Shown: positions 1 to 39,353 of the stretch, piece after piece | Layout: every line of letters starts with the position of its first letter | How positions within the stretch are numbered: the first letter of the stretch is position 1 | Virus record (IMG/VR): IMGVR_UViG_3300037440_000402 | Coordinates: 1-39,353 of that record | Length of the DNA: 39,353 nt | Source of the DNA: a virus | Lineage: Duplodnaviria; Caudoviricetes | Reading direction: 5' to 3' (one strand) | Program-made: the position numbers and the translations under genes | Notes under the pieces: generated by a model | What the model was told of the DNA's origin: nothing | What the model saw: only the letters and a program-made list of their open reading frames with translations | The model's database searches: none

Positions 1-25
1 CCTCAAAGATCGAAACGTTGGACAG
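1..25 (+). repeat. 25-bp terminal direct repeat, copy 1 (probably assembly circularisation overlap)
   Basis: cctcaaagatcgaaacgttggacag identical at 1-25 and 39329-39353. Confidence 0.9.
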
Positions 26-97
26 TGCCGCCCTCTGTTTCTCCCTCCCCGCAGGTTTAGGATGCAGGGAGTTCGACCCCGTCGAGAGGACCTCATC

Positions 98-262
98 ATG
101 AAGCGCGCCATCGCCACCATCGCCCTGACCCTGTTCACTGTCGGCTTCGGGGCGTCTGTTGCTGACGCCGTGCCAGGACCGGGTAATTCCAATCAGTGTG
201 CTCCGGGCCAGCACGGGAACGACGACCCTGGCTTCGAGCCGGGAGCCTGCGACAACAAGTGA
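98..262 (+). CDS. Small secreted peptide (Sec signal + 30-aa mature part with two Cys)
   Basis: gagagga RBS then MKRAIATIALTLFTVGFGASVADA|VPGPGNSNQCAPGQHGNDDPGFEPGACDNK; basic N-region, hydrophobic core, ADA cleavage site. Confidence 0.7.
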   Translation: MKRAIATIALTLFTVGFGASVADAVPGPGNSNQCAPGQHGNDDPGFEPGACDNK

Positions 263-263
263 G

Positions 264-1514
264 CTAGACGTTGGCGGCCGGCCCATTCTCCTGCTGGGCC
301 GGCTGCGGCGCAGGCTGGGGCTTGATTTTCATCGGGGGTAGGCCGACAGCCATCGCGGCGTCGTTCTCGTCGACACCGGCCTCGACCAGGGCCTTGAACG
401 CCTCGGCCTTGCTTTGACGCTCGCGGTCGTCGGCCTCGCGGTCCTCCGGGACGACGCGCGGGGCGGTGAACTCTACGCCTTCGCCGGTGACGCCGAACAT
501 GGGCAGTAGCGAGTAGTTCAGTTTTTCGGTGATGCGGTCGACGCGGGGTTGGACGAGCCAGCGGGCGAAGTGTCGTTCGGCTTCTTGGGCGTTGGCTTTG
601 TTGACGTCTTCGGTGAGTCCGAGCATGTGGGGGTGGATGCCGAATGCTTCGCGGATGATTTCTCGGGAGAGGCCGCGGAGTTCGTTGAACTGCATGTCTT
701 TCATGGTGAACTGGCGGTCTTTCCATTTGACGCCGCCTTCGAGGACTGCGACCCGGTGCGCGTTCCACACGCCTTGGTGTTGTTCGCGCCATTGGGTTTG
801 TAGGCGTTTGAAGTCGTCGTCCTCGAGGTTCATGTCGGTTTCGAGGTGCCCACCGGGTTCGGCGGAGTTGAGGAAAAAGTTGCGGTTCCATTCGGCTGAG
901 TAGCGGGCCGAGTCGAGGTCGACGAGTGCGGACTGCACTGGGCCGAGACCGCGGTATGGGTCGAGCGGGTTAGGCAGCTTGGAGCAGATGACCTCATTCA
1001 GTTGGAGAGGTACTTGTTCGCCGTTTGGGCCGGTGTAGATGTAGCCGGCGAGGAAGTCGGTGGGATGCGGCACGGGTGTCATGCGGTCGGGGCGGACGGG
1101 CCAGAGTTCGATGGGGATGTTGAACCCTTCGCCGCGGACGACGATGAGCCACCATTCGCCGGTGAGTTCTTGGTGTTGCTGGATGGTTTGGATCAGTTCG
1201 GTGTTGGTGTAGAACCGGTTGGGTTTGAGCCACACGTTGAGCGCGGCGTGGCGGATCACTTCTGTGCGTTCGACCTCGGTTCCGACGGCGTTGACGCGGC
1301 GGCCGTCGGTGTTCTTGCGGTATAGCTCCCAGTCGACGCGGGATACGGCGTCGGTGATGCGGGATACGACGGAGAACAGGGTTGAAACCCGGCCGTAGGC
1401 CTGCATGTGGCCAGTGAAGTCGTTGCGGCTGCCACCGGAGATGCCCGCGCTGAAGGTGCGGGGTGCATAGGAGATGGGTGCGCGGTTGATGAGTTTCCCG
1501 ATCAGGCTGGTCAC
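264..1514 (-). CDS. Portal protein, HK97 family
   Basis: 416 aa; ELWPVRPDRM, DPYRGLGPV, FFLNSAEPGG, VLEGGVKW, DMQFNELR, IREAFGIHPHMLG motifs; downstream of terminase. Confidence 0.95.
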   Translation of the reverse strand: MTSLIGKLINRAPISYAPRTFSAGISGGSRNDFTGHMQAYGRVSTLFSVVSRITDAVSRVDWELYRKNTDGRRVNAVGTEVERTEVIRHAALNVWLKPNRFYTNTELIQTIQQHQELTGEWWLIVVRGEGFNIPIELWPVRPDRMTPVPHPTDFLAGYIYTGPNGEQVPLQLNEVICSKLPNPLDPYRGLGPVQSALVDLDSARYSAEWNRNFFLNSAEPGGHLETDMNLEDDDFKRLQTQWREQHQGVWNAHRVAVLEGGVKWKDRQFTMKDMQFNELRGLSREIIREAFGIHPHMLGLTEDVNKANAQEAERHFARWLVQPRVDRITEKLNYSLLPMFGVTGEGVEFTAPRVVPEDREADDRERQSKAEAFKALVEAGVDENDAAMAVGLPPMKIKPQPAPQPAQQENGPAANV

Positions 1515-1657
1515 TTCTCAAGCCTCCATTCGAGCAACAGAAGTGCGATTCCGAGGGCGACGAGCCCGATGAGTTGGTGGAATAGCCAGGCGGCGGTGAC
1601 GAGGCTGGCGAGCCCGATCACGGAGAGCAGTTCGAGTCTGAGGATTTTGCGGATCAT
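1511..1657 (-). CDS. Small two-TM membrane protein between terminase and portal
   Basis: 48 aa MIRKILRLELLSVIGLASLVTAAWLFHQLIGLVALGIALLLLEWRLEK; 4-bp overlaps with both neighbours; common position in HK97-like phages. Confidence 0.7.
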   Translation of the reverse strand: MIRKILRLELLSVIGLASLVTAAWLFHQLIGLVALGIALLLLEWRLEK

Positions 1658-3231
1658 GCTGGGATGCTCCTGATCTGTGGCCGGGCCTGGGCGGGTCTGG
1701 TAAGCGCGACGTGGACGGCTCCTGCCACCGCGTAGGCAGCGTCGACGTGCCCGCTTCCTCGGCGGACGAATCGCCATCCATCGCCGGAGGGCAACCGGGT
1801 GGCGCCGATGACATGGGCGTTGATCAGCGCGTCGTCGGGGTGGGCGATTCTGCGGGCGCGGACGAGATCGGCCAACCCCTGGCACGCTTCGGAGACCTGC
1901 AGGCCAGTCAGCTCAACGTATTCGATGCCCTTATAGATCTTGCGGGTGATGTTTCCGATTTTTACCGAGTTGAGGTTCGGTCGGAGAATCGGGGCCAGCG
2001 CCGCTGCTGGCCCGGCTGGATACCACGCGATCGTGGTTGGCTTTAGTGCGGCCAAAACGCCAGGTAGCTCGCTGCGGGCTTGTTCGGTGGTTTTCCATGC
2101 TCGCACCACGACAACGCGTACGCGGCCATCTGGGAGCCGTACAGCGGCGCTGAGCGTGGCATGTTGGGTTTTGGTCAATGGATCCTCGTCAACGTCGAAC
2201 CCTGCAATGAGCCCAGTTTTCGGCATCACGCCGGCCGAGTCTTGGCATGTTTTCCATGCGGTGGGATCGACGGCACCATCGAGTTGGTCGACCTTCTGGC
2301 AGAGCACTTCGGTGCGGTACACGTTTGGTGGGTCGGTGCCGCGTGCGGAGTCGATCGCCGAGATATTGATGATGTGGCTGAGGCCCGGGTTGGCTTGGGC
2401 GATGGCGTCGATGTCGTCGAGCTCGCACCCGTCCGGGGCCGACCATTCGAAGATACCGATGGTGGGGTCGAGGGCCTCGCCGAGCGTGGACATCCCGTCA
2501 GGGCCGATCTTTACCCCAGCGGCATCGCGTAGCTGGTTCAGAACGACGGATTCGTCGTCGCCGGCGTTGGACATGACCCAGATTTGGGCGTGCGGTCGGG
2601 CCATCACTGTCTTGGAAACGGCGGCCCAGGCCTTCCAGTCGTGCTGTTCGCGCAGCTCGTCGATGTTGAGCTCGTCGATGGACAAGCCGCGGCCGGCTTT
2701 GCGGTTGGTGGCGCGGATCACGTAACGCGGGTGCAATTCGCGGGGCGCATTGGGCGGCAGCGAATTGTCCTGCAACCAGAACATCTCGTCACCGTTGACG
2801 TTGCGTTCGCCGCCCCATTCGGCCTGGAGGTCGGGGCACATCAGGATCGAACCCTTGGCCAGGTTCATCTGCTCGCGGGCCAGGGCGACATCCTGCGCGG
2901 TGCCTAGTACGGTGCGGGCGCCATCCATGTATAGGCGCCACAGCGACACCTTGCGCTTGTAGCTGGACTTCCCGTTCTGGCGGGCCACCAGCACGATCAC
3001 GATCTTGAACCGGTAGAAGCCGAGCGGGGTCAACTCGAGGGCGTGGACATTGAGCCACTGCTGCCACGGCAAGTTCGGTTCGCCGATCATGTCGGCGAAC
3101 TCGTTGGCCTCGAAGCCGCGGGTCGTTTCGCGGGTCAGCGGGCGCAGTGCCGGGGTCCACAGGCGGGGCTCGGTGCGGCCCTTAACCTGGTCGCGCGGCA
3201 CGGAGCGCGGAGAGTCGAGAAGGGCCGTCAC
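1654..3231 (-). CDS. terL: Terminase large subunit
   Basis: Walker A VARQNGKS, Walker B LNIDELRE, MSNAG coupling motif, nuclease GFDV and VDAAYA; start chosen at GTG 3231 after aagggggt. Confidence 0.93.
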   Translation of the reverse strand: MTALLDSPRSVPRDQVKGRTEPRLWTPALRPLTRETTRGFEANEFADMIGEPNLPWQQWLNVHALELTPLGFYRFKIVIVLVARQNGKSSYKRKVSLWRLYMDGARTVLGTAQDVALAREQMNLAKGSILMCPDLQAEWGGERNVNGDEMFWLQDNSLPPNAPRELHPRYVIRATNRKAGRGLSIDELNIDELREQHDWKAWAAVSKTVMARPHAQIWVMSNAGDDESVVLNQLRDAAGVKIGPDGMSTLGEALDPTIGIFEWSAPDGCELDDIDAIAQANPGLSHIINISAIDSARGTDPPNVYRTEVLCQKVDQLDGAVDPTAWKTCQDSAGVMPKTGLIAGFDVDEDPLTKTQHATLSAAVRLPDGRVRVVVVRAWKTTEQARSELPGVLAALKPTTIAWYPAGPAAALAPILRPNLNSVKIGNITRKIYKGIEYVELTGLQVSEACQGLADLVRARRIAHPDDALINAHVIGATRLPSGDGWRFVRRGSGHVDAAYAVAGAVHVALTRPAQARPQIRSIPA

Positions 3232-3490
3232 TGGTGGCCACCCCCTTACGGATCTTGGAGCGGGCTGCGGGGGTGGCGCCCAACGCATCGAGGACGGCCA
3301 GCAGTCGGTGGCCGAGGTCTTCGAGGTCCCGGTCGGCGTCACACTCTGAGCAGTGGCCGGCGTCGATCGCCTGGGCGTAATGCTCAGCCAGCTTCACCGC
3401 CGCAAGGTCGACATCGTCCAGGGCCAGCTCGCCGATGGTGGTCTTCACCGCGGTCAGCAGCAGCGTGTCGGCGTCCCGCAGTTTTGCCAT
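3182..3490 (-). CDS. terS: Terminase small subunit
   Basis: LAEHYAQAID...LLAVLDALGATPAAR motif typical of actinophage terS; immediately upstream of terL; alternative start 3523. Confidence 0.8.
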   Translation of the reverse strand: MAKLRDADTLLLTAVKTTIGELALDDVDLAAVKLAEHYAQAIDAGHCSECDADRDLEDLGHRLLAVLDALGATPAARSKIRKGVATSDGPSRLSALRAARPG

Positions 3491-3637
3491 CACCGTTTGC
3501 CTCCGATCACTCCTGTTTGCCATCGACGAATCTCAGTGTGCCGTAAATCCTGCGGTCTACGCTCATCAGCGCGCGTTGAAGCGGGAAATGTTGCTGTACG
3601 CTGCGGTTGTGGCCGGTCAGTTTCCTGTGAGGTGCTG

Positions 3638-4474
3638 ATGAGCGATTTGACGTTGAGTGAGAAGCGGCGCCGCGCTGGTCGGCGTGGTGCCGCAGCCCGT
3701 TGGGGCAAGCAAGACGAGCAGGACAGTTGGCGTCCGCATTTGAAGACGACCCGTCCCGTGGCGAAGCTGCGGCAGGGCCGCGACGACTGGTACCGGGTCG
3801 AGAACAAGGCCGCAGCTAAGGCTGAGGTGTTCATCTACGACGAGATCGGCTACTTCGGTGTCACCGCCTCCGATTTCGTCGCCGACCTGCGCGACATCAC
3901 CGCCCCGCAGATCGTCCTGCACCTGAACACGCCAGGTGGGAACTCCTACGACGGCATCGCCATCTACAACGCGCTGCGCGACCATCCTGCCCAGGTGGAA
4001 GTCATCGTCGACTCTCTCGCCGCATCCGCCGGATCGTTCATCGCCCAAGCCGGTGACCGGGTCGTGATGAACCGCGGCTCCCAGATGATGATCCACGACG
4101 CGTGGGGCATGGCGATCGGCAACGCAGCGGACATGGACGAGATGAAAGCCGTCCTGGATCGGCAGTCGGACAACATCGCCGGCATCTACGCCGACCGGGC
4201 CGGCGGCGAGGTCGCCGAATGGCGCGAGTTGATGCGCGCCGAGTCGTGGTTCTCCGCCGACGAGGCAGTCGAGGCGGGTCTGGCCGATGAGGTCGCCGGC
4301 CGCGACGCCGCCACCAAGAACTCCTTCGATCTGTCCGTGTACACATACGCGGGCCGGGAGAAGGCCCCCGCGCCAGCCATCCCCGAACCGGCGCCGACAC
4401 CAGCCCCACCGAACGCCGAAGCCGATCCGGACTTCGGCGAAATCACCAAGAGCCTCGAGGAGGCATTCTCGTGA
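3638..4474 (+). CDS. Prohead maturation protease, ClpP (S14) type
   Basis: IYDEIG, HLNTPGG, SLAASAGS (catalytic Ser), MMIHDA (His), ESWFSADEAVEAGLADEV; gaggtg RBS before ATG 3638. Confidence 0.93.
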   Translation: MSDLTLSEKRRRAGRRGAAARWGKQDEQDSWRPHLKTTRPVAKLRQGRDDWYRVENKAAAKAEVFIYDEIGYFGVTASDFVADLRDITAPQIVLHLNTPGGNSYDGIAIYNALRDHPAQVEVIVDSLAASAGSFIAQAGDRVVMNRGSQMMIHDAWGMAIGNAADMDEMKAVLDRQSDNIAGIYADRAGGEVAEWRELMRAESWFSADEAVEAGLADEVAGRDAATKNSFDLSVYTYAGREKAPAPAIPEPAPTPAPPNAEADPDFGEITKSLEEAFS

Positions 4475-5877
4475 CTGGAACCGTGAAGCTCGAGGACATC
4501 ACGCCGACTTCGAGCGTGACCGACTTCGAGGCCGTCCTGGGCAACCAGGACAACATCAAGAAGCTGATGGCCGAGAACAAGTTCGGCAAGTTCGTCAAGG
4601 ACTACGCCAACGCCAAGGCCGCGCAGAACAAGGACCTGGAAACGCAGGTCAAGGAGCAGGTGCAGGCCAGCATCCAGGAATGGATCAAGGACTCCGGTGG
4701 GCAGCTCAAGCGACTCAACCTCGACTCCGATGAGAGTAAACGGGTCGCCCTCGCCGCAAAGAAGTCAAAGGTGTACAACGCCAAGGCTCCCGGCGCGAAG
4801 ATCGACGAATCTGGGCACGCTCCCGAGGATCTGCCTGAGTTCTTGCAGACGATCTGGCACCACGCCAACCAGCTGTCGAACTACGACGACCTGCGGGCCA
4901 AGCAGTCCGAGTGGAAGAAGATCCAGAACGCGTACGGGTCTTCGGTGCCGGCCGATGGCGGGTTCCTGATCCCGGAAGTGCTGCGGGCCGAGATCCTTCA
5001 GCTGGCGATGGAGCAGAGCATCGTCCGTTCCCGCGCGCAGATCATCCCCATGTCCTCGCTTGCGGTGCCGATCCCCACCGTGGATGAGACGAGTCGGGTG
5101 TCCAGCGTGTTCGGTGGCATGGTCGCCTACTGGACCGAGGAAGGTGCCGCGGCGACGATCTCGAACGCCAAGTTCGGCCGGGTCCGCCTGGAGGCGAAGA
5201 AGCTCACTATCTACGCCGAGGCCCCCGACGAGCTGATCGCCGACGCTCCCGCGTTCGGTGCCTTCATCGGCGTCAACATGCCGAAGGCTCTGTCGTTCGA
5301 AGAGGACTATTCGTTCCTTCAGGGCACGGGTGTGGGCGAGCCACTCGGTGTGCTGAAGGGTTCCGGGCTGATTTCGGTCACTCGGGACGCGGCGACCGGT
5401 ATCAACTTCGACGATGTCATCAACATCTTTACCCGCCTGCTGCCCGGCTCGTACGACAACGCGGTGTGGCTGTGCGCCCCGGATACGATCGGGGATCTGC
5501 TGCGGTTGCAGACGGTCGTGCAGAACGTGGCCGGGTCGGAGAACGTGGGTGGCGGTTGGCCGCTGTGGCTCACCGGGTCGTCCGCCGCGGGTGCCCCGCC
5601 GCTGTCCCTGCTCGGGCGTCCGCTCATCATCACCGAAAAGGTCCCGGCCCGCGATTCTGCCGGTGACCTGTCGCTGGTCGACTTCTCGCACTATCTGGTC
5701 GGCGACCGTCAGGTGATGCAGGCGTCGTCGAGCCCGCACTTCAAGTTCTCCAGCGACGTGACTGCCTACAAGGTTGTCGAGCGTGTGGATGGCCGCCCGT
5801 GGGTCAACACCGCGCTGACCCCGAAGAACAACAGCTCCAATACCCTCAGCCCCTACGTGACGACCGGAGTCAGCTGA
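4471..5877 (+). CDS. Major capsid protein, HK97 fold with N-terminal delta/scaffold domain
   Basis: DGGFLIPE, WTEEG, GTGVGEPLG, LLGRPLIITE, RVDGRP motifs; about 150-aa helical N-terminus. Confidence 0.95.
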   Translation: MTGTVKLEDITPTSSVTDFEAVLGNQDNIKKLMAENKFGKFVKDYANAKAAQNKDLETQVKEQVQASIQEWIKDSGGQLKRLNLDSDESKRVALAAKKSKVYNAKAPGAKIDESGHAPEDLPEFLQTIWHHANQLSNYDDLRAKQSEWKKIQNAYGSSVPADGGFLIPEVLRAEILQLAMEQSIVRSRAQIIPMSSLAVPIPTVDETSRVSSVFGGMVAYWTEEGAAATISNAKFGRVRLEAKKLTIYAEAPDELIADAPAFGAFIGVNMPKALSFEEDYSFLQGTGVGEPLGVLKGSGLISVTRDAATGINFDDVINIFTRLLPGSYDNAVWLCAPDTIGDLLRLQTVVQNVAGSENVGGGWPLWLTGSSAAGAPPLSLLGRPLIITEKVPARDSAGDLSLVDFSHYLVGDRQVMQASSSPHFKFSSDVTAYKVVERVDGRPWVNTALTPKNNSSNTLSPYVTTGVS

Positions 5878-5882
5878 TAGCC

Positions 5883-5916
5883 GCCTCGGGCCGGCAGTAA
5901 TGCCCCGGCCCGAGGC
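5883..5916 (+). terminator. GC-rich hairpin after capsid gene (terminator/attenuator or pseudoknot stem)
   Basis: gcctcgggccgg / ccggcccgaggc perfect 12-bp stem, 10-nt loop. Confidence 0.65.
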
Positions 5917-5956
5917 AGTTCCACCGAGGCATTAACACCCCAAGGAGGAAGGCCAG

Positions 5957-6457
5957 ATGGAAGCTCTAGGCCGACTGTTCGACATCAACGCGGTATTCGC
6001 CCCGGTCGACCTTAATGCCGCGGGCGGCGTAGGACTGCTCGCCGACCTCAGCCATGCGGGCGGTGCGACATTCGTCGTGCTGCTCGGCGCGCAGGCATCC
6101 GGCACCGAAACCGAGGTCCTCACGGTGCGCGAGGCCCAGGACGGTGCTGCGACTGGTGAGCAGGACCTCGACGTGGTCACCGAGTACTGGATCAAGAAGG
6201 AAGCCACGCTCGACGGCGACGAGACCTGGTCGAAGGTCACCCAGGCCGCCGGTGACATCACCATCGCCGGGACTGACCGCGACAAGCAGTGCATCATCGT
6301 GTTCGAGGTAGAGGCGTCGCAACTCTCCGACGGGTTCACCCATGTCACGGTCGACGCCAGCGACCCCGGTGCCGTGGCCCGGCTCGGCGCAGCGATCGTC
6401 CTGCTCCGCGACCTTGCGGTGCAACGGGCTCCCGAGAAGCTCGCCGCACCACAGTAG
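5957..6457 (+). CDS. Putative capsid decoration/cement protein 1
   Basis: aaggagg RBS; beta-rich acidic protein directly after MCP; paralogous to next gene. Confidence 0.6.
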   Translation: MEALGRLFDINAVFAPVDLNAAGGVGLLADLSHAGGATFVVLLGAQASGTETEVLTVREAQDGAATGEQDLDVVTEYWIKKEATLDGDETWSKVTQAAGDITIAGTDRDKQCIIVFEVEASQLSDGFTHVTVDASDPGAVARLGAAIVLLRDLAVQRAPEKLAAPQ

Positions 6458-6470
6458 AAAGGGATCGATC

Positions 6471-6896
6471 ATGCAACGAGGACTCGGTAGGGACTTCAAC
6501 GTCGTACCGGCTGCGGACGGCGTGTGGCTCAACCTGCGCGACTACGAGGACATCACATTCATCGGCCTACTCGCCGGCGGCGACGACTTCACCATCCAGG
6601 AGGCCACCGCTCAGGCGGGCACCGACAACCAGGATCTTGACGTCGTGTCCCGCTACTACAAGCAGACCGACGGTGACGGCACCGATGCCTGGGTGTTGCA
6701 GGAGCAGACCGCTGACGCGATCGCTAATGGGCACACCACGGCCGCTGCGGTGGCCATCCACGTCAGCGCGGCTGCGCTGTCGCCGGGGTTCGACTTCATC
6801 AAATGCACCGCAACGTCGACCGGCACGGTGGTCGCGATCCTGCACGGGCTGAAGGTGCAGCGCGATCCGGCGAACTTGCCGGCGGTGAGCGCGTGA
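6471..6896 (+). CDS. Putative capsid decoration/cement protein 2 (paralog)
   Basis: Shares LGR.F N-terminus, QDLDVV..Y.KQ/K, LS.GF and L.VQR.P..L C-terminus with 5957-6457. Confidence 0.6.
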   Translation: MQRGLGRDFNVVPAADGVWLNLRDYEDITFIGLLAGGDDFTIQEATAQAGTDNQDLDVVSRYYKQTDGDGTDAWVLQEQTADAIANGHTTAAAVAIHVSAAALSPGFDFIKCTATSTGTVVAILHGLKVQRDPANLPAVSA

Positions 6897-7156
6897 TGGC
6901 GAAGACCACGCGGCACGGCGGCGCGTCGAACGCGCTGGTCACCTATCCGCAGAGCGTCGTCTCGGGCCAGGATTCCCCCGTACCCGAGCCCGATGCGGCT
7001 GAATCGGAGTACGCGGAGTTCACGGTGGAGGAGTTGCGGGCCGAACTGCGGGGCCGCGAGCTTCCCACCTCGGGCGCCAAGGCTGAGCTTGTGGCGCGAC
7101 TCGAAGCGGACGACGCAGCCGCCGACGCAACCGACGACGCGGTTCTAGAGGAGTAA
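6896..7156 (+). CDS. SAP/HeH-domain protein
   Basis: FTVEELRAELRGRELPTSGAKAELVARL matches SAP helix-extended-helix consensus. Confidence 0.75.
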   Translation: MAKTTRHGGASNALVTYPQSVVSGQDSPVPEPDAAESEYAEFTVEELRAELRGRELPTSGAKAELVARLEADDAAADATDDAVLEE

Positions 7157-7159
7157 AAG

Positions 7160-7288
7160 ATGCCGCGCCCAAAGAACATCGATCTGACCACCGGCAAGGA
7201 ACGCCCGATGCCACCCAAGCCGCCGAATCCACCGAAAGGTGGAAGTGGCATGTCTGACGCGAGGAGTGATTCTCGTGGTGATGGGTGA
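7160..7288 (+). CDS. Small proline-rich hypothetical protein
   Basis: gaggag RBS; MPRPKNIDLTTGKERPMPPKPPNPPKGG...; fills the operon gap. Confidence 0.4.
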   Translation: MPRPKNIDLTTGKERPMPPKPPNPPKGGSGMSDARSDSRGDG

Positions 7289-7457
7289 GGATCTCCTCGA
7301 AACTTACCGTGAGGCGGCCGAGATCGTCCGGGAGGAGCAGTCCACCCCACCGCAGGCATGCCCGCACGACGGCACCCCGTTGGAATCGGGGTCTGACGGG
7401 GTGCTGCACTGCCGGTTCGACGGCTACGAGTGGCCGCGTGACGGGAGGCTGATCTGA
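7281..7457 (+). CDS. Small zinc-ribbon-like protein
   Basis: CPHDG...HCRFDG; aggag RBS upstream. Confidence 0.6.
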   Translation: MGEDLLETYREAAEIVREEQSTPPQACPHDGTPLESGSDGVLHCRFDGYEWPRDGRLI

Positions 7458-7558
7458 TGGCGGACGAGAAGCAGACCGGACAGCAGGAGTTCACCGTCAA
7501 GGCGTACGGCACTGTTACGCCGCCTCCTCCGCCGGATGAGAACGAGGAGGACGAGTAG
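7457..7558 (+). CDS. Small acidic/proline-rich hypothetical protein
   Basis: ggagg RBS, TGATG coupling; MADEKQTGQQEFTVKAYGTVTPPPPPDENEEDE. Confidence 0.45.
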   Translation: MADEKQTGQQEFTVKAYGTVTPPPPPDENEEDE

Positions 7559-7957
7559 ATGGCACTTGGATATGCGGCCACGCTGCGGAACAACCAACTG
7601 GACGAGATTGCCGCGCTGGTCGACGCCGGGGCGGCCGGTGGAAAGCTGGTTCTGTACTCAGGCTCCCGGCCGGCCACCGGCGGTTCGATTACCACCGAGG
7701 TGGCCACGCTGACGTTCTCCACGACGGCATTCGGGGCTGCGGCAGCCGGGGCACTGGCGGCGAACGCGATCAGTGACGACGCCAGCGCCACCGGCGGCAC
7801 CGCCACCTGGTTCCGGGTGACCGACTCTGACGACACGTTCGTGATGGACGGCGACGTCGGCACCTCTGGGTCGGACCTGAACCTGACCGATGTCGCCATC
7901 GGCGCGGGCTCTACCGTCAGCGTGTCCAGCTTCGTCATCACCGCCGGCAACCCGTAG
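7559..7957 (+). CDS. Virion structural protein, probable fibre/spike base
   Basis: LVLYSGSRPA, GTATWFRV, MDGDVGTSGSDL beta-sandwich pattern; precedes repeat fibre gene. Confidence 0.55.
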   Translation: MALGYAATLRNNQLDEIAALVDAGAAGGKLVLYSGSRPATGGSITTEVATLTFSTTAFGAAAAGALAANAISDDASATGGTATWFRVTDSDDTFVMDGDVGTSGSDLNLTDVAIGAGSTVSVSSFVITAGNP

Positions 7958-7991
7958 ATCCCCTTCCCACCATTCGGCGGGGAGGTGAGCC

Positions 7992-9620
7992 GTGGAGATC
8001 GCGCTTGAGGAGCGTGTAACCGGTAGTTGGAACCCTAACGACACCAAGACGCTGACACTGTCCGGTACCCCGGCGAGCGGGGACCTGATGGTGCTCCGGT
8101 TCGTCGCAGACTCGGTTCCGAGCACGCCCGCGGGATGGACCAGGGTTGACGGTGGCTACTCAGGCGGCACCACCGACACTGGCATATTCGCCCGGCTGGG
8201 CAACGGCAGTGTCAACTCGGTCACGCTGCCGGTTACCGCCGATGCGGTCGCGGTTCTGGACTGGTGGACTGGCAACGTATCCACCGCGATCGGTGATTGT
8301 GTCGACCAGACTGACGCGAACACCGGGGCGAGCACAGCAGGTCCGACCGGCACGACAGCACAAGCCGACGAGTTGGCGTTATTCGCTTACGGCGACGGCG
8401 GCAATTCAACCCTCGGCACATGGACCTCGTCGGACTCTGAGGACGCGGATCTCCAGTCACCGGGCGGCCCTGGCGGTGAGGTCAGCGGCGGGTTCTACTC
8501 CCGGACGCTGACCGCAACTGGAACTGTCTCGGGCAGTGCGACCGAGAGTAGTGGAACCGCTAGTAACCGTTCCGGTGTCGTTGTTACTTTCAATGCCGCA
8601 GCTGGTGGCATCACCGGAACCCTGGCGGTAACCCAAGATCCTCAGACTCTTACAGCTTCCGGATCGGTCACATCTACGGGCTCGCTCGCTAAGACTCAGG
8701 ACAACCAGACCCTGTCGGCGAGCGGCACTGTCACCTCGGTCGGCTCGCTCGCTGAGACTCAAGATGACCAGACCCTTGCCGCGTCCGGATCTAGCGGCAC
8801 CACGGTCACGGGCTCGCTCGCGGAGACGCAGGACGCTCAGACTCTCGCTGCATCCGGCACCATCACGTCTACCGGTTCGCTGGCCGAGACCCAGGATGCG
8901 CAGACCCTGGCGGCATCCGGGTACATCACCTCCACGGGTTCGCTCGCCGAAACTCAGGCCGATCAGACGCTAGCCGCGTCTGGCTCTGTCACGTCTACCG
9001 GTTCGCTCGCTGAGATTCAGGCGGACCAAACCTTGGCGGCGTCGGGTTCAGTCGGGGGTGCCATCACTGGCTCCCTGAGCGAGATTCAGGCAGACGACAC
9101 CCTGGTCGCGTCTGGCACTGTCACCTCGGTCGGCTCGCTCGCTGAGACTCAGGCGGACCAAACGCTCACCGCCAGTGGGCACATCACTTCGACAGGTAGT
9201 CTCGCTGAGACTCAGGCCAACCAGACACTAGCCGCGTCCGGCACTGTCGGCGACGTCTCCGTGGGCACCTTGGCAGAGACGCAGGCGGACCAGACCCTTG
9301 CCGCCTCGGGCGTTGTCATCTCGACCGGCAGCCTAGCGGAAACGCAGGCTGATCAGACCCTGGTCGCCAACGGTTCCGTGCAAGGGCCGGCCACCGGCAC
9401 CCTCTCGGTGACCCAGGCCGACCAGACGTTGGCTGCGACCGGCGTCGTCACTGTCACCGGCTCACTCGCCGTGACCCAGGCCGACCAGACATTGGCCGCC
9501 AACGGTTCGATTCCCGAAGGCGGAGCGCTCTCCACCCTGTTCGGTGAGGGCCACCGCGACGTGATCGGCAGCATCGACACGCCACCCACCCACAGCATCA
9601 TCGGACTCATCGTCCGCTGA
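7992..9620 (+). CDS. Repeat-rich fibre protein (putative head/collar fibre)
   Basis: N-terminal beta domain (GDLMVL...TPAGWT) then 14 copies of GSLAETQADQTLAASG-x5-7; located in head-neck region. Confidence 0.7.
   Translation: MEIALEERVTGSWNPNDTKTLTLSGTPASGDLMVLRFVADSVPSTPAGWTRVDGGYSGGTTDTGIFARLGNGSVNSVTLPVTADAVAVLDWWTGNVSTAIGDCVDQTDANTGASTAGPTGTTAQADELALFAYGDGGNSTLGTWTSSDSEDADLQSPGGPGGEVSGGFYSRTLTATGTVSGSATESSGTASNRSGVVVTFNAAAGGITGTLAVTQDPQTLTASGSVTSTGSLAKTQDNQTLSASGTVTSVGSLAETQDDQTLAASGSSGTTVTGSLAETQDAQTLAASGTITSTGSLAETQDAQTLAASGYITSTGSLAETQADQTLAASGSVTSTGSLAEIQADQTLAASGSVGGAITGSLSEIQADDTLVASGTVTSVGSLAETQADQTLTASGHITSTGSLAETQANQTLAASGTVGDVSVGTLAETQADQTLAASGVVISTGSLAETQADQTLVANGSVQGPATGTLSVTQADQTLAATGVVTVTGSLAVTQADQTLAANGSIPEGGALSTLFGEGHRDVIGSIDTPPTHSIIGLIVR
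8616..9510 (+). repeat. Intragenic tandem repeat, 14 units of 63-69 bp
   Basis: 21/23-aa units; exact 38-bp duplicate at 8724-8761 and 9114-9151. Confidence 0.9.
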
Positions 9621-9709
9621 GCGGTCACGAACGCCCGATAAGCGAACACGTCCGCTACGCTTAAGCCTTGTTAGGTCGTCTCGTCGAATGCAATCGGGAG
9701 GCCGGGAAC

Positions 9710-10756
9710 GTGGGCATTTGGTATGCCACGCGCGAGTCGGTAAAACGCGCCCTCGACGTGGCTGAAACCGCGAGGTCGAACGGGCAGATCGACCGGGCCA
9801 TCGAATCCGCCTCCCGCTCCGTCGAGGGCCTGACGAAACGCAAGTTCTACCCGCAGACCGCAACCCGCTATTTCGACTGGCCCGACCGCCGCCACTCTCG
9901 CACATATAGACTGTGGCTCGACGGCGACGAGCTCATCACCGTCGACACTCTCACTGCCGGCGGAGTCACCATCGCCAGCACCGACTATTTCCTCGAACCC
10001 GCCAACTCCGGCCCCCCGTACACGCACATAGAGATCGACCTCGCTTCGAGTGCGGTGTTCCAGTCTGACGACACGCACCAGCGGGCCATTGCCGTCACCG
10101 GAGTATTCGGTCACAGCGCGGACGAGCAGCAGGTCGGGGCGCTGTCGGCGGAACTCGCCGCCGACGAGGACGCCTCCGCGGCAGCCACATTCACCGAACA
10201 CATCGGGGTCGGCGACATCCTCCGCATCGACGACGAGCGGATGATCGTCACCCGTAAGACGATGGTCGACTCGACGCAAAACATCGGCGGGAACCTGACC
10301 GCCGCCAAGAATAACGAGACCGTACCGGTCACCGACGGCACGGCGTTCATCGAGGACATGATCATCCTGGTCGACGCCGAACGGATGCTCGTGGTCGACA
10401 TCGCCGGTAACAACCTGATCGTGAAGCGGGCGTGGGACGGTTCCACACTCGCTGCGCACACAACCGGCGCCGACATTTACACGTTGACCGGTGTTGAGCT
10501 CGACCGGGCCGCGGTCGGCACAACCCTGGCGGTGCACACCAACACCACCACGATCTACCGACACCTGGTACCGGGTCTGGCGCGTGAGCTGTGCATCGCC
10601 GAAGCGTTGAACACGATCGAGCAGGAGAGATCCTCCTACGGCCGCACCATCGGCACCGGGGAATCCGAACGCCTCGTCGGCGGCCGCGGATTGTCGGACA
10701 TCCGCGCCGAAGTCAGAACCAAGTTCGGCCGCAAGGCCCGGACGGGAGCCGTGTGA
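9710..10756 (+). CDS. Head-to-tail adaptor with inserted beta domains
   Basis: YATRESVKRAL...AIESASRSVEGLTKRKF adaptor N-terminus; ggagg RBS before GTG 9710. Confidence 0.75.
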   Translation: MGIWYATRESVKRALDVAETARSNGQIDRAIESASRSVEGLTKRKFYPQTATRYFDWPDRRHSRTYRLWLDGDELITVDTLTAGGVTIASTDYFLEPANSGPPYTHIEIDLASSAVFQSDDTHQRAIAVTGVFGHSADEQQVGALSAELAADEDASAAATFTEHIGVGDILRIDDERMIVTRKTMVDSTQNIGGNLTAAKNNETVPVTDGTAFIEDMIILVDAERMLVVDIAGNNLIVKRAWDGSTLAAHTTGADIYTLTGVELDRAAVGTTLAVHTNTTTIYRHLVPGLARELCIAEALNTIEQERSSYGRTIGTGESERLVGGRGLSDIRAEVRTKFGRKARTGAV

Positions 10757-11013
10757 TGATGTTCACCGCTGACGTGATCACGATCCATCAGCCACCGCTG
10801 TTGGCGCACCGTGAGGAGACCCTCGACTGGGTCCGCGCACATGATCTGAACCCCAACCTCGTGCTGTCCGTGAGGGTCGTTGGCCCCTTCATGCGTGCCC
10901 GCGAATGCCTAGTCAGCCAGACAGGCCGGAAATTCATCCGCGGTAACGATTTCGCGATGCGTACCCGATGGGTACGTCTGCGTCGCCGTCCACCTCGGAC
11001 GGGGGCGGTGTAG
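10756..11013 (+). CDS. Hypothetical protein (inserted cassette)
   Basis: TGATG coupling; ends in RTGAV like the upstream gene. Confidence 0.55.
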   Translation: MMFTADVITIHQPPLLAHREETLDWVRAHDLNPNLVLSVRVVGPFMRARECLVSQTGRKFIRGNDFAMRTRWVRLRRRPPRTGAV

Positions 11014-11406
11014 ATGGCCACCTCGCATGTTCAGGTCGAAACCCGCGGGGCGCTGTTCACCGGGCAGGCATCCCGAGATGTTCGTAAGATGCTGGATCAG
11101 ACCAAGGAAGAGATTGCGAAAGCTGGTGAACAGCAGATAAGGATGCGGCTCGGCCAAGTCCTCAAGAACCCCACCGGACACTACCAATCGCAGATCCACA
11201 CCAAGGCGCTCGGCCGGTTTGCCGACCAGCTCATCACCGACGGCGGTGTCATCTACGGGCCGTGGCTCGAGACCGGCAAGTACACGCCGCCGCGCCGGTT
11301 CAAGGGTTATAACACGTTCCGCCGGGTCACCGGCAGGTTGCGCCGCTGGTGGATACCCGTCACGCAACGACGGGTCGACCAGCTGATTGGCCGGTGGAAC
11401 TCGTGA
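11014..11406 (+). CDS. Neck/tail-completion protein (HK97 gp10-like)
   Basis: PTGHYQSQI...YGPWLETG motif, basic C-terminus. Confidence 0.7.
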   Translation: MATSHVQVETRGALFTGQASRDVRKMLDQTKEEIAKAGEQQIRMRLGQVLKNPTGHYQSQIHTKALGRFADQLITDGGVIYGPWLETGKYTPPRRFKGYNTFRRVTGRLRRWWIPVTQRRVDQLIGRWNS

Positions 11407-11861
11407 CCCTCGACGTTCGCGCCATCCTCAACGCGATGACTTCGCACGCCATGACCCTCGGCCAGTTCGACCGGGTTGCTGGCCACGAACCGAAGAACGC
11501 CCCCGGCAGCGGACTGTGGGCGGCGATGTTTCTCGGCGACGGTGAGGCCGTCGGTGAGGTGTCCGGGTTGGACAAGGCCAGCGGCCGGGTCGAAGTGCAG
11601 ATCCGCATCACGCAGAACATGCTGACCGAACCGATGGACGACATCGACCCGAAGATCGCTGGGGCGATCGATGCGTTGATGACTGTCTACTGTGCCGATT
11701 TCACTTTGGGTGGGCTGGTTCGCAACGTCGACGTGTTCGGGCAGACCGGTCCCGCCTTGGGTTGGCGGGCCGGCTACCTGGAGCAGGATCACAAGATGTA
11801 CCGGGCTTTCGACGTCACGGTGCCGATGATCGTCAACGATTTGTGGGAGTTGTCGCCGTAA
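11403..11861 (+). CDS. Tail terminator protein (putative)
   Basis: Position and size; DFTLGGLV motif; GTGA coupling. Confidence 0.65.
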   Translation: MTLDVRAILNAMTSHAMTLGQFDRVAGHEPKNAPGSGLWAAMFLGDGEAVGEVSGLDKASGRVEVQIRITQNMLTEPMDDIDPKIAGAIDALMTVYCADFTLGGLVRNVDVFGQTGPALGWRAGYLEQDHKMYRAFDVTVPMIVNDLWELSP

Positions 11862-12118
11862 TGGAAGAGACCGTGATCGAGGTCAAGCTCGAAGCGCTGG
11901 CCCGGTCGATGGAGACCGGCTTCCAGCGGGTGCACACCGACATCGGCGAACTCAAGGCTGACATGAAGGTCATCAACTCGGTGGGGATCGAGCGCCGTTT
12001 GGACAAGTTGGAAAAGTGGCGGGACGGCCTGTCGACCCGGCTGTGGGCGTTCATGGTCGGCGGCGCGGTGGCCGTGCTGGCGGCGTGGTCGTCGGTGCTG
12101 TTCGAGAGGAGCAACTGA
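11861..12118 (+). CDS. Coiled-coil protein with C-terminal TM helix (XhlA-like topology)
   Basis: ERRLDKLEKW...LWAFMVGGAVAVLAAWSSVLF. Confidence 0.6.
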   Translation: MEETVIEVKLEALARSMETGFQRVHTDIGELKADMKVINSVGIERRLDKLEKWRDGLSTRLWAFMVGGAVAVLAAWSSVLFERSN

Positions 12119-12120
12119 TC

Positions 12121-12858
12121 ATGACTAAGACTTCGGGCCTGGGTGATGGGCTGCTGATCGACGGGGTCGACCTGTCTGGCGACACCGGCGGGCTCGGCGC
12201 CATCGGATCGTCCCGGCCCACCACCAACGTGACCGGCATCGACAAATCCGCCCAAGAACGCGTACACCTGACCAAGAACGGGCGGATCGAATGGCAATCC
12301 TGGTTCAACCCGGCCGCAGCCGCCGCGCACGCCGAATTGTCGACCTTACCGCTCACTGACCGGATCGCCACGTACCTCCGCGGCCGCGCCCTCGGCAACC
12401 CGGCCGCGAGCATGGTCGGCAAACAGATCAACTACGACCCCAGCCGCAACGCCGACGGATCGCTGAACATCGCCGTGCAAGCCCAGTCCAACGGATACGG
12501 GCTCGAATGGGGACGACAACTCACCGACGGCCTGGAAGCATTCACCGGGGCCGCGAACGGTGACCCGGTCGACTTCACCGCGCAAACTCTGTTCGGGCTG
12601 CAGGCGTACCTGCAGGTACTGGCGTTCAGCGGCACCAGCGTCACGGTCACCATCGAGGATTCGGCTGACGGCTCCACCGGCTGGGCCGCGGTGACCGGCG
12701 CCGCGTTCCCCGCTGCGAACGGAGTCTCTGCGGCCCGCATCCAGACCGCCCGCGACCAGACGGTACGCCAACATCTGCGGGTCGCGCTCACTGGAACGTT
12801 CGCTTCTGCGACGCTATCGGTCGCGGTCACCAAGAACACCCATGAGGTGCTGCTGTGA
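12121..12858 (+). CDS. Tail tube-like protein with C-terminal beta-sandwich extension
   Basis: GVDLSGD...NVTGIDKSAQERV tube-like N-half; similar to 13433-13822. Confidence 0.6.
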   Translation: MTKTSGLGDGLLIDGVDLSGDTGGLGAIGSSRPTTNVTGIDKSAQERVHLTKNGRIEWQSWFNPAAAAAHAELSTLPLTDRIATYLRGRALGNPAASMVGKQINYDPSRNADGSLNIAVQAQSNGYGLEWGRQLTDGLEAFTGAANGDPVDFTAQTLFGLQAYLQVLAFSGTSVTVTIEDSADGSTGWAAVTGAAFPAANGVSAARIQTARDQTVRQHLRVALTGTFASATLSVAVTKNTHEVLL

Positions 12859-12959
12859 TGAAGGAACACCTGAACGATCTCATCTTTGCGGTGCTGGTGC
12901 CGATCCTGGTCGGACTGGGATTGACCGCGATCCTTTACGTGTTGGTTGAGGGGATCTGA
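12858..12959 (+). CDS. 33-aa single-TM protein
   Basis: MKEHLNDLIFAVLVPILVGLGLTAILYVLVEGI, TGATG-coupled at both ends. Confidence 0.5.
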   Translation: MKEHLNDLIFAVLVPILVGLGLTAILYVLVEGI

Positions 12960-13429
12960 TGCCCACCATCACCCGCGGGAACGCCGCGAGCTTCCGCCGC
13001 CCGCTGAGCCGCCCGGAGCCTGTCCTGCCCGCGTCCGCGATGAAGACCTACTCGGTCGTTGCGCCGCTGGACACCCACTGGCGGCCGGCGTCGTGCGAGC
13101 AGGCGGGTTGTCTCGCGCACCACAACGGCTTCACAACGTCCGTGGACGAGTCGACGGCCCTCGGTGCCCGGCAGGCCGCATACGTCCGCCAGCGGGCCGG
13201 TAGGCCGTTCCGCGAGACCCGCGAAGGCGGCCTGACGGTGTTCACGTTCTCGCCGGGCACCGAGTGTTTTACCCAGCACCAGACGCGCCGATCGAGGCCG
13301 CCGCTGTATGTGGTGCGTAGCGGCGACTGGCGGTCGTATCTCGGCCGCCCGCAAGTCCACTCCTCACCTGAGGTTTGGGTCGACGACTTCGCCAGCCACC
13401 AGGACCGGCTGGCCAAAGTAAGGAGCTAG
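12959..13429 (+). CDS. Hypothetical protein in tail module (Cys/His motifs)
   Basis: 156-aa coupled ORF; CEQAGC and CFTQH. Confidence 0.65.
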   Translation: MPTITRGNAASFRRPLSRPEPVLPASAMKTYSVVAPLDTHWRPASCEQAGCLAHHNGFTTSVDESTALGARQAAYVRQRAGRPFRETREGGLTVFTFSPGTECFTQHQTRRSRPPLYVVRSGDWRSYLGRPQVHSSPEVWVDDFASHQDRLAKVRS

Positions 13430-13432
13430 ATC

Positions 13433-13822
13433 ATGGCCAAGGAAGCAGGCTTCCCGTTCCAGGTGCAGGTGGACGACGGGACACCGACGTTGCAGGACAT
13501 CTCGAATGACGTGACAAATTTCTCATTTGCCACGCCGAGGGGCGTTCAGGACGTCACCGGGGTGGACAAGAGTGCGATGGAGCGGCTGCTGCTGCTCGCG
13601 GACTTCAGCCTGACCCTCAACGGGGTGTTCAACGACGCCCTGTCGCACCTGGTGTTCGACACGCTCGACGGGGAGCGTTCCGTCGAGCTGACCGTGTCGG
13701 GTCAGTCGCTGGACAACGAGTGCCTACTCACCGACTACGCCCTGACGCGCAACCAGGACGGCTCGCTGACCTGGTCGGTGCCAGGCGTCCTCGCAGACGG
13801 CACCGTCCCGACGTGGACCTAG
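13433..13822 (+). CDS. Major tail tube protein (putative)
   Basis: DISNDVTNFSF...DVTGVDKSAMERL...WSVPGVLADGTVPTWT; aaggag RBS; precedes chaperone and tape measure. Confidence 0.7.
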   Translation: MAKEAGFPFQVQVDDGTPTLQDISNDVTNFSFATPRGVQDVTGVDKSAMERLLLLADFSLTLNGVFNDALSHLVFDTLDGERSVELTVSGQSLDNECLLTDYALTRNQDGSLTWSVPGVLADGTVPTWT

Positions 13823-13965
13823 TGGTTGACGTAGCCGGATACGCGGCTGCGGGGATCGCTGTGCTTGCGGGCGGACAAGATCGCGTGAGTTACGGCTAGC
13901 CGGATGATCCCGTACTGGATGGCCAGGCCGATGAGCAGAACCAGCAGATAGAACAGTAGGTCCAT
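13819..13965 (-). CDS. Antisense moron, small membrane protein
   Basis: gggaggtg RBS; MDLLFYLLVLLIGLAIQYGIIRLAVTHAI...; AT-richer upstream region. Confidence 0.65.
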   Translation of the reverse strand: MDLLFYLLVLLIGLAIQYGIIRLAVTHAILSARKHSDPRSRVSGYVNH

Positions 13966-14016
13966 GATGCACCTCCCCCTACTAGTCAATCTGCTCTCGA
14001 TGAAGGGAATTGTCAA

Positions 14017-14409
14017 ATGGGCTTTGAGGTACCAGAACCGCGGCATGTGCGGCTCGTATTCACAGACCCGTCCTACAAGGGCCTAGAGGTTATGTGTCGG
14101 CTGGTGCCGGTCGGGCAGCTATCCGAGGCCGCGAGCCTGGCGGACGTCGACCCGAAAGCCATCCGCCCGGAGGACGCAGAGAAGGTGCAACGCCTGATTG
14201 ACGCGTTCGCCGGGGCGCTGGTGTCGTGGAACCTGACCCGCAAGGGCCGCAAGGTGCCGGCCACCCCCAAGGGTGTGGACTCGCTCGACCTTCTCTTCAC
14301 CATGCAGCTGATCGAGGCGTGGTTGAGCGCGGTCGGCCAGGTGATCGCCGAGCAGGCGCAGGGTGATGCGGAGCTGGCGGAGACGCTGCAAACAGAACCG
14401 CTCGGCTAG
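14017..14409 (+). CDS. Tail assembly chaperone
   Basis: LVSWNL...VPAT motif; directly before tape measure. Confidence 0.7.
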   Translation: MGFEVPEPRHVRLVFTDPSYKGLEVMCRLVPVGQLSEAASLADVDPKAIRPEDAEKVQRLIDAFAGALVSWNLTRKGRKVPATPKGVDSLDLLFTMQLIEAWLSAVGQVIAEQAQGDAELAETLQTEPLG

Positions 14410-14452
14410 ATACGCGGGACGGAGGCGATCCGAGGGAGGGAGGTGAGGGCCA

Positions 14453-16723
14453 GTGGCTAACGAGGTGCGGATCACCGTCACTTCGCGGGATAAGTCGGCG
14501 GCAGGATTCCAGTCCGCCCGCAAGCATGCCGACGAGTTCGGCAGTTCGACAAAGCGGGTCGGTGAGATCGCCGGCGGCATTCTCGCCTCCCAGGTGTTCG
14601 AGCGGATCGCCTCGGCGGCCGTGCAGGCGTTCACCTCCACGATCAACGCCGCATCCAACCTGAACGAGTCGATCAACGCCACCGGGGTCACATTCGGTGC
14701 TGCTGGTGACCAGATCCTCACCATCGGCGAAACCGCCGACCAGGCGATGGGCCTGTCACAGCGGGCGTTCAACGAGGCCGCCGTCCGGTTCTCCGCGTTC
14801 GCCAAGACAATCGCCGGTGACGGCGGCAATGTTGCCAATGTTGTGCAGGACATCACCCAACGGGCGTCTGATTTCGCCTCGGTGATGAACCTGGACGTCG
14901 AGGAGGCGTTACGGCTGTTCCAGTCCGGCTTGGCCGGCGAGTCCGAACCATTACGCCGCTACGGCATCGACGTGTCCGCAGCCGCGGTCAACACATTTGC
15001 CTACGCCAACGGGATCGCCGAAGCCGGTCGGCAACTCACCGAGACCGAGAAGGTCCAGGCCCGCTACGGCCTGATCATGGAGCAGACCTCGGCCACATCC
15101 GGCGACTTCGCCAACACGTCGGATGATCTGGCGAACGCGCAGCGCATCCTGTCGGCCGAGCTCGAGAATATGCAGGCCCAATTAGGCCAAAACCTGCTGC
15201 CTGTTCTGGCATCCGCTACGGGGTTCGTCACCGACCTGGTCGTAGGGTTCAGTAATCTGCCGAAGCCGGTGCAGACCGCCGCCGGTGTCATCGCCGGTTT
15301 GACTGTCGCGTTGGGTGCCGCCGCTGGCGCCGCCCGATTGCTGAACGTCAGCCTCATCGCAGTTGCCGCCAACCCGATCGTGCTCGCCGCCACCGCAACG
15401 GTCGGTGTCGCTGCCGCTACCCTCGCCCAGTTCGGTCATGAGGCCCGGAACGCCGAGATTAGCATCGCCGGGCTGCGGGCCACGCTGGATGAGACAACGG
15501 GTGCGGTCACCACATCCACCCGAGAATGGGTGGCCAACCGACTCGTCACCGAAGGCTTAGCCGACGACGCCCGCAAACTCGGCATCGACCTCAACCTCTT
15601 GACCGACGCGTATTTGGGCGACGCCGCTGCATCCTCAGAGGTTCGCCGCAGACTCGAAGAACTTCGCCCCGAGATCGGTCTCGCCGAACTCGCCACCTTC
15701 GGCCTCACCCACGCTTTGGATGATGGGGAACAGGCCCGCCGGCGAATTGTCAACGACCTGGATGAACAGGTCCCGCTGCTCGAAGAGGCCCAGCAGGGAC
15801 AACTGAATTACGCCGCCGCAGCCGAGGAGAGTACCGGCGCCACTGAGGGCGCTTCGGGGGCGATGCGCGACTTCGACTCCGAGATCGCGGACACGAACAC
15901 CGAACTCGACGCGCAGAACCAGATCCTCAGCGACCTGTACAACAACCTGTTCGCCATCGAGAACCAGATCCTCAGTACGCGTGACGCTGAGCGGGGGCTC
16001 GAAGCGGCGATCGACGCGGCGTCGGAGGCCGTCTCGGCGAACGGAGAGACGCTAGACCGCAACACCGAGGAAGGGCGTGCGAACGAGGCCGCCCTGGACG
16101 ACATTGCGTCGTCCGCGCACAAACTCGCAGAGCAGCAGCTGGAGGCCGGCGAGTCCGGGGACACTATGCGCGGCTCAATGAGACGGGCTCGCGAGCAGTT
16201 CATCAAGACCGCCGAGTCGATGGGCATGGCTGAGGAGGACGCCGAGGCGCTCGCCGACAAGCTGGGGCTGATCCCGTCCGAGGTCAAAACCACCGCGAAG
16301 TTCCGCGATACCACTCAGGCGCAGATCGCCGACCTTGAGCGCCGGCTCAATATTCTGACCCGGAGCCGTGAGATCAACATCCGGATCAACCAGTTCACCG
16401 GCACGACCCAGTTCGGTGGTCAGATAGCCACCGGTGGCATCATCGGCGCCGAGCGCGGCATGCAGGGTGGCGGGATCTCCGGCGCTTCGAGCCGCATCCT
16501 GGTCGGTGAGCACCGCCCCGAGGTGGTGGAGCTGCCGGTCGGCTCGCGGGTTATCCCGTCGGTGGATCAGGCGATGGACCGCGGCCAGGCCGGCGGGAGT
16601 GGCGGGCCGGTGGCGATCGAGTTGCATTCCGGCGGCACCCGGCTAGACGACCTGCTACTTGAGGTGCTGCGTAACTCGATCCGCGTCCGCGGCGGCACCG
16701 TGCAGACTGTGCTGGGGTCCTGA
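14453..16723 (+). CDS. Tape measure protein
   Basis: 756 aa Ala-rich helical; ASNLNES, GESEPLRRYGI, GDFANTS, C-terminal VGEHRPEVV motifs. Confidence 0.92.
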   Translation: MANEVRITVTSRDKSAAGFQSARKHADEFGSSTKRVGEIAGGILASQVFERIASAAVQAFTSTINAASNLNESINATGVTFGAAGDQILTIGETADQAMGLSQRAFNEAAVRFSAFAKTIAGDGGNVANVVQDITQRASDFASVMNLDVEEALRLFQSGLAGESEPLRRYGIDVSAAAVNTFAYANGIAEAGRQLTETEKVQARYGLIMEQTSATSGDFANTSDDLANAQRILSAELENMQAQLGQNLLPVLASATGFVTDLVVGFSNLPKPVQTAAGVIAGLTVALGAAAGAARLLNVSLIAVAANPIVLAATATVGVAAATLAQFGHEARNAEISIAGLRATLDETTGAVTTSTREWVANRLVTEGLADDARKLGIDLNLLTDAYLGDAAASSEVRRRLEELRPEIGLAELATFGLTHALDDGEQARRRIVNDLDEQVPLLEEAQQGQLNYAAAAEESTGATEGASGAMRDFDSEIADTNTELDAQNQILSDLYNNLFAIENQILSTRDAERGLEAAIDAASEAVSANGETLDRNTEEGRANEAALDDIASSAHKLAEQQLEAGESGDTMRGSMRRAREQFIKTAESMGMAEEDAEALADKLGLIPSEVKTTAKFRDTTQAQIADLERRLNILTRSREINIRINQFTGTTQFGGQIATGGIIGAERGMQGGGISGASSRILVGEHRPEVVELPVGSRVIPSVDQAMDRGQAGGSGGPVAIELHSGGTRLDDLLLEVLRNSIRVRGGTVQTVLGS

Positions 16724-18843
16724 TGGCTAACCCGTTCAGCCCAAAGGTCGAACTGTTCTACGACTCGACGTGGAACGACATCACCACATACGCGATGGTC
16801 CGCGACGACCAAGGCATGATCAGCGGCAGCCGCGGCAAGCCGAATGAGGCGTCGCAGGTCAACCCGTCCGCCTATCACCTGCTGTTGAACAACCGCGACG
16901 GCCGGTTCTCGCCCCGTAACCCGCTGTCACCCCTGTATGGGAAGATCGGCCGCAACACCCCCATCAGGATCAGCGTCGGCACCGACGTACGGTTCGTGGG
17001 AGAAGTGCCGGCGTGGCCGCAACGGTGGGACACCACCGGAACCGACGTGTGGGTACCGGTGGAGGCGGCGGGCATCATGCGCCGCTTGGGGCAGGGCGCC
17101 AAGCCGCTGCATTCGGCGTTGCGCCGCTCGATTGAACGCGCATCGGACATGGTCGCGTACTGGCCAATGGAGGACGGCAGCGGCGCTACCGCGTTCGCCT
17201 CCCCGATTGTGGGCGTGTCACCGATGCTGTTCTTCGGTGACGTGGACCCCGAAGCGGGAAATCCGGGCGGCTCCGCACCGTTGCCATCATTCGGCCCCGA
17301 TTCTGTTTTCAGCGCAACGGTGCCACCGTTCACGGCTGGTGCTTGGCAGGTCCACTGCGTGGCCCGGATACCTGAGATTCCCGATAGCACGTTTCGTTAT
17401 GTGATCGCCGTCACCACGTCGTCACCGGAGATTTCGCGGATTCGGTTCGGTGTGAGCGACACACAGGTACGCGTCGAGTCGTATGACTCCGACGGCAATA
17501 TCACCGAAGAGAACGTGACCAGCATCTCCGGCCACATTGGGGAATGGCTGATCTTCCGGCTGGCCGCGTTCGGCACGCCTACTTTGCAAATATTCCGGCA
17601 GATCCTCACCGAAGACGACGAGATTCTAGTCAGTAGCCAAATCGGGTGGCTGGCAGGCGTGACGGCCGGACGCGTCAAATCGGTGATCGGTGGCCCTATG
17701 GCGTCCACCCCCGATTCCCGGCTGATCGGGCACATGACCGTCCAGAGCGCTGTCGGCGCGGCCTTGAACCCGGCCGAAGAAGGTGCCACCAACGGGTACG
17801 TCGGTGAGACCGCCGGCAACAGGATCGAGAGGCTATGCGGCGAAGAGGGCGTGGCGTTCACCTCGACCGGGGACCTGGACGACACCGCGGCGATGGGTCC
17901 TCAGCCCGCCAGCTCGTTCTTGGCAGCCGTGCAGGAGTGCGCCGACGCGGATTTGGGTGTGCTGTACGAGTCACGGGCATCGCTGGGGCTGGCCTACCGG
18001 ACGCGTGTCGACCTTTACAACCAGACCGCAGCGCTCGAACTGGATTACACAGATGGTGTGTTCGCAGCCATCCCCGAACCGGTCGACGATGACCAGGCCG
18101 TCCGTAACGATGTGACCGTAAAACGGCCGGACGGATCGCAGGCGCGGGCCGTGCTCGAGACCGGGGCGCTTTCGATCCAGGCCCCGCCGGATGGGGTCGG
18201 CACCTACGACACCACCGAAGAGGTCAACGTCGTCGGCGACGGGTTCCTAGCGGACCAGGCCGCGTGGCGGCTCGCGCTCGGCACGGTGGATGAGCCCCGT
18301 TTCCCCCGACTGCCGATCCACATCCATAATCCGATCGTCGCCGACGACGCCACCCTCAAGGCCGCCGTGATCGCCGCCGATCTGGGCGACCGGATCAACG
18401 TGACCAACATGCCGACATGGGTCAGCCACGACACCATGGACCTGCTGGTGCTCGCTGTCGCGGAGAGCTTCAACGGGTTCCTGTGGTTCGTTGACCTGGT
18501 GTGCGCGCCGTATTCGCCGTATCTGGTAGCAGAGTACGAGAGCGCGGAGGGTGGGAACTACCGGTACGACACGGCCGGGTCGTCACTGGCCGCGCAGTTC
18601 GTGGCCGGCACGGACACGTCTATGTCGGTTGACGTGGACATCGGGCCGCTGTGGACCACCGACGGGGACGAGGTGCCCTTCGACATCGAGTGCGGTGGGG
18701 TGCGGCTCACCGTCACCGCCATCAGTGGCGCCAGCTCCCCGCAGACGTTCACGATCACCGCCACGCCCGTAAACGGCGTAGTGAAGACCATCCCCGCGGG
18801 CACCGCGGTTTCGTTGTGGACCAAAGCCCGCGTAGCGCTCTAG
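16723..18843 (+). CDS. Large tail-tip/baseplate protein with LamG/ConA-like insert
   Basis: WNDIT...LNNRDGRFSP N-terminus, AYWPMEDGSG LamG-like start, RNDVTV, DLGDRI; follows tape measure. Confidence 0.75.
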   Translation: MANPFSPKVELFYDSTWNDITTYAMVRDDQGMISGSRGKPNEASQVNPSAYHLLLNNRDGRFSPRNPLSPLYGKIGRNTPIRISVGTDVRFVGEVPAWPQRWDTTGTDVWVPVEAAGIMRRLGQGAKPLHSALRRSIERASDMVAYWPMEDGSGATAFASPIVGVSPMLFFGDVDPEAGNPGGSAPLPSFGPDSVFSATVPPFTAGAWQVHCVARIPEIPDSTFRYVIAVTTSSPEISRIRFGVSDTQVRVESYDSDGNITEENVTSISGHIGEWLIFRLAAFGTPTLQIFRQILTEDDEILVSSQIGWLAGVTAGRVKSVIGGPMASTPDSRLIGHMTVQSAVGAALNPAEEGATNGYVGETAGNRIERLCGEEGVAFTSTGDLDDTAAMGPQPASSFLAAVQECADADLGVLYESRASLGLAYRTRVDLYNQTAALELDYTDGVFAAIPEPVDDDQAVRNDVTVKRPDGSQARAVLETGALSIQAPPDGVGTYDTTEEVNVVGDGFLADQAAWRLALGTVDEPRFPRLPIHIHNPIVADDATLKAAVIAADLGDRINVTNMPTWVSHDTMDLLVLAVAESFNGFLWFVDLVCAPYSPYLVAEYESAEGGNYRYDTAGSSLAAQFVAGTDTSMSVDVDIGPLWTTDGDEVPFDIECGGVRLTVTAISGASSPQTFTITATPVNGVVKTIPAGTAVSLWTKARVAL

Positions 18844-18852
18844 GAGGACCCG

Positions 18853-19293
18853 ATGCCAGCCGCTGGAGAGACCATCATCGCCGGTAAAATCCCCGGTGAG
18901 CGGGTCGCCACTTCGACCGAGTCCGCCGACTCGGCGAATGTCACAACCACCGAAACCACGGTGCAGTCCGTCACCGCGGCTTTGGTGTCCGGCCGCACTT
19001 ACCGGGTCCGGTGGGCAGGCCGGCTGTCCTCCTCGGTGGCCACCGACACGTTCGTCGGGCGCATCCGCGAGGACAATGCCACCGGCACCGAATTGGCATC
19101 ATGGCAGACCGACTCGAACCTTCCGGCCACGCTCGGCCTCGCGGGCGTCATCGAAGCCGAATACACCGCCGGGGCGACCGCCAACAAGACATTCGTGCTG
19201 GCCATCGTCCGATCCGCTGGCAGCGGCAACGGCCGACTGGAAGCTGCGGCGACCCGCCCGGCTTATCTCTACGTGGACTACATCAGCGGCTGA
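18853..19293 (+). CDS. Minor tail protein
   Basis: aggagg RBS; beta-rich, GRTYRV; last gene of late operon. Confidence 0.65.
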   Translation: MPAAGETIIAGKIPGERVATSTESADSANVTTTETTVQSVTAALVSGRTYRVRWAGRLSSSVATDTFVGRIREDNATGTELASWQTDSNLPATLGLAGVIEAEYTAGATANKTFVLAIVRSAGSGNGRLEAAATRPAYLYVDYISG

Positions 19294-19436
19294 TCGGGTG
19301 CGTCGTCGTGGGTGGCGTCCAGTTCTTCAAGATTGGGTAACCGGGCCTCGAGCAGCTGGCCCCACTCGCCGCGGAACTCGACCAGCAACAGCGCGCAAGC
19401 CGTATCGACCAGGTCACCGCGCTCGGTGTCAGTCAT
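19278..19436 (-). CDS. Hypothetical protein
   Basis: 52 aa, ATGA-coupled to 19433-19720. Confidence 0.45.
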   Translation of the reverse strand: MTDTERGDLVDTACALLLVEFRGEWGQLLEARLPNLEELDATHDDAPDQPLM

Positions 19437-19720
19437 CGCCCCACCCTGAACCTTCCCGCCGCCAGCTCCAACTCGGCGGTCATCCGCATCGCATCCTCCC
19501 AGAACAACGCGACGCTCTCCTGCGCCAGCGTGCGCGGATTGATGATCGTCAACGCGGGCTGCGCAGCAAACTCGTCGAACCCGAACACGATCAACTGAAC
19601 GGTGCGGCCCTGCCGCAACCCCGGCACCTCGCCGTGCGCCGTCACCAACACCTGCTCGTGCCTGCCGTGGGGCTTGCCCACCTGACACCACGACACTGAA
19701 CACTGCTCTCTATACTCCAT
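19433..19720 (-). CDS. Hypothetical protein
   Basis: 95 aa with CSVSWC...H motif; gaaggga RBS. Confidence 0.6.
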   Translation of the reverse strand: MEYREQCSVSWCQVGKPHGRHEQVLVTAHGEVPGLRQGRTVQLIVFGFDEFAAQPALTIINPRTLAQESVALFWEDAMRMTAELELAAGRFRVGR

Positions 19721-19757
19721 CTGCGGCCATCCCTTCTAGAGTTGTGTGGCCGTAAGT

Positions 19758-19784
19758 CCGCCCCGCTCTCACCAAGCGGGGCGG
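19758..19784. terminator. Hairpin, probable terminator
   Basis: ccgccccgct / agcggggcgg 10-bp stem. Confidence 0.55.
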
Positions 19785-19787
19785 GCG

Positions 19788-20126
19788 CTATTTGCTTGTC
19801 ACAGACCGTTCCCGGTCGTACTGCACCGCCGCCATCTGCGTGGCCAGCCGCGCATCCAAATGCTCGCGGGTGCCGTCCCACTCGTGCGCCACCCACCACT
19901 GCAGGCGGCGCAGCGACATGGCCCGGCCCTCCAGCCAGCCGTCACGCCACGGGGACGGCGCCAGCCACAACCATGCAGCCACCCGGTCCCGCAGCAACTC
20001 GATCTCGTCCGCCGCCTCGGCCACCACATCCGGTGAGTCCACATCCATGCGGTACTCGCGCAGCCGGGTCACCAGGTCACGGTCGTGGGTCGGGTCGAGC
20101 TCCTCGAGGTTTCGATCGTCGGTCAT
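19788..20126 (-). CDS. Hypothetical protein
   Basis: gaggag RBS; DLVTRLR...EAADEIELLR motif common in phage early genes. Confidence 0.65.
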   Translation of the reverse strand: MTDDRNLEELDPTHDRDLVTRLREYRMDVDSPDVVAEAADEIELLRDRVAAWLWLAPSPWRDGWLEGRAMSLRRLQWWVAHEWDGTREHLDARLATQMAAVQYDRERSVTSK

Positions 20127-20134
20127 GACACTCC

Positions 20135-20824
20135 TCACTGCCCGTAGATGTTGTTGACCGTGCGCCGGTCCGCCGTCGACAAGTACGAGATCCACTTGCA
20201 CTCGGTGATCTGCGACATCACCGACCCGCACGTGTCCCACCGGTGGTCCAACCCCACCGCATGCCCGATCTCGTGGGTGGCGATGTGATCCCACCCCCAC
20301 GAGCCGTACGAGTAGGACCGGTTCAGCACCACCACGCGGTAGCGGTAGTTCACCTTCGTCCACCCGCCGGCGATCGTCTGCCGCCAGTTCGCGCACTCCA
20401 GATTGATCCCTGCTGGCGGGTCGCAGTAGCGGCCCCGGTGGCGATGCTTGCCCACCCAGCCGGTCTTGCCGTAGTAGCCGTCGATTACGATGATCCGCTG
20501 GTCGTACTTGGTGGCGTAGCCGACGCACGAGCCAGTGCCGCGCTTGTAGTACACCCGCAGCACTGTGTTGGCGTTGTAGTCTGCCGCCGCGTTTCTGACT
20601 GCGCCCTGCAACGTTGACGAGCGGGTGCGGTCCTCCACGCACAGATGGGTTCCGTAGAACCGCTGCCCGAGATAGTTCGGGTCGGACACGGTGTCGTCGG
20701 CGCGGGCCGCCTGTGCCCCGGCCAGCGCGAGCGCGGCGAGGAATGCCAGCGCGGCGGCGCCGGCCAGCAGGCGGCGCGGCAGCGGGTTGCGGGTGGCGGC
20801 GTAACGGCCGCGGGTCGTGGTCAT
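20135..20824 (-). CDS. Secreted zinc metalloprotease (metzincin/matrixin-like)
   Basis: HEIGHAVGLDH zinc motif, SVM Met-turn, RR-containing signal peptide ending AARA. Confidence 0.88.
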   Translation of the reverse strand: MTTTRGRYAATRNPLPRRLLAGAAALAFLAALALAGAQAARADDTVSDPNYLGQRFYGTHLCVEDRTRSSTLQGAVRNAAADYNANTVLRVYYKRGTGSCVGYATKYDQRIIVIDGYYGKTGWVGKHRHRGRYCDPPAGINLECANWRQTIAGGWTKVNYRYRVVVLNRSYSYGSWGWDHIATHEIGHAVGLDHRWDTCGSVMSQITECKWISYLSTADRRTVNNIYGQ

Positions 20825-21213
20825 GATGACTCCACCGGCTGGATGGTGTTGGCCACCGCCCGCATAGTGAAAATGATCGTTCGTAGCCGCTCGGCATCAT
20901 GGGGTCGGAAGTTGCGCCATTCATCGGACCAATCCCACTCGTTTTCGTTGTGCGTGCAGCCCTTGTTTGGTTCGCCTTGAACTTCGGGTAGACATGGGCA
21001 ACCGAGTGATCCGGGCAGGAGTAGGACATGTCCAGCGGCGCATTCAACTCGCCAATGTTGGGTGTGCGCCCACTCGGATGACAGTGGGGGTAGCGCATTG
21101 GTCTCCGCATCCGTATCGAGATCGTCCGGGCTGAGGCTGGCGGCTAGCTCCCAAGTGATGAACAGTGCTTCGCTGCAGTCTGGGAATGAGCACACGACGT
21201 CGTACTCGCTCAT
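20821..21213 (-). CDS. Cys-rich hypothetical protein
   Basis: 130 aa, ATGA-coupled at both ends; lower-GC codon usage. Confidence 0.6.
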   Translation of the reverse strand: MSEYDVVCSFPDCSEALFITWELAASLSPDDLDTDAETNALPPLSSEWAHTQHWRVECAAGHVLLLPGSLGCPCLPEVQGEPNKGCTHNENEWDWSDEWRNFRPHDAERLRTIIFTMRAVANTIQPVESS

Positions 21214-21521
21214 GCCCCCGCCCCCAGCAGCAGCGGCAGCACGACGAACAGCGCGAACGTGTCCGCGCCGACGTAGCCGAGCACCAGCCCGGCCACCGCC
21301 ATGCCCTTGCCGGACTGGTTGCTGTGCTTGATCTGGTCCAGTGCGATGTGGCCGAACAGGATCGCCAGCGTCGAGCCGAGCCAGAACAGCCACAGGATGC
21401 CGAGCACGAGCGCGGCGACGGCCAGGCCGTTGGTGGGCTGGTGAAAGAACGGGGGCGGTGACTGGTAGGTGTACGGCTGGTACGCGGTCTCGGGTGCCTC
21501 GTACGGGTCGTTGGTGCTCAT
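21210..21521 (-). CDS. DUF4190-type membrane protein
   Basis: TNGLAVAALVLGI...GHIALDQIK...GKGMAVAGLVLGY signature; Pro/Tyr-rich N-terminus. Confidence 0.85.
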   Translation of the reverse strand: MSTNDPYEAPETAYQPYTYQSPPPFFHQPTNGLAVAALVLGILWLFWLGSTLAILFGHIALDQIKHSNQSGKGMAVAGLVLGYVGADTFALFVVLPLLLGAGA

Positions 21522-21557
21522 GGTGTACCCCTTCTGTTGCGTACCCCTACGATTTGG

Positions 21558-21594
21558 CCTGCCGGCGGGCCGGGGTACGGATCCCGCCGGCAGG
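21558..21594 (-). terminator. Hairpin immediately after integrase stop (terminator or regulatory pseudoknot)
   Basis: cctgccggcggg / cccgccggcagg perfect 12-bp stem, 13-nt loop. Confidence 0.65.
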
Positions 21595-21597
21595 GGT

Positions 21598-22509
21598 CTA
21601 CATCTGGTCGACGATCCGCCGCAGCGCGTCACCGGGCAGCTGGGCATACCCGGCCGAGGTGTCGAGCTTCGCGTGACCGGCCAGGGCCGCCACGGTGCGG
21701 ATGTCACCGGAAATCTGGTAGGCGCGGGTCAGGAACGCGTGCCTGAGTGTGTGTGCGGTCCAGTTCGCGCCGAGCGCGTCGCTGGCGATCCGGCCGATGG
21801 TCTCCGGGGCGAGGTGTCCGCGCTGGTTGCCGGGGAAGACGTAGTCGTCGCCGCTTTCGTACTTACCTAGTGCGCCGGCCAGCTTGCCGTTGAGCGGGAT
21901 CTCACGGGTCCGCTTGCCCTTCCCGACGATCCGCAACGTATCCACGCCGACGCTCTCCCACCGCAGCGACGCGATCTCAGCACGGCGCAGCCCGGCGTAG
22001 TAGCCGAGCAGCAGCACCAGCCGCGCCCGCGGGTCGGCCCGTTTGGCCGCAACTTCGACCACCTCGGTCGGCACCGGCCGTGGCAGCCCGGACGGAACCG
22101 ACCCGGACGGCAGCCGATCGGCCGGGTTCCGCTTGATGTGCCCGGCCAGGCGGCCCCAGTTGTAGAAGCCGCGCAGGGTGGCCCGGTACACCATCTGCGA
22201 GGACGGCTGCCAGTCGTAGCGGCCGAGCCAGGCGATCAGGTCGGCGCGGGTGAGCTTCCACGGGGAGCGGCGCACGTGGTCTTCGGCGAGGATGCCGAGC
22301 TGGTATTTGCGCTGCCGGATGGTCTGCGCGCTGAGTCCGGCCGCGTGCATCTCGGCGACGTAGCCGCCGATGGCGTGCTGCCAGTCTTGGACGTGTCCGC
22401 GCCCGAACACGTCGCCCCCCTCCGAGATCGCCCCCCCAGGGATCTTCGGGTCAGGGTCGGCACCGTACTCCTGGCCGGAGACTGTTGCGACCGGTTCGGC
22501 GGAAGTCAT
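21598..22509 (-). CDS. int: Tyrosine recombinase/integrase lacking an arm-binding domain (Xer-like)
   Basis: AGLRRAE (R), GKG (K), HTLRH, AGH, TSAGY (Y) catalytic set; start either ATG 22509 (coupled) or GTG 22410 (ggagggg RBS). Confidence 0.93.
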   Translation of the reverse strand: MTSAEPVATVSGQEYGADPDPKIPGGAISEGGDVFGRGHVQDWQHAIGGYVAEMHAAGLSAQTIRQRKYQLGILAEDHVRRSPWKLTRADLIAWLGRYDWQPSSQMVYRATLRGFYNWGRLAGHIKRNPADRLPSGSVPSGLPRPVPTEVVEVAAKRADPRARLVLLLGYYAGLRRAEIASLRWESVGVDTLRIVGKGKRTREIPLNGKLAGALGKYESGDDYVFPGNQRGHLAPETIGRIASDALGANWTAHTLRHAFLTRAYQISGDIRTVAALAGHAKLDTSAGYAQLPGDALRRIVDQM

Positions 22510-23018
22510 GGCGACCACCACAATTGCGGCTCTGTATCGCCGCGCACATACAACGGGTGACGTGGCGCGCCTGCCTTCGTCATGCCCAGGCAATGCACAG
22601 CGGATCGCCGGCTTCCGAGCCCATGAAGCATGATTCGCAGGGCGCTCACTCGTACTGGTTCCGCATTGACGCCCCACGCGGCGATGATCAGGTCGTCGCC
22701 GGTTAGATAGTTGAGTAGATGACGGTCGTTGTCCGGACCAACCGGATCAACCGTTCGCCATAGATCGGTGGGTTTAGTCGCGCGATAGGCATACAGATTG
22801 AGTACGACGATGCCCCCGAGCCCCCACGTTCGTGCGAAGTCCGTGCAACGGCGGATAGTCGGATCGTCCTGCTCGGCATCCGCCGTGGATGGGTTGAGCA
22901 TGATGAACACGGCGCGCGACTTGGTGACATCCCAACGGCGATGAAGAGTGTAGCGATATCGGCCGCAGGTGGAGATTTTGGCCATCTTAAGGACATCGTC
23001 GGGCTGGCGGTTGTTCAT
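22506..23018 (-). CDS. DUF1643-family protein
   Basis: CGRYRYTL.R.W, FIMLNPSTAD, DDPTIRRC, NLYAYRATKP, AAWG, PRHPLY signature. Confidence 0.85.
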   Translation of the reverse strand: MNNRQPDDVLKMAKISTCGRYRYTLHRRWDVTKSRAVFIMLNPSTADAEQDDPTIRRCTDFARTWGLGGIVVLNLYAYRATKPTDLWRTVDPVGPDNDRHLLNYLTGDDLIIAAWGVNAEPVRVSALRIMLHGLGSRRSAVHCLGMTKAGAPRHPLYVRGDTEPQLWWSP

Positions 23019-23401
23019 GACCGGCGCTCCGTAATCTCGGCTCGGTTGCTCGGCCGGCGCTGGTTGTGGCCGAGGGCTTTGCGCATGGCGGTGATGTCGT
23101 TGCGGACCTCGGTGTAACCCGGCTGTTGATCTCTCATAAGAGCCGTTATATGAGATCCATTAGACCTTCCATTGCCCATAAGCCACGTATAAGGGACGCC
23201 GGTCCTCATCGCCCACAGCTTCACCGCTGATGCCGGCGGCCGGGCGTGTCCGTAGATCCAATTGCTGATCGTATTGCGGTGAACCTCCAGATATTGCGCC
23301 ATCTCAGCGCTGGAGACGTCCGCGTGGTCCAGGCTCTTGCGCAGCCTGTCGGCCAGTGTCCACTGAGGGATGCCTAGGTCCTGCTCCATTGGCTCACTCA
23401 T
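23015..23401 (-). CDS. Immunity repressor, XRE HTH
   Basis: IPQWTLADRLRK...MAQYLEVHRNTISNW...RTGVPYTWL; divergent from Cro-like gene; same strand as int. Confidence 0.88.
   Translation of the reverse strand: MSEPMEQDLGIPQWTLADRLRKSLDHADVSSAEMAQYLEVHRNTISNWIYGHARPPASAVKLWAMRTGVPYTWLMGNGRSNGSHITALMRDQQPGYTEVRNDITAMRKALGHNQRRPSNRAEITERRS
23128..23157. other. Putative attP core, dif/Xer-like recombination site inside the repressor gene
   Basis: gATCTCTCATAA-gagccg-TTATATGAGATc: 11-bp inverted arms (9/11 match) around a 6-bp spacer with ATAA/TTAT inner ends; AT-rich island. Confidence 0.65.
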
Positions 23402-23437
23402 AACCTGAGCATATGCACGGTACCGTGCGCCACGCAA
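23402..23437 (-). promoter_or_regulatory. Leaderless repressor promoter with operator in spacer
   Basis: Minus strand TTGCGT-18-TATGCT-6 nt-ATG; spacer holds perfect palindrome gcacggtaccgtgc (23415-23428). Confidence 0.7.
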
Positions 23438-23465
23438 GAGTTTCAAGGAAACCACGTCCACTATG

Positions 23466-23500
23466 TTGACACGATGCTGTGCATCGCACAAGATAGAGCC
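23466..23500 (+). promoter_or_regulatory. Leaderless early lytic promoter with operator
   Basis: TTGACA-17-CAAGAT-6 nt-GTG; overlaps acacgatgctgtgcat (23469-23484), which resembles the other operator. Confidence 0.7.
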
Positions 23501-23710
23501 GTGACCGAAACTCTGGACCTCATCACCACGACCGAGGCCGCACAGATCCTAGGCGTCGACCGGGCCACAGTCTCGCGTTGGTCCAGCGCCAAGTTGCTGC
23601 CCGAGGCCCGCAAGCTGACACCCGCCGCGCGAATCGGCGGCTATGCCGCGTTCCGCCGCGCCGATGTCGAAGCGCTGCGCGACGAGATGGCCACCAAGGA
23701 GGCGTCGTGA
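23501..23710 (+). CDS. Cro/excisionase-like HTH_17 DNA-binding protein
   Basis: LITTTEAAQILGVDRATVSRW...FRRADVEAL. Confidence 0.85.
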   Translation: MTETLDLITTTEAAQILGVDRATVSRWSSAKLLPEARKLTPAARIGGYAAFRRADVEALRDEMATKEAS

Positions 23711-24702
23711 GGACGCGGCAGCAACTCCCCGAAGAGGCCGCTAACGCACTCCGTGAGCTACGCCCTCAGACACAGCGTTATGACCCGAGCCGACCCCGGT
23801 TCCACGCCTACGTCGCAAAGTTGTCCGACGCTGGATGGACCAAAGCCGCAATCGGCGACGCGCTCGAGACTCCTTACACGACCGTCACGAATTGGATCGA
23901 CGCGGCGAGGGGTTACGCATTCGATGACCTGCCCGATGCACCACCCGCGCCTGCCCGGCCAGTTTCCCCCAAATCCAAACTGGGCCCAGACGATCCACGA
24001 CACGGCACCTTGAACGCATACACGAACCACAACTGTCGGTGCGACGCGTGCAGGAAAGCCAACGCGGAGTACAACCTTGAGAGCAAGCGGCGGCGGGTGG
24101 CACGCGAAGACAAGCCGCACGGCACCAAAGGCGGCTACTACAACTGGGGCTGCCGTTGCGATGACTGTTCCAGGGCGGTTGGCCACAAGCCCGAACGGAG
24201 AGCGCGCCGCAAGCAGATCCGGGAACAAGTCCGCGACTTGATCCCACAAGGCTTGCCTGCAGTTGAAATCGCGGTCCGCACGGGCGCCTCGGCGAACTAT
24301 GTGCGCAGCCAATTCGCAGAGTTGGGTGTCCAGCCGCCCTCGCCTTGGCAGCAGGAACCAACGCCAGAGTTCACGGCCCTTGCCATGTTCGTCGGCGCTG
24401 AGAATTCCGAGGAGCGCAATCGACTAATCAGAACCGTCCGCCGTCAGGGCTTCACCCTGGATCGGATCGGGGGGCAGATCGGACTCACCCGCGAACGCGT
24501 CCGGCAGATCGTCTACGGGATCACGACGAACCGCGGGCCGACGAGACCGACGAGGGCGCAACTCGCCGCTGAGCGCGACCGGTACCGGCTGGCGTGGCTA
24601 TCCGCTCGCCGCCGCGCGGCCTACAACGGCCTGAAGTACGAGGTCAAATCCGCGCTGCTTCGCACGGTCGAAGCAGCGCACGAGAAAGAGCTCGTGTCAT
24701 GA
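23707..24702 (+). CDS. Multi-domain DNA-binding regulator (three HTH-like segments, two HGT..Y.N..CRC..C Zn motifs)
   Basis: WTKAAIGDALETPYTTV, AVEIAVRTGASANYV, sigma region-4-like TLDRIGGQIGLTRERVRQI. Confidence 0.75.
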   Translation: MRTRQQLPEEAANALRELRPQTQRYDPSRPRFHAYVAKLSDAGWTKAAIGDALETPYTTVTNWIDAARGYAFDDLPDAPPAPARPVSPKSKLGPDDPRHGTLNAYTNHNCRCDACRKANAEYNLESKRRRVAREDKPHGTKGGYYNWGCRCDDCSRAVGHKPERRARRKQIREQVRDLIPQGLPAVEIAVRTGASANYVRSQFAELGVQPPSPWQQEPTPEFTALAMFVGAENSEERNRLIRTVRRQGFTLDRIGGQIGLTRERVRQIVYGITTNRGPTRPTRAQLAAERDRYRLAWLSARRRAAYNGLKYEVKSALLRTVEAAHEKELVS

Positions 24703-24827
24703 GCGGCGATGGCAACAAGCCCAAGCCGCCCATCGACAACGAGCCGCATCCCAAGCCGCCCGTGCCGCTGCGGCCACTACCCCGGCCGCCGGCACCGCCG
24801 CAGAAACCGAAGGGGAAGCAGATATGA
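24699..24827 (+). CDS. Small proline-rich protein
   Basis: ATGA-coupled on both sides. Confidence 0.45.
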   Translation: MSGDGNKPKPPIDNEPHPKPPVPLRPLPRPPAPPQKPKGKQI

Positions 24828-25006
24828 GAGCCCCGATCGTCGTGCTCGAGCCGGGCGACCGGGTGCTGGTGAGTCTGCACGACTCCACGGGACCGGATGG
24901 GCTGGAGCGCATCGTCGGCCAGTTTCGTGAGCGATTCCCCGGCGTCGTCGCCGCTTTCGTTACCGGCATAGACGTGTTGGTCCAACCGAAGGAGCCGAAG
25001 AAGTGA
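24824..25006 (+). CDS. Hypothetical protein
   Basis: Coupled 60-aa ORF, VLEPGDRVLV. Confidence 0.6.
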   Translation: MRAPIVVLEPGDRVLVSLHDSTGPDGLERIVGQFRERFPGVVAAFVTGIDVLVQPKEPKK

Positions 25007-25239
25007 CCGAGCTACGCACCCAAGGCGACCCGATCGCCGTCAAGTCCAGCGCCGTCACTGACGCGCTCGAACGCCTCGGCATCCACGACTGGAACGACGA
25101 CGTGATTGACGTGCTCATCGAGCGTCGACGGATCACCGTCAAGCGCATACGTCGCGACGAGCAAGGGCATCCTGTCGCGGCCGCTGACGAAGTGGCCACC
25201 ACGACCACCGTCATCGCGATCCGCCGGGACGAGTCGTGA
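25003..25239 (+). CDS. Hypothetical protein
   Basis: Coupled 78-aa ORF with aaggag RBS. Confidence 0.6.
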   Translation: MTELRTQGDPIAVKSSAVTDALERLGIHDWNDDVIDVLIERRRITVKRIRRDEQGHPVAAADEVATTTTVIAIRRDES

Positions 25240-25388
25240 CCCGCCGCCACACCCCCGTGCCGACCCCGCACAAGGGCACCGGCACCTGGGGCGTGAAGGA
25301 CCAGCGCACCGGCCAGGTACGGCAGGCCGGCGCCACCAAACAAGAGGCCAAGCAGCTCGCCAAGGGCTGGAACAAGAACGACCGCTAA
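25236..25388 (+). CDS. DUF2188-like small protein
   Basis: Not in ORF track; HTPVPTPHKGTGTWGVKDQRTGQVRQAGATKQEAKQLAK. Confidence 0.55.
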   Translation: MTRRHTPVPTPHKGTGTWGVKDQRTGQVRQAGATKQEAKQLAKGWNKNDR

Positions 25389-25412
25389 GCAACACGAAGG
25401 GGATAAGACTCG

Positions 25413-25898
25413 ATGGCAAAGCAACTCGAAGAATGGGTGGTGGAACGCACCGATCTCGGTGAGTTCACCATCGACCCGCGCACGAGCGAGTTCAAGGATC
25501 TCCGCTCGGTTTGCGAGCCGGGCAACCCGTGGCGGTGCCTGATCGCCACCACTGGGTCGATGCGTCTCGGTCGCCGGATGAGCGTCCGGCTGGACCACGA
25601 CAACCACACCGGCGTCATCGGGATCACCGAAGGTGACTACCGATTCGAGCGCCCCATGACCCAGGACGAGATCGACTTCGCAACGAAGTTTGACCTGGGG
25701 AAAACGATGCGTAAGCCGCTCACCGTGAAGGTCAATCTGGCGGACGGATCATGGGCGGCGAAGCCGAAGCGCGGTTCGGCCAACGGTCAGCCGGCCGGTC
25801 CTCGTAGCAAGCTCCGCGGCGGTAACGCCAAGCCTCACACGAAGACCATTCGTGCGCGCCAACTGGAAGCGATCAAGAAGGCGTACGCCGACAGCTAG
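25413..25898 (+). CDS. Hypothetical protein, basic C-terminus
   Basis: 161-aa ORF, aagggg RBS, phage-like codon usage. Confidence 0.7.
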   Translation: MAKQLEEWVVERTDLGEFTIDPRTSEFKDLRSVCEPGNPWRCLIATTGSMRLGRRMSVRLDHDNHTGVIGITEGDYRFERPMTQDEIDFATKFDLGKTMRKPLTVKVNLADGSWAAKPKRGSANGQPAGPRSKLRGGNAKPHTKTIRARQLEAIKKAYADS

Positions 25899-25918
25899 CC
25901 AACTCGAAGGGGGAACCG

Positions 25919-26191
25919 ATGACCGACGTGCAGACGCCGCGTCAGCGGATGCAGGAACAGCTCGCCGCCGCCCTGGGGGTGGTCCGCGCCGACACCAGTT
26001 GGACCGCCACCAATGAGCAGCATGCCGCCCACATCGTCCGCGACGTGTTCGACCCGTATGTGGCCGACAGCCCCACTCAGCGCGAGCTGGCGGCGGTGCG
26101 CGGCGCGGCGAACCGCACCATCGACGGGTTGCAGGCCGAGAACCAGACGCTGCGGGCACGACTCGCCGCGCGAGAGGGGGTGGCGGTGTGA
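25919..26191 (+). CDS. Hypothetical coiled-coil protein
   Basis: aaggggg RBS, 90 aa. Confidence 0.6.
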   Translation: MTDVQTPRQRMQEQLAAALGVVRADTSWTATNEQHAAHIVRDVFDPYVADSPTQRELAAVRGAANRTIDGLQAENQTLRARLAAREGVAV

Positions 26192-26204
26192 CTAAGCGCA
26201 TGCC

Positions 26205-26438
26205 ATGTCAACACCGCTGGCGCTGGTCGCTGGGGCGGTTCATCTGCGCCAAGTGCTACGAGCGGATGGCCTACCCGCCGAAGTGGTCGAAAGGCAGTAC
26301 GACATGACCGCCGCCCGCATCGTCGCCTGGGCCGCCGTCGCCGCCGGGCTGCTGTTGATGATCACCGTCGGCGCCTCGCTGGCGATGCTGCTGCGCGGCA
26401 GACCGTTCGGAGACGACCCACACAAGGAGGGGCAGTGA
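26205..26438 (+). CDS. Small membrane protein
   Basis: IVAWAAVAAGLLLMITVGASLAMLL TM helix; true start may be 26303. Confidence 0.5.
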   Translation: MSTPLALVAGAVHLRQVLRADGLPAEVVERQYDMTAARIVAWAAVAAGLLLMITVGASLAMLLRGRPFGDDPHKEGQ

Positions 26439-26698
26439 CCGTTTACCGCAGCAAGCCAAGTGAGATCGAGGCTATCCAATGGACCGGCGACAACTATCTC
26501 GATGTGGTTGCCTTCGGCGGCTCGTACAGCACCCGGCACGGCGTCGCCCTACACCTGCTCGCGGGTAAGGACGGCGCTCAGGAATACGTGCCCGTGCCTG
26601 TCGGCCATTGGATCGTCCGCTCAGTTGACGACTGGACTGATCACTGGCCCGTCGACCCTGACTACTTCGCCAATAAGTACGAGCCTGTTGACCCCTAG
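26435..26698 (+). CDS. PGDYG-like hypothetical protein
   Basis: YRSKPSEIEAIQWTG...GHWIVR...PVDPDYFANKYE pattern. Confidence 0.7.
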   Translation: MTVYRSKPSEIEAIQWTGDNYLDVVAFGGSYSTRHGVALHLLAGKDGAQEYVPVPVGHWIVRSVDDWTDHWPVDPDYFANKYEPVDP

Positions 26699-26703
26699 TG
26701 CGG

Positions 26704-26877
26704 CGGGGTGGGTAGCACATGACGCACGTCGCTCTGGCGCCCGCCCCGACAAACGCCGCCATCCGGGCCCGCCGCTTTCCCTTCTGCGGCACCCCCCTGA
26801 GAGGCCCGGGTGGCGGTCCATAACTGAACAGCAAGCAGCGACCAGGCCCAAGCCTTCCCCGTGCCGGACCTGATCGC
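26704..26877 (+). ncRNA. Candidate structured RNA in a 200-bp intergenic gap
   Basis: Three successive stems (26704-26748, 26756-26816, 26838-26877), two with internal hairpins. Confidence 0.35.
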
Positions 26878-26898
26878 CACCTACACAAAGGAGTCTAG

Positions 26899-27225
26899 AT
26901 GAGCAGGTACTACGACCGCGACGGCACCGAGATCACGGCAGACGAGTGGACCGCGAAGCGGCGGCAGACCGACGAATATCGCCGTGTCGCCGTCACAACG
27001 GTGGACGACAAGATGACTGTCTCCACCGTCTGGCTCGGCCTTGATCACAACTGGGGCGGCGGCCCGCCGCTGATCTTCGAGACGTTGGTGTTCGACGGCC
27101 CGATGGACGGCGAGATGGCCCGTTACTCCACCGAGGCCGAGGCGGTGGCCGGGCACGAGGCGATGGTCAAGCGAGTCCAGTCGGCCCGTCACGCCGTGTT
27201 CGGCGCAGGTTGGGTGACGTCGTGA
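26899..27225 (+). CDS. Conserved-type phage hypothetical protein
   Basis: VSTVWLGLDH...PLIFETLVF...RYSTEAEAVAGH motif; aaggag RBS. Confidence 0.75.
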   Translation: MSRYYDRDGTEITADEWTAKRRQTDEYRRVAVTTVDDKMTVSTVWLGLDHNWGGGPPLIFETLVFDGPMDGEMARYSTEAEAVAGHEAMVKRVQSARHAVFGAGWVTS

Positions 27226-27374
27226 CCACCCTCCGCTACACCGCCGACGCCGCCGCCCATCCGGTCGGCCCGCCCGGCCCGCTCGACGGCATGACCGGGC
27301 CCGTGGTGTCCCCGCCGCTCGTCGGCGCCGACGGCGGGCTGTGGCTCGACGAGGAAGGACACGGCGATGGGTGA
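27222..27374 (+). CDS. Small hypothetical protein
   Basis: GTGA-coupled 50-aa ORF filling the gap. Confidence 0.4.
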   Translation: MTTLRYTADAAAHPVGPPGPLDGMTGPVVSPPLVGADGGLWLDEEGHGDG

Positions 27375-27711
27375 GATCCCGACGTTCGCAATGAGCGGCG
27401 ACGACTTGGACGGCATCGAGGCGCTGACTGAGGCGTGCAAGCCGTGGAACCCACTCCGCGAAGCAAGCGAGGCGCTGATCGGTGAGGTGCGCCGCCTCCG
27501 CGCCGCCGTCATGGGCGCCGCTGGGCTGCTAGACGCAGCCCGTGAGCGAGACCGGCTCCGCGCCGCCCTGCGCGACCTAGTCGATCTGAAAGACGGCCCA
27601 CGCGGTGCGGACTACGAGCGCCGTAAGCCATCCGCGTGGGAGGCCGCCCGCCGCGCCCTGGCCCCGGTGGCCGACCCCGACCCGCACACCACCAGCGATG
27701 AGGAGGCGTGA
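27367..27711 (+). CDS. Hypothetical protein with shared C-terminal module
   Basis: LIGEVRRLR coiled coil; DLVDLKDGPR...WEAAR also in 29150-29599. Confidence 0.65.
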   Translation: MGEIPTFAMSGDDLDGIEALTEACKPWNPLREASEALIGEVRRLRAAVMGAAGLLDAARERDRLRAALRDLVDLKDGPRGADYERRKPSAWEAARRALAPVADPDPHTTSDEEA

Positions 27712-27712
27712 C

Positions 27713-28054
27713 GTGACTGACGTTACCGACCGACTTCGGGCTGCAGCCAAGAAGCTACATGAGGCCGTCGCATGGGATGTGACCACCTCCGGGCGCTGGA
27801 CTCCGATCACTGATGACGACCAGGTCAATCTCGTCGCCGACAACGGCGACGCTGGCGTATTCGAGGTGGCCAGCGATCTGGCTGACGACGATGCCGCGTA
27901 CGTCAGCCTTGTTGATCCAACTACAGGCAAGGCCCTAGCTATGTGGCTCACGGACACCGCATGGGCCCTCGAAACCCAGCGCATCGACAAGCGCAGTGTT
28001 CTCGTTCGCCGCGCCTTGGACGTAGCCACCGAAATTCTCAGGGAGACCCCATGA
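27713..28054 (+). CDS. Hypothetical protein (Ead/Ea22-like motif)
   Basis: TSGRW...DAAYVSLVDPTTGKALAMWL; ggagg RBS. Confidence 0.6.
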   Translation: MTDVTDRLRAAAKKLHEAVAWDVTTSGRWTPITDDDQVNLVADNGDAGVFEVASDLADDDAAYVSLVDPTTGKALAMWLTDTAWALETQRIDKRSVLVRRALDVATEILRETP

Positions 28055-28656
28055 CCACCACGCTCATCCGCGAGGACACCGGCACTCACGCAGTCGTCCG
28101 CGTCATCGACCCCGGCGTGCATGTCAGCGCCCCCTACAGCCGCGCCGTCGGGCTGCTCGAACGGTGGGCCGCCGACGAACGGCACGCCGTCGACGAGTTC
28201 GCCGCCTGGATCGAAGGGCAGGCCGCGCAGGCCAAGGCCGAGATGCGGCTGCTGTGCGACGAGCTCGGCGCACCGTTCGCGTGGGCCGAATTCAGTGACG
28301 ATTCAGTTAACCCGGCTGAATTGCCCGAGCCGGAACTCGTGCGGTACCTCAACAGCAGATTAAAGGCGATCGGCGCACTGCCCGCCGGCCCCGCACCGCC
28401 GCCCGGTGATGGGCTGCCTGCGCTAGCTGCCGCCTACCGCGGCGAACGGGATGGCTGGACACCGCGCCCGGAGGACTTCGCTCCCCAATCCGACGAGACG
28501 ATGCCCGGCCGCTACGCCCTAATGCCCCGCCCGGTCGAGCAGGCCGGTCCGCAGGGCAGGTTCACCCGCTGGCTGGACGAGCAGCTACAGCACGGCGAGC
28601 GGTGGTGGCGCGGCAAGCAGGCCGCACGCGATCGGAGATTAGGGGTGGAGGAGTGA
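28051..28656 (+). CDS. Hypothetical protein
   Basis: ATGA-coupled 201-aa ORF. Confidence 0.6.
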   Translation: MTTTLIREDTGTHAVVRVIDPGVHVSAPYSRAVGLLERWAADERHAVDEFAAWIEGQAAQAKAEMRLLCDELGAPFAWAEFSDDSVNPAELPEPELVRYLNSRLKAIGALPAGPAPPPGDGLPALAAAYRGERDGWTPRPEDFAPQSDETMPGRYALMPRPVEQAGPQGRFTRWLDEQLQHGERWWRGKQAARDRRLGVEE

Positions 28657-29153
28657 TGCGTGAAATTGCTCTAACGAAGGGTTACGTCGCTTTTGTCGAC
28701 GATGACGATCATGAATTGCTTGGTCAATTCAGATGGCGTGCTCTTGTCCGCTCTCATACGGTTTACGTTCAACGTGAAGTGCGTCGATCAGATGGTAAAT
28801 GGACGTCTGAAATGATGCATCGCAGAATTATGGGGCTCGTGCCTGGTGATGGTATCCAAGTCGATCACATCAATCACAATGGACTGGACAACCGGCGAGC
28901 CAACCTGCGACTGGCTACGCGCTTTGACAATCAGCACAATCGCGTCTTAGCAAAGACGAACACCAGTGGCTTTCTCGGTGTCACTTGGGCTCGCAGGGAA
29001 GGCAAGTGGCAGGCGATGGTGAAAGCCAATGGCCGGAACTATTGGGGCGGTTATCACGACACGCCTGAGGAGGCTGCGCGCGTACGAGACGAGCTCGCCG
29101 CTGAGTTGCATGGAGAGTTTTTCGTTCCGGCACTGGTCGGGGGTCGGCGATGA
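28656..29153 (+). CDS. HNH homing endonuclease with AP2 domain
   Basis: VDHINHNGLDNRRANLR HNH, NTSGFLGV...GKWQA...TPEEAARVRD AP2; lower GC. Confidence 0.9.
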   Translation: MREIALTKGYVAFVDDDDHELLGQFRWRALVRSHTVYVQREVRRSDGKWTSEMMHRRIMGLVPGDGIQVDHINHNGLDNRRANLRLATRFDNQHNRVLAKTNTSGFLGVTWARREGKWQAMVKANGRNYWGGYHDTPEEAARVRDELAAELHGEFFVPALVGGRR

Positions 29154-29599
29154 ATGAGCTGCGGGAGAAGTTGGCCCGCGACCTAGCGGGCAGACTCGCT
29201 GATTGGCTGGACGAGAAGACCAGCACCGACTCCAACCGACCCGCCATCGTCGCAGCGATCCGGGACTACGCCTACAGCAGCGCTGATGCGGTGTTGCGGG
29301 TACTCGCCGAACACGGCGAGGTCAAGAATCTGCGAGAACAGATCACCCTAATGGTCTGGAGGTCCACTAACAAGCGCGCCGAGCGCGCCGAGGCCGACCT
29401 GGCCGCCGCGCAGATGCAGGTCCGCGTACGAGACGCGAGGCTCGACCAGGTACGGATCATATTGAGCGACTTGGTTGACCTGAAAGACGGTCCACGCGAC
29501 GCAGCCTATGAACGTCGCAAGCCATTCGCATGGGAGGCGGCTCGCCAGATCCTGGACGCTCCCGCCCGGCCCGCCGAGCACGACGAGACGGGGCAGTGA
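29150..29599 (+). CDS. Hypothetical protein with shared C-terminal module
   Basis: 149 aa, RAERAEA coiled coil; ends HDETGQ. Confidence 0.65.
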   Translation: MNELREKLARDLAGRLADWLDEKTSTDSNRPAIVAAIRDYAYSSADAVLRVLAEHGEVKNLREQITLMVWRSTNKRAERAEADLAAAQMQVRVRDARLDQVRIILSDLVDLKDGPRDAAYERRKPFAWEAARQILDAPARPAEHDETGQ

Positions 29600-29828
29600 T
29601 GACCCGGCGATCAGCTAGCTACGGCGAGGCTGCCGACATTCTCGCCGACCTCGCAGTCTCGCTGCGGGCGGTTCGACGTTCACGCCGCCTAGACCTGCGC
29701 GAAACCGCCGACCAGTCAGGCGTATCACTCAACACGCTGTCACGTATCGAACGTGGCCGTGAATGCGGCGTCACCAGCGCCGTTCGGGTGCTGCGGTGGC
29801 TCGACCACGACGAGACGGGGCAGTGATG
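29579..29828 (+). repeat. 23-bp direct repeats flanking the XRE gene
   Basis: cacgacgagacggggcagtgatg at 29579-29601 and 29806-29828. Confidence 0.9.
29599..29826 (+). CDS. XRE-family HTH protein
   Basis: LRAVRRSRRLDLRETADQSGVSLNTLSRIERG. Confidence 0.85.
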   Translation: MTRRSASYGEAADILADLAVSLRAVRRSRRLDLRETADQSGVSLNTLSRIERGRECGVTSAVRVLRWLDHDETGQ

Positions 29829-30032
29829 GACACCATGCCCCGCGAACATTATGCCGCCCTGGACCAGCTCGCCCCCGGCGACCGCATCTGGATTGACGGG
29901 GCGTGGCGGGAAGTCATCACGACAGCCGAGAAAGACGGTCACGTGGCCGTGTTCACCGGCACCATCAACGGTGGTAACGCGCGGGACTTCACCGCCCCGG
30001 CCGCGCTACTCGTCCGGCGGGCCGAGACGTGA
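29826..30032 (+). CDS. Small SH3-like hypothetical protein
   Basis: QLAPGDRIWIDGAWREV. Confidence 0.55.
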   Translation: MDTMPREHYAALDQLAPGDRIWIDGAWREVITTAEKDGHVAVFTGTINGGNARDFTAPAALLVRRAET

Positions 30033-30178
30033 CCACCGCCGCCAGCATCGTCCCCGGCCTGATCGGGTTCGCCGTCCTCGTCGCGCTGTGGCCGCTCGCC
30101 GTGTGGGTCCGGCGCCGCGACCAGCGCCGACGCGCCGGCAGCATCGAACGGCACAACAAGGAACGGGGGGACAAGTGA
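30029..30178 (+). CDS. Small membrane protein
   Basis: IVPGLIGFAVLVALWPLAVWV followed by RRR; GTGA-coupled. Confidence 0.55.
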   Translation: MTTAASIVPGLIGFAVLVALWPLAVWVRRRDQRRRAGSIERHNKERGDK

Positions 30179-30360
30179 GACTACGCAACTCGTGGGCCTG
30201 CCCCAACGACCCGCCCTGCCCGCACGGCTCCTTCGTCCACGACATCGACGAGCCGGACGACCCGCTGCCGACCTGCTGCGTCGAGGGCTGCGACTGCGGG
30301 CACGACCCGGCGCTGCGCCGCGAACTGCGACAAGGCATCTACGACAGGGGGGACAAGTGA
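30175..30360 (+). CDS. Small Cys/His-rich protein
   Basis: CPNDPPCPH...H...CCVEGCDC; flanked by ggggggacaagtga repeats. Confidence 0.6.
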   Translation: MRLRNSWACPNDPPCPHGSFVHDIDEPDDPLPTCCVEGCDCGHDPALRRELRQGIYDRGDK

Positions 30361-30965
30361 AGGTCTTCGGGATCGACCCGTCGCTCACCAGCACCGGGCT
30401 CGCCTACATCCACGACGACGAGATCCGGGTCGGGCTCGCCAGCAGCGCCGGCAAGCGCAACGACACGATCGTGCAACGCCACGAACGCATCGGCGCGTTG
30501 GCTCACAGCATCGCCCACTGGGAACCGTGGTTCAACTGGGGCGGCGCCCAACAGCCCCGGCACGCCGACGTGATCGTCGTGGAAGGACCCACCCCCGGCA
30601 CCCGCGGCGGCTCGGTGTGGGACCGCGCCGGACTGTGGTGGCACATCGTCGGGCAACTACCCGTGCAGCGTGTCGCCGTCATCCCCCCGTCCACCCGCGC
30701 CAAATGGGCCACCGGCAAGGGCAACGCCGACAAGGCCGCTGTTGCCGCCATAGCGGCCCGGCTGTGCCCCGACGTCGAACTGCGCAACAGCGACCAGGCC
30801 GACGCGCTCATCCTCGCCCTCATGGGCGCCCACGCCCTCGGCCAGCGTCCCGACCTCAACCGGGTGTACCGCACCGAGGCGCTGCTCAAGTGCCAGTGGC
30901 CCGCCGACATTGCCGCCCGGCTGCTCGAGCCGTACGAGCGGCCTGTGCAGGAGGTGGCGCCATGA
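30357..30965 (+). CDS. RuvC-like Holliday junction resolvase
   Basis: VFGIDPSLTSTG, IVVEG, ATGKGNADK, DQADAL. Confidence 0.88.
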   Translation: MKVFGIDPSLTSTGLAYIHDDEIRVGLASSAGKRNDTIVQRHERIGALAHSIAHWEPWFNWGGAQQPRHADVIVVEGPTPGTRGGSVWDRAGLWWHIVGQLPVQRVAVIPPSTRAKWATGKGNADKAAVAAIAARLCPDVELRNSDQADALILALMGAHALGQRPDLNRVYRTEALLKCQWPADIAARLLEPYERPVQEVAP

Positions 30966-31360
30966 CCATCGCCACCGTCGCCCACCGGCACCCGCTGCTA
31001 CAGCTCGCCGCCGACGCGCCCCGCTGGGACGGCGCCGCCTGCATCGGACACGCCTGCATCGGACACGGCCACCTGTTCTTCCTCGACGAGTTCACCGGCA
31101 TGACCGCCGTCGCCGACACCGCCGAAGCCAAACGAATCTGCACCGAAGAATGCCCACTGCTCGAACAGTGCCGCGACTGGGCCATCGCACAGCGCATCCC
31201 GTTCGGCGTGTACGGCGGGCTCACCGCCGAAGAACGCGGCACCGAACTACGCGGCTACTGCCGCACCTGCGGCGAACCCCTCCCCGCCGGCAGCAAAGCC
31301 CGCTACTGCCCCGCACACCGCCGGGCCGTCCGCGCCGAACAGAACAGGAGACGACCGTGA
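30962..31360 (+). CDS. whiB: WhiB-family transcription factor with C-terminal Zn finger
   Basis: AAC...LFF...AKRICTEECPLLEQCRDWA...GVYGGLTAEER; then CRTCG...YCPAH. Confidence 0.88.
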   Translation: MTIATVAHRHPLLQLAADAPRWDGAACIGHACIGHGHLFFLDEFTGMTAVADTAEAKRICTEECPLLEQCRDWAIAQRIPFGVYGGLTAEERGTELRGYCRTCGEPLPAGSKARYCPAHRRAVRAEQNRRRP

Positions 31361-31584
31361 GCCGACTGACCGCAGCCGACGTGAAGCTCGTCGTCAACGA
31401 CTCCGACACCACAAGCGGGCGGCAGGTCATGGCCCTCGTTCAGGGTCGCAACCGCGTCTACGTCGTCGACCACGACACCTACTGGGGCGACAAGTGGTAC
31501 TGCACCTGCCCGCCCGACTACCGGCCCAAAGACGGGGCCGACTGCGCCCACATCCGAGCCACCAAGGAGGCCATCGCCGAATGA
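31357..31584 (+). CDS. SWIM zinc-finger protein
   Basis: WYCTCP...CAHIRA. Confidence 0.75.
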   Translation: MSRLTAADVKLVVNDSDTTSGRQVMALVQGRNRVYVVDHDTYWGDKWYCTCPPDYRPKDGADCAHIRATKEAIAE

Positions 31585-32258
31585 GCCTACACACGTACAC
31601 CGACATGATCCAGGGCTCCGACGAATGGCTCGAGGCCCGCCGCGGCATGGTCACCTCGTCGAGCGTCGGCCAACTCATCACACCCAAGACGATCAAGCCT
31701 GCCGCCAACACCCACACTCGCGCCCTCACGGCGCAGCTTGTGGCCGAACGCATCACCGGTTGGGCCGAGTTTCCCTACGTCGGCCACGACATGATCCGCG
31801 GCACCCTCGACGAACCCGTGGCACTCGGCATCTACGCCGACCACTACGCACCCGTCACCCAGGTCGGCTTCATGGTCCGCGACGACTGGGGCTACCGGAT
31901 CGGCTTCTCGCCGGATGCCCTCGTGAGTGACGACGGGCTGATCGAGATCAAGTCACGCCGGCCGAAACATCACCTGGCCACGATCGTCGCAGGCGAGGTG
32001 CCGTCCGAGTTCGTCGCACAGATCCAGTGCGGGCTCCTTGTGTCCGGCCGCAAGTGGTGCGACTACGTGTCCTTCAGCGGCGGCATGCCCATGTGGCGCA
32101 AGCGCGTGGAGCCGGACCAGCAGTGGCACGACGCCATCGTCGCCGCAGTCGAGGCGTTCGAGCAGACCGCGGCCGAGATGGTCGCCAAGTACCAGGCCGC
32201 TGTTGCCGTGCTCCCCGCCACCGAACGCGGCACCTACGACATGGAAGTGATGGTCTGA
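31581..32258 (+). CDS. YqaJ/lambda-exonuclease-like recombination nuclease
   Basis: QGSDEWLEARRGMVTSS, FSPDALV, IEIKS, QIQCGL, WCDYVSF. Confidence 0.92.
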   Translation: MSLHTYTDMIQGSDEWLEARRGMVTSSSVGQLITPKTIKPAANTHTRALTAQLVAERITGWAEFPYVGHDMIRGTLDEPVALGIYADHYAPVTQVGFMVRDDWGYRIGFSPDALVSDDGLIEIKSRRPKHHLATIVAGEVPSEFVAQIQCGLLVSGRKWCDYVSFSGGMPMWRKRVEPDQQWHDAIVAAVEAFEQTAAEMVAKYQAAVAVLPATERGTYDMEVMV

Positions 32259-32259
32259 C

Positions 32260-32508
32260 ATGGCCGACCGAAAGCCCCGCGTCTACGAGCAGGGCGCATC
32301 CACCTACGTCATAGGGACTAATGACGCCCTAGCGGCGTGCGCAGCATTAGGAATCTCGCCCGAGACGCACCGCTGGAGTAGCACTCACTTCGGGCTCTAC
32401 GTGCGCCGACAAGGTCGATGGCGAGTAGCGAGCGACTTCCGGACACCCAAGGACGCCAAGCCCGGCGTCTGCTTCATCGGCCCCATTCGTGAGAAGCAGG
32501 AGGCCTGA
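32260..32508 (+). CDS. Hypothetical protein inserted in recombination module
   Basis: 82 aa; flanked by gg.ctgacatgg repeats. Confidence 0.55.
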   Translation: MADRKPRVYEQGASTYVIGTNDALAACAALGISPETHRWSSTHFGLYVRRQGRWRVASDFRTPKDAKPGVCFIGPIREKQEA

Positions 32509-32509
32509 C

Positions 32510-33097
32510 ATGGACATCAGCGACACCCTCGCCCCGAACTCCGACCAACTCGACGCGGTCGACCTGCTGTCCGGGCCGAGAACCTTCACCATCGAAAGCG
32601 TCAGCAGGGGAGACATTGAGCAGCCCGTCCAGATCCACCTCGCAGAGTTCCCCCGCGCGTGGCGACCGGGCAAGTCCATGCGCCGTGTCCTCGTCGCAGC
32701 ATGGGGACCTGAAGCATCGACCTACGTCGGTCGGCGCGTCACCCTCTACTGCGACCCCGACGTCAAGTTCGGCGGCGACCGCGTCGGAGGCACCCGCATC
32801 TCACACATGACCAACCTCAAAGGCAACAAGCCGCTGAGCGTCCCCCTGCTGATCTCCCGCGGCAAGAGCGCCATGTTCACCGTCCAGCCACTCACCGAAC
32901 CCGCCCCGCCCCCGAGCGGGCCGACCGCCGAGCAGATCGCCGCATCCACATCTGTGGATGAACTCCGGGGCATGTGGAACGCAACGTCACCGGCACTGCG
33001 CAAGCAGATCGAAGCACGCGTGGCCGAACTCACAGCGGCCAACCAGCCGAGTCTAGACGAGCCCACTGACAACCCCGGCTTCGAGGACCAGCCGTGA
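32510..33097 (+). CDS. Putative ssDNA-binding/annealing partner of exonuclease
   Basis: SDQLDAVDL...PGKSMRRVL...WG...GRRVTLY.DPDVKFGG..VGGTRISH; acidic tail; next to YqaJ. Confidence 0.6.
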   Translation: MDISDTLAPNSDQLDAVDLLSGPRTFTIESVSRGDIEQPVQIHLAEFPRAWRPGKSMRRVLVAAWGPEASTYVGRRVTLYCDPDVKFGGDRVGGTRISHMTNLKGNKPLSVPLLISRGKSAMFTVQPLTEPAPPPSGPTAEQIAASTSVDELRGMWNATSPALRKQIEARVAELTAANQPSLDEPTDNPGFEDQP

Positions 33098-33471
33098 CAG
33101 AAACACGCGCCCGCCGTCGCATTCGCCTAGCAGTCGAATCCCGCGGCTACAAGCTCACATCACTGGAATGGGAGCCCTGGTATCCAGGCGGCGAGAAGGA
33201 AGGCATCTGTGGCGGCTGGTCCGGCACGGTCGACCGCCCCTACATGGAGAACACGTGGCCAGGCGACGACATCCAGGGGCTGTCCGTCGAAGAAGTGCTC
33301 GCCTGTATCGACGAGTTCATCAAGCCACCAGAACCATGCGATTGCAGAGCCATCCACTACCCGCTGAATCCGATCCAGGGCGACCCACAGACCGGGCTGC
33401 ACGTGCCGGAGTGCCGCTGGCACATCCGGTATCGCATGCCCTGGTGGGACTCGGAAAGCAGACAGTCGTGA
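33094..33471 (+). CDS. Hypothetical protein
   Basis: GTGA-coupled 125 aa. Confidence 0.6.
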   Translation: MTETRARRRIRLAVESRGYKLTSLEWEPWYPGGEKEGICGGWSGTVDRPYMENTWPGDDIQGLSVEEVLACIDEFIKPPEPCDCRAIHYPLNPIQGDPQTGLHVPECRWHIRYRMPWWDSESRQS

Positions 33472-33686
33472 CCGGCGACTACCGCACCACCCGCGACGGC
33501 ATCACCGTCGAAATCCAACACGACTGGATCGCCCGCCCACCCGAACGGGACATCGCCCCGACCGGGCTCGGCATGTGCGAGTTCTGCGAGTTCGACGTGC
33601 TCGCCGGCAGCGAAGTCGCGTCGGTTAACGACGGCCGGTACGCCCACTACGACTGCGTGCCGTGGGGCGACGAGGAGGACGAATGA
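33468..33686 (+). CDS. Small Zn-finger protein
   Basis: CEFC...HYDC. Confidence 0.6.
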   Translation: MTGDYRTTRDGITVEIQHDWIARPPERDIAPTGLGMCEFCEFDVLAGSEVASVNDGRYAHYDCVPWGDEEDE

Positions 33687-33865
33687 ACAGCGCCCTGATC
33701 AAGTGCGACGCGTGTCACCTGCCCGACCCATACGGCGGCGGCGGTGACGGCATCGGCTCATGCGACTGCCCACGTTGCGGCGGCGGGGAGGCCGCCGACG
33801 GGTCGGTGTTCTGCGACTGCCCACTAGACGACGAATACGACTGGCGTGACGAGGAGGAGTCGTGA
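33683..33865 (+). CDS. Small Cys-rich protein
   Basis: CDAC, CDCPRC, CDC; gaggagg RBS. Confidence 0.55.
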   Translation: MNSALIKCDACHLPDPYGGGGDGIGSCDCPRCGGGEAADGSVFCDCPLDDEYDWRDEEES

Positions 33866-33872
33866 GCCGACC

Positions 33873-34070
33873 TGTGGATTCGCGTCCCACATCGCGAGAC
33901 GTTCGAAAAGTAGTTCGTGTACACAGCCTGTGCCGACGCAACCATGCAGGTCACACATTCAAGGCGACGCGGCCGGCGACCTTGTGTGCACCGCCCGTCC
34001 CCAGCGCTGTCCACAGGCTGGGGAAAGTCCCCCACAGGCCACGGCGCGTTTGTCCACAGCCCTGTGACGA
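33873..34070. promoter_or_regulatory. Cluster of DnaA-box-like 9-mers
   Basis: TTGTCCACA 34050-34058, CTGTCCACA 34007-34015 and degenerate copies at 33873, 33917, 33983, 34019, 34028. Confidence 0.6.
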
Positions 34071-34144
34071 CTCGCCTTGCCGATTACCCAAGCTGGTGAC
34101 CACAGTGATCTAAACCCCGAGCTCGAACCGAAGGGAGGCCCGCC

Positions 34145-34684
34145 GTGAGCAGCCTCAAGGCGATGCCGATGCGATACCGCGGCACGCAGTTCCGCTCCAC
34201 CCTCGAGGCCGACTGGGCAGCCACCTTCGACGAGTTGCGCTGGTACTGGGAATACGAACCGCTGGCCATCGAACTCAAAGACGGCTCGATCTACCGACCC
34301 GACTTCTTCCTGCCCTCGCAGCGCGTGTGGTGCGAAGTCAAAGGCCCGCACAACGAACGGATCAAGAAGACCATCCAGCTCCACGAGGCGCTGGAGTACG
34401 ACGAGTGGACGTGGGGCAACGACCTCGTCGTCGTGCTGCGCCCCCCCGGCCCGGGAGAACGGGCCCAATGGGAAGGCGCCGGCGAAGGCCAGGACATCGT
34501 CATCGTCCTGTGCCCCGAGTGCGAGCACCACGGATTCATGGACATGACCGGCGCCTGGAGCTGCCGGCGACACCTACGCAGACGGAAGGAGCCCAACAAG
34601 TTCTGGCAGGCTGACGACGGCGGCCTCTGGTACCCGGGTGAACTGGCGTTCAAGCGCGCGCCTCGCAAACAGAAGGAGGCGTGA
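34145..34684 (+). CDS. PD-(D/E)XK nuclease-family protein
   Basis: FRSTLEADWA..FD...WEYEP...YRPDFFLP...EVKG. Confidence 0.8.
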   Translation: MSSLKAMPMRYRGTQFRSTLEADWAATFDELRWYWEYEPLAIELKDGSIYRPDFFLPSQRVWCEVKGPHNERIKKTIQLHEALEYDEWTWGNDLVVVLRPPGPGERAQWEGAGEGQDIVIVLCPECEHHGFMDMTGAWSCRRHLRRRKEPNKFWQADDGGLWYPGELAFKRAPRKQKEA

Positions 34685-35439
34685 TGCCGGTCCGATTCCA
34701 AGTTGACTCCGACTTCTACGACCACCCCAAGACCCTCGACATGAGCGATGCAGCAACCGCGCTGTGGGTTCGTGCCGGCTCGTACTCCGCAGCGAAGCTC
34801 ACTGACGGCTTCGTTGCCGATGCGATGCTCGTGCGACTCTCACGGTCGCCGGACAATGCAACGCAAGAGTTGGTGCGGCGCGGGCTGTGGCGACGAGTCC
34901 GAGGTGGCTACAGGTTTCACGACTGGGAAGAGCGCGGAAACCTCACACGAGAGCGCGTCGAAGCAGAGAGAAGAGCAGACCGGCAACGAAAGCGCAGAGC
35001 CCGCCAACTAGCAGACCAAAATGAGACACAGCAGGTCAAGCCCAAAGTTGTCCGACCGGAATCCAAACCGGACTCCAAGCGGACTCCGGAAGGAATCCGG
35101 GGCCTGTCTGTGTCTATGTCTGAGTCTGTGTCTTCTCCCCCTATAGCCCCCCCTCTCGATGACAGCGAAGTGCCCCGCAACGGCACCCGCCGCAAGCGGC
35201 GGGCAACCAAATTGCCAGACGACTGGAACCCAACCGACGAGCATGCCAAGCGCGCTGCCGATACCGGCCTGGACCTACAACGCGAGGTAGCCAAGCTCCG
35301 GGCCCACGCCGAGGCCAACGATCGCCGACAGGCCAACTGGAACAGCGCGTTCACACAATGGCTACTCCACGCCGAGGAGTACCAACGCCGGAGCACGCCG
35401 CGGCAGAGCAGCCCCGGCGGCGGCTGGTGGGACAACTGA
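34681..35439 (+). CDS. Replication initiator/helicase loader (lambda O-like; DnaT-like C-terminus)
   Basis: FYDHPK...TDGFV...GLW...GYRFHDW N-domain; LPDDWNP...WNSAFTQWL C-domain; internal repeats. Confidence 0.75.
   Translation: MMPVRFQVDSDFYDHPKTLDMSDAATALWVRAGSYSAAKLTDGFVADAMLVRLSRSPDNATQELVRRGLWRRVRGGYRFHDWEERGNLTRERVEAERRADRQRKRRARQLADQNETQQVKPKVVRPESKPDSKRTPEGIRGLSVSMSESVSSPPIAPPLDDSEVPRNGTRRKRRATKLPDDWNPTDEHAKRAADTGLDLQREVAKLRAHAEANDRRQANWNSAFTQWLLHAEEYQRRSTPRQSSPGGGWWDN
35057..35133 (+). repeat. Iteron-like repeats (putative origin) inside initiator gene
   Basis: Four (c/a)gga(a/c)tcc at 35057, 35069, 35080, 35091 (11-12 bp period), then gtctnn hexamer array 35106-35133. Confidence 0.6.
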
Positions 35440-36983
35440 TGGACGTCCTGCGTGAAGTCGTGCTACCCCGGCTCGAAGGCATCCGAGCATCCGCCGGCAG
35501 CTACATGGCAAGGTGCCCGGCCCACGAAGACGGCAAAGCCAGTCTCAGCCTGTCCGTCGGCAAGGAACATCCCGTCGTACTGCACTGTCACGCCGGATGC
35601 GACCGAGATGCTGTGCTCGCCGCCATCGGACTCACCTGGGACGATCTGTGCGCCCCGCACGACGACCGGCCGCAAGCCGAATGGACGCCGCGCGGTGACG
35701 CTGTCGCCGTATACGACTACGTCGACGAGCACAGCAACCTGTTGTTCCAGGTATGCCGCACCGCCGACAAGCAGTTCCCGCAACGCAGGCCAGACCCGCT
35801 GAGTAAGACCGGCTGGTCCTGGCGTCTGGGTGATGTGCGTCGGGTGCTCTACCGATTGCCCAAGGTCATCGCCGCCGTGGCGGCCGGGCAGACCATCTAC
35901 GTCACCGAGGGTGAGAAGGACGTCCACACGCTCGAGTCGAAGGGGCTAGTCGCCACCTGCAATCCAGGAGGCGCCGGCAAGTGGCGCGACGAGTACGGCG
36001 AACACCTACGCGACGCCACCGTCGTGCTCACCGCCGACCGCGACGACCCCGGCCAAGCGCACTGCCGCCAGGTGTCCGCATCGCTCGACGGGATCGCGGG
36101 GCATGTGCGAATCGTCGAGGCGTACGAGGGCAAGGACGTCTCCGACCACTTCAATGCCGGCCGCACACTAGACGAGCTCGTGGAGACCTGGACGTCAGAC
36201 GAAGAGCCGAAGCGGGACCTCGCGCCGGACCTGTGGGAGTTCATCGGCACCGACGACCCACCAATGGACTGGGTTCTACCCAACCTGCTCGAACGAGGCG
36301 ACCGGCTCATCTGGACCGGCTTCGAAGGGCTCGGCAAGTCCATGTTCGTCCGGCAACTCGCAGTCATGGCCGCCGCCGGGCTCGAACCATTTGCGGCCAC
36401 ACCCATCCCGCCCATGCGGGTCCTGCTCATCGACTGCGAGAACTCAGAACGGCAGTCACGACGCAAGTTCCGTCCACTCGCCTACGCCACACTCGAAATT
36501 GACCGCGCGGTACCGGAAGGTGGGCTACGGCTCATCCACAAACCGGCCGGAATCGACCTGACCCGCGATGACGACGCGGCATGGCTCATCGAACGCGTCA
36601 CCGCCCACCAGCCCGACCTACTCATCATCGGGCCCTTCTACCGGCTCCACGCCGCGGACATGAACGAAGAGCTGGCCGCCCGAAAGACCGTGAGCGTGCT
36701 CGACCACGCCCGCACCAAAGTCGATTGCGCGCTGGTCGTCGAAGCCCACGCAGGACACGGCATGCCGGGCCGACACCGCTCAGTGCGGCCCATCGGAAGC
36801 TCTCTGCTACTGCGCTGGCCTGAGTTCGGGCTTGGGATCGTCCCATCCGAGGAGGCCGACCCGTGCCGCCGAGTCGAAGTCCGGTCTTGGCGCGGGGCCC
36901 GAGACGAACGGGACTGGCCGCGTCACCTGACCTGGGGCGAACCGTGGCCTTGGGTAATCGACCCGAGAGGAGCCGGAACATGA
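35439..36983 (+). CDS. Primase-helicase (Zn-binding + TOPRIM + RecA-like AAA_25)
   Basis: CPAHED...HCHAGC, EGEKD, ADRDDPG, GFEGLGKS Walker A, LLIDCEN. Confidence 0.9.
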   Translation: MDVLREVVLPRLEGIRASAGSYMARCPAHEDGKASLSLSVGKEHPVVLHCHAGCDRDAVLAAIGLTWDDLCAPHDDRPQAEWTPRGDAVAVYDYVDEHSNLLFQVCRTADKQFPQRRPDPLSKTGWSWRLGDVRRVLYRLPKVIAAVAAGQTIYVTEGEKDVHTLESKGLVATCNPGGAGKWRDEYGEHLRDATVVLTADRDDPGQAHCRQVSASLDGIAGHVRIVEAYEGKDVSDHFNAGRTLDELVETWTSDEEPKRDLAPDLWEFIGTDDPPMDWVLPNLLERGDRLIWTGFEGLGKSMFVRQLAVMAAAGLEPFAATPIPPMRVLLIDCENSERQSRRKFRPLAYATLEIDRAVPEGGLRLIHKPAGIDLTRDDDAAWLIERVTAHQPDLLIIGPFYRLHAADMNEELAARKTVSVLDHARTKVDCALVVEAHAGHGMPGRHRSVRPIGSSLLLRWPEFGLGIVPSEEADPCRRVEVRSWRGARDERDWPRHLTWGEPWPWVIDPRGAGT

Positions 36984-37032
36984 CCGCCGCAGCACGCGCC
37001 GCCCTCAGAAAGGCCACGAGGAAGGAGCAGGG

Positions 37033-37218
37033 ATGAGCCGCGACGTCAACCATGCGCTCGACGCCATCGACGACGCACTGGCCGACTACGGCGTCAGCGA
37101 CGACGCCTTGCGCTGGACGGCCGAACTCCAACCCGAACCCGAGCCGCCCCCGTCGGTGTGGCGGCTGCTGTGGCATGCGCAGCCGCAGAACACGCTGAGG
37201 CAGGAGTTGCCACGATGA
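37033..37218 (+). CDS. Hypothetical protein
   Basis: aaggag RBS; VSDDALRW motif. Confidence 0.55.
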   Translation: MSRDVNHALDAIDDALADYGVSDDALRWTAELQPEPEPPPSVWRLLWHAQPQNTLRQELPR

Positions 37219-37267
37219 CCACCTGCGTTACCGGTTGCACCCTGCACGCCGCCAGGAAGGACACACC

Positions 37268-37462
37268 GTGAGCGACAAGTACGCCGACCAGCGGCCCTTC
37301 CGCGAACGACACTGCTATCGAGTCGATCTGATGCCCAAGAAGCGCTACACCCGCGCGGCTGCCCGAGCCCAAGCCGAACGCAGGCCCGGCTACCACGCCT
37401 ATCGCTGCCCCGACTGTGGGCACTGGCACGTCGGCACCGCACGACAGCAGCAGCAGCCGTGA
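37268..37462 (+). CDS. Small Zn-finger protein
   Basis: YHAYRCPDCGHWHVG. Confidence 0.7.
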   Translation: MSDKYADQRPFRERHCYRVDLMPKKRYTRAAARAQAERRPGYHAYRCPDCGHWHVGTARQQQQP

Positions 37463-37668
37463 ACGCCGCCTTCAAACATCACGACGTGTACGCACTCACC
37501 GGCGACCCCACCCGAGACGAACAACGCAACGCAGCTCTCACCCTCGCCGATCGGGCACGCAACGCTGACGAACTCCGGCAATGGCTCGACATGCTCGGCC
37601 TACCACCCTGCGACCGGCCCATCAAACTCAACCGCCAGCACAAGACACAGTTCGGCGGAACACCATGA
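37459..37668 (+). CDS. Hypothetical protein
   Basis: ADELRQWLDMLGL motif; GTGA-coupled. Confidence 0.6.
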   Translation: MNAAFKHHDVYALTGDPTRDEQRNAALTLADRARNADELRQWLDMLGLPPCDRPIKLNRQHKTQFGGTP

Positions 37669-37736
37669 GCGGCCCTACCATGTACCCTGGTCACGTTCGG
37701 ATAACGGACACTGCCGCCCGAATACCGGAGGACGAC

Positions 37737-37946
37737 ATGAACTGGGACTGGCGCAACTTCTGGAAAGCCATCGGCACCCTCCTAGGCAGCCTCACCGCCG
37801 GAGCCGTCATCGCCGGCCTCAACATCGTCAACATCGACATCACACCCGAGATGGCCGGCGCCATCGCAGTCATCGGCGCCACCCTCGGCACCATCCTCGC
37901 CCCCAAGAACGTCCAGACCGAGCACGTCGTCCAGGACGAGGTATGA
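37737..37946 (+). CDS. Holin (two TM helices)
   Basis: ggagg RBS; WKAIG...two hydrophobic helices...PKN; directly upstream of endolysin. Confidence 0.75.
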   Translation: MNWDWRNFWKAIGTLLGSLTAGAVIAGLNIVNIDITPEMAGAIAVIGATLGTILAPKNVQTEHVVQDEV

Positions 37947-38995
37947 CCACCTACCTCGCCCGCTCGGCCTGGACATCAACCACCACGTCCGGCGCAACAC
38001 TCACCGGATCGAAGCTGCGCGGTGTCGCCGTCCACTGGCCCGGCACTACCCAAGCCGCCATCGGCGACCCGGGCCAGGCGGCCATCGCAGCCCGGTTGCG
38101 GTCTTACCGGACCTTTCACGTCGAGAGCAATGGCTGGTCGGACATCGGCTACAACATCGCCATCGACCAAGGTGGGCGGGTGTGGATGTGCCGCTCCACC
38201 CAATGGCGCGGCAACCGGGTCGGCGCCCACTGCGCGTCGGTGTCGAACCCGGACGCCAATCACGAGTACGTGGGTGTGCTGCTCCTGCTCGGTCAGAACG
38301 AGCCGTTGTCGGCGAAAATGATCGACGCATTCCAGGACTGGTACCACACCCGGTTCCTGCCCGGCTGGCCCGGGTGCACCGATGTGCGCGGCCACGGCCA
38401 AGTACCCGGAGCGCAAACCAATTGCCCCGGAACCCAGGCCAAACGGCTGATCGCTAACGGCACCCTCACCGCGCAACCAAACGAACCACTGGAGGACGAC
38501 GACATGTTCACCGATGCAGACCGAGCGCTGTTGGAGCGGCTCAACCAGGTCCTCACGTCGAACAGCGACGCGAAGGTCAACCGGCCCGACGCTACCGGCA
38601 CTGCCGGCATGCGCTTCGCGGCGGAGAAGACGTGGGAGGACACGCACTCGCTCACGACGAAGCGGGCTTGGGAATCGCCGGCCGTCTCGAAGTACGTGGC
38701 CGAGGTCATCGACTGGAAGGATCCCAGCGATCCGACCAAGGGCACGCCGGTCACCGACCGGTACATCTTGGAAGTGGCCTTCTCGATCATTCACCGGATG
38801 GAGAAGGCGCAAGAGGTCGCCTTCAAGGCAGTCAACGCGACGCTGGCCGAGACCCTCGGCGCCAGCCAGGACAACAACCTGTCCAAAGAAGAGTGGCAGG
38901 CACTCCTGGATGAGCGCCTCGACGCGGCCTTTGCCGAGAACGTCGTCAAGGTCGATCTGACGATCCAGGGCGAGTTGGCCGATGCCCCGGCGTGA
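37943..38995 (+). CDS. Endolysin, N-acetylmuramoyl-L-alanine amidase (Amidase_2/PGRP-like)
   Basis: VAVHW, NGWSDIGYN, VGAHC, RGHGQ, TNCPG zinc-amidase motifs; helical C-terminal region. Confidence 0.92.
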   Translation: MTTYLARSAWTSTTTSGATLTGSKLRGVAVHWPGTTQAAIGDPGQAAIAARLRSYRTFHVESNGWSDIGYNIAIDQGGRVWMCRSTQWRGNRVGAHCASVSNPDANHEYVGVLLLLGQNEPLSAKMIDAFQDWYHTRFLPGWPGCTDVRGHGQVPGAQTNCPGTQAKRLIANGTLTAQPNEPLEDDDMFTDADRALLERLNQVLTSNSDAKVNRPDATGTAGMRFAAEKTWEDTHSLTTKRAWESPAVSKYVAEVIDWKDPSDPTKGTPVTDRYILEVAFSIIHRMEKAQEVAFKAVNATLAETLGASQDNNLSKEEWQALLDERLDAAFAENVVKVDLTIQGELADAPA

Positions 38996-39018
38996 CGTGG
39001 CCGTGAGGGGGATGACCG

Positions 39019-39288
39019 ATGCCGGGGCAGGGGTGGCAGGGTAGGGGCAGCACCCGCCAGTGGCGTATCAAGAGGGCACGGGTACTACGCAGGGATGGGT
39101 ACCGGTGCCAGCTACAGATAGCAGGGGTATGCACCCATCGCGCTACCACAGTGCACCACCTCACACCATGGATAGGCGACCCAGCCGACGTAGACACAGC
39201 CCACCTATTCGCATCATGTGAACCATGTAACAAACACACCGGTGACCCACGAGGCAGCGACCCCCAACCGAAGCCATGGAACGCGTGA
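39019..39288 (+). CDS. Packaging-associated HNH endonuclease
   Basis: RVLRRDGYRCQL...C...ATTVHH...SCEPCNKH; last gene before the packaging region. Confidence 0.88.
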   Translation: MPGQGWQGRGSTRQWRIKRARVLRRDGYRCQLQIAGVCTHRATTVHHLTPWIGDPADVDTAHLFASCEPCNKHTGDPRGSDPQPKPWNA

Positions 39289-39328
39289 CACACTCAAGCT
39301 CTACGCGACGCGGACGCTCTCAGAATTA

Positions 39329-39353
39329 CCTCAAAGATCGAAACGTTGGACAG
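39329..39353 (+). repeat. 25-bp terminal direct repeat, copy 2
   Basis: Identical to 1-25. Confidence 0.9.

What the first reader, a model, noticed from the sequence alone, without database searches (positions are those of the whole stretch)
21598..23710. Candidate integration-dependent lysogeny switch using a dif/Xer-like attP inside the repressor gene
Seen: 23128-23157 is gATCTCTCATAA-gagccg-TTATATGAGATc, an 11-6-11 inverted-repeat site with the ATAA-N6-TTAT core of Xer/dif sites. It covers repressor codons ~82-91, just after the HTH domain (ends ~75), so recombination there would replace the last ~40 residues. The integrase downstream on the same strand has only core-binding and catalytic domains. 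Known: mycobacteriophages such as BPs and Brujita place attP inside the repressor and use arm-less integrases; integration removes a C-terminal degradation tag and so establishes immunity, with tRNA genes as the usual attB. Different here: no tRNA-like sequence is visible at the site, and neither the repressor (ends ITERRS) nor Int (ends IVDQM) has an ssrA-like Ala-rich end. Inference: a variant switch that targets the host dif or a dif-like site (IMEX-like) with a different way of inactivating the full-length repressor, or a multimer-resolution site for extrachromosomal maintenance.
Basis: partly seen in the sequence, partly recalled or inferred. Interest (0 to 1): 0.82.

Follow-up and report, generated by a model that had tools for sequence, protein, structure and literature searches.

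The report
Palindromic integration site inside phage repressor
An uncultured actinobacterial phage carries a conserved palindrome inside its repressor gene that likely serves as the integration site of an already known 'integrate-to-become-immune' switch; it partly resembles the bacterial dif site, but no host target was found.

Summary
The window is a circular 39 kb actinophage genome with int-(DUF1643)-rep | cro. An imperfect 12-6-12 palindrome (10 of 12 pairs) lies at repressor codons 82-92 and is the genome's only ATAA-N6-TTAT. Its peptide pattern recurs in 10 related repressors, and it aligns in register with a sister phage's palindrome (compensatory inner-pair change) and with a tRNA-Asn attP. 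It is therefore likely the attP of a BPs/Brujita-type integration-dependent immunity switch, read by the phage's own arm-less integrase. The claimed differences are already published: Dedrick et al. 2021 (PMC8092301) describe such switches with non-tRNA attB, short palindromic cores, no ssrA tags and extra genes between rep and int. Dif targeting is unproven. The site scores 11 bits on a dif profile (real sites 37.5 or more), breaks invariant dif bases, and its spacer differs from all 14 dif sequences collected. Still, dif-locus sites are the only chromosomal look-alikes above chance in 301 genomes. No attB, attL/attR or prophage was found. The scan noted a similar case on other DNA (e1-6303633). 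Verdict: new member of a known kind; dif targeting about 0.2.

The parts
21598..22509 (-). Arm-less tyrosine integrase, 303 aa from the ATG at 22509 (start inferred from the ATGA overlap and an N-terminus shared with the sister phage L095); ends IVDQM
   Evidence: Pfam PF00589 E 3.6e-19; R175, K197, H253, R256, H279, Y288 invariant in 28 aligned homologues; best PDB hit 5vfz 'Gp33', 318 aa, the same length as Brujita gp33; far below the XerC/XerD cut-offs
22506..23018 (-). DUF1643 gene inserted between rep and int, overlapping both by ATGA
   Evidence: Pfam PF07799 E 1.9e-44; the sister phage L095 has other genes here
23015..23401 (-). Immunity repressor, 128 aa: HTH at 16-75, site-coded peptide GSHITALMRD at 82-91, low-confidence tail ending ITERRS
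   Evidence: (53-55% identity to cluster P immunity repressors over residues 1-74)
23128..23157 (.). Imperfect 12-6-12 palindrome, likely attP; spacer 23140-23145
23052..23127 (-). Repressor 3' tail (PGYTEVRNDITAMRKALGH), predicted to be removed by integration; shared with related phages as a DNA module together with the site
23402..23500 (.). Divergent rep/cro control region with short palindromes (23415 GCACGGTACCGTGC) that are candidate operators
   Evidence: no sigma-70 consensus match
23501..23710 (+). Cro-like HTH gene
   Evidence: Pfam HTH_17 E 5.9e-10; phrog_66

Best explanation
The palindrome in the repressor gene is likely the attP of an integration-dependent immunity switch: the phage's own arm-less integrase would bind its two arms and recombine it with a short-core, non-tRNA site in an actinobacterial chromosome that has not been identified. 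Integration would cut the repressor at about codon 86-88, drop the roughly 40-residue tail and give the active prophage repressor (inferred from BPs). It would also separate DUF1643 and int from the rep promoter, so the prophage stays put. The full-length form would be inactivated by a non-ssrA signal in the tail. Shown: gene order, domains, the site, its conservation and its register with sister sites. Inferred: Int binding, crossover, truncation, degradation and immunity.
For: (1) Gene order int<-rep|cro-> as in BPs (PMC3694055). (2) The Int is arm-less with intact catalytic residues. In a quick tree it nests among Ints of this switch type, including a tRNA-Asn-targeting one, and apart from two host Xer-like recombinases; XerC/XerD proper were not in the tree. 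(3) 11 of 137 repressor rows examined (the window's included) carry S-x-I-x-x-[LI]-[MI]-x, the peptide coded by the two arms. Mean identity of the 10 relatives to the window is 75% over the site, 60% over the HTH and 29% over the linker. (4) A related phage contig in run X5 shares 23052-23159 and then runs into a different repressor; no listed difference falls in 23124-23163. (5) Sister phage L095 has TATAC-CTGCTG-GTATA at the aligned position, a double change at the inner pair that keeps the symmetry; L231 has CCAAC-CTGCCG-GT, matching a host tRNA-Asn gene in L395. (6) Precedent: M. abscessus MabC/N/O/H switches use non-tRNA attB with cores of 3-25 bp and lack ssrA tags; the attB-14 core lies in an 8-6-8 AT-rich palindrome, my reading of the printed sequence (PMC8092301).
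Against: No attB, attL, attR or truncated repressor was found. The exact-site scan of GTDB contigs gave 0. The Int scan of GTDB gave at best 45% identity. 6 of 6 metagenome pattern hits were unrelated. The 10 contigs laid from four runs show no junction inside the site. DNA of the 10 related repressors could not be fetched, so their palindromes are back-translated from protein. Rep-Int pairing for relatives rests only on equal contig lengths (P0129/P0003 1742; P0128/P0006 2051).
Confidence: 0.6

Rival explanations
1. Same switch, but attB is the host dif or a dif-locus site, recombined by the phage Int with only partial spacer match.
For: A consensus taken from the repressor tails (TC-N4-ATAA-N6-TTATR-NN-AGA, at most 1 mismatch) hit 45 of 301 genomes of one actinobacterial order. 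These were dif-like sites in 12 genomes, a dif-adjacent recombinase palindrome in 27, and 8 other sites against 11 control hits. The closest dif (L355) shares 17 of 22 arm bases and 2 spacer bases at the XerC side. The site is the top dif-profile hit in the phage, 11.3 bits against 4.2 for the next site.
Against: Real dif sites score 37.5 or more. The site breaks profile-invariant G4, C6, G7 and one of G22/T23, and its spacer scores -8. That profile is biased twice: the collecting pattern fixed several positions, and many members were found with the phage consensus. No collected dif spacer matches more than 3 of 6 bases. A spacer-specific search hit 11 of 401 genomes, none a canonical dif. The sister site in L095 has lost the AA/TT core.
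Confidence: 0.16
2. IMEX-type integration at dif by host XerCD (VGJ-like), with the phage Int accessory or used for excision.
For: 11-6-11 geometry with ATAA/TTAT. VGJ attP differs from dif at four central bases on the XerD side (PMC5357621), and the site likewise matches some dif spacers only on the left.
Against: The phage encodes an intact Int, and sister phages pair other Ints with other sites. The arms are symmetric and lack the conserved XerC- and XerD-arm bases.
Confidence: 0.05
3. A loxP/dif-like multimer-resolution site for an extrachromosomal prophage.
For: The genome is circular (25-bp terminal repeat), the spacer peptide varies among relatives, and no integrated copy was found.
Against: No partition gene among the 39, 29 and 35 ORFs scanned (the sets overlap and do not cover every small ORF). 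The replication initiator sits beside a primase-helicase. Self-recombination would leave rep unchanged, so the position in rep would be unexplained. Assembled circles are normal for phage DNA.
Confidence: 0.07
4. Not an active recombination site: an operator, a vestige, or plain protein conservation.
For: Symmetry of 10 of 12 occurs 7 times in the genome. One arm-like 11-mer with 2 mismatches overlaps the rep start at 23393.
Against: The peptide lies in a region with pLDDT below 50 yet is more conserved than the HTH. It uses ATA, ACG and CTT codons in a 65% GC genome, and it sits in register with sister att sites.
Confidence: 0.09
5. Short-core integration into a tRNA anticodon loop (tRNA-dependent lysogeny type).
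For: One arm contains CTCATAA, the loop of tRNA(CAT) genes. About 10-bp cores are known (PMC10865867 abstract).
Against: The flanks share 0-4 of 10 bases with 11 tRNA-like CAT/GAT sequences, and the phage has no tRNA to complement the loss.
Confidence: 0.03

Closest known systems
Integration-dependent immunity of mycobacteriophages BPs, Brujita, Charlie and cluster P (PMC3694055, PMC4557955, PMC9635641)
   Same: int-rep | cro layout, arm-less Int (29% to Brujita gp33, 30% to BigNuz gp33), repressor HTH 53% to BigNuz gp34, candidate attP in the rep 3' end
   Different: No tRNA 3' half at the site; Rep and Int lack Ala-rich ends (Brujita ends EHAA and LSAA); a DUF1643 gene lies between rep and int
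M. abscessus MabC, MabN, MabO, MabH prophage switches (Dedrick et al. 2021, PMC8092301)
   Same: Non-tRNA attB, short cores, no ssrA tags on Rep or Int, up to 3-5 genes between rep and int in some systems of that set, and a palindromic core with a 6-bp centre at attB-14
   Different: Their attB sites are known and are not described as dif; the core sequences differ; here about 40 residues would be lost, against 20-35
XerCD/dif and IMEXs (CTX, VGJ, TLC, GGI; PMC5357621, PMC3025954)
   Same: 11-6-11 geometry, ATAA-N6-TTATG core, up to 17 of 22 arm bases shared with some actinobacterial dif sites
   Different: Symmetric arms, missing invariant dif bases, unrelated spacer, and a phage with its own intact integrase

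Membership tests
Integration-dependent immunity (BPs/Brujita type) | int and rep co-oriented, cro divergent | tested here: met
Integration-dependent immunity (BPs/Brujita type) | Tyrosine integrase without an arm-binding domain, catalytic residues intact | tested here: met
Integration-dependent immunity (BPs/Brujita type) | attP inside the 3' part of rep | tested here: inconclusive
   Conserved and in register with sister att sites, but no attB or junction found
Integration-dependent immunity (BPs/Brujita type) | ssrA-like tag on Rep and Int (typical, not universal per PMC8092301) | tested here: not met
   0 of 11 site-bearing repressors end in AA; 61 of 137 repressor rows scored Ala-ended by a loose rule
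Integration-dependent immunity (BPs/Brujita type) | Truncated repressor stable and immune, full-length form not | not testable with these tools
   needs experiment
dif / IMEX | 11-6-11 site with ATAA-N6-TTAT core | tested here: met
dif / IMEX | XerC- and XerD-arm consensus of the host phylum | tested here: not met
   11.3 bits against 37.5 or more; invariant bases broken (host unknown, profile from 14 sequences)
dif / IMEX | Central-region homology with host dif on at least one side | tested here: inconclusive
   Rep-strand orientation: best 2 of 6 bases, at the XerC side (L303, L330, L355); opposite orientation 3 of 6, not contiguous (L302)
dif / IMEX | Found integrated at dif; depends on XerCD | tested here: inconclusive
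   No prophage found; dependence not testable here
Plasmid-prophage resolution system (Cre/loxP-like) | Partition or plasmid maintenance genes | tested here: not met
   none among the ORFs scanned

The most novel reading that the evidence does not exclude
A clade of tailed actinophages whose own arm-less integrase has been retargeted from tRNA-Asn to the chromosome dimer-resolution site (dif) or the dif-adjacent palindrome, so that landing at dif itself flips the lysogeny switch by truncating the repressor.
Probability: 0.2. Interest if true: 0.7.

Novelty: new member of a known kind. Interest (0 to 1): 0.33.

Why it matters
As it stands, this adds an uncultured clade to a known switch. It also shows near-identical phage backbones swapping site and integrase together (window, L095, L231), a natural series for studying how arm-less integrases change target. 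If the target proved to be dif, it would join integration-dependent immunity with Xer-site parasitism. I found no such case in 8 literature searches, but the two primary papers (Broussard 2013, Lunt and Hatfull 2016) were not held.

Tried and rejected
Viral contig scans: the Int alone gave 0 relatives; a loose site pattern gave 80 hits, none with rep or int and none above 50% GC; a strict pattern gave 0; the tail peptide gave 0 of 21 candidates. The metagenome scan gave 6 hits, all unrelated. Phage blastn of the site region gave only matches of 37 bases or fewer. GTDB: exact site 0; Int best 45%. A 21-mer with at most 3 mismatches hit 3 of 401 genomes, control 1; this search would miss a dif with an identical spacer by one mismatch. 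A spacer pattern hit 11 of 401; one exact 15-mer in G426, between an lsr2-like and a clpC-like gene (names from my reading of the ORFs), has unrelated arms and was judged chance. The repressor profile hit 1 of 251, 0 of 77 and 0 of 78 genomes. The phylum-wide consensus hit 59 of 401, mostly AT-rich noise; 29 matches were not listed. In the family of G106, 8 of 61 genomes matched. Five carry a recurrent site with one identical 10-bp arm, but it is the start of an HTH gene, with the other arm and spacer unrelated, so it was rejected. The representative search with the tail found only P0128 as a repressor among 4 hits. There is no special ssDNA fold (z -0.15), so no CTX-like hairpin attP. The first read-laying run was too broad to show junctions. 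In-silico joins to 9 dif flanks in both orientations give repressors of 89-187 aa, so an immediate stop depends on the host. The tree is the quick one; the careful search did not finish. The AlphaFold model leaves the tail unresolved.

Full report
Setting. The window is the whole record and has a 25-bp terminal repeat, so it is a circular assembly of a tailed phage: terminase, portal, capsid, tape measure, WhiB, primase-helicase and amidase. GC is about 65%. WhiB and the nearest annotated relatives point to an actinobacterial host, which remains unknown. Holders are sediment metagenomes, the best of which may be the source.

Observation. The palindrome is at 23128-23157 with 10 of 12 pairs around a 6-bp spacer. 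ATAA-N6-TTAT is unique in the genome. Symmetry of that degree is not rare by itself (7 sites, shuffle mean 3.0), but the 30-mer is among the 0.25% most AT-rich. It begins in codon 82 of the repressor, after the HTH.

Conservation. Two homologue searches (33 hits, and the best 120 of 831) gave 137 repressor rows for inspection. Eleven, the window's included, carry the peptide coded by the arms: GSHITALMR, GSHIRALIR, SRIKALIR, SIITALIRD, SNITRIMGD, STIRRIMVD, SHITAIMQD (P0164, also aligned, lacks it). Identity is higher over the site (75%) than over the HTH (60%) or linker (29%), although the region is predicted unstructured. That is what a DNA constraint would produce. Contigs of related phages share about 23050-23160 with different flanks and cross the site intact. 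None of the 11 ends in AA. Non-Ala ends and a similar tail motif also occur in repressors with tRNA-type sites (L231), so the missing tag is not tied to this site.

Sister sites. IMG/VR record L095 is a close relative of this phage (91% DNA identity over the gene after cro) with a different Int catalytic part and a repressor ending LRLAA. At the aligned position it has TATAC-CTGCTG-GTATA against the window's TATAA-CGGCTC-TTATG: 4 of 6 spacer bases shared and a double change of the inner pair that keeps symmetry. L231 has a tRNA-type site in the same register, whose 24-mer matches a tRNA-Asn gene in a Sporichthyaceae MAG, with identity ending two bases after the spacer; that register is my alignment on CAAC-CTGCCG-GT. 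In a quick tree the window's Int groups with six metagenomic Ints (support 97), next to L095/L100 (80), inside a clade holding L231 (99). This supports an Int-read att site that has changed along with its integrase.

The dif question. Dif-like sites of candidate hosts were identified by resemblance to the predicted F. alni dif (PMC3025954, passages). For dif: the phage consensus picks out, above chance, only dif (12 of 301 genomes) and a dif-adjacent palindrome (27 of 301), with 8 other sites against 11 control hits; the best dif shares 17 of 22 arm bases. Against dif: the site scores 11 bits against 37.5 or more, breaks invariant positions and has a negative spacer score; no dif with the phage spacer appeared in 401 genomes; and the dif-adjacent palindrome, which overlaps the start of a non-XerC/D recombinase gene, shows that ATAA-N6-TTAT is not diagnostic of XerCD. 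The profile is small and biased by how its members were found, so neither the resemblance nor the failure is decisive. That Brujita Int tolerates mismatches on one side of its overlap is recalled from Lunt and Hatfull 2016, which was not held; it keeps partial-match targeting plausible.

No integrated form was found by any route (1,990 genome searches in all, with repeats between samples).

Literature. The mechanism is from PMC3694055 (parts 1-2 of 3) and passages of PMC4557955, PMC9635641 and PMC9934374. PMC8092301 (passages and supplement hits) reports nine prophage switches at six attB sites, four of them non-tRNA, with short cores; MabC, N, O and H repressors and several Ints lack ssrA tags; and some have 3-5 genes between rep and int. 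Its attB-14 core lies in TATTCTTAC-TCCAGA-GTAAGAAT, a palindrome with a 6-bp centre (my reading of the printed sequence). PMC5559632 notes an extra gene between rep and int in GMA5 and unidentified attP sites for about half of the tyrosine-integrase phages (passages). IMEX classes come from passages of PMC5357621. PMC6109161 and PMC8138268 were seen as passages and PMC10865867 as abstract. Supplements of the other papers were not read and could list a dif-like attB.

Verdict. The feature is real and most likely the attP of a known kind of switch. Interest 0.33.

Noticed in passing
L313-L329, L340, L345-L350 (e.g. G614:C1:3609502, G642:C1:4119022, G512:C1:2954392): A near-perfect palindrome TCATGCATAA-N6-TTATGCATGA, with variable spacer, occurs in 27 of 301 genomes of one actinobacterial order. 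It lies at the start of an Xer-like tyrosine recombinase gene that scores below the XerC/XerD cut-offs (2 of 2 tested) and 276-498 bp from canonical dif in 5 of 5 genomes checked. It may be a second, single-recombinase resolution system or a domesticated dif-integrated element. One literature search and one scan look-up found no description.
   Followed up: partly
L095:4230-4378, L100:2620-2767; P0127, P0136, P0161, P0168 and others: One phage group carries at least five kinds of repressor tail or att site (tRNA-Asn, IPAGIP, DFGPP, IRSGIH, SHITALMR) ahead of a shared 'EI..[MF]RK' tail motif, a candidate non-ssrA inactivation signal.
   Followed up: partly
L219:3067-3094: A dif-like 28-mer lies about 40 bp after a tyrosine recombinase gene in an IMG/VR contig; a possible dif-associated element.
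   Followed up: no
window 22506-23018: DUF1643 gene coupled by ATGA overlaps between rep and int; sister phages carry unrelated genes at this spot.
   Followed up: partly
window 19788-21521 (- strand): Leftward genes after int include a DUF4190 membrane protein and an M10-like metallopeptidase with a signal-like N-terminus, shared with L095; possible lysogen-expressed surface or exclusion genes.
   Followed up: no
window 6803-7156 and 7992-9620: A SAP-domain protein and a 542-aa protein with internal 38-57 bp repeats in the head gene region.
   Followed up: no
L385-L388, L390 at 1500-1527: A mobile HTH-gene pair whose 5' end carries GATAA-N6-TTATATGAGA, a likely operator, in 5 of 61 genomes.
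   Followed up: partly
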